In this document: positions 1 through 64,000 of the stretch, piece by piece
Layout: the number at the start of each line of letters is the position of its first letter
How positions within the stretch are numbered: position 1 is the stretch's first letter
Origin: Bacteroidota bacterium
GTDB lineage: Bacteria > Bacteroidota > Bacteroidia > Cytophagales > UBA9547
Direction: 5' to 3'
NCBI GenBank assembly: GCA_004293915.1
Contig: RDZG01000067.1
Location: forward strand, 9,401-73,400
Length of the DNA: 64,000 bases
Program-made: the position numbers and the translations under genes
The notes under the pieces: model-generated
What the model was told of the DNA's origin: nothing
Databases searched by the model: none
What the model saw: only the letters and a program-made list of their open reading frames with translations

Positions 1-3000
1 AAATATTACCCAAGAAATAGTTTTTAGAAACATTGCCTTTGATGTCGCCTACTGATGTAAGTCCAAAATGCTGATCGGTTTGCATCAAATTAAATTTACC
101 CAAACTATGCGACACAGAACTCGAATCGTTATAATTAAATAAGTTTCCTTGTAAAACTTCGTTTTTCAATCGTTTAGCATCGCCAATACGAAACGAAGCT
201 GTTGGCTTATCGTAAATCAACTGACCTGTGCTTGTAAAAATCTCATCATCGCTTTCGCTTCTTTTGGTCGAAACTACCCCACTATATACTTCATGAACAC
301 CTGTTTCGTAAAACAAACCAGTAAACAATTTTCCCATTTCTTCGTCCAAAACTTCTTCGTTTTGGTCATCGGTTTGCAATGTGTCTACAACAGCAATTTC
401 TTTCTTTTTAGCTTGCGGTTTTTCTTTTGGTTTTGATAGTTCTATCACAACTTCTCCTGATTTCCCATCAGAAATATATGGAAACCAATCGGTTTTCAAA
501 CCTTTTGTTTTAATATCAATTTTAACTTTTCCATCGAAAGCCAAAATTTTGCTTGTTGCATCTAGTTTTACTTTGCCTTTAAATAAGATTTTTGGAGAAA
601 TATAAAACTTTTGAGATTCTGAAATCACACCTTGTGAAACGGTGTAAGCTAAAGTATCTTTTCTACCTGTTTTTTTCTTTTCTAAAAAAAAATTATTAAA
701 ACTCAACACCATCGTATCGCCACCTGCATTTGCAAATTTATAACGAGCTGTACCATTAAATTTTTTACGAGAAAATATTTCGATTTTACCTTTATCTAAA
801 TAATGATAAGCATTTATTGTATCAATTATTAATTGTGCATTTGAAAATGGTTTAAGTGCTGCACCTACCAAAACGGTAACTTTATTACTATCGGGAATAA
901 TTTTTGAATCAGCAACTTTTATAAAAGGAATACCATCAATTTTCAATAATTTTTTGGTCATATCATAATATCCACCGGCTGCATTGAAAGCCAAAGAATC
1001 TTTTTCGGGATTGGTAGTATAAAAATACGATTTTGATAAATCATCGGTTTCTGAACGCATGGTAACCACTTTTTTATTAATGTCCCAATGTGCATTTTCG
1101 ATAGAAGTTTTAAATTCGTTTAACGGAAATTCCAAACCTGCCAAGCCAGGAGTTTCAGGAGAAATATCAGCATAAGAATCTTTCAAATTAAAGTTTACAC
1201 GCATATTGTTTGCCGACATTGTGGGTTTTGGGCTTCCCGCTGCTCGGGTGTTAAATACAGCATGTCTTGCACTTACGTTGTCGTCTTTAAACAAAAATTG
1301 TCCGATTACATTTGTTTTTTTAATTTCCAACATACCTGCACCAAACAAACCTTTTGGAGTAATATTAAGCGAACCTTCGAGTGAAAGTTGTTTTTTATAA
1401 AGCAAAAATGGATCTTTGATATTGATAATATGCATTGAATCGGCTTTGGTATCCCATTGCATTTCAAAATCATAAATCTCTACATCTGGAAAATACACAT
1501 CAGAAATAGTTGCTTCTTTAATTTTTGCTTGCTGCCCTGTTGCCAAAACCGAATCTTGATAAAAAACAAAATCATTACACTGCCAAACCGAAGACAAATA
1601 TTCTAATTTTCCATTTCCTCTTATTCCATTATTATCTAGCGATAAAGTACCAAAAAACTTACCTTTTCCGCCATACAAATCATAGCCATCTTGAGGCACT
1701 TTGTGTTTGAATCCCAGCGAGTTATCGGGCATAATTTTTAAGGTTTCGTCAAACTCAGGAAAAATTCCTGCTGAAATAAATTTTCCATCAAATTTCACAG
1801 TTGCCTTTTGGTTGCTTTTTACACTGTCTGTTTTAAATGGAGGAATTTTAAAATAAACCCTTCGATTGTATGCTCCATTTAAAATCTCTTTTTTATTGAA
1901 ATATACATTTGCACCCGTTTCTGCATCAAACTTTGGGTATTGTGGCATTTTTTTCTTTCCAGATTTATTGTCAGGATCATTGATATAAATCGTTCCCGAA
2001 GATTGTTCTAACTGATTTTCTAATTTCTTTTCAACTATTTTTCCTGTTTTTGGGTCTTTTTCACGCACAATAAATTTTATAGAATCTATTTGTTTCATGG
2101 TTAGACTATAATCATCGTACCTAAACTTAAAATCTTTGCCTTTCATGTCGTAAGTTCCAGCAACAATTCTACCATCAAAATCCATTTCTCGGTTGTAGCC
2201 AATTTTTACAGTTTTGCCATCAGGATTGGCATATACATTGGCAGAATCGCTAATCTGGAATTTTTCTACTCCTCTGATTGTGAGTATTTTATTTTTAAAT
2301 TCTATAGTTGCATTTGGTTCTTTTGGACTCAACGAAGGCAAATAAAGTGCATCATAATCAGTTTTTGCATCCATCGAAAGTACATAATTTAAGCCTTTCT
2401 TTTTCATTATGATATTACCTGAAATTGGTTCGTATATTATAAAACCTTTTCTATCTAAATCCACCATTGCACCTTTAAATGCAATTGGATCTATTTTCAT
2501 TTTATTAATCAATTCATCAGCTACTATAGTTGACGATTCACTTTTTTTAAGATAAGCAGAAAGTATCCGCAAAGGGTGAAATTGATTTAGCGATTGGATT
2601 TTAAAAAACTCTTTTTGTGTAAAATAATTTCCAGATTTGAACATCGCAGGAATTTGTGTTTTGGCAGCATTGATGTCTAAATCCATCGAATCGGCATTCA
2701 AATCCCATGTTATATTATCAACTGAAAACTCTAATTTATGATAAGTATCTGTAAACCAAGCATTTTTGTAAGGACCTTTGGTGCGTTGCAGTTTTAGTCT
2801 TTTTTGTTCGGTTTCTAAATAAAAACTCAAACTAGGATGCGAAAGGGTATCGCCATCAATAAAAATCTGTACAAATGCTTGATCAGCTGAGATGGTTGAA
2901 TCCTTAAAATTAAAAGCACCTGCAATTACATCAAAATTATATTTTCCGTCATTATAAACCAACGATGCAGGTTTTCCATCTACGCAAGAACTACTAAACC

Positions 3001-4033
3001 TTACTCCCGAAATGGCATAACCACCTGTGTATGAAATACTTTTACCAATCTTTGGTAATGAAACATTATTAGAATAGGAAATAAATTTGGGATAATTTGC
3101 GAGATATGTACGAGTATGTCTTTCGCTTCTAAATTCAAAAATACCATCAATTTTGGATGAAAGTTTTTCTTCGTTTGTAAATGTGGCATCCTCGATATGC
3201 AAAAAATTGTTTGTGGTATTAAACGAATATCCTTTAAATTCAACAAATAATTTTGCCAATTCTTTATCTAAAACAGTCCAATCTATTTTTCCCCCATTTC
3301 CAACAAAAACTTTTGAGTTGAACATAAACGAACCACTCGTTTTTTGAATTATTGCGGTATCAAAACGACTTCCAAGTTTAAGATTAACCTCAAAAAACTT
3401 CAAAACTGGACCTTCAACTGCAGGCAAACTTACATTTGATTGAAAAATATTGGCTTGTGCAGCCGAATCTAAAACGGGTTCTGGTGCAGGAGCAGGTTGT
3501 GTACTATCGCTATTTTGCAAAACACTTGCCACACCTTCGTAGCTAAAATCAAACTTTCCATCTACTACCGTACAACTGTTATTTGGACCTCTAAAAACTG
3601 AACGAGTTTTAAAAAACTGTGATGAAAGTAGTAAAAAATCAAGCAAAACTTTATTTTCTTGATAATCAATAGTTAGCGAAAGTGTTTGAAAAAAATGTTG
3701 CAACACTTCTTGGCTCATTTCTTGAGATTGTGTGCTGCTTATCAAGGTGTTCATCAAATATAAAAAATGTGGATTTTGGACAGCACCTTTACCCAACATT
3801 TTTTTACTTATTTCTGTAACTTTTTGTTTATTTATTTCATCATTTTGTGGATTAGACCAATATTGCTCATCAAATTTTTGAATTTGAGCCATGAAATTCA
3901 CATTACGTGTAGGAGCAAAATAGGCTTTTAAATCAGCAATGTAATTTGCTTTATCTTCAAAAATAGTTGTTTGGGCAACCGAAATTTGAAAACCAAAAAG
4001 GGAAACAAGTACAAATCTTAGTAGTTTTTTCAT
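1..4033 (-). CDS. Large secreted protein of unknown function, N-terminal >1,344 codons only (C-terminus lies left of the window)
   Basis: My own translation from ATG 4033-4031 gives MKKLLRFVLVSLFGFQISVAQTTIFEDKANYIADLKAYFAPTRN..., a signal-peptide-like N-terminus. I checked the frame is open at 1-60, ~1020-1080, ~2040-2100 and 3900-4033. It is absent from the ORF track because no stop codon falls inside the window. Confidence 0.7.
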   Translation of the reverse strand, partial: MKKLLRFVLVSLFGFQISVAQTTIFEDKANYIADLKAYFAPTRNVNFMAQIQKFDEQYWSNPQNDEINKQKVTEISKKMLGKGAVQNPHFLYLMNTLISSTQSQEMSQEVLQHFFQTLSLTIDYQENKVLLDFLLLSSQFFKTRSVFRGPNNSCTVVDGKFDFSYEGVASVLQNSDSTQPAPAPEPVLDSAAQANIFQSNVSLPAVEGPVLKFFEVNLKLGSRFDTAIIQKTSGSFMFNSKVFVGNGGKIDWTVLDKELAKLFVEFKGYSFNTTNNFLHIEDATFTNEEKLSSKIDGIFEFRSERHTRTYLANYPKFISYSNNVSLPKIGKSISYTGGYAISGVRFSSSCVDGKPASLVYNDGKYNFDVIAGAFNFKDSTISADQAFVQIFIDGDTLSHPSLSFYLETEQKRLKLQRTKGPYKNAWFTDTYHKLEFSVDNITWDLNADSMDLDINAAKTQIPAMFKSGNYFTQKEFFKIQSLNQFHPLRILSAYLKKSESSTIVADELINKMKIDPIAFKGAMVDLDRKGFIIYEPISGNIIMKKKGLNYVLSMDAKTDYDALYLPSLSPKEPNATIEFKNKILTIRGVEKFQISDSANVYANPDGKTVKIGYNREMDFDGRIVAGTYDMKGKDFKFRYDDYSLTMKQIDSIKFIVREKDPKTGKIVEKKLENQLEQSSGTIYINDPDNKSGKKKMPQYPKFDAETGANVYFNKKEILNGAYNRRVYFKIPPFKTDSVKSNQKATVKFDGKFISAGIFPEFDETLKIMPDNSLGFKHKVPQDGYDLYGGKGKFFGTLSLDNNGIRGNGKLEYLSSVWQCNDFVFYQDSVLATGQQAKIKEATISDVYFPDVEIYDFEMQWDTKADSMHIINIKDPFLLYKKQLSLEGSLNITPKGLFGAGMLEIKKTNVIGQFLFKDDNVSARHAVFNTRAAGSPKPTMSANNMRVNFNLKDSYADISPETPGLAGLEFPLNEFKTSIENAHWDINKKVVTMRSETDDLSKSYFYTTNPEKDSLAFNAAGGYYDMTKKLLKIDGIPFIKVADSKIIPDSNKVTVLVGAALKPFSNAQLIIDTINAYHYLDKGKIEIFSRKKFNGTARYKFANAGGDTMVLSFNNFFLEKKKTGRKDTLAYTVSQGVISESQKFYISPKILFKGKVKLDATSKILAFDGKVKIDIKTKGLKTDWFPYISDGKSGEVVIELSKPKEKPQAKKKEIAVVDTLQTDDQNEEVLDEEMGKLFTGLFYETGVHEVYSGVVSTKRSESDDEIFTSTGQLIYDKPTASFRIGDAKRLKNEVLQGNLFNYNDSSSVSHSLGKFNLMQTDQHFGLTSVGDIKGNVSKNYFLGNI

Positions 4034-4256
4034 TTGTTAAAAACCAAAAATAAGACAAAACAATTAATTCTATACATGAATTTTATATTTTGATAAAATC
4101 TATTTAAAAACTATCGTTAAATAGCTCGATAATTGTAAACTTTTTTAAAATAAAGCTAAAAATAGCTCATAAAAAATATTATTTTTGCTTTGTATCGCAT
4201 TTTGGATTTATTTTGAATATCCAAAAACAAACACACCCTTTAGCTGCAATATTTTA

Positions 4257-4850
4257 GTGGATAATATTAAATTAGAAATACTTGGGCTTTCGTCAAGCCA
4301 ATCTCAAAGCGGTTCTTTTGCTTTAATTTTAGGTGAGCAAAATGGTAATAGAAGACTTCCTATAATTATTGGCATGTTCGAGGCACAAGCCATAGCCATA
4401 GAAATTGAAAAAATCGTTCCAAACAGACCCATGACACATGATTTGTTTAAAACTTTTTCAAAATCTTTTAATTTTCATTTAGAATATATATTGATATCTG
4501 ATTTAAAAGAAGGTGTTTTTTATGCCAAAATTATTTGTAGCAATGGTATAGAAACGCACGAAATAGATGCACGTCCATCCGATGCCATTGCAATTGGTTT
4601 GCGATTTGATGCCGAAATTTTTACTACAGAAGCTATTATGTCTGAAGCTGGTATAGTTTTAAGTGATTATCCTGAAGAAGAAACTAAAAAAAGTAAAAAC
4701 GTTCCTTCAAAAATGGCTCCAATAGCTAAAAAAGAAGAAATTAAAGATTTTAATGCCGAACAACTCAAAAAGCAACTCAACGAAGCCTTGGCTCGTGAAG
4801 ATTATGAAGCTGCTGCCAAAATAAGAGATGAATTGAGCAAAAGAAACTAA
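4257..4850 (+). CDS. Bifunctional nuclease family protein (DUF151-like) with C-terminal UVR motif
   Basis: Track ORF 4185..4850. Motifs are GSFALILGE, RRLPIIIG, EAQAIA and RPMTHDL, plus a C-terminal EDYEAAAKIRDEL (UvrB/UvrC-type). The in-frame GTG at 4257 (VDNIKLEILGLS) fits the usual family N-terminus better than the TTG at 4185. Confidence 0.8.
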   Translation: MDNIKLEILGLSSSQSQSGSFALILGEQNGNRRLPIIIGMFEAQAIAIEIEKIVPNRPMTHDLFKTFSKSFNFHLEYILISDLKEGVFYAKIICSNGIETHEIDARPSDAIAIGLRFDAEIFTTEAIMSEAGIVLSDYPEEETKKSKNVPSKMAPIAKKEEIKDFNAEQLKKQLNEALAREDYEAAAKIRDELSKRN

Positions 4851-4852
4851 AG

Positions 4853-5029
4853 TTACCTTATAAAAAGTCTGTAAATTAGCACACAAAGTCCAACTAAAAA
4901 CATAATCATCGACAATTTGTTGATGAAATGCATACTTTTTATATTAAAATTTGTTGGTCTGTTTTCATCTTTTTTTCTAAAAAAATATCCAAAAACTTCT
5001 CCTAATTGAAAATAATCTGCAACACGCAT
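4853..5029 (-). CDS. Possible small membrane protein (58 aa), below the track length cut-off
   Basis: My own translation is MRVADYFQLGEVFGYFFRKKDENRPTNFNIKSMHFINKLSMIMFLVGLCVLIYRLFIR. It has an ATG start and one hydrophobic C-terminal helix, and fills an otherwise empty 270-bp gap. Confidence 0.3.
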   Translation of the reverse strand: MRVADYFQLGEVFGYFFRKKDENRPTNFNIKSMHFINKLSMIMFLVGLCVLIYRLFIR

Positions 5030-5121
5030 AAAATCTAAGTTTTAATTTATTGATGAGTATTTATGATTTTATAATCAAAATCATAAATACTAAAACTCAA
5101 CTAATTGATGATATTTATTGT

Positions 5122-5676
5122 TTAAACCATTTTTTGATAAGAGCCAAAAAGTGTGCAAACTTCATCAAAAAACTTTTCTGGAACATCGAAATAAACTAAT
5201 GTAATTGGAGATTCTTTATCGGTATAAAGTGTTTCTAAAATTCCTTTGAATTGGTCGTAAAAAGGCATTTGTCCACGCATCATAGCAAATTGGGTAATTC
5301 GTAAACTATCGCAACCCAAAAACTGACATTCGTCAATTACATCAGCAGTAAGTTTTGCTGCTTGTTCTTTTCCAAAAAAAGTATGTCGCTCTACAAATGG
5401 ACTTAAAATCAAATGATATTTATCAGTAGTTAAAACACCAATGCGTCTGCTAAAATTGCAGTCTTCACAAGCTGCCACAACTTCTTGTTTATCAAGCTTA
5501 TAGAGATTATTTATAATAGAGAATTCCACTGGTCTTGCAGCGCAAGTAACAGCATCAAACTCATACTCATCATCGTCATGTACTTTTTTTATAGCTGCAA
5601 TTTCTTCATCGTATTCGATTCTTCCAGTTGCAACTACTACAGTTAATGATTTTATTTTAAATTTCTCTTTAAGCAT
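5122..5676 (-). CDS. Hypothetical cytoplasmic protein (184 aa)
   Basis: Track ORF with an ATG start. There is no competing ORF, and I recognise no motif. Confidence 0.6.
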   Translation of the reverse strand: MLKEKFKIKSLTVVVATGRIEYDEEIAAIKKVHDDDEYEFDAVTCAARPVEFSIINNLYKLDKQEVVAACEDCNFSRRIGVLTTDKYHLILSPFVERHTFFGKEQAAKLTADVIDECQFLGCDSLRITQFAMMRGQMPFYDQFKGILETLYTDKESPITLVYFDVPEKFFDEVCTLFGSYQKMV

Positions 5677-5700
5677 AAAATTATGAGTAGAAACGCTAAA

Positions 5701-6627
5701 TTATTTAACTTTAAATGTACCCGTACCTATTTTATATCCTTCGCAAACGATTTCAACTTTGTATGTTCCAGGTGCATATTTTAAGCCGCCAAAGGTTGTA
5801 AAAACAATTTTTTGATTCGTGTTTGAAAACATTACACTTTGTTTCATAGTATATGTTTGTTGCGAACCATCAGATAATTTGAGCATTCCACCACCATTGT
5901 TTTCATCAGAAAAAACATCGCCATTAGGTGTAACTAATCGCAAATAAAAATCTTTATAATCTTGTTTTGCCGCTTTGTTATCAACTAAAGTGAAAGCAAT
6001 ATTTACTCTATTAATTTTCGAAGCTTTATATTCTTCATCTTCAATTTCTTTACCATTTTCTTTCAACACAGTTATTTTAAATTGTTCTGCTTTTAAAATC
6101 GAAGCAAATGCTAATTTGCCTTCTAAATCAGATTTTTTGAGTGCCACATTTGCCAAAGAATCACCTAGTTGTGATTTTTCTTTAGATAAATTGCTTACAT
6201 CCGTTTTTAGCGAATCGTTTGCTAAAGTTAAAGCTGCAATTTCTTGATCTTGTTTAGAAATTTCTGCTCTTAAGGAAGCAACTAATTGTTCCAATTCTTT
6301 GCGTTTTGAAGCATCTAAGTTTTTAGATTTTTTCAAATCTGCAATAGCAGCTTTTAGTGTAACCAATTGTTTATCTAACTCATCGTTTTGCAATCCGAGT
6401 TGTTCTCTTTCTGCTTTAATACGTTCAAAATCAATGCTTAAGGATTCTAATTCTTTTGTTTTTTGCGAAATAACATCTTCATTTATAGCCACAGTACCAT
6501 TTAGTTTTTCTACTTCATTTACAGTAGAATTAAGTTTCATTAATAAAAATATTATTATTCCTAATTGTACAACTGCAACTCCTATTAGTGCTTTGGTTAA
6601 TGTTCCAGAATTTTGATTTTGAGTCAT
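5701..6627 (-). CDS. Membrane-anchored coiled-coil protein with C-terminal beta-rich domain
   Basis: Track ORF. It has an N-terminal TM helix (ALIGVAVVQLGIIIFLLM) and a long heptad-like E/K/L/Q-rich region. The antisense ORFs 5975..6247 and 6299..6616 are shadows of this gene. Confidence 0.7.
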   Translation of the reverse strand: MTQNQNSGTLTKALIGVAVVQLGIIIFLLMKLNSTVNEVEKLNGTVAINEDVISQKTKELESLSIDFERIKAEREQLGLQNDELDKQLVTLKAAIADLKKSKNLDASKRKELEQLVASLRAEISKQDQEIAALTLANDSLKTDVSNLSKEKSQLGDSLANVALKKSDLEGKLAFASILKAEQFKITVLKENGKEIEDEEYKASKINRVNIAFTLVDNKAAKQDYKDFYLRLVTPNGDVFSDENNGGGMLKLSDGSQQTYTMKQSVMFSNTNQKIVFTTFGGLKYAPGTYKVEIVCEGYKIGTGTFKVK

Positions 6628-6743
6628 AATTTTTGTTTTTTATCTTTAATAAGTAATATAAATAGTGTTACAACACTACATGTTTTTTATCATTAATCCA
6701 ATTTTTATATACATATTATTTAGAAACATGTATTATTATGGCT

Positions 6744-6893
6744 TTAGATTTTGGGTAATTTGATTTTAGGTTTCTTTTTTGTATTCATAGCATCTAATCG
6801 TTTATCAAAAAAATAATCAATAAGTTTCACCAAAAGAAATAAAACACCACCAATAAGCCCAATAATTAATACTTTTGAAATAATAAACGCCAT
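6744..6893 (-). CDS. Possible small single-TM protein (49 aa)
   Basis: My own translation is MAFIISKVLIIGLIGGVLFLLVKLIDYFFDKRLDAMNTKKKPKIKLPKI. The ATG at 6893 lies 2 nt downstream of the stop codon of the ABC fusion gene. Confidence 0.3.
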   Translation of the reverse strand: MAFIISKVLIIGLIGGVLFLLVKLIDYFFDKRLDAMNTKKKPKIKLPKI

Positions 6894-6895
6894 TT

Positions 6896-8641
6896 TTAGA
6901 ACATATATTTATCGGTTTCTTGCAAAATTGCTAACCTACCACTATAGGTTTTGGAAATATTTTGATTAGTAAAAACTTCATTAGTTTTTCCACATGCCAC
7001 CAGATGTTGATTTATCATGATTATATTATCAAAATAATCTTTCACTTTTGATAAATCGTGATGAATCATAATTACCGTTTTCTTTTCTTCAACCAGTTTT
7101 TTGATAATTGCCATAATTTTGGCTTCTGTAGTGGTGTCTACACCCACAAAAGGCTCATCAAAAAACAATAATTCGGCTTCTTGACACAAGGCTCTGGCAA
7201 TAAAAACACGCTGTTGTTGTCCGCCTGATAAATCACCGATTTGTCGTTTGGCAAATTCTTCCAATCCCATTTTGCGAATGGCATCCATTGTTTTGTTTTT
7301 ATCTGTATTTGAATAACTCTCAAAACGTTTTTTTTCTGGCAATCTTCCTGTCAAAACAATATCAAAAACTGTAGCAGGAAAAGCCCAGTCAATCTCTTCT
7401 TTCTGAGGAATATAAGCTATTTTATTTCGTATTTCATTGATTGATTTTCCATTTATAATTACCTTTCCTGAATCGGGATTTATTAGTCCTAAAATGGACT
7501 TAAATAAGGTTGATTTTCCAGCACCATTTGGACCTAACAAACCATATAATTTGCCCGATTCTAACACAAAATTGATATTTGAAAGCACTGTTTTTTTCTC
7601 GTACGAAATACTTAGATTTTCGATTTCAATTTTATAATCGCTCCAATCAAGCACCGAATGTTTGTTATTTTTAATTTTAAAATACAACCACAAAAATGCC
7701 CAAATAAATAAAAATAAAGCGGCACTAATGAGCGGAAAAATAGGATATTCATTTGCTTTTGAATTGTTTTTGCCCACTAAACCATCAAAAATGGTATCAG
7801 TATTCGATTTTATCATTTGGATATAGGTTGGAGCTTTGCTAAGTGTGTCGCCTATACTATCTGCAAACAAACTTCCACCAACGATAACACCTTGATCGTG
7901 AGCAATTTGTTCAATAAATTTTGGATTAATTGTGCTTTCAACAAATATGGCATTTACACCCGTTTTTTTGATAGTATTCACAATTCGGTTCATGTCTTCA
8001 ATCATCACTTCTGCATCGGTCGAAGTTCCCATGGCTGATTCAACTTTTATGCCATATTCGATTCCAAAATAGCGAAAGGCATCGTGTGAAGTTATTAAAA
8101 TACGTTGATTTTCAGGTATTTGATTAATTTTATTTCTAACATAAACATCTAAAGAGTCGAGTTTTTTTATATAATTATCTGCTTGATTTTGATACCAATC
8201 GGCATTTAAAGAATCTACTTTTGCCAAAAAATTAGCAATGTTTTGTGCATAAATTTTTCCATTCAAAGGGTTCATCCAAGCATGTGGGTCAGGCGATGCA
8301 TGCATTCCTGAGTTTTGAATGGCAATAACACCTTCTGAAACGCTAAAAACTTTGCTTTTGTCAATGGTATTTGTAATCAGTTTTTCGAGCCAACCTTCCA
8401 AATAAAGTCCATTTTTTAATAAAATATCAGCATTAGCAATTTTGGTTGCATCGGATGGAATAGGTTCGTAAATGTGAGGGTCGCTTCCAATGGGTAAAAT
8501 ACAAATCACATCGGCTTTGTTTCCAGCAATGTTTTTAGTAATATCAAAAATAATGGTTGTGGTGCAAACTACTCTCGTTTTTGCTTGCAACAAAAAGGAT
8601 AAAACACAAAAAATAATACACAAATAAAATCGCTTACTCAT
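6896..8641 (-). CDS. Fusion protein: ZnuA/TroA-type metal-binding lipoprotein/SBP domain, one TM helix, ABC ATPase domain
   Basis: This is one uninterrupted track ORF. The N-terminal half is cluster-9 SBP-like (PIGSDPHIYEP, PHAWMNP, ITSHDAFRYF). A TM helix IFPLISAALFLFIWAFLWLYF sits at ~7680-7745. The C-terminal half has Walker A GPNGAGKST, signature LSGGQQQR and Walker B LLFFDEP. The likely start is ATG 8641 (MSKRFYLCIIFCVLSFLLQA, a signal peptide), not the TTG at 8680. Confidence 0.8.
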   Translation of the reverse strand: MSKRFYLCIIFCVLSFLLQAKTRVVCTTTIIFDITKNIAGNKADVICILPIGSDPHIYEPIPSDATKIANADILLKNGLYLEGWLEKLITNTIDKSKVFSVSEGVIAIQNSGMHASPDPHAWMNPLNGKIYAQNIANFLAKVDSLNADWYQNQADNYIKKLDSLDVYVRNKINQIPENQRILITSHDAFRYFGIEYGIKVESAMGTSTDAEVMIEDMNRIVNTIKKTGVNAIFVESTINPKFIEQIAHDQGVIVGGSLFADSIGDTLSKAPTYIQMIKSNTDTIFDGLVGKNNSKANEYPIFPLISAALFLFIWAFLWLYFKIKNNKHSVLDWSDYKIEIENLSISYEKKTVLSNINFVLESGKLYGLLGPNGAGKSTLFKSILGLINPDSGKVIINGKSINEIRNKIAYIPQKEEIDWAFPATVFDIVLTGRLPEKKRFESYSNTDKNKTMDAIRKMGLEEFAKRQIGDLSGGQQQRVFIARALCQEAELLFFDEPFVGVDTTTEAKIMAIIKKLVEEKKTVIMIHHDLSKVKDYFDNIIMINQHLVACGKTNEVFTNQNISKTYSGRLAILQETDKYMF

Positions 8642-8722
8642 ATTATTGTAAAGATATGAAAATGAATAAGTAAGAGACAAATTTATATTGAAAATTGTTT
8701 TATAACTTCCAGTTTAATTGAA

Positions 8723-9343
8723 CTAATTGATTTTATGTCTTTTTTTCAATTCAGCAATCACATCGTGAAGCGAAAAGTTTTTGGCTTCGAGCAAAACCAT
8801 ATAGTGAAATAACAAATCGGCTGCTTCGCCTAAAAACAATTCTTTGTTATCATCTTTTGCTTCAATCACAATTTCTACTGCTTCCTCCCCTACTTTTTGA
8901 GCAATTTTATTGATTCCTTTTTTAAAAAGAGAACTAGTATATGATTTTTCGTCAGGTTCGAGGTGGCGTTTTTTGATTGTGGAAGCCAAATTTTCTAAAA
9001 AAACATAGTCTTCGTTTGTTTCAATTGGATTTTTATTGGGTTCAAACCAACAAGTATCTGCACCTGTATGGCATGCCGGACCGATTGGATTTGCTTTTAT
9101 GAGTAACGTATCGTTGTCGCAATCTGATTTTATGGATTCAACCATCAAAAAATTGCCACTCGTTTCGCCTTTTGTCCAAAGTCTGTTTTTTGAACGGCTA
9201 AAGAAAGTAACTTTTTTCGACTTTTGGGTTTCTTCTAATGCCGAAGCGTTCATAAAACCACACATCAAAATTACAAGTGTTTTGGCATCTTGTACAATTG
9301 CTGGAATTAATCCATCGGCACTTTTTGTAAAATTCACTTCCAT
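8723..9343 (-). CDS. hisI: Bifunctional phosphoribosyl-AMP cyclohydrolase / phosphoribosyl-ATP pyrophosphatase
   Basis: The HisI motif GPACHTGADTCWF is followed by a HisE-like C-terminal half (KVGEEAVEIVIEA, AADLLFHYMVLL). Confidence 0.9.
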   Translation of the reverse strand: MEVNFTKSADGLIPAIVQDAKTLVILMCGFMNASALEETQKSKKVTFFSRSKNRLWTKGETSGNFLMVESIKSDCDNDTLLIKANPIGPACHTGADTCWFEPNKNPIETNEDYVFLENLASTIKKRHLEPDEKSYTSSLFKKGINKIAQKVGEEAVEIVIEAKDDNKELFLGEAADLLFHYMVLLEAKNFSLHDVIAELKKRHKIN

Positions 9344-9379
9344 TTTGCAAATGTAATTTTTTTTTCGATAATGTTAAAT
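9324..9379. repeat. Direct repeat copy A (56 bp) spanning the hisIE start codon, its first 7 codons and 36 bp upstream
   Basis: tttgtaaaattcacttccattttgcaaatgtaatttttttttcgataatgttaaat matches 10395-10449 with 2 substitutions and a 1-nt T-run indel. Confidence 0.9.
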
Positions 9380-9435
9380 GCTAAAAAGATAGATTAGCAA
9401 AATCATGTTCATTTGATAAATTAAGATTCACAAGC

Positions 9436-10317
9436 TTAATTTTCTTCATAATAATACGAATAATCAATACCTTTCATATACATTTCTCGGCTGAAAATGT
9501 CGTTGGTAAGTGCTGTTTTGAGTAGTGCATTCAAAACGCTACTATCTACTGCACTAATAATCATTGCGTTCATATAATTTTCTTTGCTAATTTTGCTCCA
9601 ATCAATACATCTTTTTAATTGTTTTTTTAGTAATAAATCAAGCCAAATTCTGGTACTTCTGCCATTGCCTTCCATAAATGGATGAGCTTTGTTCATTGCA
9701 ACATATTTTTCTACTATTTCATCAAAATTAGTTTCGGGCATATTGTCTATTTGCAGCAAAGTGCTTTTTAAATATTGTGCATACTCAAATCTATAGCCTC
9801 CTTTTGCAATATTTTTGGTTCTTATTTGCCCTGCAAAGTCATACAATCCTCCAAAAATATAGGCGTGTATTTGTTGTAAGCCATTAGCTGTACCTACTTC
9901 TATACTATCAAAAAAAGAAGTTTCAAATAGGGCATAGGCTTTGGTTTTACTTTTACCATCAATACTTTCTGGGCTGTAGGTAAACCATTCTATAAATCGG
10001 TTTGAATTTTTGCTGGGAAACTGTTTTCCTAATGCAATTATGCCCTCGTAATCGAGCATGTCTGTTAAATAGCGTTTGCCATCATTGGCAGCTAATTTCA
10101 GTTGGGTAGTGGCACTACCCAACTCACTATTTTCTTTTTTAAGTTTTGCTTTTAAATATTTCCAATAGTTTCGGTTTTTGTTGTAGTCATCTTGGTTTCG
10201 CAATACCGAAACTATATCCAACACCGAAAACCACCATTTGGCATTTTCCTCGTCCCAAACGGCACGTACCTCTCTGTCATCAAAGAAGCGAATAGATATA
10301 TTGGTATTAGATTTCAT
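9436..10317 (-). CDS. fic: Fic-domain protein with N-terminal Bro-N/RhuM-like module
   Basis: The Fic active-site motif is HPFMEGNGRSTR. The N-terminus IRFFDDREVRAVWDEENAKWWFSVLDIVSVL resembles Bro-N/RhuM-type modules. The first ATG is at 10317; the track starts at TTG 10323. Confidence 0.85.
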   Translation of the reverse strand: MKSNTNISIRFFDDREVRAVWDEENAKWWFSVLDIVSVLRNQDDYNKNRNYWKYLKAKLKKENSELGSATTQLKLAANDGKRYLTDMLDYEGIIALGKQFPSKNSNRFIEWFTYSPESIDGKSKTKAYALFETSFFDSIEVGTANGLQQIHAYIFGGLYDFAGQIRTKNIAKGGYRFEYAQYLKSTLLQIDNMPETNFDEIVEKYVAMNKAHPFMEGNGRSTRIWLDLLLKKQLKRCIDWSKISKENYMNAMIISAVDSSVLNALLKTALTNDIFSREMYMKGIDYSYYYEEN

Positions 10318-10394
10318 AGCCAATTTTAGAAATGTTCTTTGTTATGTTTTCGTCCCTTATTGGTTTTTGAATTTGTGCAGAAAGTGTTTGAATC

Positions 10395-10449
10395 TTTGTA
10401 AAATTCACTTCCATTTAGCAAAGGTAATTTTTTTTCGATAATGTTAAAT
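10395..10449. repeat. Direct repeat copy B (55 bp), a duplicated hisIE 5' end now sitting upstream of fic
   Basis: It keeps ATGGAAGTGAATTTTACAAA (MEVNFTK) and the upstream A/T tract, then diverges. See copy A. Confidence 0.9.
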
Positions 10450-10571
10450 ATCGTAGTAAGGTTTAAGAATTTGTGGGAATGAGAGATAGCGTCACTATTC
10501 CCCGAAACCAAAGATAGAAAATACAGCAAAACTACGACTTACAAACAATGTCCTTTCATTTATAAATACTA

Positions 10572-10587
10572 TGTTATAGCCCGTTTT
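10572..10587. repeat. Left arm of a 16-bp inverted repeat flanking the hydrolase pseudogene
   Basis: tgttatagcccgtttt is the reverse complement of 11522-11537 (aaaatgggctataaca) with 1 mismatch. It overlaps the stop codon of the hydrolase ORF. Confidence 0.7.
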
Positions 10588-11509
10588 TATTTTTATTCAT
10601 CCAATCTACAAGTTCTTTTCCGTCTGCAATTGACCATGAGTGTGGATGACGCTTTTTCTCAAATTTACGATACCCTTTGCCAGTTGTAATAATTAATTCT
10701 GCTTTGTTGCTACCTAATATTTTTAGTCTGTTAATCATAGCTGCGCTATCAAAAGCGTTGATGTCGTTATAATCTGCGAATCTGTTATCTATATACCAGT
10801 TAATGTCAGGCTCGTTGTAAATTCGTATTGGAAGATTGATAATTGGTTTTAATTTTGAACTCGATGAGTCAGTTTTTGAAAATGGAGAGATTGTCCAAAA
10901 GAATTTTGGATTCACTTTGGGATTGGTTTTAAAAGTTTCATTTATTCTTTTGATCATATATTGATTTTCTTCTTTAGTTGCAGGATGTAGTTTTCTGGTT
11001 GTGTCTAGCATTTTTTCATAAAAACGCTCCCAATCTAAAGGTGGGTCAATTGCAAAAACACCAGATGGTTTTTTAAAAGTGGAACCAATTTTTAACGCAT
11101 TTTCTGCATATTGAATAGCTCCGCTACCTCCTAAAGAAAAACCACCTAAGAAAAAATTGTCTCCTTTCAGTTTGTATTTTTTAAAAACTGATTCTACAAA
11201 TGAATTCAATTTCACATTTGATTCTTTGTCAATGTAAAAAAAAGACCAGTCTCAGAGTGCTGGAATAAAAGTTATGTAACCGTTTTCTGATGCAAATTTG
11301 CACAGCATTTCTGTTTCAATAAAGGTTTCTGTAGGAAGTTCTCCAAACCCTGGCAACAAAATAAGAGAGCCTTTAATTTGGTTTTTGGGGAGAATCGTTA
11401 TATAGAAATTTTTTGTCGAGTCGTTCGGATATTCAAATGTGTATTCTACCTTTTGAGCAAGTAGATTAAACGTTGTTGTAAAAAATATTATTAAAACAAA
11501 TGTCTTCAT
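10574..11509 (-). pseudogene. Secreted alpha/beta-hydrolase (esterase-like) interrupted by one in-frame TGA
   Basis: Track ORFs 11252..11509 and 10574..11215 are in the same frame. The reading is ...FIPAL-TGA-DWSFFYIDKESNVKLNSF.... The upstream part has a signal peptide, and the downstream part has the nucleophile elbow GFSLGG. Confidence 0.75.
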
Positions 11510-11521
11510 GGATGGTTTCCT

Positions 11522-11537
11522 AAAATGGGCTATAACA
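11522..11537. repeat. Right arm of the 16-bp inverted repeat flanking the hydrolase pseudogene
   Basis: aaaatgggctataaca lies 13-28 bp upstream of the hydrolase start codon. Confidence 0.7.
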
Positions 11538-11642
11538 ATGAGATTTATGAATGAATAGGAAATGTGTTTAATCTCATTCCTATAAAAAGCTATTATTGGT
11601 TCTAAATACCATATTTGATTAAATGATTATGTTGTCTTAGTT

Positions 11643-14111
11643 TTAACCAATCTTTTTAGTAGGCTTCAACTGCTTTACATTAAAAAACCCAATCATTAAC
11701 ACTCCCGCAATCAAAAAGATAGAACACACAAACCCAATGATATTGCCTAAAACATATTTGTCGTTTACCATCTTAAAATGGATGGTATGTTCACCCGCAG
11801 GAACTTCCAAAGCTCGCAATACAAAATTTACTTGCTTGATCTCAGCCTCTTTTTCATCAATAGTAGCTGTCCAACCTTTAGGATAATAGACTTCTGAGAA
11901 AACTGCAAATCCAGGTTTAGCATTTGATGATTTATAAGTCAAATCATAAGGTTTATAATCTGTTAGGGTGATTATTGCGGTAGAATCTACTTCAAATTTA
12001 TCGGCACTTGATTTGAACTTAGAAATATCAATCACGGCTGTAGTTGCCGAATTAAAGGTTTCTAGCGCTTTTATTTCTTCTTCAGGATCATTAACTTGAT
12101 ATACATAAGGTACAAACCAAGCATTCCCCAAAGCATATTGATTGCTTAACACGGAATTGGCAGATTCTCCTGCCATAATATATCGGGTATTGAGCATATT
12201 TAGTACTGGAGTCTTATCGAAACCAGGCTCATTCTTTTTAAGATTTGTATACAAACCTTGAATTTCAGGATACATCACGCGTTCAACCAAATCTTGGTAC
12301 CTGCGCAATTTGGCTGGGCTATAGCCACCTACCGACTTATGAAAATACGAAGTACGAGATTCATTGAAAGGATTTTCCATATTCAATACACGATAATTTG
12401 GGTCTTTGTCTTCGAGCACATATAAATCTGCCTCGTTTGGTGTGTAGAAAGTCTGCATTACTTTTTTCTGAAAAAGGCTTTCATTCAAATACCTTTTATC
12501 AACACTCCATAAATCTACCAAAACAAGTAAGGCAATTGCTCCTAAAGCCAAGTTGTCTTTTAGTTTACTCTTCAAATAAAAATAAAGTATTGCACATACA
12601 AGGCCGATGAAAACAAATGCACGCAAAGCTTCACCAGTTCGCATTGCTTTTCGATCATCTGCAATAGCCCCAGTGATCCAATCAGGCAATTCAGAGCCTA
12701 ATTCTTGTTCGGTCAAGTAATTTACCGAACCAGCGGAAATAAACACAAGTGCTAAAATGCCACCAATCAGGCCTACAGCGATATATAGCGATTTCAACAA
12801 TGCTTCTTTCTTCTTTGCTAATAGCAATTGCTGTAAGCCAAGCATTCCCAATAATGACAAACAAAATTGTGGTATTACTACTGCCATAGTCACCGATCTG
12901 AACTTATTATAAATGGGGAAATAGTCAAATAGAAAATAATTTAAGAGTGGGAAATTTTTCCCGTAAGCCATCAAAATTCCAAAAACTGTTGCACCAAACA
13001 ATGCCCATTTGATTGGGTGCTTCACCACTACCATTCCCAAAATAAACAAAAACACAATAATATTTCCCATATACATAGGTCCGGCTACTCCAGGTTGATT
13101 ACCGAAATATGCAGGCAGATTGCTTAATATTTGATTAGGGTCATAGCCTTGTTTGCGCATTTCTTTCGCAACATTTTCATATTTATCAGGTGCATATCCG
13201 CTTGCTCCACCATAATAATCTGCCATAATGAAAGTAAATGGTTCATCTAATGAGTAGCTATAATTAAATACATAATCTTTATCTAATCCTTCTTTAGGCA
13301 CTTCCTTAGTATTTCCCTCCAATGGTTTTAAAATACTTTCGCCACGAATGGTGTATTTGCTGTATTCTTGGATAGATAAAAAATAGCCTGCATGTGTGCC
13401 TAAAGCTAATATTGCGGCTATGGATAATCCGATATTGGCTTTCATAAATGCTGGCAAGGTTTTGGTTTTGAGTACTTGTAGTAACTCAGCAATGAAATAC
13501 GCCAATCCGATAAATACCAAATAATAAGTAATTTGAACATGGTTGTTTACTATTTGTAGCGCAACCCCAATGCCAAATACTGAGGCACCCAATAGCCAAT
13601 TTTTGCGATAGGCAATAGCCATGCCGGCTATCACCAAGGGCATATACATCATGCAGGCTACTTTTGCATTGTGCCCAGCTACTAAGCTAATAAAAGTGAA
13701 ACTTGAAAAGCCAAATCCGATTGCCCCAATAATTGCCGCTATCCAATGCACATCGAAGGCCAATAGCATTGCATAAAAACAGATCATGCCGATCAAGACC
13801 AAACTTGGTGGATAACCTGGAAATCGACTGATATATTCGTGAATTGGCTTTATCAGATTGCCCCATTGTTGCATATTGATTAAGGTATTGGGCATGCCGC
13901 CAAACATGGCATTGGTCCAGAAAGGTTCTTCGTGAAATTTCTGACGGAAATCAATTATTTCTTTGGCCATGCCTTGGTATTGCACAATATCATGCACATT
14001 CATGGTCTTGCCCTGAAATACTAAAGGCGAGAAATAGATACTAATTAAGATAAAAAATATTGCAACAATGATAAAATGTGGCAGATAGGCTTTGAAATCG
14101 AATTTAGGCAT
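11643..14111 (-). CDS. YfhO-family polytopic membrane protein (putative glycosyltransferase)
   Basis: It is 822 aa with many TM helices and a large C-terminal extracytoplasmic domain. The N-terminus (SPLVFQGKTMNVHDIVQYQGMAKE, FWTNAMFGGMP) is typical of Bacteroidota YfhO proteins. Confidence 0.7.
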   Translation of the reverse strand: MPKFDFKAYLPHFIIVAIFFILISIYFSPLVFQGKTMNVHDIVQYQGMAKEIIDFRQKFHEEPFWTNAMFGGMPNTLINMQQWGNLIKPIHEYISRFPGYPPSLVLIGMICFYAMLLAFDVHWIAAIIGAIGFGFSSFTFISLVAGHNAKVACMMYMPLVIAGMAIAYRKNWLLGASVFGIGVALQIVNNHVQITYYLVFIGLAYFIAELLQVLKTKTLPAFMKANIGLSIAAILALGTHAGYFLSIQEYSKYTIRGESILKPLEGNTKEVPKEGLDKDYVFNYSYSLDEPFTFIMADYYGGASGYAPDKYENVAKEMRKQGYDPNQILSNLPAYFGNQPGVAGPMYMGNIIVFLFILGMVVVKHPIKWALFGATVFGILMAYGKNFPLLNYFLFDYFPIYNKFRSVTMAVVIPQFCLSLLGMLGLQQLLLAKKKEALLKSLYIAVGLIGGILALVFISAGSVNYLTEQELGSELPDWITGAIADDRKAMRTGEALRAFVFIGLVCAILYFYLKSKLKDNLALGAIALLVLVDLWSVDKRYLNESLFQKKVMQTFYTPNEADLYVLEDKDPNYRVLNMENPFNESRTSYFHKSVGGYSPAKLRRYQDLVERVMYPEIQGLYTNLKKNEPGFDKTPVLNMLNTRYIMAGESANSVLSNQYALGNAWFVPYVYQVNDPEEEIKALETFNSATTAVIDISKFKSSADKFEVDSTAIITLTDYKPYDLTYKSSNAKPGFAVFSEVYYPKGWTATIDEKEAEIKQVNFVLRALEVPAGEHTIHFKMVNDKYVLGNIIGFVCSIFLIAGVLMIGFFNVKQLKPTKKIG

Positions 14112-14184
14112 ATTGTTTATTTTGAAATAGATTTATAAGTTTTGGTAAACTTATAATGAAATTTGAGTCAATATTATTTTTCAA

Positions 14185-16458
14185 CTATTGAATATCTTCT
14201 TCGATAGTTCCCAACGTGTCGCCATTGATAAAAACCAAGCTATCGACTAAGGTTGAGTCTACTCTCGGTAAATACGTGCGGCAATTATGCGATTTTGTGA
14301 TTGGAAAATCTGCTTTAGGGAAATATCCCATTTTTATTCCAGTAGATTTGTCGCGATAAACTTTTTCCATAAACTTACCATAAATAGGCAATGCCGTTTT
14401 GGAACCTTCGCCATAAGCCGAAATCCTAAAATGCACACTGCGGTCGGCTGCTCCAACCCAAGCACCTGATACTAAGTCTTTTGTAATTCCCATAAACCAA
14501 CCATCTGAGTGATTTGATGAAGTTCCTGTTTTGCCACCAAACTCGTTGCCACGAAACAAATCGAAACCGAACAATGCTTGCGAAGTTCCACCTGGTTCTT
14601 CTAATCCGCCACGCAACATATAAAGCATCAACCATGCACTTTCTTCGCTTATGGCTCTGCGAGTAATTGGTTTGAATTCGGCAATTTTTCTGCCGCTATT
14701 GTCTTCTATTCGGGTAATAAAAATGGGTTCGGTATAAATTCCTTTATTCAAAAAAGTTCCATAAGCAGCTATAAGTTCATATAAAGAAACATCGCTGGAA
14801 CCTAATCCAACCGAAGGCACATCACGAAGTGGACTTTTGATGCCGCATTTTTTGGCGTATTTTATTACCGCATCCCAGCCCATTTTCTGAATCAATTGTG
14901 CCGTAACGGTATTAACAGATTTTCCCATTGCCCAACGCAAGGTCATGTCTTGCCCCGTAATTTTCCAATCCGAATTGCGTGGTTTCCACGTTTTTTTTAC
15001 TTTTATACCCGAGCTATCTTCTTCATAATCAATTTGTATGGCTTGATCTGTGATTTTATCACATGGTGAATATCCAAAACTATCAATGGCTGCTAAATAT
15101 ACAAATGGTTTAAATGTCGAACCCGGTTGGCGTTTGGATTGCACCACATGGTCGTACTGAAAATATTTATAATTTACACCACCAACCCAGGTTTTGATAT
15201 GTCCTTTAAATGGATCTAAAGTCATAAATCCAGCGTGTAAAAAATGTTTATAATAGCGTAAAGAATCGAAGGAATTAAAACAGGTATCTTTATCCCCATC
15301 CCAAGTAAAAACTCTCATTTTTTTAGGTCGAGTAAGATTTGCCCAAATACTATCTTTATTTCCATCAAATTTTAAATTATAACGTTTATAGGCTTCAGTT
15401 TTTTTAATTGCATCGTCTAAAAAACCTGCAATTTCTTTTTTATTTTCGTCTATCCACGGATTTTGTCCCTTCCAATGTCTAAAAAAACGAGCCTGTAATT
15501 CGCTCATTTGTTCGCTAACAGCCTCTTCGGCTAATTTTTGTAAACGGCTATCTAAAGTAGTATAAATTCGCAAACCATCGGCATACAAATCATAACCATT
15601 TACAGCACACCATTTATTTAAAAAGTTCTCAATCATAGTTCTAAAGTAAGTTCCTTGCCCTTCGTAGTGCATATGCATATCGACTTTAAGTTCGATTGGA
15701 ATCTTTTTAATCGAATCGGCTTGATTTTGAGTAATTATTTTATCTCTAGCCATGATATTTAAAACTGTATTTCTACGTTTTAAAGCATTTACAGGTCTCA
15801 CAAAAGGGCTGTATAATGTGGTGGCTTTCAAAACACCTACCAACATAGCAACTTCTTGAGTGTTTATGCTATCAGGTGATGTCGAAAAAAAAGTGTGCGT
15901 TGCGGTATTGATTCCATAAGCGGTATATCCAAAATCAACGGTATTGAGATACATGGTTATAATTTGCTGTTTATTGTAAACAGCTTCAAGTTTTACGGCA
16001 GTAATCCATTCTTTAAGTTTAAAAATAAATGTTTTAACACCAGGAATATACCCCAACAATCCTCTGGAAGTCGCACCACGTGTTTTGAATAAATTTTTTG
16101 CAAGTTGCTGTGTTATAGTACTTCCACCTCTTTTATCGCCTTTTAGTGCATAATAAAAAATAGAAATAGTTGCACCCCAATCGATGCCTTTGTGTTCGTA
16201 AAAATGAGCATCTTCGGTTGCAATAAGTGTTTTGATTAATAAAGGTGAAATTTTTTTGTATTCAACAGGAGTACGATTTTCTCTAAAATACCTACCAATG
16301 AGTTTTCCATCAGCAGTATAAACTTCAGAGGTAACATCCACTTCGGGTTTTTCGAGTTTATCAAAACTAGGAACTCTGCCAAACAACCATAAAAAATTAT
16401 GTTCGATTACCAGATATAAAAATATTAAACCACCAATAAAATATAAAAATTTACGCAA
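14185..16458 (-). CDS. mrcA: Class A penicillin-binding protein (transglycosylase + transpeptidase), PBP1A-like
   Basis: GT51 motifs are EDAHFYEHKGID and GGSTITQQLAKN. Transpeptidase motifs are STFKP (SxxK), SVN and KTGT. The start codon is TTG. Confidence 0.9.
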   Translation of the reverse strand: MRKFLYFIGGLIFLYLVIEHNFLWLFGRVPSFDKLEKPEVDVTSEVYTADGKLIGRYFRENRTPVEYKKISPLLIKTLIATEDAHFYEHKGIDWGATISIFYYALKGDKRGGSTITQQLAKNLFKTRGATSRGLLGYIPGVKTFIFKLKEWITAVKLEAVYNKQQIITMYLNTVDFGYTAYGINTATHTFFSTSPDSINTQEVAMLVGVLKATTLYSPFVRPVNALKRRNTVLNIMARDKIITQNQADSIKKIPIELKVDMHMHYEGQGTYFRTMIENFLNKWCAVNGYDLYADGLRIYTTLDSRLQKLAEEAVSEQMSELQARFFRHWKGQNPWIDENKKEIAGFLDDAIKKTEAYKRYNLKFDGNKDSIWANLTRPKKMRVFTWDGDKDTCFNSFDSLRYYKHFLHAGFMTLDPFKGHIKTWVGGVNYKYFQYDHVVQSKRQPGSTFKPFVYLAAIDSFGYSPCDKITDQAIQIDYEEDSSGIKVKKTWKPRNSDWKITGQDMTLRWAMGKSVNTVTAQLIQKMGWDAVIKYAKKCGIKSPLRDVPSVGLGSSDVSLYELIAAYGTFLNKGIYTEPIFITRIEDNSGRKIAEFKPITRRAISEESAWLMLYMLRGGLEEPGGTSQALFGFDLFRGNEFGGKTGTSSNHSDGWFMGITKDLVSGAWVGAADRSVHFRISAYGEGSKTALPIYGKFMEKVYRDKSTGIKMGYFPKADFPITKSHNCRTYLPRVDSTLVDSLVFINGDTLGTIEEDIQ

Positions 16459-16519
16459 GGGTATAAGGTAGAAAATGCGAACGTAAAATTATGGATTTGT
16501 TTTGATAAAATTCAAAAAG

Positions 16520-16542
16520 TAAAATTTAATTATTTTCAAGAT
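16520..16542. repeat. Direct repeat, left copy (19 bp perfect, 23 bp with 1 mismatch)
   Basis: atttaattattttcaagat at 16524-16542 is identical to 18423-18441. Extending 4 nt to the left adds 3 further matches. Confidence 0.85.
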
Positions 16543-16549
16543 ATGTAAT

Positions 16550-18382
16550 CTACTGTTTATAGTCGAAATTAAATGTGTAATCATTTTTATTTCCTTTTAT
16601 AAAAATATTTTTTTTCCATAATTGCTCGCAAATTTTCCTAATCTTTCGACCAAGACTTTCATGTTTTTTTCCAATAATCTCTTTTCCAAATATTTTTCTA
16701 TAAACTTCAGGAGTAATATCAGATGCTTTTAAAGAAATAGTATTAAATTTTGAGAATCTATAAACTAAATTCAAAACTTCTTTTGCAACATTATCATTGT
16801 AAACATAATTTGTACCTAATAAAGTAATAAATTCTTCTGTAAAATCAATTTTCATCAACACTCTATCAAGTACATAAACAGGATTTTCTTCTGAACTAGC
16901 AGGATGTTCTATGATTAGTCCAGATTTTTTTAATGAATCAATTACAATAAAATGATTATTACTTTCTGTAAGCAGAATAGTGTATAAACGTTGTTTGTTT
17001 ACCATTTCAGATTTATAAAAATAAGCTAAAACGGCTTTGTGTTCAAAAGTAATTTCAGCTTGTAGTTTAGAAATAATGTAATGTTCGAATCCATGTAACC
17101 AATTATCAATGCTTTCGTCCACTAATTTCCCAGAATTTATTTTTAAAGAAATTATACCATCTTTTATTTCATAAGTTGGCAAATCTATTTCATTATTTAA
17201 TGCTTCATTTACTAACGAAGCCATTCCTCTACCTTGGCTTTCTATTTTGTCAAATACTTTTAGCAAAGAAGCCAATTTTGGGTTTTTACTTTCGGGAATA
17301 CCAGGTATTAGTCTTCGTATAGCTATTTCAGAATCAGTATGGACTAATTTAATTTTTTCTTTAAATGTTCCAGGGTTTTTAATTTCTATGTACTGATTAG
17401 GCTCAATTGTTACTGTAACAAAATTATCAATAGTATAATCTCTGTGTGCAAGTGCATTATTAATTGTTTCTCGTATTAATTTTTCTGGATATTCTGGTTC
17501 ACTTTTACCTCCTTCTCTAATAGTTCTATTCACTTTTATATTTCCCCAAATATATCGAAAGGTGTCTTCCATTAAATTTATAACATCATTTCTAAATATT
17601 TTTTTATCTTTTCCTATATCAAATCGGGTATCATAATAACAGTTTACTTCTACTCTAGATCCTAAAAAATGAAAAGGGTCATCGCCACAAACCAACATAC
17701 CTAATGTAGATACATTTTTTTCTCTATAAAAATGTTGTTTAATTAAAAACGGTATTGATTGTTCTAAATTAGCTTTTAAAGTTTCATTTCTAATTTCTTT
17801 GTTGAGCAAATTTATATAATAGTTTATTTTATCTAAACTTAAATCATCTATTGTAGCATCACCAACTTTTGCTAATTCTTTTGCATATTCTATTTCAATT
17901 TTATACTCTTTTTGTAATTGAAGTTTTGAAGCAGGAATTAATTTATCTTGTGATAACTTTCTTTCGTAATAATTTTCATTAAATTTTAAATATTTATTTT
18001 CATCTGACAATGGATAAACTGCAATAATGGCAACTTGCCCATCCAAAAAATCATAATAATCAAAATAAATGTATTCAGATAAATCGATAAAATTGTCGTT
18101 GTCGTTTTGAAAACATTCTAAATGTAATGCAATTAAGTTACTTTCATTATTTCTATCAAATCCAGTAAATGAATACTGGCGGTCTCTTTCTCTTATACCG
18201 CAAATTATTATTCCACCATCAGTATTCAAAAAAGCACAAATACTTTCTTTTAGTGATTTCCAGTCTCCTTTTGTAGATAAATCTTTCAATTCTATTTTTG
18301 ACTTTTCAACATCTATAAAGACTTTAGCTCTAATAGATTGCTCAACTAAAGCAAGTGTTTCTGTAATGAATTCTGATTTCAT
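16550..18382 (-). CDS. Schlafen/AlbA_2-domain plus HATPase_c_4-type putative DNA-binding ATP-binding protein (COG2865-like)
   Basis: The N-terminal region ICAFLNTDGGIIICGI is AlbA_2-like. The central motif ETINNALAHRDYT...IEIKNPG is typical of this family. The C-terminal half is uncharacterised. The gene is visibly more AT-rich than its neighbours. Confidence 0.65.
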   Translation of the reverse strand: MKSEFITETLALVEQSIRAKVFIDVEKSKIELKDLSTKGDWKSLKESICAFLNTDGGIIICGIRERDRQYSFTGFDRNNESNLIALHLECFQNDNDNFIDLSEYIYFDYYDFLDGQVAIIAVYPLSDENKYLKFNENYYERKLSQDKLIPASKLQLQKEYKIEIEYAKELAKVGDATIDDLSLDKINYYINLLNKEIRNETLKANLEQSIPFLIKQHFYREKNVSTLGMLVCGDDPFHFLGSRVEVNCYYDTRFDIGKDKKIFRNDVINLMEDTFRYIWGNIKVNRTIREGGKSEPEYPEKLIRETINNALAHRDYTIDNFVTVTIEPNQYIEIKNPGTFKEKIKLVHTDSEIAIRRLIPGIPESKNPKLASLLKVFDKIESQGRGMASLVNEALNNEIDLPTYEIKDGIISLKINSGKLVDESIDNWLHGFEHYIISKLQAEITFEHKAVLAYFYKSEMVNKQRLYTILLTESNNHFIVIDSLKKSGLIIEHPASSEENPVYVLDRVLMKIDFTEEFITLLGTNYVYNDNVAKEVLNLVYRFSKFNTISLKASDITPEVYRKIFGKEIIGKKHESLGRKIRKICEQLWKKNIFIKGNKNDYTFNFDYKQ

Positions 18383-18418
18383 ATTATATTAATTAGAAAC
18401 TAAGAATATATTTTAGCA

Positions 18419-18441
18419 TAACATTTAATTATTTTCAAGAT
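18419..18441. repeat. Direct repeat, right copy, overlapping the last codons and stop of the prephenate dehydrogenase-like gene
   Basis: The reverse complement reads CTTGAAAATAATTAA, which is L E N N stop of ORF 18425..19165. Confidence 0.85.
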
Positions 18442-19165
18442 TCAAATCATGATTCAAATCGTTTAATTTGTTTAAAAATTCGAGTCTAACGCTTTTTGCA
18501 AATGGATTATCATTTTGAATCGCCAAAAACAAATCGTCTGAATCGCCAGCCAATAGATTTCTTACATCAATCAATTTTTCAAAAGCAATGGTTTTTTGGT
18601 CGGTATAAGGAATTTTTATACCAGCAACACCACGAGCTACAAAATGCGTAAGTGCCTGCACATAAGCCATTTGCTTGTCATGTTCTTCTGGTGTGCGTAC
18701 CATAACGTTGAGTTTCAATTTATTTGCCAAAAAATCAATAATACAAATTTGTTTTGTTGTACGAATCGGACAAATGACCATGTTTTTTCCTTCAATTCCA
18801 TCTTTTCCACTTTGAGGTCCAAAAAGCGGATGTGTAGCAACAATTTCGCAAGTTTGAGGCAAATATTTTAGCATCAACTCCACAGGTTTCATTTTTACCG
18901 AAGCCACATCAAAAACTATGGCTTTTGGGTTTATTATTTTTGCATTATTTTTTAATAATTCTTCAAAAAACGAAATACTGGTTGATAAAATAATTACTTC
19001 TTTTGACAAAGCTTCATCGAGCGAAACATACTTTACGTCTAATTTTGCAGCTTCTTCAGATTTATCAGAACGATTCCACACCGAAACATCAGAAAAATTT
19101 TGTGTAATATACGGTGTAAAAAATTGAGAAAAAGGTCCGAATCCGATAATTGCAATATTGTTCAT
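18425..19165 (-). CDS. Prephenate/arogenate dehydrogenase-like protein
   Basis: It has an N-terminal Rossmann-like IAIIGFGPFSQF and the segments DVASVK and VATHPLFGPQSG, which are typical of TyrA-family enzymes. Confidence 0.6.
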   Translation of the reverse strand: MNNIAIIGFGPFSQFFTPYITQNFSDVSVWNRSDKSEEAAKLDVKYVSLDEALSKEVIILSTSISFFEELLKNNAKIINPKAIVFDVASVKMKPVELMLKYLPQTCEIVATHPLFGPQSGKDGIEGKNMVICPIRTTKQICIIDFLANKLKLNVMVRTPEEHDKQMAYVQALTHFVARGVAGIKIPYTDQKTIAFEKLIDVRNLLAGDSDDLFLAIQNDNPFAKSVRLEFLNKLNDLNHDLNLENN

Positions 19166-19183
19166 TTGTTTGAGATTGGGTTT

Positions 19184-20584
19184 TTAAATTCCTTTAAATA
19201 ATTCAAAACTTTCCATATAATCTGGAACAGTAACATTCCAACCAAATTGATTACGAATATTTTGTGCAAATATTCCCATTGTTTCAACTTCGCCATGCAC
19301 AATAAATGTTTGCTTAGGTGCTGATTTAAAGTTCTTTAGCCATTTAAAAAGTTCTTTTTTATCGGCATGAGCCGAAAGCCCATCCAAATGCACAATATTG
19401 CATTTTACTTGAACCTCTTCTCCAAAAATTTTAGTTGTAGGTTCGCCATCTAATATTTTTCGTCCACGAGTTCCTTCGGATTGATAACCCACAAAAAGCA
19501 AGGTATCATTGGCTTTTGGCAAACGATTATATAAATGATGTAAAATCCTACCACCATTACACATGCCTGAAGATGAGATAATTATGGCATTCTTTTTGAT
19601 GTTATTTATCGAAATCGAATCTTGTTGCGAACGAAAATAGCGTATGTTTTGGAAATCAAAAATCGCGATGGCTTCATCCTGCATAGTATGAAAAGTTTTA
19701 TTTCTTTTATAAATTCCAGTTGCCGAAATCCCCATTGGACTATCAATGAAAATGGGTACGCTTGGAATTATTTTTTCTTCAATCAATTGTTTAAAATAAT
19801 AGATTAAAGTTTGCGTACGACCAACCGAAAAAGCAGGCACAAGCAAACAACCTTGTTTTTCAAATGCCTCATTTACAACCTCTCCCAAACGTTTTTTGGG
19901 GTTATCAGCAGGATTTTCTTTGTTTCCATAGGTTGATTCTACCATCAAAATATCGGCAGAAGATATGGCACTTGGATTTCGTAAAATGGGTTTATTATAT
20001 CTTCCCAAATCACCAGAAAAAACCAATTTTTTAGTTTGCGAATCACCTTTTATAACAATTTCAACAATAGCCGAACCCAAAACATGACCTGCATCGTGGT
20101 ATTTTATAGAAATCTGTGGCGAGATTTGTATGGTTTCTTTGTAGCCATAGCCATCTAGCATAGGCAACATATCGTTTACATCTTCAACAGTATATAAGGG
20201 AGCGGGTTTTTCGTGTTTTGAATAGCCCTTTTTGAATGCATATTCTGCTTCTTCTTCTTGTAATTTTGCCGAATCAAGCAGCATAATTTCCATCAAATCT
20301 TTTGTGGCTTGTGTGCAATATACTTTGCCTTTGTATCCTTCTTTATAGATGCGAGGCAAATAACCAGTATGATCGATATGGCAATGCGAAATCACAACGG
20401 CATCAATATTTTTTGGGTTTATCGGAAATTCTTCCCAGTTTTTGAGCCTTAAATCTTTCAAACCTTGAAATAAACCACAGTCTAACATCAATTTATAGCT
20501 TGTTTTGGCACTGTCTATCTCCAAAAGATATTTTGAACCTGTTACAGATTTGGCACCACCGAGAAATTTCAAACGTACATTCAA
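19184..20584 (-). CDS. MBL-fold metallo-hydrolase of the beta-CASP / RNA-metabolising type
   Basis: It carries the HxHxDH motif (SHCHIDHTG). The ~460-aa length and a C-terminal segment HGE... are typical of the beta-CASP family. Confidence 0.75.
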   Translation of the reverse strand: MNVRLKFLGGAKSVTGSKYLLEIDSAKTSYKLMLDCGLFQGLKDLRLKNWEEFPINPKNIDAVVISHCHIDHTGYLPRIYKEGYKGKVYCTQATKDLMEIMLLDSAKLQEEEAEYAFKKGYSKHEKPAPLYTVEDVNDMLPMLDGYGYKETIQISPQISIKYHDAGHVLGSAIVEIVIKGDSQTKKLVFSGDLGRYNKPILRNPSAISSADILMVESTYGNKENPADNPKKRLGEVVNEAFEKQGCLLVPAFSVGRTQTLIYYFKQLIEEKIIPSVPIFIDSPMGISATGIYKRNKTFHTMQDEAIAIFDFQNIRYFRSQQDSISINNIKKNAIIISSSGMCNGGRILHHLYNRLPKANDTLLFVGYQSEGTRGRKILDGEPTTKIFGEEVQVKCNIVHLDGLSAHADKKELFKWLKNFKSAPKQTFIVHGEVETMGIFAQNIRNQFGWNVTVPDYMESFELFKGI

Positions 20585-20743
20585 TGTATTAACTATTAGA
20601 AAGTGTATTTATTTTTTTGTGAATTAAATACGATTTATGATTATAAAATAATAAATCCAAAATTTTAATTTTTACAACTAGATTATATTTTTTTAAGAGC
20701 CTAATATTTACTCAAAAATTATACTTTCAATATGAAATGAAAA

Positions 20744-22030
20744 TCAAAAAACAGATTTCAAATTTATTTTTGTTTTATTTTTAGTCATCATTTTTTGAGT
20801 GTCGTCAAAGGCTTCTGCGATTTTTGTTTTTGCATTTTCATCAATAAAAGAAGGTAAAAACGAATCGGCTTTATGCCATTCAGCTGGAATAATAATGTGT
20901 TGTTTCTTTTTTGGGTTTGAGCCTCTATACACCCAAGTTGGCATAAATTCAATATTTTTCAAGCTAGTTTTATTGCTTTTTTTATTTTTTTCTAAAAAAA
21001 GTGATAAAATCACTCCAGCATCGGTGTATCTCCAATATTGATTCGAAATAAAATTCCCAAGTGAATAAGCAACAAAAACTGAATCTTTAACTATTGTATC
21101 GGGTTTGATAAATTCAACAGGACTAATCACATGTGGATGAGCACCAATAATAATTTTTGAACCACACATTCTTGCAATTTTTACCGCTTTGAGTTGCAAT
21201 TTGGTTGGTTCGCTAATGTTTTCTTGTCCAAAATGATAAAAGACCAAAACCTCATCAGCTCCTAATTGTTTAGCTTGATTGATTTGCGAACATATTTTTG
21301 CAGAATCTATTATATTGAGCAAATAACTGTGTTTTTTGGATGGCAAAATCCCATTTGTTCCATAAGTGTAATTTAAAATCGCCAATTTTATACCTTTTAG
21401 GTCGATTATTCTAATATAATCGTGATCTGATTGCGACTCAAACGTGCCTGTATATTCGATATTATTTTTTTTCAATATTTTTATTGTTCGCAACAAACCG
21501 CTTTCTTGTGTATCCATGCTGTGGTTATTAGCTGTAACTAATAAATCGAAACCAGTATTTTTTAATGCCAAAGCAAATGGATCGGGTGTATTAAAAGCGG
21601 GATAGCCAGCATAAGGATATTTTTCGCCAGCAAATGTAGTTTCTAAATTTCCAATCGTAATATCAGCATCTTCTAGATACGGTTTTATAAGTTCAAAACT
21701 AGGATTAAAATCATATTTTATGCTATCCGAAAGTTTTGCGTTTGTCATTTGGGGTTTATGACACATCAAATCACCAACAATATTTATTTTAATTTTTATT
21801 ACTGAATCTTCAATCGGTTCGGGATTGATAGTTATTTTATTAGATATACTTTTTTGTGGTTTCAGCGTAATATAATTGCTTTTGCAAGCATATATTAAAA
21901 TGGCTAGTAAACAAGCTAATATGAGTACAATGGAAGTAGTTTTTTTTCTCAAAACAGTTTTCAAATTAAAAAAATCTGCATCTTGAGCGTTAAAAAAAGA
22001 TTTATATGTTACTAAGTTTTTTAAAAACAT
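20744..22030 (-). CDS. CapA-family (PGA_cap metallophosphatase-like) protein, membrane anchored
   Basis: Motifs are NIVGDLMCH, IGNLETTF, TANNHSMD and IIGAHPHV. There is an N-terminal TM helix. Confidence 0.7.
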   Translation of the reverse strand: MFLKNLVTYKSFFNAQDADFFNLKTVLRKKTTSIVLILACLLAILIYACKSNYITLKPQKSISNKITINPEPIEDSVIKIKINIVGDLMCHKPQMTNAKLSDSIKYDFNPSFELIKPYLEDADITIGNLETTFAGEKYPYAGYPAFNTPDPFALALKNTGFDLLVTANNHSMDTQESGLLRTIKILKKNNIEYTGTFESQSDHDYIRIIDLKGIKLAILNYTYGTNGILPSKKHSYLLNIIDSAKICSQINQAKQLGADEVLVFYHFGQENISEPTKLQLKAVKIARMCGSKIIIGAHPHVISPVEFIKPDTIVKDSVFVAYSLGNFISNQYWRYTDAGVILSLFLEKNKKSNKTSLKNIEFMPTWVYRGSNPKKKQHIIIPAEWHKADSFLPSFIDENAKTKIAEAFDDTQKMMTKNKTKINLKSVF

Positions 22031-22053
22031 TTTAATTTTTGAGTTTAAATTGA

Positions 22054-23193
22054 TTACTGAATTTTATTTTTTTTAATTATAGCTGCAATTTCTTTTTTCA
22101 ACCAAGAATATTCTAAAACTGAAAAAGCTTTTTTGTAATTTTCTTCTGTTTTTAGTTTATTTTTTTCTTTTTCATAAACCATTGCTAAACCCCAATAAAT
22201 CAACCCATAATGATCAGAAGTTGTGAGTTTATTTTCATAACAAATTTTGAGTGCGTGATACAAATGAGCTTTTGCTAATTTCAAATCGCCATTCGATTTT
22301 ACTAAAATCAAACCTGTGAATAATTCGGCTGAAAAAATAAAGTTTTGTTTTTTGCTTTCATAAACAGGTTTCATTGCTGCTAAAGCTCTGTCGTACAATC
22401 CATTATAAAAAAGCGATTCGAAATATTGAACTCTAAATAATAAATTTTGTGGGTATTTTTTATTCAAAATTTCGACCCAAGGCAAGGCTTTATCGTGCTT
22501 ATTTTCATATTTTGTGTATAAATGTGGCAACAAAAAAGTACATTGAGGCTTAGAAAAAAGCCCTTTTTCGGCACCTAGTTCAAATTCCTTTATTCCAATA
22601 GCTTTGCTCCCTGATGGAAAAACAAACATAAAAGGTTTTATAAATGGAATGTTTTCTGGAATTTGCTCGACATAAAAATTAAACATACCGGTTGAATAAT
22701 GAAAATCGGGTACATTTTTTTTGAGTTCAAACCCACGTTTTATGAGTTGATATGATTGTTTAGCTGCACCAATTATTTTGCCATTTTCTTTGAGTTTTGA
22801 ATAAACCAAAACCATCGATGCATACGAAGAAAGCATATAAAAAGTAGCTTCGGCTTCGGTTTCTTTTACTTTTAATAAAGGTTCGCTCAGTTCTATTGTT
22901 TTTTTTATCAGTTTGGTATAATATTGAAATTGAGGATGTTGTGGATTCATGGGTATGATTTGCCAAAAATACGACAACTGCTCTAACATAAACGAAGATG
23001 GATCTGTAGGATATTTTTTTCGTAATTCTAAATATAATTTTTCGGCTTTTTCAAACTTAAAATCATAAATAGAATCTATACAAGCCACAATAAGTTCTTT
23101 GTCTTTGGCATCTTTTGTAATATTATATTGAGCATTTGTGTTTTGTATAAAAAAAGAAAAAATACATAAAAATAAAATTCGGAAGTTTTTCAA
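22054..23193 (-). CDS. Secreted TPR-like helical-repeat protein, unknown function
   Basis: It has a signal peptide (FLCIFSFFIQNTNAQ). The helical-repeat character is judged by eye only. Confidence 0.5.
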   Translation of the reverse strand: MKNFRILFLCIFSFFIQNTNAQYNITKDAKDKELIVACIDSIYDFKFEKAEKLYLELRKKYPTDPSSFMLEQLSYFWQIIPMNPQHPQFQYYTKLIKKTIELSEPLLKVKETEAEATFYMLSSYASMVLVYSKLKENGKIIGAAKQSYQLIKRGFELKKNVPDFHYSTGMFNFYVEQIPENIPFIKPFMFVFPSGSKAIGIKEFELGAEKGLFSKPQCTFLLPHLYTKYENKHDKALPWVEILNKKYPQNLLFRVQYFESLFYNGLYDRALAAMKPVYESKKQNFIFSAELFTGLILVKSNGDLKLAKAHLYHALKICYENKLTTSDHYGLIYWGLAMVYEKEKNKLKTEENYKKAFSVLEYSWLKKEIAAIIKKNKIQ

Positions 23194-23249
23194 TGCTTAA
23201 AACTAAAAATTAGTGGATTCAAATCTACAAAAAAATAAAAAATTTGGAA

Positions 23250-24188
23250 TTAGATAAGTGAAATTATTTTTTCATCAATCCAAAATTTTATACCAAAATC
23301 GAAACTCCAAAAACCAACATGACCACCAAATGGCAAATAAATACACGAAATAAGTTGGTTTTGGGGTTTAATAAATATAGAATTATTCAAAAAAGGGTCG
23401 TCTTTTGCTGAAATCAAAAAAGTAGGAATTGTAATTTTTTCTATAAAACCAATTGCAGAATTTTTTTGATAATAATCTTCGGCATTTGCAAAACCATTAA
23501 CTTTAGCTGTGTACCAATCGTCAAAAGCTCTAATTGTATTGATTTTATGTGCATTTTCAAAATCAAACTGCAAATTAAATTTTGTTTTCTTACGCTCAAC
23601 TTTATTTAATAATGATTTTAAAAATCTATTTTTATAAAAGCTAATTTTCTGATTATCAATTATATCTGCACAAATACTCAAATCAAGTGGCGTTGATATT
23701 GCTATACATTTTTTTATTAATATTGGTGTATTTTTACTCTTTTCACCCAAATATTTTAATGCCAAATTTGCACCTAAACTATACCCAATAATTGTTACAG
23801 ATTTGTAAGTATAATTTGTTGAAATATAATTAATTAACACTTCCAAATCAGCAATTTTTCCACTATGATAAGCATAAAGATTTTGATTATCTTCTCCACT
23901 ACATCCGCTGAGGTTTAATGCAAAAACATCATGTGTTTTTGAAGTTTTTTTGGCTATTCTTTTAATATAATGTGAGTTTGAACTTCCTTCCAACCCATGA
24001 ATCAAAACAACTGCATTTTGATTGTTAGAAATCAAGGTATCAATATCCAAAAAATCTTGGTCAGGTGTTTTGATACGAAATCTTATATAATTTACTTTTA
24101 TAAAATCAAAAATGGCAGGTATAATTGTTTGAATATGAGGGTTTTTGAATAAAAAAAATGGATTAAAATTTACATCAAAATTAATCAA
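23250..24188 (-). CDS. Alpha/beta-fold hydrolase, YheT-like
   Basis: It has the HGLEGSS motif and the nucleophile elbow GYSLGAN. Its start overlaps the upstream permease gene by 8 bp. Confidence 0.7.
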   Translation of the reverse strand: MINFDVNFNPFFLFKNPHIQTIIPAIFDFIKVNYIRFRIKTPDQDFLDIDTLISNNQNAVVLIHGLEGSSNSHYIKRIAKKTSKTHDVFALNLSGCSGEDNQNLYAYHSGKIADLEVLINYISTNYTYKSVTIIGYSLGANLALKYLGEKSKNTPILIKKCIAISTPLDLSICADIIDNQKISFYKNRFLKSLLNKVERKKTKFNLQFDFENAHKINTIRAFDDWYTAKVNGFANAEDYYQKNSAIGFIEKITIPTFLISAKDDPFLNNSIFIKPQNQLISCIYLPFGGHVGFWSFDFGIKFWIDEKIISLI

Positions 24189-25398
24189 AACGAATAGCTT
24201 TTATTGGCGATATTTTAGTAATTATAATTGCTGGAATAAATAAAACTAAAGATGTAATTAGTAATAATGCTGAGTTTAAAAACAGTACATACCACCAATT
24301 CCAAGCAATCGGAACACTGCTCATATAATAGTTTTCGGCATCGAGCGGTATAATTTTAAAATAATATTGTAAAGCACAAAATCCAATAGCTAAGATATTG
24401 CCAATGGCTAAACCTTTGATAATTAACGAAATGCCATTTAAAACAAAAATTTGTATAATCGACTGATTATTAGCACCTAAGGCTTTCAAAATACCAATGG
24501 TTTGGGTGCGTTCCATAATGATAATAATGAGTGAAGAAATCATATTGAAACATGCCACGATAATAATTAAAGTCAAAAAAATCTGTACATTTTGATCTAA
24601 CAAATTGAGCCAATCAAAAATATGAGCGTATTTGCTCACAATTGTTTCCATACCTAAATCATAATCCATCAAATTTAATACAAAATCAGAAGTTGATTTA
24701 AGTTGATTTACATCTTTTAACGAAATTTCGTAACCACCTGCTAGTGAGTCGCTCCAGTTGTTTATTTTGCGAAGCAATTTCAAATCAGCCATCAAAATAT
24801 TTTCGTCAAATTCTTCCATATCGGTTTCAAAAATGCCAACAATTTTAAGTTTGCGAACCCTTGGAGGATGTTGTGCAAAAAACACTACAATATCTTGGTT
24901 GAGTTTTAAGCCCAATTTTGAGGCCATTTTTTTGCTCAAAATCACTTCTTTTACATCAGATGTATCATTAAATTTTAAAAATCTACCTAATTTTATGTTT
25001 TTGGAAAAAGTGGATTGATTATATTTTGCATCAATTCCTTTTATTACAATTCCTTGCACTTCGGTTTTTGTTTTAATCAATCCTGGTTTAAAACTATAAG
25101 GCGTAATTTGCTCAATATTAGGATGTTCTGTGCATTTTTTTACAAATATCGGATTGATTGTAATTGGTTTTTCTTCGTAAGATTGGTTTAAATCATATTT
25201 ATTTAAAGTAATATGTCCGCCAAAACTGAATATTTTTTGTTCGATATTTTGCTTAAATCCAAAAAGAATTGAAAAAGTAATAATCATCACAAAAATTCCA
25301 GAAGCAACACCAGCAATAGTGATTTTGCTGACAATAGCCGAAAACGAACCATTGGTTGGCTGTTGAATACGTGATGATATAAAAGAGGAAAAAAACAT
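24181..25398 (-). CDS. FtsX/LolC/LolE-family ABC transporter permease
   Basis: It is 405 aa with one TM helix, a large loop and three C-terminal TM helices. GILKALGA is typical of FtsX-like permeases. Confidence 0.75.
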   Translation of the reverse strand: MFFSSFISSRIQQPTNGSFSAIVSKITIAGVASGIFVMIITFSILFGFKQNIEQKIFSFGGHITLNKYDLNQSYEEKPITINPIFVKKCTEHPNIEQITPYSFKPGLIKTKTEVQGIVIKGIDAKYNQSTFSKNIKLGRFLKFNDTSDVKEVILSKKMASKLGLKLNQDIVVFFAQHPPRVRKLKIVGIFETDMEEFDENILMADLKLLRKINNWSDSLAGGYEISLKDVNQLKSTSDFVLNLMDYDLGMETIVSKYAHIFDWLNLLDQNVQIFLTLIIIVACFNMISSLIIIIMERTQTIGILKALGANNQSIIQIFVLNGISLIIKGLAIGNILAIGFCALQYYFKIIPLDAENYYMSSVPIAWNWWYVLFLNSALLLITSLVLFIPAIIITKISPIKAIRFD

Positions 25399-25507
25399 AT
25401 CAAAATACAGCTTTTTAGGCTAAATCATAAATTATTAAACAAAAGTGTGATTTTTATTTTAATTTAGAGGTAAAAATATATTCCTTTATACAAAAATAGT
25501 TAAAAGC

Positions 25508-26443
25508 TTGACCGAAAAGAAAATCCAAATCATAGATGTATCGCCATTAGCCATTTTTGGTGTACAAAATTATAATATTAAAGAAATTGCAGCTCATTTT
25601 GCAGATGTCAAAATTTCGACTCGTGGCGATGAGATTTTTTTGCAAGGAAAACCATCAGACCTAAGTAAAATTACCGAAATCATAGAATTTATTACTGAAA
25701 AAGTAATCAAATTTGGTGAAATTTCTAAAGAAGATTTAAAGGAAATATTGACTCCAACAAAAGGCTGGGACGAAAATTTAGCTGTTGGTCCAAATGTGAT
25801 TTTGCATGGTGTAAAAGGCTTTCCAATAAAACCAAAATCGGCAAATCAAGCCAAATTAGTAAAAGCAATATTTGATTATGATTTGGTTTTTGCTCTTGGT
25901 CCGGCTGGTACAGGAAAAACCTATATGGCTGTGGCTATGGCAGTTAGAGCATTGAAAAGAAAAGAAGTAAAAAAAATAATTGTTACAAGACCAGCAGTTG
26001 AGGCAGGAGAAAGTTTGGGATTTTTGCCAGGCGATATGAAAGAAAAAATAGACCCCTATATTCGTCCAATTTACGATGCACTTTCTGATATGATAGAGTC
26101 TGACAAACTAAAAACATATGAAGAAACAGGAATTGTGGAGATTGCTCCCCTAGCCTACATGCGTGGTCGAACGCTTAACAATGCTTTTATTTTGCTCGAT
26201 GAGGCTCAAAATACCACTCCAATGCAGCTAAAAATGTTTATGACACGTTTGGGAAATGGGTCAAAAATGGTAGTAACAGGAGATGTTTCGCAAATAGATT
26301 TGCCAACAAAACAAAAATCGGGTTTGATTGATGCCTTAGAAATTTTGAAAGATGTGAAATCGATTACATCGGTTACACTCGATGCCAAAGATGTTACCCG
26401 ACATCCACTTGTAAGGGAAATTATTAAGGCTTACGACAAATAA
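25508..26443 (+). CDS. phoH: PhoH-family ATPase
   Basis: It has Walker A GPAGTGKTYMAVA and the LDEAQN and TGDxSQIDLP motifs. The start codon is TTG. Confidence 0.9.
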   Translation: MTEKKIQIIDVSPLAIFGVQNYNIKEIAAHFADVKISTRGDEIFLQGKPSDLSKITEIIEFITEKVIKFGEISKEDLKEILTPTKGWDENLAVGPNVILHGVKGFPIKPKSANQAKLVKAIFDYDLVFALGPAGTGKTYMAVAMAVRALKRKEVKKIIVTRPAVEAGESLGFLPGDMKEKIDPYIRPIYDALSDMIESDKLKTYEETGIVEIAPLAYMRGRTLNNAFILLDEAQNTTPMQLKMFMTRLGNGSKMVVTGDVSQIDLPTKQKSGLIDALEILKDVKSITSVTLDAKDVTRHPLVREIIKAYDK

Positions 26444-26449
26444 ATAATT

Positions 26450-27319
26450 ATGAAAGTTAAATCACCAATACAATTAATGTCTTTTTTGCACCAAACTTTT
26501 CCAGAAAAAAGTCGCACAAATATAAAATCCCTTTTAGCCAATAAATCGGTATATGTAGATGGAAAAATTATTACAAAATTCGACCATCAATTAATTGAAA
26601 ATCAAACGGTAGAACTCAAAAAAACAATAATAAAAGCACCTTTTAATCACACAAAACTTAAAATTGTTTTTGAGGATGATTTTATTTTAGTTGTAGAAAA
26701 ACGAGAAGGTTTATTGTCTGTTTCTACAGATACTAGCACCACTATTCCTACTGCCTATAATATTTTGAGCAATTATATAAAAACAAACGATCCAAAAGCA
26801 AAAATATTTATACTTCATCGCCTCGATAGAGATACTTCGGGTTTGTTGGTGTTTGCCAAAAGAAGAGATGTGCAAGAATATATGCAAATAAATTGGCAAA
26901 CAATTGTTTTAGAACGTAAATATGTTTTGGTAGTGGAAGGAATTATGGAGCAAAATGAAGGAACAATAAAAAATTGGCTGACAGAGAATAAAGCTTTAGT
27001 GATTTTTTCGAGTCCAAAAGATAATGGCGGACAATTGGCTATAACACACTATAAAGTACTGAAAACCAACGAAAAGTACAGTTTACTTGAAGTAGAACTC
27101 GAAACAGGACGAAAAAACCAAATCCGTGTACACATGCAAGATTTAGGACATTCAGTTTTAGGCGACAAAAAATATGGTGCAACACAAGATCCTATTGAGC
27201 GACTTGCATTACATGCCAAAGTATTGAGTTTTTTGCATCCAGATACAGACGAAGTAATGCGTTTTGAAACCCAAGTTCCGATTAAGTTTTTGAGTTTATT
27301 TTCAAAAATCAACGAATGA
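26450..27319 (+). CDS. RluA-family pseudouridine synthase with N-terminal S4-like domain
   Basis: It has the catalytic motif HRLDRDTSGLLVFAK and a C-terminal GRKNQIRVH. Confidence 0.85.
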   Translation: MKVKSPIQLMSFLHQTFPEKSRTNIKSLLANKSVYVDGKIITKFDHQLIENQTVELKKTIIKAPFNHTKLKIVFEDDFILVVEKREGLLSVSTDTSTTIPTAYNILSNYIKTNDPKAKIFILHRLDRDTSGLLVFAKRRDVQEYMQINWQTIVLERKYVLVVEGIMEQNEGTIKNWLTENKALVIFSSPKDNGGQLAITHYKVLKTNEKYSLLEVELETGRKNQIRVHMQDLGHSVLGDKKYGATQDPIERLALHAKVLSFLHPDTDEVMRFETQVPIKFLSLFSKINE

Positions 27320-28217
27320 TATTTCCTAGTTTGTGAATATGCTCGGGTTGCTGACCACCTCTTAGAATCGAATTGTTATTGAATTTTTGTCCCAAATCTG
27401 TAGTTTCAGTATTTTCCCAATCAGTTTCTTTAATTTGCCCAGTTTGCCCAAAAGCTGCGAGTGCATTTTTATAACAAACTAAGTTGATGATTTCGTTAGA
27501 AATACCTTTTTCGAGCATTAATTGAGCCGTTTTGGGTACAGCTAATGGGTCGCTTATTCCCCAATCTGCTGCACTGTTTACTATAATTCGCTCACTTCCA
27601 TATTGTTTCACAATTTCGACCATGCGTTCATTGCCCATTTTTGTGTAAGGGTAAATGGTAAAAGCAGCCCAAAAACCTCTGTCTAAAACTTCTTTTACCG
27701 TTTCTTCATTATTGTGATCGATAATTACAGAAAAGGAATTGATTTTTAGTTCTTCAACCACATCCATGCTTCGTGTTGTACCTCTTTTTTTATCACGATG
27801 TGGCGTGTGTACCTGTACAAGCGAATCGGTTTCTTTTGCCAATTCGAGTTGAAGCCTAAAAAATTTATCTTCTAAAGCTGTTTGTTCGTCATAACCAATT
27901 TCTCCTACGCCTAAAACACGTTCTTTACCCAAAAAAAGTGGTAAGATTTCCATCACTTGTTCGGCAAGTTCTTCGTTATTGGCTTCACGAGCGTTTAAAC
28001 CCATAGTGCAGTAATGTTGAATACCAAATTGCGAAGCCCTAAATCGCTCCCAACCAATCAAACTACTAAAATAATCTTTAAAACTACCAACCGAAGTGCG
28101 AGGTTGCCCAACCCAAAACGCAGGTTCTATTACAGCAACAATTCCAGCTTTTGCCATCGTTTCATAATCATCAGTGGTTCTACTAACCATGTGAATATGA
28201 GGGTCTATAAATCTCAT
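27309..28217 (-). CDS. TatD-related metal-dependent hydrolase
   Basis: It has N-terminal IDPHIHM and later HTPH/IDH metal-ligand-like motifs. It converges on the rluA-like gene with an 11-bp overlap. Confidence 0.55.
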   Translation of the reverse strand: MRFIDPHIHMVSRTTDDYETMAKAGIVAVIEPAFWVGQPRTSVGSFKDYFSSLIGWERFRASQFGIQHYCTMGLNAREANNEELAEQVMEILPLFLGKERVLGVGEIGYDEQTALEDKFFRLQLELAKETDSLVQVHTPHRDKKRGTTRSMDVVEELKINSFSVIIDHNNEETVKEVLDRGFWAAFTIYPYTKMGNERMVEIVKQYGSERIIVNSAADWGISDPLAVPKTAQLMLEKGISNEIINLVCYKNALAAFGQTGQIKETDWENTETTDLGQKFNNNSILRGGQQPEHIHKLGNIIR

Positions 28218-28231
28218 TTTAAGGCAATTAT

Positions 28232-29470
28232 TTATTTAGAAAACTTTGAAATATAATCTTTTAACCTATCTTTATGAATACCAAAAGTTGTCATTTTTAG
28301 TTTTATATAATCTTCATGAAAGAAATAATAGCCAAAATTTTTGCTTTCTTTTCCAACATTTCTCGAACCCGAACTAGAATCTTTTATTAGATACCAATCT
28401 TTTCCATTTTTTTCCATGTAACCAACCAAATGCATACCATGATCATCGGTTGTAGTTTTGTTGCTAAACCGAAATTGCCGTGCATTTTCATCTATATAAT
28501 CACTCGGAATATCAAAAGTAGGCACTAAAGCCACATTATGAAACGAATCAAACCCAGCCTCAGAAACATCGCCACCAATCATAAAAGTATATCCATTGCG
28601 AATCGAGTTTTTAACAATCGACATAAAAACATCCAATGGCACATTATAATAGGTAGAATCGTGCCACCAATTATCTGGTACTTCATATTCGGCTTGTTTC
28701 CAATATGGTTTTTCCAAAAAAGACATCACATCAACTAAATCATCGGGATTAAATTTTAAAACCGAAGACATATATTGTAATGGCGAAATACTCTTGTTTT
28801 GATGCATAATTTGGGTTGGTGGTGTACCCATATAATCATTTAAAATAGCTTTTATCGTTTCTAAAACCAAAGCTTCGTTCCAAGCACCAGTTGTTTTTAC
28901 AGATTGTAAATATTTACTCATTTCTTCATACATTTTTGAATGATTATGTACCGTTTTACCGTTTTTTAATCCAGAAAAATCGCTCTGACGTACGCATCCA
29001 TACATTTTCATCATGCGTTTTACTGCATTTGCTTCTGAACCTTCGCCAAATTCTGAATCGCCACGTTTTTGCACAAACCTTCTGGCTTTTTCAACATATT
29101 CCCAATAAACCGTGAACATTTCGGATAAATCAACCACTTGCCCCGTTTGTCTAAAAATTTCGGTTTCATAAAACGATGTTGTACTAAACGACCAACAAGT
29201 GCCTGTATTGCCTTGTGAAATAGGTTTGTTAATCCAACTGGTTTTAAATTCATCAATAGATTTTGGATAATCTACATTCGTTAAATCAATTTTAAAAGTC
29301 CGTTTGGGAGCAGGTGTTGGCTCTGTTTTTTCTTCTTCGATACCTTTTAATATATAATTTTGATAATAGCCAGGTTTAATATTTTGAAAAGTAGCTGTAT
29401 TTTTAGTTTGCGAAAAACCTAAGACACAAATACCTGATAATAAAACTATTACAATATTTTTTACATTCAT
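28232..29470 (-). CDS. Secreted C1-family cysteine peptidase (aminopeptidase C / bleomycin hydrolase-like)
   Basis: The active-site region is QGNTGTCWSFSTTSF. The likely start is ATG 29470 (MNVKNIVIVLLSGICVLGFSQ, a signal peptide), not the TTG at 29494. Confidence 0.8.
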   Translation of the reverse strand: MNVKNIVIVLLSGICVLGFSQTKNTATFQNIKPGYYQNYILKGIEEEKTEPTPAPKRTFKIDLTNVDYPKSIDEFKTSWINKPISQGNTGTCWSFSTTSFYETEIFRQTGQVVDLSEMFTVYWEYVEKARRFVQKRGDSEFGEGSEANAVKRMMKMYGCVRQSDFSGLKNGKTVHNHSKMYEEMSKYLQSVKTTGAWNEALVLETIKAILNDYMGTPPTQIMHQNKSISPLQYMSSVLKFNPDDLVDVMSFLEKPYWKQAEYEVPDNWWHDSTYYNVPLDVFMSIVKNSIRNGYTFMIGGDVSEAGFDSFHNVALVPTFDIPSDYIDENARQFRFSNKTTTDDHGMHLVGYMEKNGKDWYLIKDSSSGSRNVGKESKNFGYYFFHEDYIKLKMTTFGIHKDRLKDYISKFSK

Positions 29471-29585
29471 TTTTGAATAAATTTTAGTTTGCAAATCGAT
29501 TATTTTAACACTAATTTAATACATATTTATAATCATGGATTGTTTTAAATAAAATATTATTTTCTTTGTATTAAATAATAAAATT

Positions 29586-30755
29586 TTGAGAAGTATAACT
29601 ATTCTTTTTTATCATTTTAAAAGAGGTATTTTAAATATTTTTCTTACTGTTTTTGATGCTATTTTTTTAAAGTCAATTTCAGCATCTGAACAACAGCATA
29701 AGCCAGAAATATTAATCATTAAAATTGATGCCATTGGCGATTTTTTGGTTTGGTTATCGGTTGCTAAAACATACCGAGAAATCTTTCCATCAGCAAATTT
29801 TTCGCTCACTTTAGTATGCAATCCAAGTTGCGAAACACTAGCCAAAAAAAATTTAACTTTTGATAAAATATTACCTTTCGATAGAAAAAAATATATGCTA
29901 AAATTAACATATAGATTATTGATTTTCAAAACTTTAGATAAATTAAAATACGAAAAAATAATTTATCATGCACCATCACGTGAATATGCAAGTGGCGATT
30001 TATTAGTGAAAAAATTAAATGCAAAACAAAAAATTGGGTTTGCATCTGATTTTGCAATCGATAGTAAATTTTGGATTTCAAAATCAAAGCAATTTTATAA
30101 CATAGTTTTTGAATCAAAATCTGTTTCTGAACATGTTAATAATTACCATTTTATGCAATTTTTAGGTGTAAAAAAGCAACTAATTTCAATTGAAAAACTC
30201 GTTTTTGAAACCAAAAATAATTTGCAACTTCCTCAAAACTTTGTTGTTTTTTTTATTGGAGCCAGAATAGGAATCAGAAAATGGGACATCAATAATTTTA
30301 TAAAACTTACCGAACTTTTTTTGGATGAAACCCAATATAATATTATCTTATGTGGTGGAAATGAGGATATTAAAGATGCAGAAATTTTGCAAAACTTTTT
30401 TGAATATAATTTAAGAATAATAGATTTTGTTGGCAAAACAACGATAAACGAATTATGCGAAGTTATCAAAAATGCAAAACTATTAATTGGAAACGAAACA
30501 TCTGGAATACATTTTGCTGCCAGTTTACAAACCAAATCTGTATGTATTTTGGGTGGCGGACATTTCAATCGGTTTGTGCCTTATCCAAACGAAATCGATT
30601 CTGATTTTAAGCCATTTCCAATGTATGAAAAAATGGATTGTTTCCATTGCGATTGGCGTTGTAAATACCAATTAACTAACTTAAAATCAGCTCCTTGTAT
30701 TGAAAATATTTCAGTACACAAAGTTTTTTTAGCTGCACAAAACTTATTGAAATAA
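29586..30755 (+). CDS. Glycosyltransferase family 9 (heptosyltransferase-like) protein
   Basis: The N-terminal ILIIKIDAIGDFL and the C-terminal GNETSGIHFAA are typical of GT9. The start codon is TTG. Confidence 0.6.
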   Translation: MRSITILFYHFKRGILNIFLTVFDAIFLKSISASEQQHKPEILIIKIDAIGDFLVWLSVAKTYREIFPSANFSLTLVCNPSCETLAKKNLTFDKILPFDRKKYMLKLTYRLLIFKTLDKLKYEKIIYHAPSREYASGDLLVKKLNAKQKIGFASDFAIDSKFWISKSKQFYNIVFESKSVSEHVNNYHFMQFLGVKKQLISIEKLVFETKNNLQLPQNFVVFFIGARIGIRKWDINNFIKLTELFLDETQYNIILCGGNEDIKDAEILQNFFEYNLRIIDFVGKTTINELCEVIKNAKLLIGNETSGIHFAASLQTKSVCILGGGHFNRFVPYPNEIDSDFKPFPMYEKMDCFHCDWRCKYQLTNLKSAPCIENISVHKVFLAAQNLLK

Positions 30756-30800
30756 TCACAATATTTTGTTTGCAAAAAAAATATTGCACCAAAATAGCAC

Positions 30801-31121
30801 TTAAATTCTAATAGACGATTCTATATCTGAAACGTAAATTTTACCATCCCCTGCTTCGCCAGTTTGGGCAGCTTTTTTTATACAAAGCACCACATCTGCA
30901 CTATCTATTTCTGGAACAATAATTTCTAAAAGACATTTATTAATAACAGCAGCCGACTCACTCACACTAATTCCTCTATAAGTACCTTTCTTTTCGTTTT
31001 GAAAAGAAACGCCTTTTACTTCATGATAGGTAAAATATTCTATACCAATACCATGTAGGCTTTTTCTTACATCTTCGAACTTAGATACTCTGATAACAGC
31101 TTGGATTTTTTTGAATTGCAT
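30801..31121 (-). CDS. P-II (GlnB/GlnK) family signal-transduction protein
   Basis: Over its 106 aa it aligns by eye with GlnB. It has a T-loop-like KKGTYRG and the C-terminal motif TGEAGDGKIYV. Confidence 0.7.
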   Translation of the reverse strand: MQFKKIQAVIRVSKFEDVRKSLHGIGIEYFTYHEVKGVSFQNEKKGTYRGISVSESAAVINKCLLEIIVPEIDSADVVLCIKKAAQTGEAGDGKIYVSDIESSIRI

Positions 31122-31375
31122 AAAATTACATTTAGATTAATAATATAATTATTTTTATTTTTAAAATAACAATCTTGAAACTAATAATACTTTTAAAATA
31201 TAACTATTTGTATATTTATATTTTTTATAAATATATAAATATAAATCAATATTTAAACTATATTTTTAAAAATAAATACATTTTATTGAATATATAGTTA
31301 TAATTTTAACTATATATTTAATAACTTTATATATATTTACAATTATTAGCCAAATATATACACTAAATATTTAAT

Positions 31376-31729
31376 ATGAAAAACATTAAACATCATTCAA
31401 TAATTATAACTGTCAAAGATTTTAAAATGGCAGAAAAAATCAAAAATGAAGTAGCATTTTTGTATAAAAAGAATATGGAAGCCAAAAATGGCTTCGAATT
31501 GATTAGTCCAATTATTCCAGGTCTAATTAATAATTATTATAGCTTTTTTATAAGTCCAGACGGCAGCAAAGAAGGCTACGATCTTTCCGATGATGGTGAT
31601 AAAATAAGAGAAAAAACGATACAATTATTAAATAGATATTTATCCATGGATCCAATGTTGGAATTGAATTATGTAGAATTATTTTATGGAGACGAAGATA
31701 ATGCTCCGCAGATATTGAATTTTAAGTAA
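31376..31729 (+). CDS. Hypothetical protein (117 aa)
   Basis: Track ORF with an ATG start. It is flanked on both sides by ~250 bp of extremely AT-rich non-coding DNA. Confidence 0.45.
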   Translation: MKNIKHHSIIITVKDFKMAEKIKNEVAFLYKKNMEAKNGFELISPIIPGLINNYYSFFISPDGSKEGYDLSDDGDKIREKTIQLLNRYLSMDPMLELNYVELFYGDEDNAPQILNFK

Positions 31730-31989
31730 AATAAACCTGTATTTCAAATATATGAATCAACTATTTAATATAGAATTCATGTTTTTATGAAATAAAAAGA
31801 AAACATAAAAGTTTGAAAATAAATTTAAGCAATTGTATCAAATTACTAGTATAGTATAATGTATTTCGTTTATGCTTAAGTTAATAATTTTGTATGATTA
31901 CAGATTTTTATGTTTTTTTTACACTCATTTATACAAATAATAAATCTCAAACATTGTATTATTGCATTTGAAATTATCAAAAATATATC

Positions 31990-32937
31990 ATGCGCAATTT
32001 TACTTCGGTTTCTGATGTAGAAAACATCTCAAAACTGGTTCAGTCGGCTTTAGAACTAAAAGCTAATCCATACAAATACAAACACTTAGGCGAAAACAAA
32101 ACCATCGGTTTGATTTTCTTAAACCCATCGCTGCGTACACGATTGAGTACTCAAAAAGCGGCTTTAAATTTAGGAATGACTGTGATGGTCATGAACATGG
32201 ACAAAGAAGGTTGGGCTTTAGAAACCCAAGATGGAGCCATAATGAACCACACCACAGTTGAACATATAAAAGATGCAGCGGCAGTAATGGGACAATATTG
32301 TGATATAATTGGAGTGCGTTCGTTTCCTAAATTAGTTGATCGGGAGGAAGATTATTCTGAAGATTTTTTCAATAAATTTATTAAATATTGTGGTGTGCCG
32401 GTAATAAGTTTAGAAAGTGCGACACTACACCCATGCCAATCGCTAGCCGATTTGATTTCTATCACAGAAACCAAAAAAACTGCTAAACCAAAAGTGGTTT
32501 TAACTTGGGCTCCACATATAAAACCATTGCCTCAAGCTGTTGCCAATTCGTTTGCCGAATGGATGTGCAAAGCAGATGTAGATTTTTGGGTAGCCAATCC
32601 AGAAGGGTATAATCTTGATACAAAATATATTTCAAATGCCAAAGTTGTTCATAATCAGGAGGATGCATTAAAAAATGCAGATTATATTTATGTGAAAAAC
32701 TGGAGCAGTTATGAGCAGTATGGAAAAATTTTAACTACCGACCCATCGTGGATGCTTACTTTAGAAAGACTAAAGACCACGAACCAAGCAAAAGTGATGC
32801 ATTGTTTGCCTGTACGCAGAAATGTAGAACTTTCAGACGAAATTTTGGACAGCGAACATGCTTTAGTTCAACAACAAGCCGGGAATAGACTTTGGGCTGC
32901 ACAAGCTGTAATCAAAAGCATATTGGAAACCATCTAA
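31990..32937 (+). CDS. argF: N-acetyl/N-succinyl-L-ornithine carbamoyltransferase (ArgF' type)
   Basis: It closely resembles, from memory, the Bacteroides ArgF' family: SLRTRLSTQKAALNLGM, DIIGVRSF, WAPHIKPLPQAV, HCLPVRRN. I cannot resolve acetyl versus succinyl specificity here. Confidence 0.85.
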   Translation: MRNFTSVSDVENISKLVQSALELKANPYKYKHLGENKTIGLIFLNPSLRTRLSTQKAALNLGMTVMVMNMDKEGWALETQDGAIMNHTTVEHIKDAAAVMGQYCDIIGVRSFPKLVDREEDYSEDFFNKFIKYCGVPVISLESATLHPCQSLADLISITETKKTAKPKVVLTWAPHIKPLPQAVANSFAEWMCKADVDFWVANPEGYNLDTKYISNAKVVHNQEDALKNADYIYVKNWSSYEQYGKILTTDPSWMLTLERLKTTNQAKVMHCLPVRRNVELSDEILDSEHALVQQQAGNRLWAAQAVIKSILETI

Positions 32938-32944
32938 AAAAAAC

Positions 32945-32977
32945 AAAAACGGGTTTCAAAATTTGAAACCCGTTTTT
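32945..32977. terminator. Bidirectional intrinsic terminator between convergent genes
   Basis: There is a perfect palindrome aaaaacgggtttcaaa / tttgaaacccgttttt centred at 32961. A- and T-runs flank it on both sides. Confidence 0.8.
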
Positions 32978-32981
32978 ATTT

Positions 32982-34442
32982 TTACTTATTCTCCTTTTCC
33001 CGCTCTTTTTTAAATTTTGTATATGTCTCCATAAAATCAGCAAGTTGTTCAACTCCTAAACGTTTGGCAACTATTTTTTTGTTTTCATCTAAAATATACA
33101 TTGTTGGAGTACTATATATATCATACATTTTATGGAAACCAGAACCACCTTTTCCATCATAAACATTTATCCAATTGAGTTTATGTGTTTTAATAAAATT
33201 TTTCCAAGCTGGCACATCTTGTTGTGTATTAATGGCATAAACTTCCATGCTATATTTTGTTTTTACACTATCATATAAACGAGCCAATTTTGGCGTTTCT
33301 TTTTGACAATGTCCGCAATTTGGATCCCAAAAGAATAAAACTGTAAATTTTGCACGAATCGATGTAAACGATTTTTCCTTTGCTGCTGTATCTTGCAAAA
33401 CCAAAATTGGTGCATAATTATTGAGCAATAAATAACGAAGTGTATTGTATCTGTCTCTGATTTTTGCTTCAGTATCTTCGTTTACCCAATAGGCTTTGCC
33501 AGTAAGATAATATTTTTCTGCCATGTGTACAAAAACAGCATCCATTCCCATAATCTGAGAAGTTTCGTATTGATTTGTTACATACCAAATAAAATATTTA
33601 TAAATTTCACTTTTTTCATTTTTAACTTTTGAAATCAAATAATCTGCTTCTTTATTAATAGAATCTGGACTTTGAAGCACCATTTGTTTGATATATTTTT
33701 CAAGTTTTCCATGAAATACAGGTGTACGAATCAACCCATCTTCGTTCAAATCTATATTATCCCAATAATGTGCTTTGTAATAACGGTACGGAAATGTAGA
33801 ATCTGGACGACCATTTGCGAGTTTTGGTGTTTCTGGTATTTCAGGATCCATCATAGATTTGAAAATACGAGCCACTAATTTATCAGGATTTTGTTTTACA
33901 AAATTTTTGCGATATTCAAATACATCTTTGTCTACTGCAATCAATTCATCACGCAGTTTTTTTGCTTTTAAAGTGTCATTTTTTAAGGCATCTTCGTATT
34001 GTTTTTTGAGTTCTTCACCTCTTTTTCCTTTTACTACCACATATTTTAAATAGCCATAAAATGCTTCGTTTTCGGTCGAACCTGTAACTTTCATATTTTG
34101 TGTGTAATCTTTTGTGTCTGTTTCCATTGCAAAATTTTGCTCTTTCACAATCACTTCAAAATACTGTTTTCCAGGCATCACAACCAAATAAATTCCATTT
34201 GGTAAAGTTTCTTTTCCAGAAAAAACAAAACTTCCTTTAGAATCTACATAAGCTGTATCTTTCAAATATTGTTTATCGCCATAATAATTGGCTAAAAAAA
34301 TGGTATCTCCTGTTTTGAGTCCATTTATTTTAAATTTTAAATTATATGCATCAGCCAATTTTTGCGGAGCTGGTGTGCTTTTTTTTGTTTGTGAATAAGC
34401 GAAAATCGAAAGCGTGGTAAAGAGTGCAACTAGGTATTTCAT
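32982..34442 (-). CDS. Secreted thioredoxin-fold (TlpA/AhpC-TSA-like) protein with N-terminal extension
   Basis: It has a signal peptide and the CxxC motif FWDPNCGHCQKE in the C-terminal Trx-like domain. Confidence 0.75.
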   Translation of the reverse strand: MKYLVALFTTLSIFAYSQTKKSTPAPQKLADAYNLKFKINGLKTGDTIFLANYYGDKQYLKDTAYVDSKGSFVFSGKETLPNGIYLVVMPGKQYFEVIVKEQNFAMETDTKDYTQNMKVTGSTENEAFYGYLKYVVVKGKRGEELKKQYEDALKNDTLKAKKLRDELIAVDKDVFEYRKNFVKQNPDKLVARIFKSMMDPEIPETPKLANGRPDSTFPYRYYKAHYWDNIDLNEDGLIRTPVFHGKLEKYIKQMVLQSPDSINKEADYLISKVKNEKSEIYKYFIWYVTNQYETSQIMGMDAVFVHMAEKYYLTGKAYWVNEDTEAKIRDRYNTLRYLLLNNYAPILVLQDTAAKEKSFTSIRAKFTVLFFWDPNCGHCQKETPKLARLYDSVKTKYSMEVYAINTQQDVPAWKNFIKTHKLNWINVYDGKGGSGFHKMYDIYSTPTMYILDENKKIVAKRLGVEQLADFMETYTKFKKEREKENK

Positions 34443-34574
34443 TTTTAATAAATTAGAATTTTATTTTTTAAACGTTATAAGTTAGTTTTTAGTGCAATTA
34501 AATGTAAATTTTTTATTCAAAATACATTTTTAAGACTACAAAAGTAAAACAAAATTTGATTATTAAAAAAGAGC

Positions 34575-35303
34575 TTATTTTGTTTCAACAGGTTTTTCTT
34601 CTTTTGGTTTTCTGAAATCAAAATTAAACACTGCATTTAACCGAATTGTATGCGAATGACGACTATCTATTCCATTTGGTTGTTGCAAAAACTGGTACTG
34701 ATAACCCGTGTTCATCGAAAATTCTTTTGTAAATTGATAGCCAATTCCTAACAAAATTCGGTTTTGGTCAAAATAATTATACATTATATTTTTTCCAAAA
34801 TTGATAAAAATCTCATCTTGAGCAATCAAAAATGGTATTTTAGGTTTTATTTCTTTTCCAATTAATGGATATTGTAAATTAATCTGATAGCCAAAACGAT
34901 AATTAAAATCCAATTTTTCTGTAGTAGCATTGTTTCTAAAACGCTGCTCAAATCGATAGCGGTGTTGAATTTGCAATTTTCCAATACTTTGACTAATTAT
35001 TAATCGCTGATATGGTCGATATTCGATTTGATTTTCTGTTTCAAACAAAGCAAAACCAACTATAAATGAGTGTTTTTGCCAATAATATGCCACTCCTGCA
35101 CGAGCCAAACCTTGAAAATAAGTATTTAGAAAATCATCTTTTCTTCTATAACCAAAATCGCTCACGATTCCCCATTTATCGCTCAATCTAAAGTTTGAAT
35201 ACACCTGAAACCAAGTTTCTGATCTAGTTTCTGTTTTTTGAGCAAACAGATTTGATTGCAAAAGCAAAATGCCAATAACTATAATTTTTATTTTATTTTT
35301 CAT
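34575..35303 (-). CDS. Outer-membrane beta-barrel-like protein (DUF2490-like)
   Basis: It has a signal peptide and alternating aromatic/polar beta-strand patterns. The family call is from memory only. Confidence 0.45.
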   Translation of the reverse strand: MKNKIKIIVIGILLLQSNLFAQKTETRSETWFQVYSNFRLSDKWGIVSDFGYRRKDDFLNTYFQGLARAGVAYYWQKHSFIVGFALFETENQIEYRPYQRLIISQSIGKLQIQHRYRFEQRFRNNATTEKLDFNYRFGYQINLQYPLIGKEIKPKIPFLIAQDEIFINFGKNIMYNYFDQNRILLGIGYQFTKEFSMNTGYQYQFLQQPNGIDSRHSHTIRLNAVFNFDFRKPKEEKPVETK

Positions 35304-35346
35304 ACCACAAAACTATATAATATTTTTAATAAAACAAAAATACAAA

Positions 35347-35396
35347 AATAATATTTTGAATTATATAAAAAAATGAATATAATTCAAAATATTATT
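35347..35396 (-). terminator. 19-bp perfect A/T-rich inverted repeat (12-nt loop) just downstream of the second Fic gene
   Basis: aataatattttgaattata (35347-35365) is the exact reverse complement of tataattcaaaatattatt (35378-35396). Confidence 0.4.
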
Positions 35397-35409
35397 CTGA
35401 TAATAAAAA

Positions 35410-36477
35410 TCAGATATGCGATATAGAATAAATTGTAGCTTTTAGATTCCCTCTTTTTACAATCATTTGATTTTGAGATAAATAACTCAAATCTTTTTTT
35501 AAACTGGCGGGATTCACATTTTTAAAGCTTTTGTTTATATCTGCAAATTTCATTGCTTTATTTTTTGTAATAAGTTGAATTATTTTTTTATGTCTTTCTG
35601 TCACATAAACAACTTTGTGTTTAATAGCCTCTAATTTTACTTGAAGTTTATCTGTCAGACTTTTTAAACTTGACATAAAAAACATCATCCATTCTTCCAT
35701 ATTTTCATCTTTTGTATTTCTATTTTTTTGCCCCGACATCAATGCTGCATAATATATTTCTTTATGAAGTTCAATGTGGTTTTCAAACGAAATATAATTA
35801 ATAAACCTATATTTTGATTTTAGCAAAAGCAAAGTTGTTAAAAGACGAGAAAGCCTTCCGTTTCCATCTTGAAATGGATGAATAGACAAAAATTCGTAAA
35901 CAAATACTCCTGTAATCAGCAATGGGTGCAGATTTTTGGTTTCAAACTCAATTGTTGTCCATTCAATTAAATCAAACATTTCGTTTGGTGTCAAATGAGG
36001 TGGAGTAGTTTTAAAAACGATTTTTTGTCTTCCATCTGGATAATTTGCAACCACGCTATTACTCAAAGATTTGTATCCTCCTTTGTGTTTTTGGTCTTTA
36101 TCGCTATGTTTCAACAATATTCCATGAAGTTGTTTAATTGTATTTTCTGAAAAACTAATTGTTTCATGATTTTCAAGAATAATATCTAAGGCATCGTAAT
36201 ATCCCATAACTTCTTGTTCGTCTCTGGTTTCGAGCGAGGTTATAGTCATATTATCAATCAATGTTTTAATTTCGGCATCTGTCATAACTGCACCCTCTAT
36301 GCGTGTTGAAGAACCGATACTTTGCACCGTTGCAATGCTTCTTAACTGAATCAAATCTTCTTTTTCTATTTTTTCAGCTTCTTCAATCGAAATTTCAAAT
36401 CCATCAATATAGTCAATGATTCTGTTAATCTCTTGATTTACAGAGTCATTAAATCTGATTTTATCTTTAACATCCAT
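35410..36477 (-). CDS. fic: Fic-family protein, class II architecture (N-terminal inhibitory helix, C-terminal wHTH-like tail)
   Basis: The Fic motif is HPFQDGNGRLSR. The N-terminal segment SSTRIEG matches the [ST]xxxE[GN] inhibitory motif. Confidence 0.85.
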   Translation of the reverse strand: MDVKDKIRFNDSVNQEINRIIDYIDGFEISIEEAEKIEKEDLIQLRSIATVQSIGSSTRIEGAVMTDAEIKTLIDNMTITSLETRDEQEVMGYYDALDIILENHETISFSENTIKQLHGILLKHSDKDQKHKGGYKSLSNSVVANYPDGRQKIVFKTTPPHLTPNEMFDLIEWTTIEFETKNLHPLLITGVFVYEFLSIHPFQDGNGRLSRLLTTLLLLKSKYRFINYISFENHIELHKEIYYAALMSGQKNRNTKDENMEEWMMFFMSSLKSLTDKLQVKLEAIKHKVVYVTERHKKIIQLITKNKAMKFADINKSFKNVNPASLKKDLSYLSQNQMIVKRGNLKATIYSISHI

Positions 36478-36499
36478 TTTATAATATATTAATTTACAA

Positions 36500-36565
36500 A
36501 TCTATAAATTATCTATAAATTATCTATAAATTATCTATAAATTATCTATAAATTATCTATAAATT
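36500..36565. repeat. Perfect tandem repeat, 6 x 11 bp (atctataaatt)
   Basis: I counted six exact copies directly in the sequence. The array starts 23 bp upstream of the Fic start codon, in the divergent intergenic region shared with the ECF sigma gene. Confidence 0.95.
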
Positions 36566-36742
36566 AATTAAATTTCTTATTGTTTTTAAATTTATATACA
36601 AACAACAAGAATTAGACTTTTAGAAATATATTTTTTGAAAAATCAAACTTTTATCTTTATCATTGCGTACACATTTATAAAAATAAATATTTAACCCAAC
36701 ACAATATTGATATAAGCTCTACGTTAAACCCTTATAACGTAC

Positions 36743-37339
36743 ATGATGGACATAAAAAAGTTAAGCGATGCCGAATTGGTATCTCTTTACAAATCCAACA
36801 ACGAAAGAGCATTTAAAGTGTTGTTAAATCGCTACAAATCTAAAGTTTTTTCTACGGCATACTTTATTGTGAAAGATAGAGAAGTTGCTAATGATTTAAC
36901 TCAAGATGTGTTTTTCAAAGCGATAGATACCATTAAAAAAGGAAAATACAACGAAGATGGAAAGTTTCAAAACTGGATTATGCGTGTAACACATAATTTA
37001 GCTATTGATCATTACAGAAAAAATACAAAAGTAAATTTTGTTCGTGAAAACGATGAGTTTTCTGTATTTGAAACACTACCGTTTTCTGTTGCTCCTCGTG
37101 AAGATGGGATGACACAAAAAGAAATTAAACTATTATTAAAAGAACATATCCATAATTTGCCTTTTGAACAACGTCAGGTGTTGTTGATGCGTCATTTTGT
37201 TGGTATGAGTTTTAAAGAAATTGCAGATTTTACCGGAGTTAGTATCAATACGGCATTGGGTCGAATGAGATATGCACTCTTAACACTTAAAAAACAATTA
37301 AATCCACATTTTGCCTATGAACAACATTACTACCCATGA
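36743..37339 (+). CDS. ECF-type sigma-70 family RNA polymerase sigma factor
   Basis: Region 2 is DLTQDVFFKA...NWIMRVTHNLAIDHYR. Region 4 is MSFKEIADFTGVSINTALGRMRYA. Confidence 0.85.
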   Translation: MMDIKKLSDAELVSLYKSNNERAFKVLLNRYKSKVFSTAYFIVKDREVANDLTQDVFFKAIDTIKKGKYNEDGKFQNWIMRVTHNLAIDHYRKNTKVNFVRENDEFSVFETLPFSVAPREDGMTQKEIKLLLKEHIHNLPFEQRQVLLMRHFVGMSFKEIADFTGVSINTALGRMRYALLTLKKQLNPHFAYEQHYYP

Positions 37340-37532
37340 CACTTTAATTAAAAATTTGTATAATGAGTGCTCAAATGCCGAAAAAAACGAGCTTAAACTT
37401 CAATTATTGCTCAATACAGACTTATATAATGAACATATTGAGTTAAAAATGCTCAAAAAAAGTTTAAATTCGGTACGCATGAATCCGAGTGTAGGCACAC
37501 AAAAAAATATTTTGGCTTATGCACGTTTTTAA
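37317..37532 (+). CDS. Small protein co-transcribed with the sigma factor (possible anti-sigma-like partner)
   Basis: The ATG at 37317 overlaps the sigma gene's end by 23 bp. I recognise no motif, so the function is inferred from position only. Confidence 0.4.
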   Translation: MNNITTHDTLIKNLYNECSNAEKNELKLQLLLNTDLYNEHIELKMLKKSLNSVRMNPSVGTQKNILAYARF

Positions 37533-38425
37533 AAACAAATTCCAAATCCAAACAGCATTACAAAACCCAAAGTTAGTAATGCTGTTTTTTTTAATAAATG
37601 GTCTATTTTTTCGCCTTTTTGAGATTGCAAAATGTATTTCAAATCCAACACAAAAGGAATAATTAATACTAAAAAATACATGGTTTTCCCAAATCCAACT
37701 ATAGAAATATGAGCAATAATGGAAGCAATAAATGCGCTGAAAATCAACAATGTATGATAATATTTAGAAGCAGAATATCCAATCCGAACAGGTATCGTTT
37801 TTTTATTTGCTAAAATATCAGAATCAATATCACGCATATTATTTAGATTCAACACGGCTACTGAAAAACAACCAATAGATATTGCTGGAAAAACAGACAT
37901 AAAATCGAATGATTTTGTGAATAAAAAAGTAGTTCCACAAACGCCAACAATGCCGAAAAATAAAAAGACACTAAAATCTCCTAATCCAGCATAGCCATAA
38001 GGATTGCTCCCTGCTGTATAAAAATAGGCTGCTAAAATGGCTAAAACACCAAAGAATAAAAATAAAAAAAACAAAAAGGAAAATCCACCAAAACTTACAA
38101 ATAGTAAACTTATTCCAAAAACAAGAGATAAGGCTATGAAAAAATAAATAGCTAATTTGATTTCTGAAATTGTTATGGAGCCACTCTGTACAGCACGTAT
38201 TGGTCCTACCCTATTTTCGTTGTCTGCGCCATTTTGCGAATCGCCATAATCGTTTGCAAGATTAGATAAAATCTGTAGACAAATCGTTGTTAATAAAGCT
38301 AATACAAAGATAGAAATTGCGAATTGTCCTTTTTGAAAAGCCAAAAACCCACCCATAAAAATACTAGCTGAAGCCAAAGGCAATGTACGTAATCTAAATG
38401 CTGAAACTAAAGCTGAAATATTCAA
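37529..38425 (-). CDS. menA: 1,4-dihydroxy-2-naphthoate polyprenyltransferase (UbiA superfamily)
   Basis: It has the motif NLANDYGDSQNGADNENRVGP and is a polytopic membrane protein of ~300 aa. The start codon is TTG. Confidence 0.8.
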   Translation of the reverse strand: MNISALVSAFRLRTLPLASASIFMGGFLAFQKGQFAISIFVLALLTTICLQILSNLANDYGDSQNGADNENRVGPIRAVQSGSITISEIKLAIYFFIALSLVFGISLLFVSFGGFSFLFFLFLFFGVLAILAAYFYTAGSNPYGYAGLGDFSVFLFFGIVGVCGTTFLFTKSFDFMSVFPAISIGCFSVAVLNLNNMRDIDSDILANKKTIPVRIGYSASKYYHTLLIFSAFIASIIAHISIVGFGKTMYFLVLIIPFVLDLKYILQSQKGEKIDHLLKKTALLTLGFVMLFGFGICF

Positions 38426-38529
38426 AATAAATAATTTTGCTCAAAAATCATAAAAAAAATGCTAATTCGTAAATCAAATTTTTTATATCTAACAGAATTT
38501 GTAGAATTACGAAAAAAATAGAACTAAAA

Positions 38530-39471
38530 ATGAAAATAGTTTTTTTGGACGAAGGTACATTATATGGAGTTGAAAACATTTCTAAACTCAAAAAACTGGG
38601 AGAATATGTTAGTTATCATGCTACACAACCCAACGAAACACTTTCTAGAGTTATAGATGCAGAAATAGTTATCACAAACAAAGTAGTTTTAGATGCAGCT
38701 ATTTTGTCTCAATGCAAAAACCTGAAATTAATTTGTGTGGCAGCAACTGGAACAAACAATATCGACATCCATTTTGCAAAAGAAAATCATATTGAGGTTA
38801 AAAATGTTTCTGGATATTCCACACACAGCGTTGCTCAAATTACTTTCACTTTGATTTTTCAATTACTCACCAATCCGTCTGAATATGATCAATTTGTGAA
38901 AAATGGTAACTATGCAAAACACGATTTTTTTACGCACATAATTACTCCTTTTGGGCAACTTGAAGGCAAAAAAATAGGTATTTTAGGCTTGGGAAGCATT
39001 GGAAAACAAGTTGCAAACATTGCAGAAGCATTTGGTATGCAAGTGCAATACACTTCTCTTTCGGGAAACGAACGTGAAGAAAAATACCCAAAAACAGATT
39101 TAGACAATTTATTAAAAACATCAGATATTGTATCTATACACACGCCATTAACAGAAAAAACCAAAAATATAATTACCTATCAAAAATTAAAATTATTGCA
39201 AAAACATGCCATTTTAATAAATGTGGCTCGTGGTGGAATTGTAAACGAATTTGATTTAGCCCAAGCATTGAACGAAGATGTTTTTGCTGGTGCAGGAATT
39301 GATGTGTTTGAAAAAGAACCCATAGACCCCAAAAATCCATTGCTTGATATAAAAAATAAACAAAAAATAGTTTTGTTTCCACACATAGCTTGGGCAAGTG
39401 TAGAAGCTCGAACCATGTTGGTAGAAAAATTAGTTACAAACATTATCAATTTTTTAGCAAACAAAAATTAG
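38530..39471 (+). CDS. D-isomer-specific 2-hydroxyacid dehydrogenase (glycerate dehydrogenase-like)
   Basis: It has the NAD-binding motif GILGLGSIGKQVA, the segment NVARGGIVNE, and a catalytic His context PHIAWAS. Confidence 0.8.
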   Translation: MKIVFLDEGTLYGVENISKLKKLGEYVSYHATQPNETLSRVIDAEIVITNKVVLDAAILSQCKNLKLICVAATGTNNIDIHFAKENHIEVKNVSGYSTHSVAQITFTLIFQLLTNPSEYDQFVKNGNYAKHDFFTHIITPFGQLEGKKIGILGLGSIGKQVANIAEAFGMQVQYTSLSGNEREEKYPKTDLDNLLKTSDIVSIHTPLTEKTKNIITYQKLKLLQKHAILINVARGGIVNEFDLAQALNEDVFAGAGIDVFEKEPIDPKNPLLDIKNKQKIVLFPHIAWASVEARTMLVEKLVTNIINFLANKN

Positions 39472-39516
39472 GATATTTTAACATAAAGTACAATATTTGC
39501 AACCCTAAAAAATATT

Positions 39517-39590
39517 GATCCCATAGCTCAGCTGGATAGAGCAACGGTTTTCTAAACCGTAGGTCTATGGTTCGAATCCATATGGGATCA
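39517..39590 (+). tRNA. tRNA-Arg (anticodon TCT)
   Basis: I folded a cloverleaf by hand. The acceptor stem is GATCCCA/TGGGATC, the D stem GCTC/GAGC, the anticodon stem ACGGT/ACCGT with loop TTTCTAA, and the T arm TATGG-TTCGAAT-CCATA. It is 74 nt with no encoded CCA. Confidence 0.9.
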
Positions 39591-39595
39591 CAAAA

Positions 39596-39630
39596 AAAGC
39601 CATTAAAACTATGTTTTAGTGGCTTTTTTT
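39596..39630 (+). terminator. Intrinsic terminator after tRNA-Arg
   Basis: The stem aaagccattaaaac / gttttagtggcttt (one G-T pair, 3-nt loop) is followed by a T-run. Confidence 0.7.
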
Positions 39631-39695
39631 GTGATTTATAATTGAAACAAAATATTTGGATTACAGAAAATACATAAATGGACTTTTAAAATAAA

Positions 39696-40019
39696 TTATT
39701 TAAGTCCTCTGATTGCTAAATAGGCTTTTGTTTTGGGTGAGATAATGTCTTTAATATAAAATCTTTCTTTGCTTAAATTAAATGTGATGTAATAACTCAT
39801 ATCGCTGTTTGGGTTTTTAAATCGTGCGTAATATTTGCCATACTTTGGTGTTTTGCACAATTTTAAAGGCTGGTTTGGTATAGTTTCTATAAAATCATAA
39901 ATACGCTGAACATATTTTTCCGCTGAATCTCTATATCCAAAAAAATGCTTGTAATATAAAATATCAACCAAATCATCTAATTTAATTCTTAAACTTGAGT
40001 TAATTATTACTTGTCCCAT
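39696..40019 (-). CDS. Putative toxin partner (RelE/ParE-fold suspected) of a two-gene TA-like module
   Basis: It is 107 aa and overlaps the upstream antitoxin-like gene by 13 bp. The C-terminal pattern YYITFNLSKERFYIKDII resembles RelE/ParE beta-strands. The family call is weak. Confidence 0.45.
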   Translation of the reverse strand: MGQVIINSSLRIKLDDLVDILYYKHFFGYRDSAEKYVQRIYDFIETIPNQPLKLCKTPKYGKYYARFKNPNSDMSYYITFNLSKERFYIKDIISPKTKAYLAIRGLK

Positions 40020-40255
40020 TTTAAAGAATTTATATGTTCAAGAGATAATTGTCTAGCTTGTTCAACTGTCAAATTTGTAGGATTATTCCAATCTTTTTCA
40101 AATTCTTCATCCTCAATTTGTTGCTGAGTTTTTGTTAAATATCCAATTTCTATTAAAGCTTCTTTTACTTTAGGGTGCTTTTTTAAATCAACTGTTATTT
40201 TTGTAACTATACCTTTTGCATTGGTTTGGGTGCTAATACCTGCGATACGTGCCAT
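40007..40255 (-). CDS. Putative antitoxin (MARIAGI-type N-terminus)
   Basis: MARIAGISTQTNAKGIVTKITVDLKK is homologous by eye to the antitoxin at 47751..47954 (MARIAGIKEHRSDSGKLKSITINIEK). It is the first gene of an overlapping pair. Confidence 0.55.
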   Translation of the reverse strand: MARIAGISTQTNAKGIVTKITVDLKKHPKVKEALIEIGYLTKTQQQIEDEEFEKDWNNPTNLTVEQARQLSLEHINSLKWDK

Positions 40256-40490
40256 AATGTTGTTTTTTATTTACCAACAAATTTACAAAAAAATAAATAC
40301 AAAAATACTATTTCACTAACGTGTGCTTTTTCAAAATGGCGGATATTTTTGCATTTTAAAACCGCCACTTCGCAAAGCAGTTCGTAGGTTTATAAACGAA
40401 ATATTAAAGCACAAATTTCAATTAAACAGTTTGATCTTCTTCAGATATTGAACATTCAAGATATATTTGTTCAATGATTTTACAAACATA

Positions 40491-41075
40491 TTATTGAAAC
40501 AAACGAATGTCAGTCACAAACATTCCAGCTGCTTTTGCAGCTTCAATACCTGGATTTCCATCTTCAAAAACATGACAAAATTCGGGAGCAATACCCATTC
40601 TTTCGGCACAAAGTAAAAAAGTATCTGGCGAAGGTTTATGGTTTTTTACATCTTTTGCAGTAACTATAATTGAAAAAAGATGTGAGGCATCAATTGCTTT
40701 TAAAGTCTTATCAACAATTTCTGGAATGCCACCAGTGCCTATGCTCATTGGTATTTTTTGATGGTAAGACAATGCTAATTCAAACACATTTTGAATTGGC
40801 TTTATGGTATCAATATGTTTTAAAAATGCGTGTTCTTTTTCTTCGTCCACAAGTACTGGATCCATTGATGAGCCAAACATTTCATTTAACATTCCGATAA
40901 TTTTATAAGTTGGAATACCAGCCCATTTATAAAACAAATCTTCTGGAAACTCAACTCCATATTTCAAACCAGTTTCACGCCAAGCTAAATAATGTGCAGG
41001 CATGGTATCTGCCAGTGTGCCATCTAAATCAAAAATAATGGCTTTTGCTTTTGGATTAATAACTAATTTTTTCAC
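40491..41075 (-). CDS. HAD-superfamily hydrolase (beta-phosphoglucomutase-like subfamily IA)
   Basis: It has motif I IIFDLDGTLADT and a C-terminal FEDGNPGIEAAKAAGM. The start codon is GTG. Confidence 0.8.
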   Translation of the reverse strand: MKKLVINPKAKAIIFDLDGTLADTMPAHYLAWRETGLKYGVEFPEDLFYKWAGIPTYKIIGMLNEMFGSSMDPVLVDEEKEHAFLKHIDTIKPIQNVFELALSYHQKIPMSIGTGGIPEIVDKTLKAIDASHLFSIIVTAKDVKNHKPSPDTFLLCAERMGIAPEFCHVFEDGNPGIEAAKAAGMFVTDIRLFQ

Positions 41076-41081
41076 AGAAAA

Positions 41082-44000
41082 TTATTTTGTAAGTGGTAAT
41101 AACCAATTAGATGTTAGGTTATAATATCCAATTTCATCTGTTTTTTGCAATGCAAATGTATTGTTTCCAACAAAATCAACTTTATCATATAGTGGTTCAA
41201 TAATGATTTTTCCATCTAAATCAAAAACACCTTTTTTTGTATAAACACCAACTATTGCTTGCCCATTTTTGAACTCACTCATGTAATCGTATTTTGGATT
41301 AACACTAAAATAACCTTGTGTGTTTGCTAAGCCATATTTACCTAATTTGAATCTACAAACTTCGTTTTCAGGCGAATAAAGCGTTTCAAATTGCGTTTCA
41401 CCAAACACTAATTCGCCATTTGTGTTTACAAGTTGAAATTTGCGACTTGGAGTTTGCACAACAGAAAAACCATTAACAAAAGGTTTTGGGTTAATAAATT
41501 GATCAAAAGTAATATTTCTACCATTTCTATCAATAATACGCCAAAGTTTTGCTGCTCCTTCTGCAAAAGTAAAACTATTGCTAAAGTCCATTACATTATT
41601 ATAAACAAAATCTACAGCCAAAAATCCATTTGGGGCAATAAAACCAGTTTTATTTTCGAATTTAACTCTTGCTAATTCGTCTTGAAAATCTGCTGCGGCT
41701 TGATATTTTTTATTGATTATAATTTTACCTGTTGAGTCAATATAATTATAATAATCGTCTAATTTAACTTTTGCTTTACCAGCAATTAAATTTCCCATTT
41801 CAGTAAAATTTTTCTTCGTTATTACTTTTTTTGCTCCCAAACTAAATAATTTATAAATACCATTTTGTTTTACTTTAAAATAATTTGGGCTTGCTGTTGG
41901 TGTAATTTCATCATAAACTGGCTCAATAATAGCATTACCAAGCTGATCAATCAAACCATAACGATTATCCTGCGAAAGCACAATGGCATACCCATTAGAA
42001 AACTCATTGCATCGATTAAATGGGAAAGAAATCAATATTTTTTCTTCTTGACTGATATAATTATTTTTACCATCTTTAAAAACTGGGGCAAGATAATCTT
42101 TAAAATTTCCTGCGGTAATATACGTTGGTAAAATACGCTGTGTACCTGTTTTGTCTATATATCCCCAACGATTTTTTATCATTACGGCAGCAAATCCTTC
42201 CGAAAAATCTAAGGCATTATCAAATTGCGGAGCAATAATTATTTTATCATTTTCGTCAATATAGCCATATTTTCCATTTTGCATCACACGAGCTAATCCA
42301 TCAGAAAACTGAAAAATTTTATCATAAGAAATTGATGTTATATTTTTTCCATCTTGATTCATGAGTCCAAACTTTTCTTTTTTTGTTTCATAGCTTAGGT
42401 ATGTATTTTCGGCTCCTTTCAAATACTCTAAACGCAAATGTTCAGGTTTTAAGATTACATTTCCAGAACTATTAATCAATCCAAACAATCCTTTTTGTTG
42501 AACAATCGAACGGTCGTTTTCAAAATCTGTTGCAGATTCGAATTGTGGATCAATTAATAATTTTCCATCTGCCGCAAGAAATCCCCATTTTCCGTTTTCT
42601 ACTTTTGGTTGAGCCCAGTTTCCATCATAATTAATATAACATCCTGTGCAAAAACGAATGGTATTGTTTTTGATTTCTGCAAGATAATCTAAACGATATT
42701 TTACTGTTTTTTTCTCTTTGATAGTTGTGATTTCTGTAATTAATTTGCCGTTTTTTTGCAACAATGCTTGTTGCCCTCCTTCTAAAATCACACGTGCAAT
42801 GTCGTTTTTTCTAAAGTCTTCAATAAATACATACCAAAATTGTGGCTGAGAAATGATTTGTCCAGTTGCTTTATTTGCTAACCCAATTTTATTATTTGTC
42901 AAAGCAACTAACTTATTAGAATTAATAAATCCAAAAATTTTAGGATTCATTCGATAATCAACTTTTTGGTATGTAAACGATGTATTTGCATCATAATCTT
43001 CAATTTCATCATAACGACTTGCAATAAAAACAGTGTCATGACCAAGCAGTCCCCATTTTTTTCCTGCACCTTTTGCCCAAACATGATTATGCAAAACATC
43101 TGGACTTAAAATTGCTTTTTTAGTTGTAGTTTTTTTAGTAGTTTTTGCTGTTGCAACAACACCAGCATCTACTTTAAAATTTTCAATTTTCCCTTCATTA
43201 TTTAAGCATTTTGCCATATTTCCAACAATATTTATATCTTTATATATTGGCTGTACCAAAACTTTGCCTTTGTTAGAAATCACTCCTTTGCCCGCTTCTG
43301 ACTCAAAAATGGCTAAGTTTTTTTTGAAAGGAAAAAGTTTAGCATGAATAGTAGGAATTACAACTGCACCAGTTTTGTCGTTTAGTCCCCATCTGCCAGC
43401 TTGCTCGACTAAAAACAAATTTTCATTAAGATGAATATTACTAAATGTTTGTCCTAAAATCGTATTTCCAGTTTTTGTAATCACACCATGTTTGTGCGAT
43501 TTATTGAGCATTATAAAATCGTTATCTAACAATGTAAAAGACTCTTGCTCTTCGGTTTGTAAGATTTTATTTTGTAAAATATTATACATCAACCAACCTC
43601 CTTTTTTAGTTTTAAATGCAATCAAATCGGATGAATAAAATTTATATGCCATATATTCTGGGTTTAATAAAATCGTGCCATTCGATTTTGCAACACCCCA
43701 AAAATCTTTTGATTTACATAAAATAATATTTGAAAAAACTTCAATTCCAGCATATTCTGGTTTGATTACAACATTTAGAAGCGAATCTAACATTCCAAAC
43801 AAATCACCTTGTTGAAAAATAATTCCTTGTTTAGTATTTGTAACTGATTTATATTTTGGGTCAGTAATTCTATCATTTATCGCAGAATATAATCCAAGTA
43901 AATTTCCAGCCTTAAAACTAAATAGCTGAGCATCAATTTGTGAAATGTTTTTGTATTTGGGATCAATTTTAGTTTTTCCTTGCACATCAACCATCCCCCA

Positions 44001-44294
44001 TGCAGTATCTTTTCTAAAAGCTGCAAAACGATGCGAAAGAATCTTTATTTCTTTTTCCTCAATAGGAATAATTATTTTTCCCTCTGAATTTATGACACCA
44101 TATTTAGCCGAATTTCTAACAATGGCTAAATTTTTATCAAACTCTAAAGCTTCGTCATATTGCGGTTCAATTATGACTTTTCCCGAATTATCAATATAAC
44201 CCCATTTAGAGTTTTGTTTAAATGGCAGTAAGCCAGTTTGAGCACTCAAAGCAACTGCTAATGTACATCCAAAAAGTGTAAAATATTTTATCAT
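41082..44294 (-). CDS. WG-repeat (KWG) containing secreted protein, 1070 aa
   Basis: It has a signal peptide and many iterations of the pattern KWGYID..GK.II.P.YD.a..F..GlA.V. Confidence 0.8.
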   Translation of the reverse strand: MIKYFTLFGCTLAVALSAQTGLLPFKQNSKWGYIDNSGKVIIEPQYDEALEFDKNLAIVRNSAKYGVINSEGKIIIPIEEKEIKILSHRFAAFRKDTAWGMVDVQGKTKIDPKYKNISQIDAQLFSFKAGNLLGLYSAINDRITDPKYKSVTNTKQGIIFQQGDLFGMLDSLLNVVIKPEYAGIEVFSNIILCKSKDFWGVAKSNGTILLNPEYMAYKFYSSDLIAFKTKKGGWLMYNILQNKILQTEEQESFTLLDNDFIMLNKSHKHGVITKTGNTILGQTFSNIHLNENLFLVEQAGRWGLNDKTGAVVIPTIHAKLFPFKKNLAIFESEAGKGVISNKGKVLVQPIYKDINIVGNMAKCLNNEGKIENFKVDAGVVATAKTTKKTTTKKAILSPDVLHNHVWAKGAGKKWGLLGHDTVFIASRYDEIEDYDANTSFTYQKVDYRMNPKIFGFINSNKLVALTNNKIGLANKATGQIISQPQFWYVFIEDFRKNDIARVILEGGQQALLQKNGKLITEITTIKEKKTVKYRLDYLAEIKNNTIRFCTGCYINYDGNWAQPKVENGKWGFLAADGKLLIDPQFESATDFENDRSIVQQKGLFGLINSSGNVILKPEHLRLEYLKGAENTYLSYETKKEKFGLMNQDGKNITSISYDKIFQFSDGLARVMQNGKYGYIDENDKIIIAPQFDNALDFSEGFAAVMIKNRWGYIDKTGTQRILPTYITAGNFKDYLAPVFKDGKNNYISQEEKILISFPFNRCNEFSNGYAIVLSQDNRYGLIDQLGNAIIEPVYDEITPTASPNYFKVKQNGIYKLFSLGAKKVITKKNFTEMGNLIAGKAKVKLDDYYNYIDSTGKIIINKKYQAAADFQDELARVKFENKTGFIAPNGFLAVDFVYNNVMDFSNSFTFAEGAAKLWRIIDRNGRNITFDQFINPKPFVNGFSVVQTPSRKFQLVNTNGELVFGETQFETLYSPENEVCRFKLGKYGLANTQGYFSVNPKYDYMSEFKNGQAIVGVYTKKGVFDLDGKIIIEPLYDKVDFVGNNTFALQKTDEIGYYNLTSNWLLPLTK

Positions 44295-44374
44295 TAGGTT
44301 AGGTTTTCTTTTTCGGTTACCAAGTTATAATAAAGTAAGCAATAAAGAAAAAAGTATTAAAAAAATATGATAAT

Positions 44375-45151
44375 TTAAACTTTAGCTATATCAAAATCAG
44401 CACCATCAAACACACCATAATTTTGGTTTCCACTAAACCATTCGCCAAGATTTACATAACGACTATTTATTCCAACTGGTAAATCTAACACCAAATGACG
44501 ATGTCCAAAAACATAAAAATCAAAATGAGATTGGGTTTCAATTTGTTTGGCAAAAGTCCAAAGCCATTCTTTATCTCCCAAAAAAGTTTCTTGGATTTTA
44601 TTATTTGAAATCCTGCTATTTTTAGACCAATTTTCGGCAATCCAAAAACAAAAGTTTGTTGGAAAAACGGAAAAAACAAATTGGAAAAAACGATTTTCAA
44701 ATATTCGTTTCAAGCCTTTATATGTGTAATCTCCAGGTCCAAGCCCATCGCCATGTGTGATATAAAACTTTTTAAACGAGCAAGTTAGCTCAACTGGCTT
44801 ACGAAATACTTTAATTCCAAGCTCAGACTCAAAATACCCAAACATCCACATATCATGATTGCCAGGAAAAACATAAACTTCAATTCCTGAATCGGTAAAT
44901 TCGGCAAGCTTTGCCTGAAAACGCACAAATCCTTTGGGAATGGTATAAGCATATTCGAACCAAAAATCAAACAAATCGCCAACTAAAAACAAAGCTTGAC
45001 AATCGTGTTTTATCGAATCTAACCATTTAATAATTTGTTTTTCTCGCTCTATAGTAGGCAATCCCTTAGGAGCACCCAAATGAAAATCAGAGGCAAAATA
45101 AAGTTTTTTGCCTAACTTCAAATCAATAGTTATGTAATGTTTTGGGAGCAT
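44375..45151 (-). CDS. lpxH: UDP-2,3-diacylglucosamine diphosphatase
   Basis: It has the calcineurin-like motifs SDFHLG, GDLFDFW, GNHD and GHRH. It is ~258 aa. Confidence 0.75.
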   Translation of the reverse strand: MLPKHYITIDLKLGKKLYFASDFHLGAPKGLPTIEREKQIIKWLDSIKHDCQALFLVGDLFDFWFEYAYTIPKGFVRFQAKLAEFTDSGIEVYVFPGNHDMWMFGYFESELGIKVFRKPVELTCSFKKFYITHGDGLGPGDYTYKGLKRIFENRFFQFVFSVFPTNFCFWIAENWSKNSRISNNKIQETFLGDKEWLWTFAKQIETQSHFDFYVFGHRHLVLDLPVGINSRYVNLGEWFSGNQNYGVFDGADFDIAKV

Positions 45152-45160
45152 AAACTTTGA

Positions 45161-46390
45161 TTATAGTTTTGTGATTAAGCCTGTAATATAAAGCAATTTG
45201 ATATAGCTTTTTCGATATTCAAATTCGTTTCCAAAATAAAGTTTTTCGGTATCAAACCATGCTTTTTCAGCTTCCCACAAATCGACTTCAGAATCTTTTC
45301 CACTAACAAATTGATTTCTAACTTTTGTTACTAATTTATCGGCATCTGCAAGCATGCGAGCAACACGAATGCGATTGTTTTTTTGAACTTTATAGGTTTC
45401 TGCTGCGATTCTAATTTCTGATTTAATTTTATTAATAACATCATTTTCAATAACTTCTGAAGCAGCCAATTGCAGTTTTGATTTTTGCTTTTCGGCTTTG
45501 TTTACATCAAAAAAGGGTAAAGGTTGGGTATAAAACAATCCAAAATAAGGAATAGTGTTTTGTGGGTTTGCAATCAAACCAACTTCGGGAGTTGGATATG
45601 CTAATGAGTTTTGCAAATCAATATTAGAACGAGCCAATTTTGTTGCGTATTTAGATATCAACATATCTGGTCTGTTTTTTAATGCAATGGAAAAAAGCGA
45701 ATCCTCGTTTGTGATAAGTGTATCAGCAAAAAATCCGTCATTAAAATCAATCGAAATACTATCATTCGAACCTGTCAAATACCGAAGCTCTTCCAACTGA
45801 TTTTCATGCGTTTGGTTGGCTTTGGCATAATACAAATCATATTGATCATCCAAAATTTTGAAACGCAGCGATTCCATCGAACCTTCTGCAAAACTTTTAC
45901 GTCTTAACAAATCTTTTAGCGACTCAACGGCTTCGTCCGCCAAATTTTTATCAACTTGAGCATTCCATACTTCCAGCCAACTTGAGGCAACCTCCAAAAT
46001 CAAATCTCTTACATATTCTTGATTTTCGGATTCACGATTATTAAAAGATTGCTTTGCTACTTCAATTTTAGATTTTCGCTGCCCAGCTATTTGTAATCGC
46101 TTAGTAACTTGAAGCCAATCTTGCCTGTTGTATGGACTCAAAACTGGTGTTTTATCTGGAAAATCTTTTGTTCTACCCAACATTAAAATTTGGGCATTAA
46201 AAACTGGATTGGGTCTGATTTTAGACTTATCTATTTCTTTTTCAATAATTTTTAATCCAAATTCTCTGTTTTTAAGTTGTAGATTTCGCTCTATCGCTAA
46301 ATAAATAGATTTTTTAATTTGTTGGCGTGGTTGAGCAAACACATTTTGAATTATAAAAAAAAATAAAAAAAATAGATTTGTGAAACGCAT
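45161..46390 (-). CDS. TolC-family outer-membrane efflux protein
   Basis: It has a signal peptide (ATG 46390, MRFTNLFFLFFFIIQNVFAQ). The two-repeat helical/beta organisation typical of OEP family proteins is judged by eye. Confidence 0.65.
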   Translation of the reverse strand: MRFTNLFFLFFFIIQNVFAQPRQQIKKSIYLAIERNLQLKNREFGLKIIEKEIDKSKIRPNPVFNAQILMLGRTKDFPDKTPVLSPYNRQDWLQVTKRLQIAGQRKSKIEVAKQSFNNRESENQEYVRDLILEVASSWLEVWNAQVDKNLADEAVESLKDLLRRKSFAEGSMESLRFKILDDQYDLYYAKANQTHENQLEELRYLTGSNDSISIDFNDGFFADTLITNEDSLFSIALKNRPDMLISKYATKLARSNIDLQNSLAYPTPEVGLIANPQNTIPYFGLFYTQPLPFFDVNKAEKQKSKLQLAASEVIENDVINKIKSEIRIAAETYKVQKNNRIRVARMLADADKLVTKVRNQFVSGKDSEVDLWEAEKAWFDTEKLYFGNEFEYRKSYIKLLYITGLITKL

Positions 46391-46567
46391 CAAAAACTCA
46401 AAAACAAATTAAACCATTTGTTTGCTATAAAAAAAACATAACCCACAACTTAAAATAATTTGTTGCGATTTTTAATTGGATTTTAACTTATTTACTTAAT
46501 AATTCAACAAATACTAAAGCGTTTTTCAAAAACTTCTTTTCGATGAAAATTTAGATATTTTTTGCGA

Positions 46568-46686
46568 TTCTGCCTTTCTGCCTTTGTTGGAGTTCTTCTC
46601 CAACAAGTTACTAAAGATTTATTTTCTTATTTGATTAGTTCTTAATTTCTATGTTTGTTGGTCAAGAAGACCAACAAAGGCGAAAA
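46568..46686 (+). repeat. Cassette-boundary repeat, copy 1 (119 bp)
   Basis: The left palindrome GTTGGAG-TTCTT-CTCCAAC is at 46586-46604. The right palindrome GTTGGTC-AAGAA-GACCAAC is at 46657-46675. The outer 11-mers gcctttgttgg / ccaacaaaggc are inverted. An 8-bp unit CTGCCTTT is duplicated at 46570-46585. Confidence 0.9.
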
Positions 46687-46710
46687 TACTTCAAAAGATT
46701 CAGAAAATAA

Positions 46711-46965
46711 TCACTTTATGAGTCTTTCATATTCTTGATGATTTCCAATCCAAAACCAAACTATATTTTCTTCAATTTCAATTCCTAATGCCCTGTATTC
46801 TAAACCTACTCTAACAGATCTATAATTCTTTACTTTTTTATAGTGAAGCGAAGGATGGGATGAATTAACTTTCAGGATTTCAAAATTTTTGTCTGCTATT
46901 TTTTGAATTTCAGGAGGTAAAGTATTGTATGCATCCCAAAACGAAGAAGAAGCAAAATGTTTCAC
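46711..46965 (-). CDS. ParE-like / RelE-superfamily type II toxin
   Basis: FWDAYNTLPPEIQKIADKNFEILKVNSSHPSLHYKKV....YRALGIEIEENIVWFWIGNHQEYERLI matches the ParE-like toxin pattern. Its GTG start overlaps the antitoxin stop (GTGA). Confidence 0.7.
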   Translation of the reverse strand: MKHFASSSFWDAYNTLPPEIQKIADKNFEILKVNSSHPSLHYKKVKNYRSVRVGLEYRALGIEIEENIVWFWIGNHQEYERLIK

Positions 46966-47162
46966 AGTGCTTTCGCTTTATTTTGTTTTAACTCTTCCAA
47001 TGCCATAGCTGCTAAATTGTCAAATTTATTATTTTTGATGTCTAATTCTAATTTTTTATCCCATTGTAGATAATCAAAATCATAAAACCAATTTCTGAAC
47101 AACAAATAATCTTCTTTAGATAATTGAGCAACCGTTTGCTCAGCTTTTAATAACGTTTTCAT
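46962..47162 (-). CDS. Cognate antitoxin (66 aa)
   Basis: It is a small acidic/helical protein immediately upstream of the toxin, with a 4-bp overlap. Confidence 0.6.
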   Translation of the reverse strand: MKTLLKAEQTVAQLSKEDYLLFRNWFYDFDYLQWDKKLELDIKNNKFDNLAAMALEELKQNKAKAL

Positions 47163-47216
47163 TTGCTAAAAAACATTTAATATACCAAAAATAGGAAATT
47201 TTATTAATAATGGTAA

Positions 47217-47233
47217 TTAAAATTATAGTTTTG
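47217..47233 (-). promoter_or_regulatory. Conserved 17-mer upstream of TA module A (candidate promoter element)
   Basis: ttaaaattatagttttg is identical to 48028-48044. On the gene strand it reads caaaacTATAATTTTAa. It lies 55-71 bp upstream of the antitoxin ATG. Confidence 0.25.
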
Positions 47234-47354
47234 ATGCAAAATAGAATAACAAAGGGATATGTCAGAATTTATTTACTATAAAATGGTAAATTTTTCATCC
47301 AGTAGATTTCTTGTTGATTAATAGAAAGTGTTAAATCATGCAAAGACTTTTTTA

Positions 47355-47465
47355 TTCTGCCCTTGTTGGAGTTCTTCTCCAACAAGCTACTAAAGATATA
47401 TTTTCTCTTTTGATAAGTTATTGAATACAATGTTTGTTGGTCAAGAAGACATAAAAATGTGAAAA
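47355..47465 (+). repeat. Cassette-boundary repeat, copy 2 (111 bp)
   Basis: The left palindrome is intact at 47365-47383. The right palindrome is GTTGGTC-AAGAA-GAC at 47436-47450, and its distal arm has then diverged (ataaaaatg instead of caacaaagg). Confidence 0.9.
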
Positions 47466-47493
47466 AAAATGTATATTAAATTTCAAAAAACTA

Positions 47494-47751
47494 CTATTTA
47501 TATATTTCTTTTCTATGACCAACTGAAACTATTCTTATTAAAAGTTGGTTGCCGTGTACATCATAAATAATTCTATAAACACCAACTCTTATTCTGTATG
47601 TAAACTCTGTTCCTTTTAGTTTTATTGAACCCACGGGAAATGGATTATATTGAAGTAAATCTATCGTTTCGACAATTTTTATTTGATATTGTTTTGGTAG
47701 CTTTAGAAGATTTTTTGATGCGCTTCTGTCAATCTCAATAGAATAAATCAT
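47494..47751 (-). CDS. RelE/ParE-family type II toxin
   Basis: It is 85 aa: IEIDRSASKNLLKLPKQYQIKIVETIDLLQYNPFP.GSIKLKG....YRIRVGVYRIIYDV..NQLLIRIVSVGHRKEIY. This is the classic RelE/StbE pattern. Confidence 0.8.
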   Translation of the reverse strand: MIYSIEIDRSASKNLLKLPKQYQIKIVETIDLLQYNPFPVGSIKLKGTEFTYRIRVGVYRIIYDVHGNQLLIRIVSVGHRKEIYK

Positions 47752-47954
47752 TATTTCAATTTCAATTTCAATTTCAATGATTTTGTTTTGAATTCATCCC
47801 AACCAATAAAATCGTTTTTTTTGCGTACTGATTCTACTTCAATCATGTCCAAAAAATCTTCTAAATGACTACCCCATTTTTCTATGTTAATAGTGATTGA
47901 TTTTAACTTTCCCGAATCTGACCTATGTTCTTTTATGCCTGCTATTCTTGCCAT
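47751..47954 (-). CDS. Antitoxin (MARIAGI-type N-terminus)
   Basis: The ATG at 47954 is preferred over the TTG at 47978. Its stop overlaps the toxin ATG (TAATG). The C-terminal KLKLKLK is encoded by a hexanucleotide repeat. Confidence 0.65.
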   Translation of the reverse strand: MARIAGIKEHRSDSGKLKSITINIEKWGSHLEDFLDMIEVESVRKKNDFIGWDEFKTKSLKLKLKLK

Positions 47955-48027
47955 TACAATAGTATTTGTTTGTAACAAATATACTAAAAATAAAAAAATC
48001 TAAATATAAAAAGTAAACTTTGACATT

Positions 48028-48044
48028 TTAAAATTATAGTTTTG
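48028..48044 (-). promoter_or_regulatory. Conserved 17-mer upstream of TA module B (candidate promoter element)
   Basis: It is identical to 47217-47233 and lies 74-90 bp upstream of the antitoxin ATG at 47954. Confidence 0.25.
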
Positions 48045-48073
48045 GAAGTTTTTGTTTGGAAAGTGAAACTATT

Positions 48074-48184
48074 TTCTGCCCTTATTTAAGTTCTTCTCCA
48101 ACAAGCTACTAAAGATATATTTTCTCTTTTGATAAGTTCTTAATTACAATGTTTGTTGGTCAAGAAGACCAACAAAGGCGAAAA
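48074..48184 (+). repeat. Cassette-boundary repeat, copy 3 (111 bp)
   Basis: The outer arm of the left palindrome has diverged (ATTTAAG-TTCTT-CTCCAAC, 48084-48102). The right palindrome is intact at 48155-48173. Confidence 0.9.
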
Positions 48185-48349
48185 ATAGTTCCTACCCTTA
48201 ATTTTGGTAGAGAACTTAAAAGATTGGCTAAAAAGCATCGTTCAATTAAAGCAGATATTGACAAACTTGGCAAACAGTTAGAAGTAAACCCAACTATGGG
48301 TGATGCAGAAATAGAACAAATATGTGGGCTTTTTCTGTTTATAATGTAG
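48185..48349 (+). pseudogene. Truncated RelE/ParE-family toxin remnant
   Basis: IVPTLNFGRELKRLAKKHRSIKADIDKLGKQLEVNPTMGDAE resembles the N-terminal ~45 aa of Bacteroidota RelE/ParE toxins, then the similarity breaks off. The track ORF 48149..48349 gets its ATG from inside the repeat. Confidence 0.5.
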
Positions 48350-48444
48350 TCGGAGACTACAATTTATTTACTAATCCGTAGTGCCGCTTTGCGAACACGG
48401 ATATTGGATTAACAATTACCGATTCAATCTTCGCTTAACGGGGG

Positions 48445-49185
48445 TTAAAAACCATTAATATATTTTGTTAATAAATCTTTTTTAAAATCTATTGAAAAAG
48501 ATTCAATCAATTCATTTAAGTGAGATTCAGGTGAATATTTATCTAAAAATTCTTTTTTCAAAATTGTTTTAATTTTAATAATTTTGATTTCATCTTTTGC
48601 TCTTCGACTTCTATCATAATCATCTGCCATAGAATAACAAGAATAAAACCCACTATCCCCATAAGTTTTTTCTGCAAAAGAAGGATTGATTTTTTTTAGG
48701 TAAGGATCTTCACTTTGAGGGTAACTCGAAATAATCATAGCAAAAAAACTATCATCTTCGCCAAACTTCTTAGTCATTTGAGTAATAATTTTAGCATTAA
48801 TAAGCCTAGAATAAGTTTCTGAATCAAAATTCAAAACAATATTATTTGCTTTAATAGATATTTCGTGAATATTTGAAAGTAGTTTATCAGAAATCAATCG
48901 TTCAAAAGCGTCAGGGAATTTATTTATTAGATATTTGTTTTCGTTAGGGTCAAATTTACCAAAGTATGAAATTACATTATCATTAGTTAAATGAATAAAG
49001 TCATCCAACATGATTTTTTCTGATGATAAGTTAAGACTTGGTATTATGTTAATCAATATAATGTCATCTTTTTTAAAATTTATAAATGTTGAGTTAAAAA
49101 GATATTCTTTTTCATTAATTTTTATAGATCCAAATTTTTTATTCGTGAAAAAAAAAGTTATAGTGCCAATTTTTTTGTTAGTCAT
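48445..49185 (-). CDS. Hypothetical protein (246 aa) with weakly cold-shock-domain-like N-terminus
   Basis: Track ORF. GTITFFFTNKKFGSIKINEKEYLF is reminiscent of the CSD pattern GTVKWFN..KGFGFI. The rest is unrecognised. Confidence 0.5.
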   Translation of the reverse strand: MTNKKIGTITFFFTNKKFGSIKINEKEYLFNSTFINFKKDDIILINIIPSLNLSSEKIMLDDFIHLTNDNVISYFGKFDPNENKYLINKFPDAFERLISDKLLSNIHEISIKANNIVLNFDSETYSRLINAKIITQMTKKFGEDDSFFAMIISSYPQSEDPYLKKINPSFAEKTYGDSGFYSCYSMADDYDRSRRAKDEIKIIKIKTILKKEFLDKYSPESHLNELIESFSIDFKKDLLTKYINGF

Positions 49186-49274
49186 AAAATATTATTAATC
49201 AAATAAATTCAACACAATTGTTGTGAAACTTATAATATACTAAATATTTAAAAGCGTACTTATATGTACAAGAA

Positions 49275-49565
49275 CTAAACCGTAATTTGAATTTCTTTTA
49301 GTCTTAAAACATTAGTTTTAAATAATGGACCACCATTTATGGATATTTTTTTGTTAAATATGGCTACAACTTCTACATCTTCTTGAAAAAATAACTTACT
49401 AATTTCTTCAGAAGAATAAGTCCGGAAATATTCTTTCATGAAAAGTTCATTTGACTCTGAATTTGTTGGGATAATTGCTATTTCATCTATTCTTGCTCCA
49501 TTTTCATATTTTCCTAAAAGATGTAAGTTTTTGTCTTTTAAATTCAATGCTTTTTGATATTCCAT
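49275..49565 (-). CDS. Hypothetical protein (96 aa)
   Basis: Track ORF with an ATG start, on the same strand as its neighbours. I recognise no motif. Confidence 0.45.
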   Translation of the reverse strand: MEYQKALNLKDKNLHLLGKYENGARIDEIAIIPTNSESNELFMKEYFRTYSSEEISKLFFQEDVEVVAIFNKKISINGGPLFKTNVLRLKEIQITV

Positions 49566-49710
49566 TTATTAGTGTAATTAAGTTTTAGTTTTTAAAATTC
49601 AACTATTCAATATCCATTATCTCAAACCACTATATCATATAATTCCTAACAATGGCTTATACCACCAGTCTGTGTTTTGTGTATCTCAAGCAAAAGAATT
49701 AGTAAATGGA

Positions 49711-50415
49711 TTAAATATCTAATTTTGATTTGTTCAATTCTTGATTTGTTTTGATATTGTTTTGATTTTTCAAAATATCAGCGAGTTCGTTTTTATCTAA
49801 ATAATACTTGATATTCTTCTTTTCGATGTCAATTTCACAAAAGTATTTATGAGAATCATTAGATTTTATTTCCCATTTAGTTAATTTCTCATTTTGAAAA
49901 ACTGGGACTCCGTACTTTTCTTTATATATTTTCACGATAGGGTCTAATTCACTTTTGTTTATGTTTGGATGTATGTAACCAACTACATTTATACCACAAA
50001 GAACAGACTCCCATCCTTCTTTGTAGATTTCAATTTTTATTTCAATCAATTTAAAAGTATCTGATATAGTTTCAAAATATTCATGAAAATACCCATCAAT
50101 ATCACCATAAAAATTATAGCTGTAGCCATATTCAACGCCATTTCCTGAATAGTCAAAATCGCAATTCCTTGTGGTTATCTCAATAGATCCGTCTGAACGA
50201 TGATAATAAGCTGCAATTTTATTTGATTCTAAAAGTGTGTTTATATGTTTGTCATAATCTTCTTTCGACATTAATAGCCAAAAATCTAAAAATATTCTTT
50301 CATTATTTGAGTTAGAATTTGTAACATATACAGAATTTTCGGTATGTGTATTGTTTTTATTACATGAAATGAAACATACCACAAGTAATAATGTAATATT
50401 AAAATTCACTTTCAT
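49711..50415 (-). CDS. Putative lipoprotein (234 aa), unknown function
   Basis: ATG 50415 gives MKVNFNITLLLVVCFISCNK, a signal peptide with a lipobox-like FISC. The track start at 50448 is a TTG that abuts repeat copy 4. Confidence 0.55.
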   Translation of the reverse strand: MKVNFNITLLLVVCFISCNKNNTHTENSVYVTNSNSNNERIFLDFWLLMSKEDYDKHINTLLESNKIAAYYHRSDGSIEITTRNCDFDYSGNGVEYGYSYNFYGDIDGYFHEYFETISDTFKLIEIKIEIYKEGWESVLCGINVVGYIHPNINKSELDPIVKIYKEKYGVPVFQNEKLTKWEIKSNDSHKYFCEIDIEKKNIKYYLDKNELADILKNQNNIKTNQELNKSKLDI

Positions 50416-50460
50416 TAGTTTTAATTTAATTTCAATTCTATTAATCAAACATTTTGCGAT

Positions 50461-50570
50461 TTCTGCCCATCTTGGAGTTATTCTCCAACAAGCAACTAAA
50501 CATACATTTTCTTTTTTGATAAGTTCTTAATTACAATGTTTGTTGGTCAAGAAGACCAACAAAGGCGAAA
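50461..50570 (+). repeat. Cassette-boundary repeat, copy 4 (110 bp)
   Basis: The left palindrome variant CTTGGAG-TTATT-CTCCAAC is at 50471-50489. The right palindrome is intact at 50542-50560. It shares the extra upstream motif attttgcgatt with copy 1. Confidence 0.9.
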
Positions 50571-50595
50571 TATTTCTGTAATCCTGATTTTATGT

Positions 50596-50688
50596 TTAGG
50601 CTTCCAACTCCGTAGTTTTGATAGCAAAATAGGCTAAACCAATGATTCCGCCAATTATTAAAACTCCTACTACGATTAAAGGTAACAT
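50596..50688 (-). CDS. Possible 30-aa single-TM peptide
   Basis: My own translation is MLPLIVVGVLIIGGIIGLAYFAIKTTELEA. Its ATG lies 1 nt after the stop of the 79-aa gene (TAAAATG). Confidence 0.3.
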   Translation of the reverse strand: MLPLIVVGVLIIGGIIGLAYFAIKTTELEA

Positions 50689-50689
50689 T

Positions 50690-50929
50690 TTAGTTTAATT
50701 TTAAAATATTTTTACTAATAATTTGATTGAATATTACCAAAATACTCAATACTACAAACCATAATAATATTACAACTATCAATAAAACAGACTCATATAG
50801 AGATATTTGCCATTGATTTCTTGATATAACTATACCAATCGCACCCGTATCCAATACTAACAATGTGCAAAACAATTTAAACCATTCGTTCAATTGTTTT
50901 ATTTTTTCTTTTACTTGGTCGTTAGTCAC
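50690..50929 (-). CDS. Small membrane protein (79 aa, two predicted TM helices)
   Basis: Track ORF. The hydrophobic stretches are LFCTLLVLDTGAIGIVI and VLLIVVILLWFVVLSILVIF. Confidence 0.5.
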   Translation of the reverse strand: MTNDQVKEKIKQLNEWFKLFCTLLVLDTGAIGIVISRNQWQISLYESVLLIVVILLWFVVLSILVIFNQIISKNILKLN

Positions 50930-51065
50930 TATACAAATTTAATGAATTAAATTTATTTATCAATAATGTATTTCAAATTCCAATCCCGAAATTTTAAACC
51001 ATAATCCCAAAAAAGGCTCACATCCATGCAAACCTTTTTTAAATTTAAGATTAAAACACATTTTT

Positions 51066-53480
51066 TTACGACCCACAAGCCTCGCATCCTTCTGGATTAT
51101 CGAGCGAACAAGCTAAATCGGCAAGTTTTTGCTCTGTGCTTGTTACTGGAATTAAAGCTGGCTCGGCTTGTTTTTCTACTGTGAACTTTACAGCATCGGC
51201 AGCAGCAGTTGTTCTCAAGTAGTACATACCTGTTTTTAAGCCTTTTTTCCAAGCATAAAAGTGCATTGAAGTCATTTTTCCGAAATTTGGCTCGGTCATA
51301 TAAATATTCAAACTTTGGCTTTGGCAAATAAACGCACCCCTATCCGCACTCATATCTATGATAGTTTTTTGTTTAATTTCCCAAACTGTTTTATAAATAT
51401 CTTTGATGTTTTGAGGAATTTCTTTGATGTTTTGTACCGAACCATTGGCTGTCATCAATTTGTTTTTGATGCTATCGTTCCAAAGGTTTAGTTTTATCAA
51501 ATCTTTTAGTAAATGTTTGTTTACCACTGCAAATGCACCCGAAAGAACTTCTCGTTTATAAATATTTGAAGTATATGGTTCAAAACTTTCATTATTTCCC
51601 AATATTTGAGCTGTAGATGCAGTTGGCATTGGAGCCAAAAGCAACGAATTGCGAACGCCATGTTTTTTAACATCTTTGCGAAGTGTATCCCAATCCCAGC
51701 GACCAGAGTTTGGTGTAACTCCCCACATATCGAATTGGAAAATTCCTTTCGATACAGGCGAACCTTTTATGGTTTCGTACGGACCATTTTTGATTGCCAA
51801 ATCTTTTGAAGCTGTCATAGCAGCAAAATAAATGGTTTCAAAAATATCTTTATTAAGTCCTTGAGCTTCAGGCGATTCAAACGGCATACGCAACATAATA
51901 AACGCATCAGCCAAACCTTGAACACCTATTCCAATCGGACGATGACGCATATTTGAATTGCGTGCTTCTTCTACTGGATAATAATTTATATCAATAATCT
52001 TATTCAAATTTTTGGTTACATGATACGTTACATCATATAATTTTTGATGATCGAATTTTCCATCAATTACATATTTTGGCAATGCTATCGAAGCCAAATT
52101 ACACACCGCAACTTCGTCTGGCGATGTATATTCCATAATTTCTGTACACAAGTTTGAAGATTTGATGGTACCCAAATTTTTCTGATTCGATTTTTTATTG
52201 GCAGCATCTTTATACAACATATAAGGTGTGCCTGTTTCTATTTGAGATTCCACAATTTCAAACCACAAATCTTGTGCTTTTACTTGTTTGCGGTATCTGC
52301 CTTCACGTTCGTATTTTTCGTATAATTTCACAAAATCATCGCCATAAGCTTCGGCTAAACCTGGTGCTTCGTTTGGACAAAACAACGACCAAACATCATT
52401 ATCTTCCACACGTTTCATAAACAAATCGGGAGTCCAAAGTGCATAAAACAAATCTCTTGCACGCATTTCTTCTTTTCCATGATTCTTTTTGAGTTGTAAA
52501 AACTCAAAAATATCGGCATGCCATGGTTCCAAATATACTGCAAATGCACCTTTACGTTTGCCACCACCTTGATCTACATATCTTGCTGTGTCGTTAAACA
52601 CACGCAACATCGGGATAATACCATTTGAGGTACCATTTGTACCTTTGATATACGAGCCAGTTGCTCTAATATTATGAATACTCAAACCAATTCCACCTGC
52701 TGATTGCGAAATTTTTGCACATTGTTTTAATGTATCATAAATGCCTTCTATACTGTCTTTTTGCATCGTAAGCAAAAAGCAAGAAGACAATTGAGCTTTA
52801 GGCGTACCTGCATTAAATAATGTTGGTGTGGCATGTGTAAACCATTTTTCTGACATCAAATTGTAAGTTTCTACAACCGACTCTAAATCATCGCCATGCA
52901 CACCAACAGCCACACGCATTAGCATGTGTTGCGGACGCTCAACTATTTTACCATCTAATTTTAATAAATACGATTTTTCTAAGGTTTTAAAACCAAAATA
53001 ATCATAATTAAAATCTCTCTCATATATAATACTCGAATCTAATAAAGCAGCATTTTTACGGATTACTTCATACGTTTCTTTTGATAAAAGCGAAGCATTT
53101 TCTCCAGTTTTGGGATCTTCGTATGTATAAAGTCTTTTCATCGTATTTGTAAAAGACTTGCTTGTAAGTTTATGCAAATTAGAAACCGCAATGCGAGCCG
53201 CTAAAATGGCATAATCTGGATGACGAGTAGTAAGCGAAGCGGCTATTTCAGCAGCCAAGTTATCTAATTCCTGTGTAGAAATTCCATCATATATACCTGT
53301 AATTACCTTACGAGAAATTTCAATTGGATCTACAAAATTCATATCCAAACCATAACAAAGTCGTTCGATTCGAGCTGTAATTTTGTCGAATTTAACAGAT
53401 TCCTTACGACCATCTCGTTTGATAACGAGCATTGTTTTTTGGATATTTAATGTGGTTTGTTGATTTTCTGTTGCAACCAT
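51066..53480 (-). CDS. nrdA: Class Ia ribonucleoside-diphosphate reductase, alpha subunit
   Basis: It has an N-terminal ATP-cone ([16 protein letters not shown]), the catalytic segments SSCFL and NLCTEI, and a C-terminal CxxC tail (CEACGS). Confidence 0.95.
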
Positions 53481-53661
53481 TTTCGTATTATATTATTAGG
53501 TATTGGGTATGTTTTTAATCTATGTATTATAAAATCTTTACTAATTTATGAATTCTTTGACAAATATCAAACGTTGTTGAGCTGAAATAATGTTAAAGTT
53601 TTCCACAGCACTATACATTTTATTTTTATTCGTTTTGTGGATAATTATTACATCTTATTTT

Positions 53662-54639
53662 TTAGAAATCAACTTCTACACTAAACTTATGATCTTCTTT
53701 TGCTCCCGAAACACCCGCTTTTTGATATTCTGCGACTCTTTTCTCAAAAAAGTTGGTTTTGTTTTCTAACGATAGCAATTCCATAAAATCAAACGGATTT
53801 TGTGAATGATAAAATTTTGCATATCCCAACTCTACTAACCAACGATCAGCAACAAATTCTATATATTGACTCATTAATTTTGCATTCATTCCTATCAAAT
53901 CAACTGGTAATGAATCGGTTACAAATTCTTGTTCAATTTTCACAGCATCTGTAATGATTTGATAAACTCGATCTTGCGAAAGTTTATTTTTGATATGATT
54001 TCTATATAATAAACAAGCAAATTCGCAATGCATGCCTTCATCTCGCGAAATTAATTCGTTTGAAAAGCTCAAACCTGGCATCAAACCACGTTTTTTAAGC
54101 CAAAATATCGAACAAAAACTTCCTGAAAAGAAAATTCCTTCTACGGCACAAAAAGCAACTAATCTTTCGGTAAAATTTTCTGACTCAATCCATTTCAATG
54201 CCCATTCGCCTTTTTTCGATACACATGGCATAGTTTGCAAGGCATTAAACAGTTTTGATTTTTCTGTAGGATTTTTTACATACGTATCTATAAGCAACGA
54301 ATAGGTTTCGGAATGTATATTTTCCATCATAATCTGAAAACCATAAAAACACTTGGCTTCTGGATATTGAACTTCGTTAAAAAAATTCATTGCCAAATTT
54401 TCGTTCACAATGCCATCGCTTGCAGCAAAAAACGCCAATACATGCGACACAAAATGTTTTTCGTTATTATTCAATTTATCCCAATCCGCCAAATCTTGTG
54501 ATAAATCTATTTCTTCGGCTGTCCAAAAACTGGCTTCGGCTTTTTTGTAAAAATTCCAAATATCGCTATTCTGAATTGGGAATAATACAAAACGGTTTGG
54601 GTTCTCTACCAACAGTGCTTCGTTTTTTTTGACAGACAT
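53662..54639 (-). CDS. nrdB: Class Ia ribonucleoside-diphosphate reductase, beta subunit
   Basis: It has the di-iron/tyrosyl radical motifs ([34 protein letters not shown]) and an acidic C-terminal tail ending in F. Confidence 0.95.
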
Positions 54640-54940
54640 AATATAGTATTTAATTAGGTTAACAAATTTTATATAAACTAAATTCAGTGTTCAATGCAGA
54701 AGTTTATATTTTTTTTGTTTTGCATGTAACAAGTTGTACAAATATTAGCAAAAAATAGATGCGAATCAAATGCGATGATTATGTAAAAAAATATAACTAA
54801 TGTTGAATTAATAAACTGGTTATTTGGATTTTATGCGTAATGCTTAATGTAAAACTTTGAGCAAAAAATAATTTTTTGTGTATTAAAAAAACTTATCTAC
54901 ACCCTCAATTATATTAGAATAATTATACAACTTTTTGAAA

Positions 54941-54982
54941 AAACAAAAAATCCATCAAAGGTTTCCATTTTGATGGATTTTT
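54941..54982 (-). terminator. Intrinsic terminator downstream of gene 55004..55825
   Basis: On the gene strand, aaaaatccatcaa / ttgatggattttt forms a 13-bp stem followed by TTTTTTGTTTTTT. Confidence 0.75.
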
Positions 54983-55003
54983 GTGATATATTTGGATATA
55001 AGC

Positions 55004-55825
55004 CTAAAAACCAAACATTTTTGTTTCTTTAAAATCTTTTGGAATAGTAAATTCGGCTATATTTAGCTTTTTTCTTTCGATTTTAGTACATTCCATAGTA
55101 ATGCTAACATCGTCTGATTTTACTTCCATTCGTAATGGCACACCATCTACTTTTGACATTGCTGCTCCAAATTTATCATCTTGCCCAGCTTTTACATCTT
55201 TAAATAGTTTAGAATCAATGTCTTTTATTTGTGTTGTAGCATAAATAAACTGCGTTTCAGGTGTTTTTGCTTTTGGGTTTGTAATGATAAATTTTACACA
55301 ATCATAGCCCAAAATTTTCATTGTCTCGGTTGTTTTAGTAACCAACAATGCAGCTTCATTTGTTTTTTGATTTGATTTTGGTAAAACGGAATATGTTTTT
55401 TTGTCTTTTTTAATAGCATACGATTCAGGTTTGCCTTTTAAAGTAAGTATATATCCCATCATGCTTGCTGCCATTCCGCCTTCAAGTGAAACAAGTGTGT
55501 TTCCGCCTTTTATCTTGATTATCATCCCTTTAGGCATCATGTTATCCATCGGATTGGCACCAGAAGGGGCATCAGAACTTGGCATTTGTGCCAACATTTT
55601 TTCGAGCATTTCTTTGGCTTGTGGATTGTTTGCAACTTCTGGATTTTTGAGTTGTTTCATAAGTTCTTCACGAGCATTGCTCATGTCTGCATTTGCATTT
55701 TGTGGCATTGCAGCCTGTTTTGGCATACTAGATTGCATTTTCCAACTAATTACCCCTTCAAAATCTTGTGAAAAAAGTGTGAACGACAAAAATATAGGCA
55801 ATATTAATAAAAAGACTTTCTTCAT
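55004..55825 (-). CDS. Secreted protein of unknown function (DUF4412-like?)
   Basis: It has a signal peptide (MKKVFLLILPIFLSFTLFSQ) and a Met/Ala/Pro-rich linker. The family guess is from memory. The antisense ORF 55401..55844 is a shadow of this gene. Confidence 0.55.
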   Translation of the reverse strand: MKKVFLLILPIFLSFTLFSQDFEGVISWKMQSSMPKQAAMPQNANADMSNAREELMKQLKNPEVANNPQAKEMLEKMLAQMPSSDAPSGANPMDNMMPKGMIIKIKGGNTLVSLEGGMAASMMGYILTLKGKPESYAIKKDKKTYSVLPKSNQKTNEAALLVTKTTETMKILGYDCVKFIITNPKAKTPETQFIYATTQIKDIDSKLFKDVKAGQDDKFGAAMSKVDGVPLRMEVKSDDVSITMECTKIERKKLNIAEFTIPKDFKETKMFGF

Positions 55826-55954
55826 GATTTTATATTATTTTTAAGTTTAATTTTGCTCAAATTTATGTACTATTTATTTATGAAATCAAACTTTATTACA
55901 TTTTTTGAAATCATTTTATTGAAAAAATCGAGTATAATCAACGAAGAAGTTGAT

Positions 55955-56752
55955 ATGATAACTTTTTATACACAAAAATTAATGCATTGGCTGGTCGAAT
56001 TTACTCCAAAATTAATTTTAGCAACACTAACGCTTTTTATTGGCTATTGGATAATTGGCATGTTATCTCGTTGGGTTCGCAAAGCATTAGAAAAAAAAGA
56101 AATCGAAGTTTCGTTGCGTACATTTCTAAAAAGTATGGTCAGTATTGGGCTAAAAATTGTGCTTCTAATTTCTGTTGCTGGAATGCTCGGATTTCAAAAT
56201 ACTTCATTAGTTGCCATTTTAGGTGCTGCAAGTTTGGCAATTGGTTTGGCATTGCAAGGCAGTTTGAGCAATTTTGCTGGTGGCGTTTTAATCTTGATTT
56301 TTAAACCATACAAAGTAGGCGATATTATTGAAACTCAATCGCAAACTGGAAAAGTGTCTGAAATACAGATATTTAACACCATATTATTAACTCCTGATAA
56401 TAAAACCATTATTTTACCAAATGGATCTGTGGCAAACGGAACAATAATTAATTTCTCAAAAGAAGGCTCAATTGGAATAAATATCGACATCGAAATTGGT
56501 TATGAAAATAATATTGCTGAGGCAAGAAATATTTTGCTTGATGTGATGTCTAAGCACAAAAAATTGCACAAAACTCCAGAGCAATTAGTAATTGTGGTTC
56601 AATTTGGAGATGGCTCTATCACACTCGGAATGAGAGCTTTAACTGCAATAGAAGATGCTCCTTTGGTTCGTTCAGAATTGAGAGAACAAGTAAAAATAGC
56701 ATTAGAAAAAAACGAAATCACCCGACCACCAATCAAAAGAGTTGTTGTGTAA
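55955..56752 (+). CDS. MscS-family small-conductance mechanosensitive channel
   Basis: It has three TM helices followed by KVGDIIETQSQTGKVSEIQIFNTILLTPDNKTIILPNGSVANGTIINFS. The ATG at 55955 is preferred over the TTG at 55853, which would leave only 27 bp to the divergent gene. Confidence 0.8.
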   Translation: MITFYTQKLMHWLVEFTPKLILATLTLFIGYWIIGMLSRWVRKALEKKEIEVSLRTFLKSMVSIGLKIVLLISVAGMLGFQNTSLVAILGAASLAIGLALQGSLSNFAGGVLILIFKPYKVGDIIETQSQTGKVSEIQIFNTILLTPDNKTIILPNGSVANGTIINFSKEGSIGINIDIEIGYENNIAEARNILLDVMSKHKKLHKTPEQLVIVVQFGDGSITLGMRALTAIEDAPLVRSELREQVKIALEKNEITRPPIKRVVV

Positions 56753-56772
56753 TTTATTTAAAAATTACTATC

Positions 56773-57054
56773 ATGAAACATGTTTTAATTATTCACGAAG
56801 TTGCTGATTACGATGCTTGGAAAAAAGTTTTTGACAAAGCTGCAATCATCAGAAAAGAAGCTGGCGAAATTTCTTATCAAGTTTTGAAATACGAAAATGA
56901 ACCAAATAAAATTGTTCATTTCTCAGCTTGGACTTCTATTGAAAATGCAAAACTCTTTTTTGAATCCCCAAAATTGATTCAAATCAGAAAAGATGCTGGC
57001 GTAAAATCGCCAGAATTTTTATATTTAGACCAACTCGAAGCAGGAATTTTATAA
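56773..57054 (+). CDS. Small dimeric alpha/beta-barrel (ABM-like) protein
   Basis: It is 93 aa. The pattern HEVADYDAWKKVFD....R.EAG...YQVL...ENPN.IVHFSAW.S.E is judged by eye. Low specificity. Confidence 0.45.
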   Translation: MKHVLIIHEVADYDAWKKVFDKAAIIRKEAGEISYQVLKYENEPNKIVHFSAWTSIENAKLFFESPKLIQIRKDAGVKSPEFLYLDQLEAGIL

Positions 57055-57109
57055 ATTTTTAAAATTTTATTTGTACATTAGCTAAACAAAACATTTTTGT
57101 AAATAAAAA

Positions 57110-57709
57110 ATGGCGACAATAGTAGAATCAAAGCAAAAAAAAACAACTTTAGACCAGTATTTTGAACAAGAAATTAGTGCTGACTTCAAAAATGAGTTTG
57201 TGAATGGCGGTATAGTTGCAATGGCTGGAGTATCTGTAAAGCACGTTAGACTCACAGTAAATCTAATGGTTCAATATGCAATTGAATTGGACAGAAAAAA
57301 CAAAAATTGTGATTTATATAGTTCAGACCAATTATTATTTGTAGAAGAATGTGCATCGATATATTATCCTGATATGATGATGGTATGTGGCAAACCTGCA
57401 TTTTATCAACATAAAAAAACGGGCAGAACAGCAATTTTAAATCCTACTGTAATTGTTGAAATTATATCAAATTCTACACAATATCTAGATCGGATTACAA
57501 AATGGGACTGCTATAAAACGATTCCATCGCTCAAAGAATATATTTTGATTAATCAATACGAATTTGGTATAGAAAAATATGAGCGAAAAGGAAAAAAAGA
57601 ATGGTTAATGACCGAATTTAATCAAAAAGAAGATAAAATAAGCATTACTGAAATAGAAATTTCAGTAAGCGATATTTATAAAAACACCGAAAATTTACCT
57701 GTTGAATAA
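57110..57709 (+). CDS. Uma2-family (DUF820) putative endonuclease
   Basis: The N-terminal pattern YFEQE....KNEFVNGGIVAMAGVSVKHVRLTVNL and the later DL..PD motif are typical of the Uma2 family. Confidence 0.65.
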   Translation: MATIVESKQKKTTLDQYFEQEISADFKNEFVNGGIVAMAGVSVKHVRLTVNLMVQYAIELDRKNKNCDLYSSDQLLFVEECASIYYPDMMMVCGKPAFYQHKKTGRTAILNPTVIVEIISNSTQYLDRITKWDCYKTIPSLKEYILINQYEFGIEKYERKGKKEWLMTEFNQKEDKISITEIEISVSDIYKNTENLPVE

Positions 57710-57867
57710 ATCTAATTTTATTAATTTTGAGTATAATAATACTTACTTTTTTACCAAAAAAAATTATTTCATACAATAAAATATAAAAATTTGATTCAAT
57801 AATTTAGATTTGCATTTAATTGTTATTAAACTGTAAATTTTCAATATTAAATTTTTATTTTACCTAG

Positions 57868-59988
57868 ATGAAATACACCAAAAAAGCTGAATACAAATAC
57901 GTTTCTTATCTTTGGGACGATGCAAAAGCCAAAGAATTAGCTGGAAGCGAAGTAGATTTATTTATTTATCGTTCTAATATGTTGGGAGCCGATTTAAGGC
58001 TAACTAACTATGCGGGAGGTAATACTTCTTGCAAAATCGAAGACAAAGACCCGCTTACAGGTAAAATGGTAGAAGTGATGTGGGTAAAAGGTTCTGGTGG
58101 CGATATTGGAACATTGAAAAAAGCGGGTTGTGCTTCATTGTATGTAGAAAAATTACATTCTCTAAAATCAGTTTATAAAGGCATCAAGTTTGAAGACGAA
58201 ATGGTTGAGCTTTTTAACTACTGCTTATTCAATCTAAAATCTGCAACACCTTCTATCGATACACCTTTACATGGTTTGTTGCCATTTAAACATATAGACC
58301 ATTTACATCCAGATGCTTTAATTGCTATCGCAGCTGCCAATGATGGAGAAAAATTAATGAAAGAAATTTGGGGAGATACCATGATTTGGATTCCTTGGCA
58401 AAAACCAGGTTTTGATTTGGGATTACAATTGGAAGAAGCACAAAAGAAAAATCCTACCGCCAAAGGTTTAATTTTAGGTGGTCATGGCTTATTTACTTGG
58501 GGTGATACTTCTTACGAAAGTTATATCAATACCTTAAATACGATTGAAGAGGCGTCTGAATTTTTAGCCAAACATTATGGCAAAAAAGCACCTATATTTA
58601 ATGGTCAAAAATTAAAATCACTTGAGCCAAAAGCGAGAAAAGAACAAGCTTCATTATTGATTCCAACTTTACGTGGATTGGCTTCTTCTGTCAATAGAAT
58701 GGTTGGTGGCTTTACTGACGATGAAAGAGTATTAGAATTTATTAACTCAAACGATTGTATTCGTTTGGCTAAAGTAGGAACTTCTTGTCCTGACCATTTT
58801 TTGAGAACAAAAATTCAACCTTTGGTTTTAAATATTGCTCCAGATGCAGATGTTAATAGTGCAGAAGTGAAAGCAATCATAGAAAAACAATTTGCAGATT
58901 ACCGTGAAATGTACACAGGCTATTATAATCGTTGTAAACATGACAATAGCCCAGCTCTTCGTGACCCAAATCCAGTGGTAATTCTTTTTCCAGGTGTTGG
59001 AATGTTTAATTTTGCTAAAGACAGACAAACAGCTAGAGTTTCTGGCGAGTTTTATATCAACGCAATCAATGTAATGAAAGGCGCAGAAGCAGTTTCTACT
59101 TATCAAGGATTGCCAGAACAAGAGGCTTTCGATATTGAATATTGGTTACTAGAAGAGGCAAAACTTCAACGGATGCCAAAAGAAAAACCACTTTCTAGAA
59201 AAGTAGCTTTAGTAACTGGTTCTGGTGGTGGTATAGGAAAAGCAATCGCCAAAAAAATGGCAGAAGAAGGAGCTTGTATCATGCTTACAGATTTAAATCC
59301 AGAGTGGTTGAAAGAAGCAAAAGATGAGTTTGTGAAATTGTTTGGTAAGGATGTAGTTTCTGATACTTTATTAGATGTATCTAAATCGGATATGATAGAA
59401 GAAGCGTTCAAAAAAGCTAGTTTGGCATTTGGTGGCGTAGATATTATAGTGAATTGTGCAGGTCTTGCCATTTCAAAACCTTTGGAACAAACTACTATTT
59501 CTGATTGGGATTTGTTAGAAAACGTGTTGGTAAAAGGTCAATTTATGATGTCTCAAAGTGGAGTTTCGGTCATGCGTAAACAGAAATTAGGTGGAGATAT
59601 TGTCAATATCGCTTCTAAAAACGGCTTATTTGCTGGTCCAAACAACATTGCCTACGGAACAGCCAAAGGAGCTCAAATTCATATGAGTCGTTTGTTAGCT
59701 GCTGAACTTGGAAAAGACAAAATAAGAGTAAATGTAGTAAATCCGGATGCAGTAATTGGTGGTTCCAAAATTTGGGAAGGCACTTGGGCAGAAGGAAGAG
59801 CCAAAGCTTATGGCATTACAGTAGCTGAATTGCCAGCCTTTTATGCTTCTCGCTCGTTAATGAACGAAATCGTGTATGCCGAAGACATAGCAAACGGAGT
59901 ATTTGCATTCGTAGGAGGACATCTTTCTAAATCTACTGGAAACATTATGAATGTAGATGGTGGAGTAGCAGCTAGTTTTACTAGATAA
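57868..59988 (+). CDS. Bifunctional class II aldolase (rhamnulose-1-phosphate aldolase-like) / short-chain dehydrogenase
   Basis: The ~440-aa N-terminal domain is aldolase/adducin-like. The C-terminal SDR has TGSGGGIGKA and YGTAKGA (YxxxK). Confidence 0.8.
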   Translation: MKYTKKAEYKYVSYLWDDAKAKELAGSEVDLFIYRSNMLGADLRLTNYAGGNTSCKIEDKDPLTGKMVEVMWVKGSGGDIGTLKKAGCASLYVEKLHSLKSVYKGIKFEDEMVELFNYCLFNLKSATPSIDTPLHGLLPFKHIDHLHPDALIAIAAANDGEKLMKEIWGDTMIWIPWQKPGFDLGLQLEEAQKKNPTAKGLILGGHGLFTWGDTSYESYINTLNTIEEASEFLAKHYGKKAPIFNGQKLKSLEPKARKEQASLLIPTLRGLASSVNRMVGGFTDDERVLEFINSNDCIRLAKVGTSCPDHFLRTKIQPLVLNIAPDADVNSAEVKAIIEKQFADYREMYTGYYNRCKHDNSPALRDPNPVVILFPGVGMFNFAKDRQTARVSGEFYINAINVMKGAEAVSTYQGLPEQEAFDIEYWLLEEAKLQRMPKEKPLSRKVALVTGSGGGIGKAIAKKMAEEGACIMLTDLNPEWLKEAKDEFVKLFGKDVVSDTLLDVSKSDMIEEAFKKASLAFGGVDIIVNCAGLAISKPLEQTTISDWDLLENVLVKGQFMMSQSGVSVMRKQKLGGDIVNIASKNGLFAGPNNIAYGTAKGAQIHMSRLLAAELGKDKIRVNVVNPDAVIGGSKIWEGTWAEGRAKAYGITVAELPAFYASRSLMNEIVYAEDIANGVFAFVGGHLSKSTGNIMNVDGGVAASFTR

Positions 59989-60034
59989 TCTTTTTGGCGT
60001 TCTAAGTTTTTGAAAACTTGGAACGCCTTCTATT

Positions 60035-60544
60035 ATGATTACCTTAAAAAAAGAAAAACCAATTTTTATTATTTATTCCAATTGGGATGTATTAATCTAT
60101 TTTTTAAATTTCATTTACTTAATACTTTGCCTTGTTTCCATAATTAATTTATGGACTGATAACAAAAAATATAACTTATTCATTTTAATGGCTGGTGTTT
60201 CAGTTTATATATTTGGTTTCAGTTTTAGCATTTGGTTGTCTCAAAATTGGAAAGTATTAAAAGCAGAAAAAGTAATATTTTGGAATAATCATATCGAATT
60301 TGTAAATGAGTACAATCTAAAATATATTGATATTAAAGAATTTACCCAGAAAATAACAAAACAAGGTAAGCACCTCATTTTTGATTATTTTGTTGATGGA
60401 AAATACATAGGAAATGAATTTGAAGATTTAGAATATCTAAAATATTTTCTTTCTAGAAATGAGCCATCCAAACATATTCGCTATTATAAAATACACACTA
60501 ATGATACCTTTTTTGACTCAGAAGAAGTGATTACTGAAGTTTGA
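60035..60544 (+). CDS. Hypothetical membrane protein (169 aa)
   Basis: Track ORF. It has two N-terminal hydrophobic helices and is AT-rich. Confidence 0.45.
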   Translation: MITLKKEKPIFIIYSNWDVLIYFLNFIYLILCLVSIINLWTDNKKYNLFILMAGVSVYIFGFSFSIWLSQNWKVLKAEKVIFWNNHIEFVNEYNLKYIDIKEFTQKITKQGKHLIFDYFVDGKYIGNEFEDLEYLKYFLSRNEPSKHIRYYKIHTNDTFFDSEEVITEV

Positions 60545-60631
60545 TGTTTTGATGGATATAGAATATTATTGATAAAAACTTTTATAAAATCTACAATATT
60601 TCAAATTAAGCCAAAAATCAATGTAAAATTA

Positions 60632-61654
60632 CTATTTTTTAACCAATAACTGTTTCAAAACTAAAGCATTGAGAGGGAATTCCATTATCACATGGAGTAC
60701 ACTCAAAAAATATAACACTGCTAGTCCTAAAATATAATCGTAATAATAAAGTACTAAACATATTAGCCAAAATATAACCGTGAACAATAGTTTTATTCTC
60801 GAAACTTCATGCCATTTTATGATACTTGTTTTAGAAAACCAGTTTAAATAATGATAAGTATATGCAAATGCAATTAAAGACTGTATTTTTAGCCCAATTT
60901 GGGAATTTAAGCTAAAGTTTTGACTTGGATAGGACCTAAAAAACATATCGTAAATGCTCATATTTACCATATTAAAATTACTTTTAATAAAACTTTCTCG
61001 CGTATAATTACTTATTTGGTAAATATTTATATCATGATGAATAAAAAATAATCCTATTGAAATTAAAATAAAAACAACTAAACTAAACCAGCCAGATGGA
61101 CTTTTAGATTTTATTGCACCAGCAATCACAAAAAAACCAGTAAATAACCAAACATGAATAATTGTTGGCAAAAAAACTGAAAACCATGTTATAAAATTAT
61201 TCATACCAAGTGCAATTAAAACAATGCCAATAAATGCCGAAATCAAAATCCATAGCCATTTATAAAATATGTTATCAAAAAACACCCAACCTATTGCAGC
61301 CATAAAAGCAATATACATATATAGATAATTTATATTTTCAAATACGTATCTAATTGATCTGTAATAACTTATTTCATAAAAACTACTAAAAATTTTCAAG
61401 TAAAAATCAAAAACTAGCATTGTAGAAAAAAACAATGAACATCCAATAAATAAGATTAGAATATTAAAGCCTTTATTGTTTATTTGATTTAAAAAATAGT
61501 TTTTAGATTGAATCCAATTGATTTCAGTTAGATAATGTAATGGACCTAAAACTGCATAAACAAATAAAAACGTTTCAAAAGGTAAGATAATGGCAAACCA
61601 TGCCGAAATTATCATAAAAAATATATTCAAATAATTAATTGCAGTTGTACTCAT
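60632..61654 (-). CDS. Polytopic integral membrane protein, unknown function (340 aa)
   Basis: Track ORF with about 9-10 hydrophobic segments. Its start abuts the mltG stop (61654/61655). Confidence 0.55.
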   Translation of the reverse strand: MSTTAINYLNIFFMIISAWFAIILPFETFLFVYAVLGPLHYLTEINWIQSKNYFLNQINNKGFNILILFIGCSLFFSTMLVFDFYLKIFSSFYEISYYRSIRYVFENINYLYMYIAFMAAIGWVFFDNIFYKWLWILISAFIGIVLIALGMNNFITWFSVFLPTIIHVWLFTGFFVIAGAIKSKSPSGWFSLVVFILISIGLFFIHHDINIYQISNYTRESFIKSNFNMVNMSIYDMFFRSYPSQNFSLNSQIGLKIQSLIAFAYTYHYLNWFSKTSIIKWHEVSRIKLLFTVIFWLICLVLYYYDYILGLAVLYFLSVLHVIMEFPLNALVLKQLLVKK

Positions 61655-62716
61655 TTAGTGAATGCCTGCTTTATCAAGCGATTGCCAGTATTTTCTGCCT
61701 ATTTCTAAATGTTCGTCAAATGTTTTGCTAAACAAATGAAAACCATTGAGTTCTGGGTTAGCACAAAAGAAATAATATTCATGCTTTTCATAATTCAAAA
61801 CTGCATCTATTGATGCTTGACTTGGTGAATTAATTGGTCCAGGAGGTAAGCCTTTTTTCATATACGTATTGTAAGGCGATTTAAAATAGCGATGATATTC
61901 GGTTACTCGCTTTGCAGTAAAATCTTGTGTTGCAAAAATCAAAGTTGGATCTGCTTGTAATCGTTGATTGGCAATATATCTGTTCATATAAACACCAGCA
62001 ATACGTGGTTTTTCCTCATTTTTATAGGTTTCAGCTTCAACAATTGAAGCCATTATGCTTACTGCAATGGGGCTTAATCCTATCGAACGTGCTTTTTCTA
62101 ATCGTTCTCTATTCCAAAATTTTTGGTATGATTTTTGAAATACATCAAAAACTTCTTTTGGAGTCCAAGTCCAATAAATTTCATAAGTATCGGGCAAAAA
62201 CATGGCTACAAAATTGGTATCATTAAATCCAAAACTCATAGCTAAAGCATTATCGTTGAGTGCCATAAGCACCGAATCTTTGCTAGAAGAAAGTTTGTAA
62301 GATATGCGTAAAGCCAAATCATCTTTTGTTCGAACCGAAGTAAGTGTTAATTTTAAAGGATCTTGTCTGCCCTTTAATATTTTTTTTAGCAACTGGAAAT
62401 TGCTCGAATTGGCTTTGATTTCATACCTTCCCGGCATGATTTTCTCTCTGTAACCCGTAAGTTTTGATAAAAACATAAATGAAAGCCTATCATGCAAAAA
62501 GCTTTGCTCAAGTGTATCTTTAACTTCTTCAAAAGTTGCTCCTTTGCGAATAAAAAGAATTTTATCTTCTTTATTTACCAATAAATTATCGGCAAATAAC
62601 ATTTGGTAGGCATAAAAACTTATAAACGCAAACGTAATCCCAAAGATAAGTAAATAAGCTACTCGTTTTTGGAATGTTTTTTTATCTTTTTCTATGTTTT
62701 TTTTACTTTTTGCCAC
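61655..62716 (-). CDS. mltG: Endolytic murein transglycosylase MltG (YceG-like)
   Basis: It has an N-terminal TM anchor and the YceG motifs MASIVEAET and ADPTLIF, plus GLPPGPINSPS. The start codon is GTG. Confidence 0.85.
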   Translation of the reverse strand: MAKSKKNIEKDKKTFQKRVAYLLIFGITFAFISFYAYQMLFADNLLVNKEDKILFIRKGATFEEVKDTLEQSFLHDRLSFMFLSKLTGYREKIMPGRYEIKANSSNFQLLKKILKGRQDPLKLTLTSVRTKDDLALRISYKLSSSKDSVLMALNDNALAMSFGFNDTNFVAMFLPDTYEIYWTWTPKEVFDVFQKSYQKFWNRERLEKARSIGLSPIAVSIMASIVEAETYKNEEKPRIAGVYMNRYIANQRLQADPTLIFATQDFTAKRVTEYHRYFKSPYNTYMKKGLPPGPINSPSQASIDAVLNYEKHEYYFFCANPELNGFHLFSKTFDEHLEIGRKYWQSLDKAGIH

Positions 62717-62728
62717 AACGCAATAAAA

Positions 62729-63694
62729 TTATTCGTATTTGAGCATCATTTCAACCCTGCGGTTTATTTTCCGGTTTCCATCCGAGTTGTTTGGCATTTT
62801 TGGTCTTGTTTCTCCGTATCCTTCGGATGATATTCTAGCTGCTTCAATACTTCTATCTTCCAAATATCTTTCAACTGCAGCAGCTCGTTTTCGAGACAAA
62901 AGCATATTATTGTCATCATCACCTACATCATCTGTATGACCTTCTAAATGTAATTTCATACCCGGATTATTCATCATAACCTTTGCTAAAGAGTTGAGCG
63001 AAGCAAAAGAACTTTCGATAATTACATCGCTTCCTGTTTCAAACAACAAATTATCAAATGCACTTTTCAAAGCTGCTTTTTCTTCAGGTTTAAGTGGAGG
63101 ACAACCTCTTAATTCGGCAATTCCTGGCGTTTTTGGACACAAATCATCTACATCTGGGATACCATCTTTGTCCGAATCTTGTGGCGGACAGCCTTTGAGA
63201 GCCCAAGTACCTTTTTCTTTCGGGCAATTATCTAACAAATCTGGGATTCCATCTTCATCATTATCAGGACAGCCATGAAATTCAGGCAAACCTTTTACAG
63301 TTAAACATTCGTCATCTTTATCAAAAACACCATCTCCATCGGTGTCTGCCCAAGGGCAACCATGATTTTCTTTCGGTCCAGGTTTATCTATACACGCATC
63401 TTCGGTGTCATAAATTCCATCTAAATCTTTGTCTTCAGGACATCCAAAAGGTGTAACTTTACCTCTTTCTCCCATATATGGGCATTTATCATTTATATCC
63501 AACACACCGTCTTTATCCGAATCGGCATCGTGTGGAATAAAATCGTGTTTATGTTCTGATTGTTGTTTTGATCTTTTTTTATCCATCGAACGTATTTTTG
63601 CAGTACGTTTTGGATTTTGTCCTAAACATTCAACAACAGAAAGTGTAGAAATTACAATCGTTAAGAAAGTAATATAAATTATGCCTTTAAACAT
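62729..63694 (-). CDS. OmpA-family protein with thrombospondin type-3 (calcium-binding) repeats
   Basis: It has repeated D.D.DG..D..D.CP motifs and a C-terminal OmpA-like domain (GHTDDVGDDDNNMLLSRKRAAAVERYL). Confidence 0.85.
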   Translation of the reverse strand: MFKGIIYITFLTIVISTLSVVECLGQNPKRTAKIRSMDKKRSKQQSEHKHDFIPHDADSDKDGVLDINDKCPYMGERGKVTPFGCPEDKDLDGIYDTEDACIDKPGPKENHGCPWADTDGDGVFDKDDECLTVKGLPEFHGCPDNDEDGIPDLLDNCPKEKGTWALKGCPPQDSDKDGIPDVDDLCPKTPGIAELRGCPPLKPEEKAALKSAFDNLLFETGSDVIIESSFASLNSLAKVMMNNPGMKLHLEGHTDDVGDDDNNMLLSRKRAAAVERYLEDRSIEAARISSEGYGETRPKMPNNSDGNRKINRRVEMMLKYE

Positions 63695-63768
63695 TTTTAG
63701 TATCTAATTAAATTTTTATCAAATAAAATCATTAAAGCGAATATTACAAAATAGATTTTTCATAGTTT

Positions 63769-64000
63769 TTAAAATCCACCTTCGCCACCACCTGTATTGT
63801 ACTCGGCTTTTTTGCCTCGTTTGATATTAAATTCTTTCCCAAACTTATATGTAAAGTTTAAATTAATAATTCTAGATTCTCCTTTTCGTAAAAAACTACC
63901 TTCAAAGTTAGTGTTTATACTATTGTCAAATTTTACATCTATTTGTTTCGTATCAAAAATATCGTTTACAGCTAAATTTAATGTTCCTTTTCCTTTCAAA
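63769..64000 (-). CDS. C-terminal end of an outer-membrane beta-barrel (TonB-dependent-receptor-like) protein; continues beyond the window
   Basis: The frame is open to the window edge. The tail has alternating beta-strand-like sequence ending ...NLNFTYKF....GGGEGGF. Confidence 0.55.
   Translation of the reverse strand, partial: LKGKGTLNLAVNDIFDTKQIDVKFDNSINTNFEGSFLRKGESRIINLNFTYKFGKEFNIKRGKKAEYNTGGGEGGF

Follow-up and report, generated by a model that had tools for sequence, protein, structure and literature searches.

The four repeats that lie between an OEP/TolC-family gene and nrdA in the stretch of Bacteroidota DNA analysed here (64 kb; the window) are probably REPIN-type REP doublets of a RAYT-linked Bacteroidota family, situated in an exchanged islet, and not sites of cassette recombination. 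A repeat search of the 64-kb window returned one repeat family, with four co-oriented, gap-free direct copies of 114 nt each on the plus strand (c1, 46575..46688; c2, 47354..47467; c3, 48073..48186; and c4, 50460..50573), and no fifth copy in the rest of the window. The copies were 89-91% identical to the reference copy and 84-91% identical in pairwise comparison; a preliminary description had placed these repeats within 1-7 nt of the positions given here, and had put their identity at 85-90% by eye. As the four copies align without gaps, the 71-bp distance between palindrome centres is identical in all of them, in line with that description, and the pairing of left and right ends that it proposed was recovered as 32-nt arms with 81% complementarity, separated by 48 nt. 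Single-stranded DNA folds of the copies gave z = -3 to -6 on both strands. Each 23-nt palindrome was observed four times, against none in 100 shuffles, which supports the earlier view of a specific structured element beyond chance, and neither had a site outside the repeats in the 64 kb at up to three mismatches. Two palindromes had been described for every copy; both are intact in c1 only (left unit, GCC-T-TTGTTGGAG-TTCTT-CTCCAACAA; right unit, the inverse of GCC-T-TTGTTGGTC-TTCTT-GACCAACAA-A), whereas one is degenerate or weakened in each of c2 (left hairpin intact, right degenerate, GTTGGTCAAGAAGACATAA), c3 (left degenerate, ATTTAAG..CTCCAAC, right intact) and c4 (left weakened, CTTGGAGTTATTCTCCAAC, right intact). 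The extra length attributed to c1 (from 46568) is present, but reflects an 8-nt tandem duplication of the left foot immediately upstream (CTGCCTTT-CTGCCTTT, approximately 46570-46585). In c3, the inverted symmetry reaches 9 nt farther outward on each side (48067-48190).

Each 114-nt copy consists of two inverted REP units with a 48-nt spacer between them. In the unit, approximately 35 nt long, a 5' foot rich in pyrimidines and closed by GCC precedes a hairpin with 11 bp of stem and 5 nt of loop (pyrimidine-rich stretch, GCC, N, TTGTTGG-NN-TTCTT-NN-CCAACAA, N'); the unit belongs to a REP family spread through the Bacteroidota. In a GTDB-wide scan with the pattern TTGTTGGWSWWSWWSWCCAACAA, it was present at 119 loci or more (about 9 estimated by chance), singly and in pairs, the hosts being almost all Cytophagales, Chitinophagales, Sphingobacteriales and other Bacteroidota. 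The foot is one-sided, the 5' GCC having no 3' GGC counterpart in 175 of 213 oriented units (82%), and the stem covaries at three positions: the closing pair was T-A in 65 units, C-G in 63, G-C in 55 and A-T in 6 (89% Watson-Crick), and the inner variable pairs were TG..CA (163), TC..GA (25) and AG..CT (5). The two units of the window doublets are AG..CT and TC..GA variants, and it is because of this difference that the local hairpins can be perfect when the long hairpin contains two 2x2 mismatches. Adjoining units are mostly convergent, with GCC outward, and the spacing of unit pairs has two modes, 73-137 bp (doublets, which are common) and 595-656 bp. Altogether, 146 of 152 REP sites (96%) were extragenic, and the ORFs beside them matched 113 Pfam families of ordinary genes, with no TA family among the 25 listed. 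A REP-like scatter of this kind beside ordinary genes, which the preliminary description had itself named as speaking against the cassette idea, is what was found.

The unit pairs at 595-656 bp enclose an ORF of approximately 153-170 aa that matches Pfam Y1_Tnp (1.5e-6) and NCBIfam NF047646 REP_Tyr_transpos (1e-20; 71-74 bits, below the equivalog cutoff of 80), and a seven-sequence profile matches E. coli TnpA_REP (4ER8) across the HuH and Y motifs (E = 1.6e-5). At least 10 full-length RAYT copies are flanked by '+' and '-' units within approximately 110 bp. The transposases between units are of Bacteroidota origin, approximately 170 aa long, and carry the motifs NH[IMF]H and YIHxNP; as described in passages of Quentin et al. 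(2018, PMC6006769), TnpA_REP subclass 2.6 has NH[LIV]H and YIH[QN]NP motifs, is found mostly in Bacteroidetes, and has at its flanks atypical hairpins that lack GT[AG]G, GCCGTTGTTGGTGTTATCACCAACAACC being given for a Runella RAYT in Additional file 2 of that paper. It is the unit family, the flanked RAYT and this Runella hairpin together that lead us to regard the repeats as REPIN-like REP doublets. The cognate enzyme of the units would then be a RAYT of subclass 2.6, an HUH/Y1 single-strand DNA transposase; in other genomes a single RAYT gene has a unit on either side, the two being inverted. If it acts like E. coli TnpA_REP and IS200/IS605, the RAYT would bind the hairpin folded on single-stranded DNA and then cut at the foot, so that units would be copied or moved in trans. 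Four old copies would have built up 3' of nrdA, in an islet of TA modules and orphan genes that is non-essential and exchanged horizontally; being extragenic insertions, they would mark the borders of its modules. This genome presumably has, or once had, a RAYT.

Several observations count against reading the repeats as REP doublets. No RAYT homologue was detected in the 64-kb window by tblastn, and the NCBIfam scores of the RAYTs from other genomes fall short of the equivalog cutoff. The four copies are crowded into 4 kb, the remaining 60 kb having none, where an active REPIN population would scatter evenly, and at just 84-91% identity the copies carry no sign of recent transposition. Among related strains, doublets of exactly this 114-nt type turned up 3' of nrdA and at no other place (the window, L120/L126, L127 and L129), and a spacer-specific scan of JGI metagenomes gave no match.

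The islet is bordered on the left by the OEP/TolC-family outer-membrane protein gene (45161..46393, minus strand) and on the right by nrdA (class I ribonucleotide reductase alpha; 51066..53480, minus strand), which served as the anchor for comparing relatives. Its gene content is as first described, including the two TA modules among the repeats. TA-A comprises a ParE_like toxin of 84 aa (46711..46965) and an antitoxin of 66 aa without a family match (46962..47162), and TA-B a toxin of 85 aa matching ParE_toxin / RelE_StbE (47494..47751) and an antitoxin candidate of 75 aa without a family match (47751..47978), all on the minus strand. A short reading frame on the plus strand (48185..48310), beginning at the right edge of c3, has no family match; by reading only, it recalls the N-terminal region of a toxin of the RelE/ParE type. 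The three-ORF block that follows (246, 96 and 245 aa; 48445..50448, minus strand) had no Pfam match at threshold and none in NCBIfam or PADLOC, and its 245-aa ORF has a lipoprotein-like N-terminus if the start is at 50415. Two tiny hydrophobic ORFs lie between c4 and nrdA (50596..50929, minus strand; 30 aa at 50596-50688 and 79 aa at 50690-50929).

The preliminary description had suggested that this arrangement may be an integron- or dif-module-like cassette array. On such a reading, the repeats would be recombination sites (non-canonical attC in a CALIN, a cluster lacking an integrase, or Xer-type dif modules), and a tyrosine recombinase encoded elsewhere would excise and insert the TA modules. 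That cargo agrees with this, as do the co-orientation of the copies, the position of c1 and c2 3' of toxin genes (at 22 and 26 nt, respectively, not at the 25-29 bp from stop codon to repeat first claimed), and the long-hairpin form, whose paired segments, two 2x2 mismatches and large loop loosely recall the attC R box, spacer, L box and variable loop. However, an exact RYYYAAC or GTTRRRY box is absent from all copies on both strands and the GTT/AAC order is reversed, so that the architecture was rightly called non-canonical, and the 48-nt spacer holds no second pair of complementary boxes. No copy contains a Xer arm, and the 20 ORFs of 270-430 aa in the window yielded no integrase. In pdif modules, sites alternate in orientation and 11-6-11 sites are needed, neither of which applies to the repeats. 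Other genomes commonly carry single units, which would be half-sites, and the family adjoins ordinary genes. The earlier idea of an enzyme encoded elsewhere probably holds in so far as the repeats would serve a tyrosine-using enzyme as substrate, but the one that co-occurs with the unit is a RAYT, an HUH/Y1 transposase, and not IntI or XerC/D. We consider cassette sites extremely unlikely.

The position directly 3' of toxin genes could also indicate that it is chiefly a host function in RNA or DNA that maintains the hairpins, such as termination or stabilisation of TA transcripts or a site for a host protein, mobility being irrelevant. E. coli REPs stabilise mRNA and bind IHF and gyrase. A terminator-like scan, which gave 5 sites where 0.7 would be expected, flagged c3 and c4 at their GGTC hairpin on the gene-sense strand, the hairpin sequence is kept across orders, and covariation maintains the stem. 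Yet the stems are A+T-rich, c1 and c2 were not flagged by the same scan, several of the window hairpins are already degenerate, and in other genomes units face either way with respect to the genes beside them. Nor would termination explain why the GCC foot is conserved on one side or why units flank RAYT genes, and a mainly host-serving role is therefore quite improbable.

The locus varies between relatives and carries TA cargo, in line with the preliminary description, which had named identical content in all relatives as speaking against its proposal; this variation agrees with cassette sites as well as with exchange of an islet. The closest NCBI relative (nrdA 94% identical at the amino acid level) carries a single doublet of this type 3' of nrdA (L120); a further doublet, on another contig (L085), lies between genes for ordinary membrane proteins and differs in its spacer. 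The TA-A block at 46684-47218 is 97.4% identical to L120 (13334-13871), against just 84% for nrdA between window and L120, and c4 with its 45-bp distal flank (50415-50459) matches the single L120 doublet at 85% over 158 nt. The doublets might, beyond being REP elements, drive this modularity, either through a RAYT moving the enclosed module as a composite single-stranded DNA transposon or through RecA-dependent exchange, the 114-bp direct repeats acting as portable homology for excision, reinsertion and capture of incoming DNA. In three comparisons, resting on a handful of short contigs, similarity breaks within approximately 4 nt of the GGTC-side foot (TTT|TCGCC): between TA-A followed by c1 in the window and TA-A, 140 bp and a doublet in L127 (100% identity over the preceding 701 bp), between c4 and L120, and between L129 and L120 (nrdA 98.3% identical). 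L127 and L120 are approximately 94-97% identical in TA-A, in the 140-bp segment and in the doublet, above the 84% of nrdA between window and L120; the L120 order (TA-A, doublet, c4-type flank) is a circular permutation of that in the window; and RAYT genes themselves lie between inverted units. Against this, breakpoints are expected at the ends of any inserted element, and the 140-bp difference could have arisen if GTATTT microhomologies mediated a simple deletion. The shared TA-A block is not delimited by a pair of repeats, its 5' edge lying 136 bp from c2 and adjoining no repeat in L120, and in repeat-free relatives (L121-L124 and L130) the segment 3' of nrdA is equally variable, the region being an accessory hotspot with or without the repeat; both points speak against cassette sites as well. 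We regard doublets as drivers of modularity as unlikely; for REP doublets in an exchanged islet, the feet and the 114-bp homology may nevertheless make the copies preferred points of rearrangement.

The hairpin itself is already known from Quentin et al. (2018, PMC6006769), where it belongs to a Runella RAYT of subclass 2.6, which is RAYT group 5, with 'atypical secondary structures'. The transposases between units share with this subclass the NH and YIH motifs, the length of approximately 170 aa and the Bacteroidota hosts, and the same hairpin, GCC-G-TTGTTGGTG-TTAT-CACCAACAA-C, stands beside the Runella RAYT in the supplementary table of that paper; the window copies differ in carrying other stem variants and a TTCTT loop. 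Doublets, covariation and cross-order conservation of the unit are not described in the main-text passages of the paper that term searches retrieved. With attC sites and CALINs, the repeats have in common a structured form of about 60-140 nt, a position 3' of short, promoterless-looking genes, co-oriented copies, frequent TA cargo and the importance of single-strand folding, but they have no core boxes, no extrahelical bases and no IntI, their GTT/AAC order is reversed, and REP units also occur as half-sites adjoining ordinary genes. IS200/IS605 elements and their hairpin-ended miniature derivatives (PATEs) likewise involve a Y1 transposase that recognises hairpins on single-stranded DNA, without target-site duplication; their cargo, however, is flanked on one strand by two unlike hairpins in direct orientation, whereas the window hairpins are inverted and enclose just 48 nt. 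REPINs with their RAYTs (Bertels and Rainey 2011, PMC3116915) and E. coli REP/BIME elements with TnpA_REP (PDB 4ER8) differ in having a GTAG or CGTC foot in place of a Y-rich stretch and GCC, and in being lineage-specific in proteobacteria where this hairpin is near-identical across several Bacteroidota orders; in addition, the stems of the two units in the window doublet are compensated in different ways (GGAG/CTCC and GGTC/GACC), and the window copies are clustered, old and without a RAYT within 64 kb. The likeness to these elements extends to two inverted hairpins with a short spacer, approximately 110 nt in total and able to form one long hairpin, a one-sided conserved 5' foot, extragenic location, many copies in the genomes that have them, and a single-copy HUH/Y1 transposase gene between inverted units.

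The repeats noted between an OEP/TolC-family gene and nrdA are a real feature of the window: a repeat search returned four gap-free direct copies of 114 nt, at positions 46575-46688 (c1), 47354-47467 (c2), 48073-48186 (c3) and 50460-50573 (c4). The copies were 89-91% identical to the reference copy and 84-91% identical pairwise, in good agreement with the preliminary description of co-oriented ~111-bp repeats estimated by eye at 85-90% identity. Each 23-nt palindrome, allowing up to 3 mismatches, had four occurrences in the 64 kb, all of them within the repeats, relative to none in 100 shuffles. Two palindromes had been described for every copy, which was correct for c1 only; the right palindrome of c2 and the left palindrome of c3 were degenerate, and the left palindrome of c4 was weakened. 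The proposed pairing of the repeat ends was borne out, the outer 32 nt of each copy being mutually inverted (81% complementary, with 48 nt between them), and when folded as single-stranded DNA, a check suggested at the outset, both strands of the repeats outperformed shuffled sequences (z = -3 to -6). The distance from repeat to toxin stop codon, first given as 25-29 bp, was measured as 22 nt (c1) and 26 nt (c2).

Read from the outside inward, the repeat ends followed the order GCC-N-TTGTTGG-NN-TTCTT-N'N'-CCAACAA-N', where N' denotes a base complementary to its partner in the stem, the inner variable stem bases being AG..CT at the left end and TC..GA at the right end. Both ends thus share one hairpin layout with the GCC feet pointing outward, and the 114-nt element is therefore composed of two inverted copies of one unit, that is, a doublet of a REP unit. 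Inverted REP units, a short spacer and the possibility of a long hairpin, features by which REPINs are recognized, were present in the window repeats, which are best filed as REPIN-like REP doublets belonging to the family of Bacteroidota RAYT (REP-associated HUH/Y1 transposase) subclass 2.6. The left foot of c1 is tandemly duplicated (CTGCCTTT CTGCCTTT, window 46570-46585), and outside the left end c1, c4 and the copy at locus L120 of a relative have approximately 10 additional nt in common (TTTTGCGATT), which are absent from c2 and c3. In a scan for terminator-like structures, c3 and c4 were flagged for their GGTC hairpins as read on the sense strand, and the repeats may contribute secondarily to transcript 3' ends; that they serve mainly as canonical intrinsic terminators was rejected on account of the weak stems and the one-sided foot.

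The distribution of the unit was determined by scanning one genome per GTDB species with the pattern TTGTTGGWSWWSWWSWCCAACAA, for which the chance expectation was estimated at ~9 matches. At least 119 unit loci (L001-L119) were found, and those listed belonged almost exclusively to Cytophagales, Chitinophagales, Sphingobacteriales or unclassified Bacteroidota; a match in Massilia was not a palindrome. Units of the Bacteroidota family were also seen on contigs of metagenome-assembled genomes (MAGs) labelled Bifidobacterium or Asaia (L006, L033, L055, L107), two of which (L006 and L107) seem A+T-rich on inspection; mis-binning is probable for these contigs. Among L001-L119, the hairpin TTGTTGGTG-TTCTT-CACCAACAA showed hardly any variation among several Bacteroidota orders and one Ignavibacteriae MAG, differing only at three compensated stem pairs. 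Conservation of a hairpin across orders is unusual for REPs, since proteobacterial REPs are lineage-specific. A scan of JGI metagenomes with the spacer-specific pattern CCAACAAGNNACTAAANATNNATTTTCT gave 0 matches. A more tolerant search produced 213 oriented units, of which 175 had a GCC foot (positions -4 to -2) following a pyrimidine-rich stretch, with no GGC counterpart to this foot on the 3' side. The closing pair (the bases before and after the stem) was T-A in 65, C-G in 63, G-C in 55 and A-T in 6 units (89% Watson-Crick), the first three types being almost equally frequent, and the inner variable positions were TG..CA (163), TC..GA (25) or AG..CT (5). The closing and inner pairs covary, so the stem has been maintained by compensatory change, which together with the one-sided foot represents the anatomy of a REP and not that of a protein-binding palindrome. 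These data provide a usable definition of the unit, comprising a pyrimidine-rich stretch and GCC foot, an 11-bp stem with three covarying pairs, a TTCTT loop, and the typical spacings of doublets and of units flanking RAYT genes.

The unit family is extragenic and dispersed, with 146 of 152 sites located outside long ORFs and the 150 nearest ORFs distributed over 113 different Pfam families (for example, RbfA, thioesterases, AraC and TetR regulators, amidohydrolases, sigma factors and response regulators); this REP-like scatter behind ordinary genes is the pattern that the preliminary description itself gave as a refutation of its cassette array. No toxin-antitoxin (TA) families were among the 25 Pfam families listed next to units. 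Among the loci listed, Chryseosolibacter histidini carried units on at least 8 contigs and Chryseolinea serpens at 4 loci on three contigs; the visible copies numbered four, clustered, in the 64-kb window and two loci (L085 and L120) in the nearest relative MAG. Adjacent units were most often convergent with feet outward, with spacing modes of 73-137 bp, at which convergent doublets like those of the window occur in other genomes, and 595-656 bp. In three places (L043 3590-3956, L109 1700-1817 and L098 2949-3034) units form tandem arrays with a period of ~47-165 bp, an arrangement differing from that of doublets, in which the inter-unit sequence is repeated as well. A CRISPR array was rejected, the 'spacers' between units being themselves repeated (for example, L043).

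Unit pairs spaced 595-656 bp apart enclosed a single ORF of ~153-170 aa, which matched Pfam Y1_Tnp (1.5e-6) and NCBIfam NF047646 ('REP-associated tyrosine transposase'; 1e-20, 71-74 bits relative to an equivalog cutoff of 80). A single RAYT sequence gave no match in a PDB search, and a profile of seven proteins was therefore needed; this profile, which carries the motifs FVIMxNHxHLIWQ and YIHxNPV...YxYSSA, matched E. coli TnpA_REP (4ER8) with E = 1.6e-5, in an alignment spanning the HuH and Y motifs. By tblastn, the RAYT gene was present in approximately 25 of the 119 loci, among the loci listed. At least 10 full-length copies were flanked, within ~110 bp, by a '+' unit to the left and a '-' unit to the right, regardless of gene direction, and a cognate RAYT between inverted units was found in at least 10 other genomes. 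The association between this unit family and RAYT genes is shown by the data; tblastn detected no RAYT homologue in the 64-kb window. To our knowledge, TnpA_REP subclass 2.6 is barely characterized. A RAYT lying between inverted units of this kind is already known from the literature. The subclass was defined by Quentin et al. 2018 (PMC6006769), and corresponds to RAYT group 5 of Bertels et al. 2017; in the passages of the former that deal with it, its members are described as ~179 aa proteins, mostly from Bacteroidetes, with NH[LIV]H and YIH[QN]NP motifs, flanked by 'atypical secondary structures' lacking GT[AG]G that recur elsewhere in the genome. The hairpins, termed 'atypical' there, were found by hand, and Additional file 2 of the same paper (Quentin et al. 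2018, PMC6006769) includes GCCGTTGTTGGTGTTATCACCAACAACC beside a Runella RAYT. The exact 23-mer was not found in paper texts by literature search.

The gene content first described from tolC to nrdA was confirmed by family searches: an OEP/TolC-family gene, a ParE_like toxin with antitoxin (TA-A, between c1 and c2), a ParE/RelE toxin with antitoxin (TA-B, between c2 and c3), three ORFs without family match, two tiny hydrophobic ORFs, and nrdA and nrdB. PADLOC and NCBIfam yielded no match for the three-ORF block, the two antitoxins or a toxin-like fragment, and an Rfam scan of 46000-51200 (reporting limit E <= 10) produced chance matches only, with E > 2. On visual inspection, a short frame at 48185-48310 (+), IVPTLNFGRELKRLAKKHRSIKADIDKLGKQLEVNPTMGDA..., is similar to the N-terminal portion of RelE/ParE-type toxins; it starts at the right edge of c3, is antiparallel to all neighbouring genes and had no match in family searches. 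Just 3' of the 246-aa ORF, the segment 48320-48440 is higher in G+C than its surroundings and contains several short hairpins (GTAGTC..GACTAC, CCGT..ACGG and TTAAC-CCCC-GTTAA), with no Rfam match. The single tRNA of the window is distant from the islet, and two Fic/DOC-domain proteins, at 9436-10323 (-), with a Bro-N domain and a match to PADLOC candidate PDC-S04 (1e-154), and at 35410-36477 (-), with a match to SoFic (1e-40), are possible defence or toxin genes.

By its nrdA gene, the window belongs to a Cytophagales lineage rich in A+T (31% G+C). As the NrdA proteins of the closest relatives were only 90-95% identical, strain-level comparison was based on short Logan contigs (L126-L129). The locus proposed for comparison proved variable, its content 3' of nrdA differing among relatives. 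In L120 (GCA_004294265.1), nrdA is followed by a 209-aa ORF, a hicB-like remnant, TA-A, 140 bp, one doublet of the window type, a 45-bp flank and hicB. The TA-A block (46684-47218) was 97.4% identical at the nucleotide level to L120 13334-13871, compared with 84% for nrdA, and by this difference TA-A looks like a module that was horizontally exchanged recently. Similarly, c4 and its distal flank were 85% identical to L120 in nucleotide sequence, and by position c4 appears to correspond to the L120 doublet. The exact TA-A toxin protein is present on 6 contigs, five of them <2 kb. The hicB-like remnant of L120 (13106-13286) and the intact hicB-like gene (14211-14391) are 81% identical over the matched ~180 nt and bracket TA-A, the 140 bp and the doublet, which suggests an insertion or duplication event between them. 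A second doublet in the same MAG (L085), with an unrelated spacer, was located between ordinary membrane-protein genes. The 916-bp contig L127 matched the window at 100% identity over a stretch that begins within c2 and includes TA-A; beyond this stretch, L127 has the 140-bp segment followed by a doublet of the L120 type, whereas in the window c1 comes immediately. L129, from the same species as L120 (nrdA 98.3% identical in nucleotides), had only 245 bp from nrdA to the doublet. In these short-read contigs from public runs, L127 starts and L129 ends inside a doublet, consistent with the doublet being multi-copy in the samples and breaking the assemblies; repeats of this kind are thus of consequence for short-read assembly. 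Other relatives carried a restriction-modification cluster (L121-L123) or small orphan ORFs (L124 and L130) 3' of nrdA, and no doublet was found there in any of the five. With such variable content both with and without doublets, the segment 3' of nrdA is an accessory hotspot regardless of the doublets, and the doublets of the window sit in a horizontally exchanged islet of TA and orphan genes. A 58-nt stretch (46515-46572) lying between the OEP gene and c1 is 84% identical to L121 16266-16323, the 3' end of an HNH gene in the restriction-modification cluster, and may, from this similarity, be a remnant of earlier islet content.

By analogy with E. coli TnpA_REP and IS200/IS605, the RAYT would bind the folded unit on single-stranded DNA and cut at the foot, and would so multiply units in trans. 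The four repeats would then be old insertions tolerated in a dispensable islet; they were about as divergent from one another (84-91% identity) as from the copy of the other lineage (82-85%). Their co-orientation could be a result of the strand bias of single-strand transposition, or of local duplication. In three comparisons, similarity broke within ~4 nt of the GGTC-side foot (between TTT and TCGCC), as expected at the end of an inserted element; such breaks are also compatible with foot-directed or homology-directed rearrangement. The co-oriented doublets could be imagined as module ends, with the RAYT, or homologous recombination between doublets, excising and reinserting modules; if true, Bacteroidota would have a cassette system based on REPs, by which TA modules are shuffled and spread, a functional parallel to integrons built on an HUH transposase. 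We consider this very improbable, however, given that the shared TA-A block does not span from doublet to doublet and that the 140-bp difference may be a microhomology deletion. Under the preferred reading of REP doublets as insertions, the islet is a set of TA modules and orphan genes between apparently old doublets, with one TA module probably exchanged horizontally and some breakpoints at REP feet, raising the modest question of whether REP doublets act as helpers in assembling small accessory islets.

Comparison with known systems did not support the integron- or dif-module-like reading of the locus. The outer core sites of attC are R'' = RYYYAAC and R' = GTTRRRY, with an inner L''/L' pair carrying extrahelical bases, and intI, attI and Pc adjoin the array only in a complete integron. 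The window repeats instead have GTTGG...CCAAC as outer boxes, an arm order already recognized as unlike canonical attC, and no exact RYYYAAC or GTTRRRY box was found in c1-c4 on either strand; whereas folded attC sites display extrahelical bases, the repeats fold with symmetric 2x2 mismatches and leave most of the 48-nt loop unpaired. An integron attC or CALIN identity was rejected on the lack of core boxes and extrahelical bases, and of any recombinase domain in the window's 20 ORFs of 270-430 aa, and such repeats should not be annotated as attC sites or CALINs. A pdif/Xer site is 28 bp long, with a XerC arm, a 6-nt spacer and a XerD arm, and alternates in orientation around modules, whereas the window repeats have arms around a 5-nt loop and are all co-oriented. 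Xer modules were rejected on these grounds and for the lack of any Xer arm in the repeats, XerD-arm-like matches being A+T-rich chance matches outside them. MITEs of DDE transposons combine terminal inverted repeats with a target-site duplication; this identity was rejected as well, the inverted ends being present but no direct duplication being seen beside any of c1-c4 on sequence inspection. An attractive but wrong label, that of a new integron-like array, is thereby replaced by a specific and testable one, the doublet form of a subclass 2.6 REP family, in which the GTAG or CGTC foot of other REPs gives way to a pyrimidine-rich stretch and GCC.
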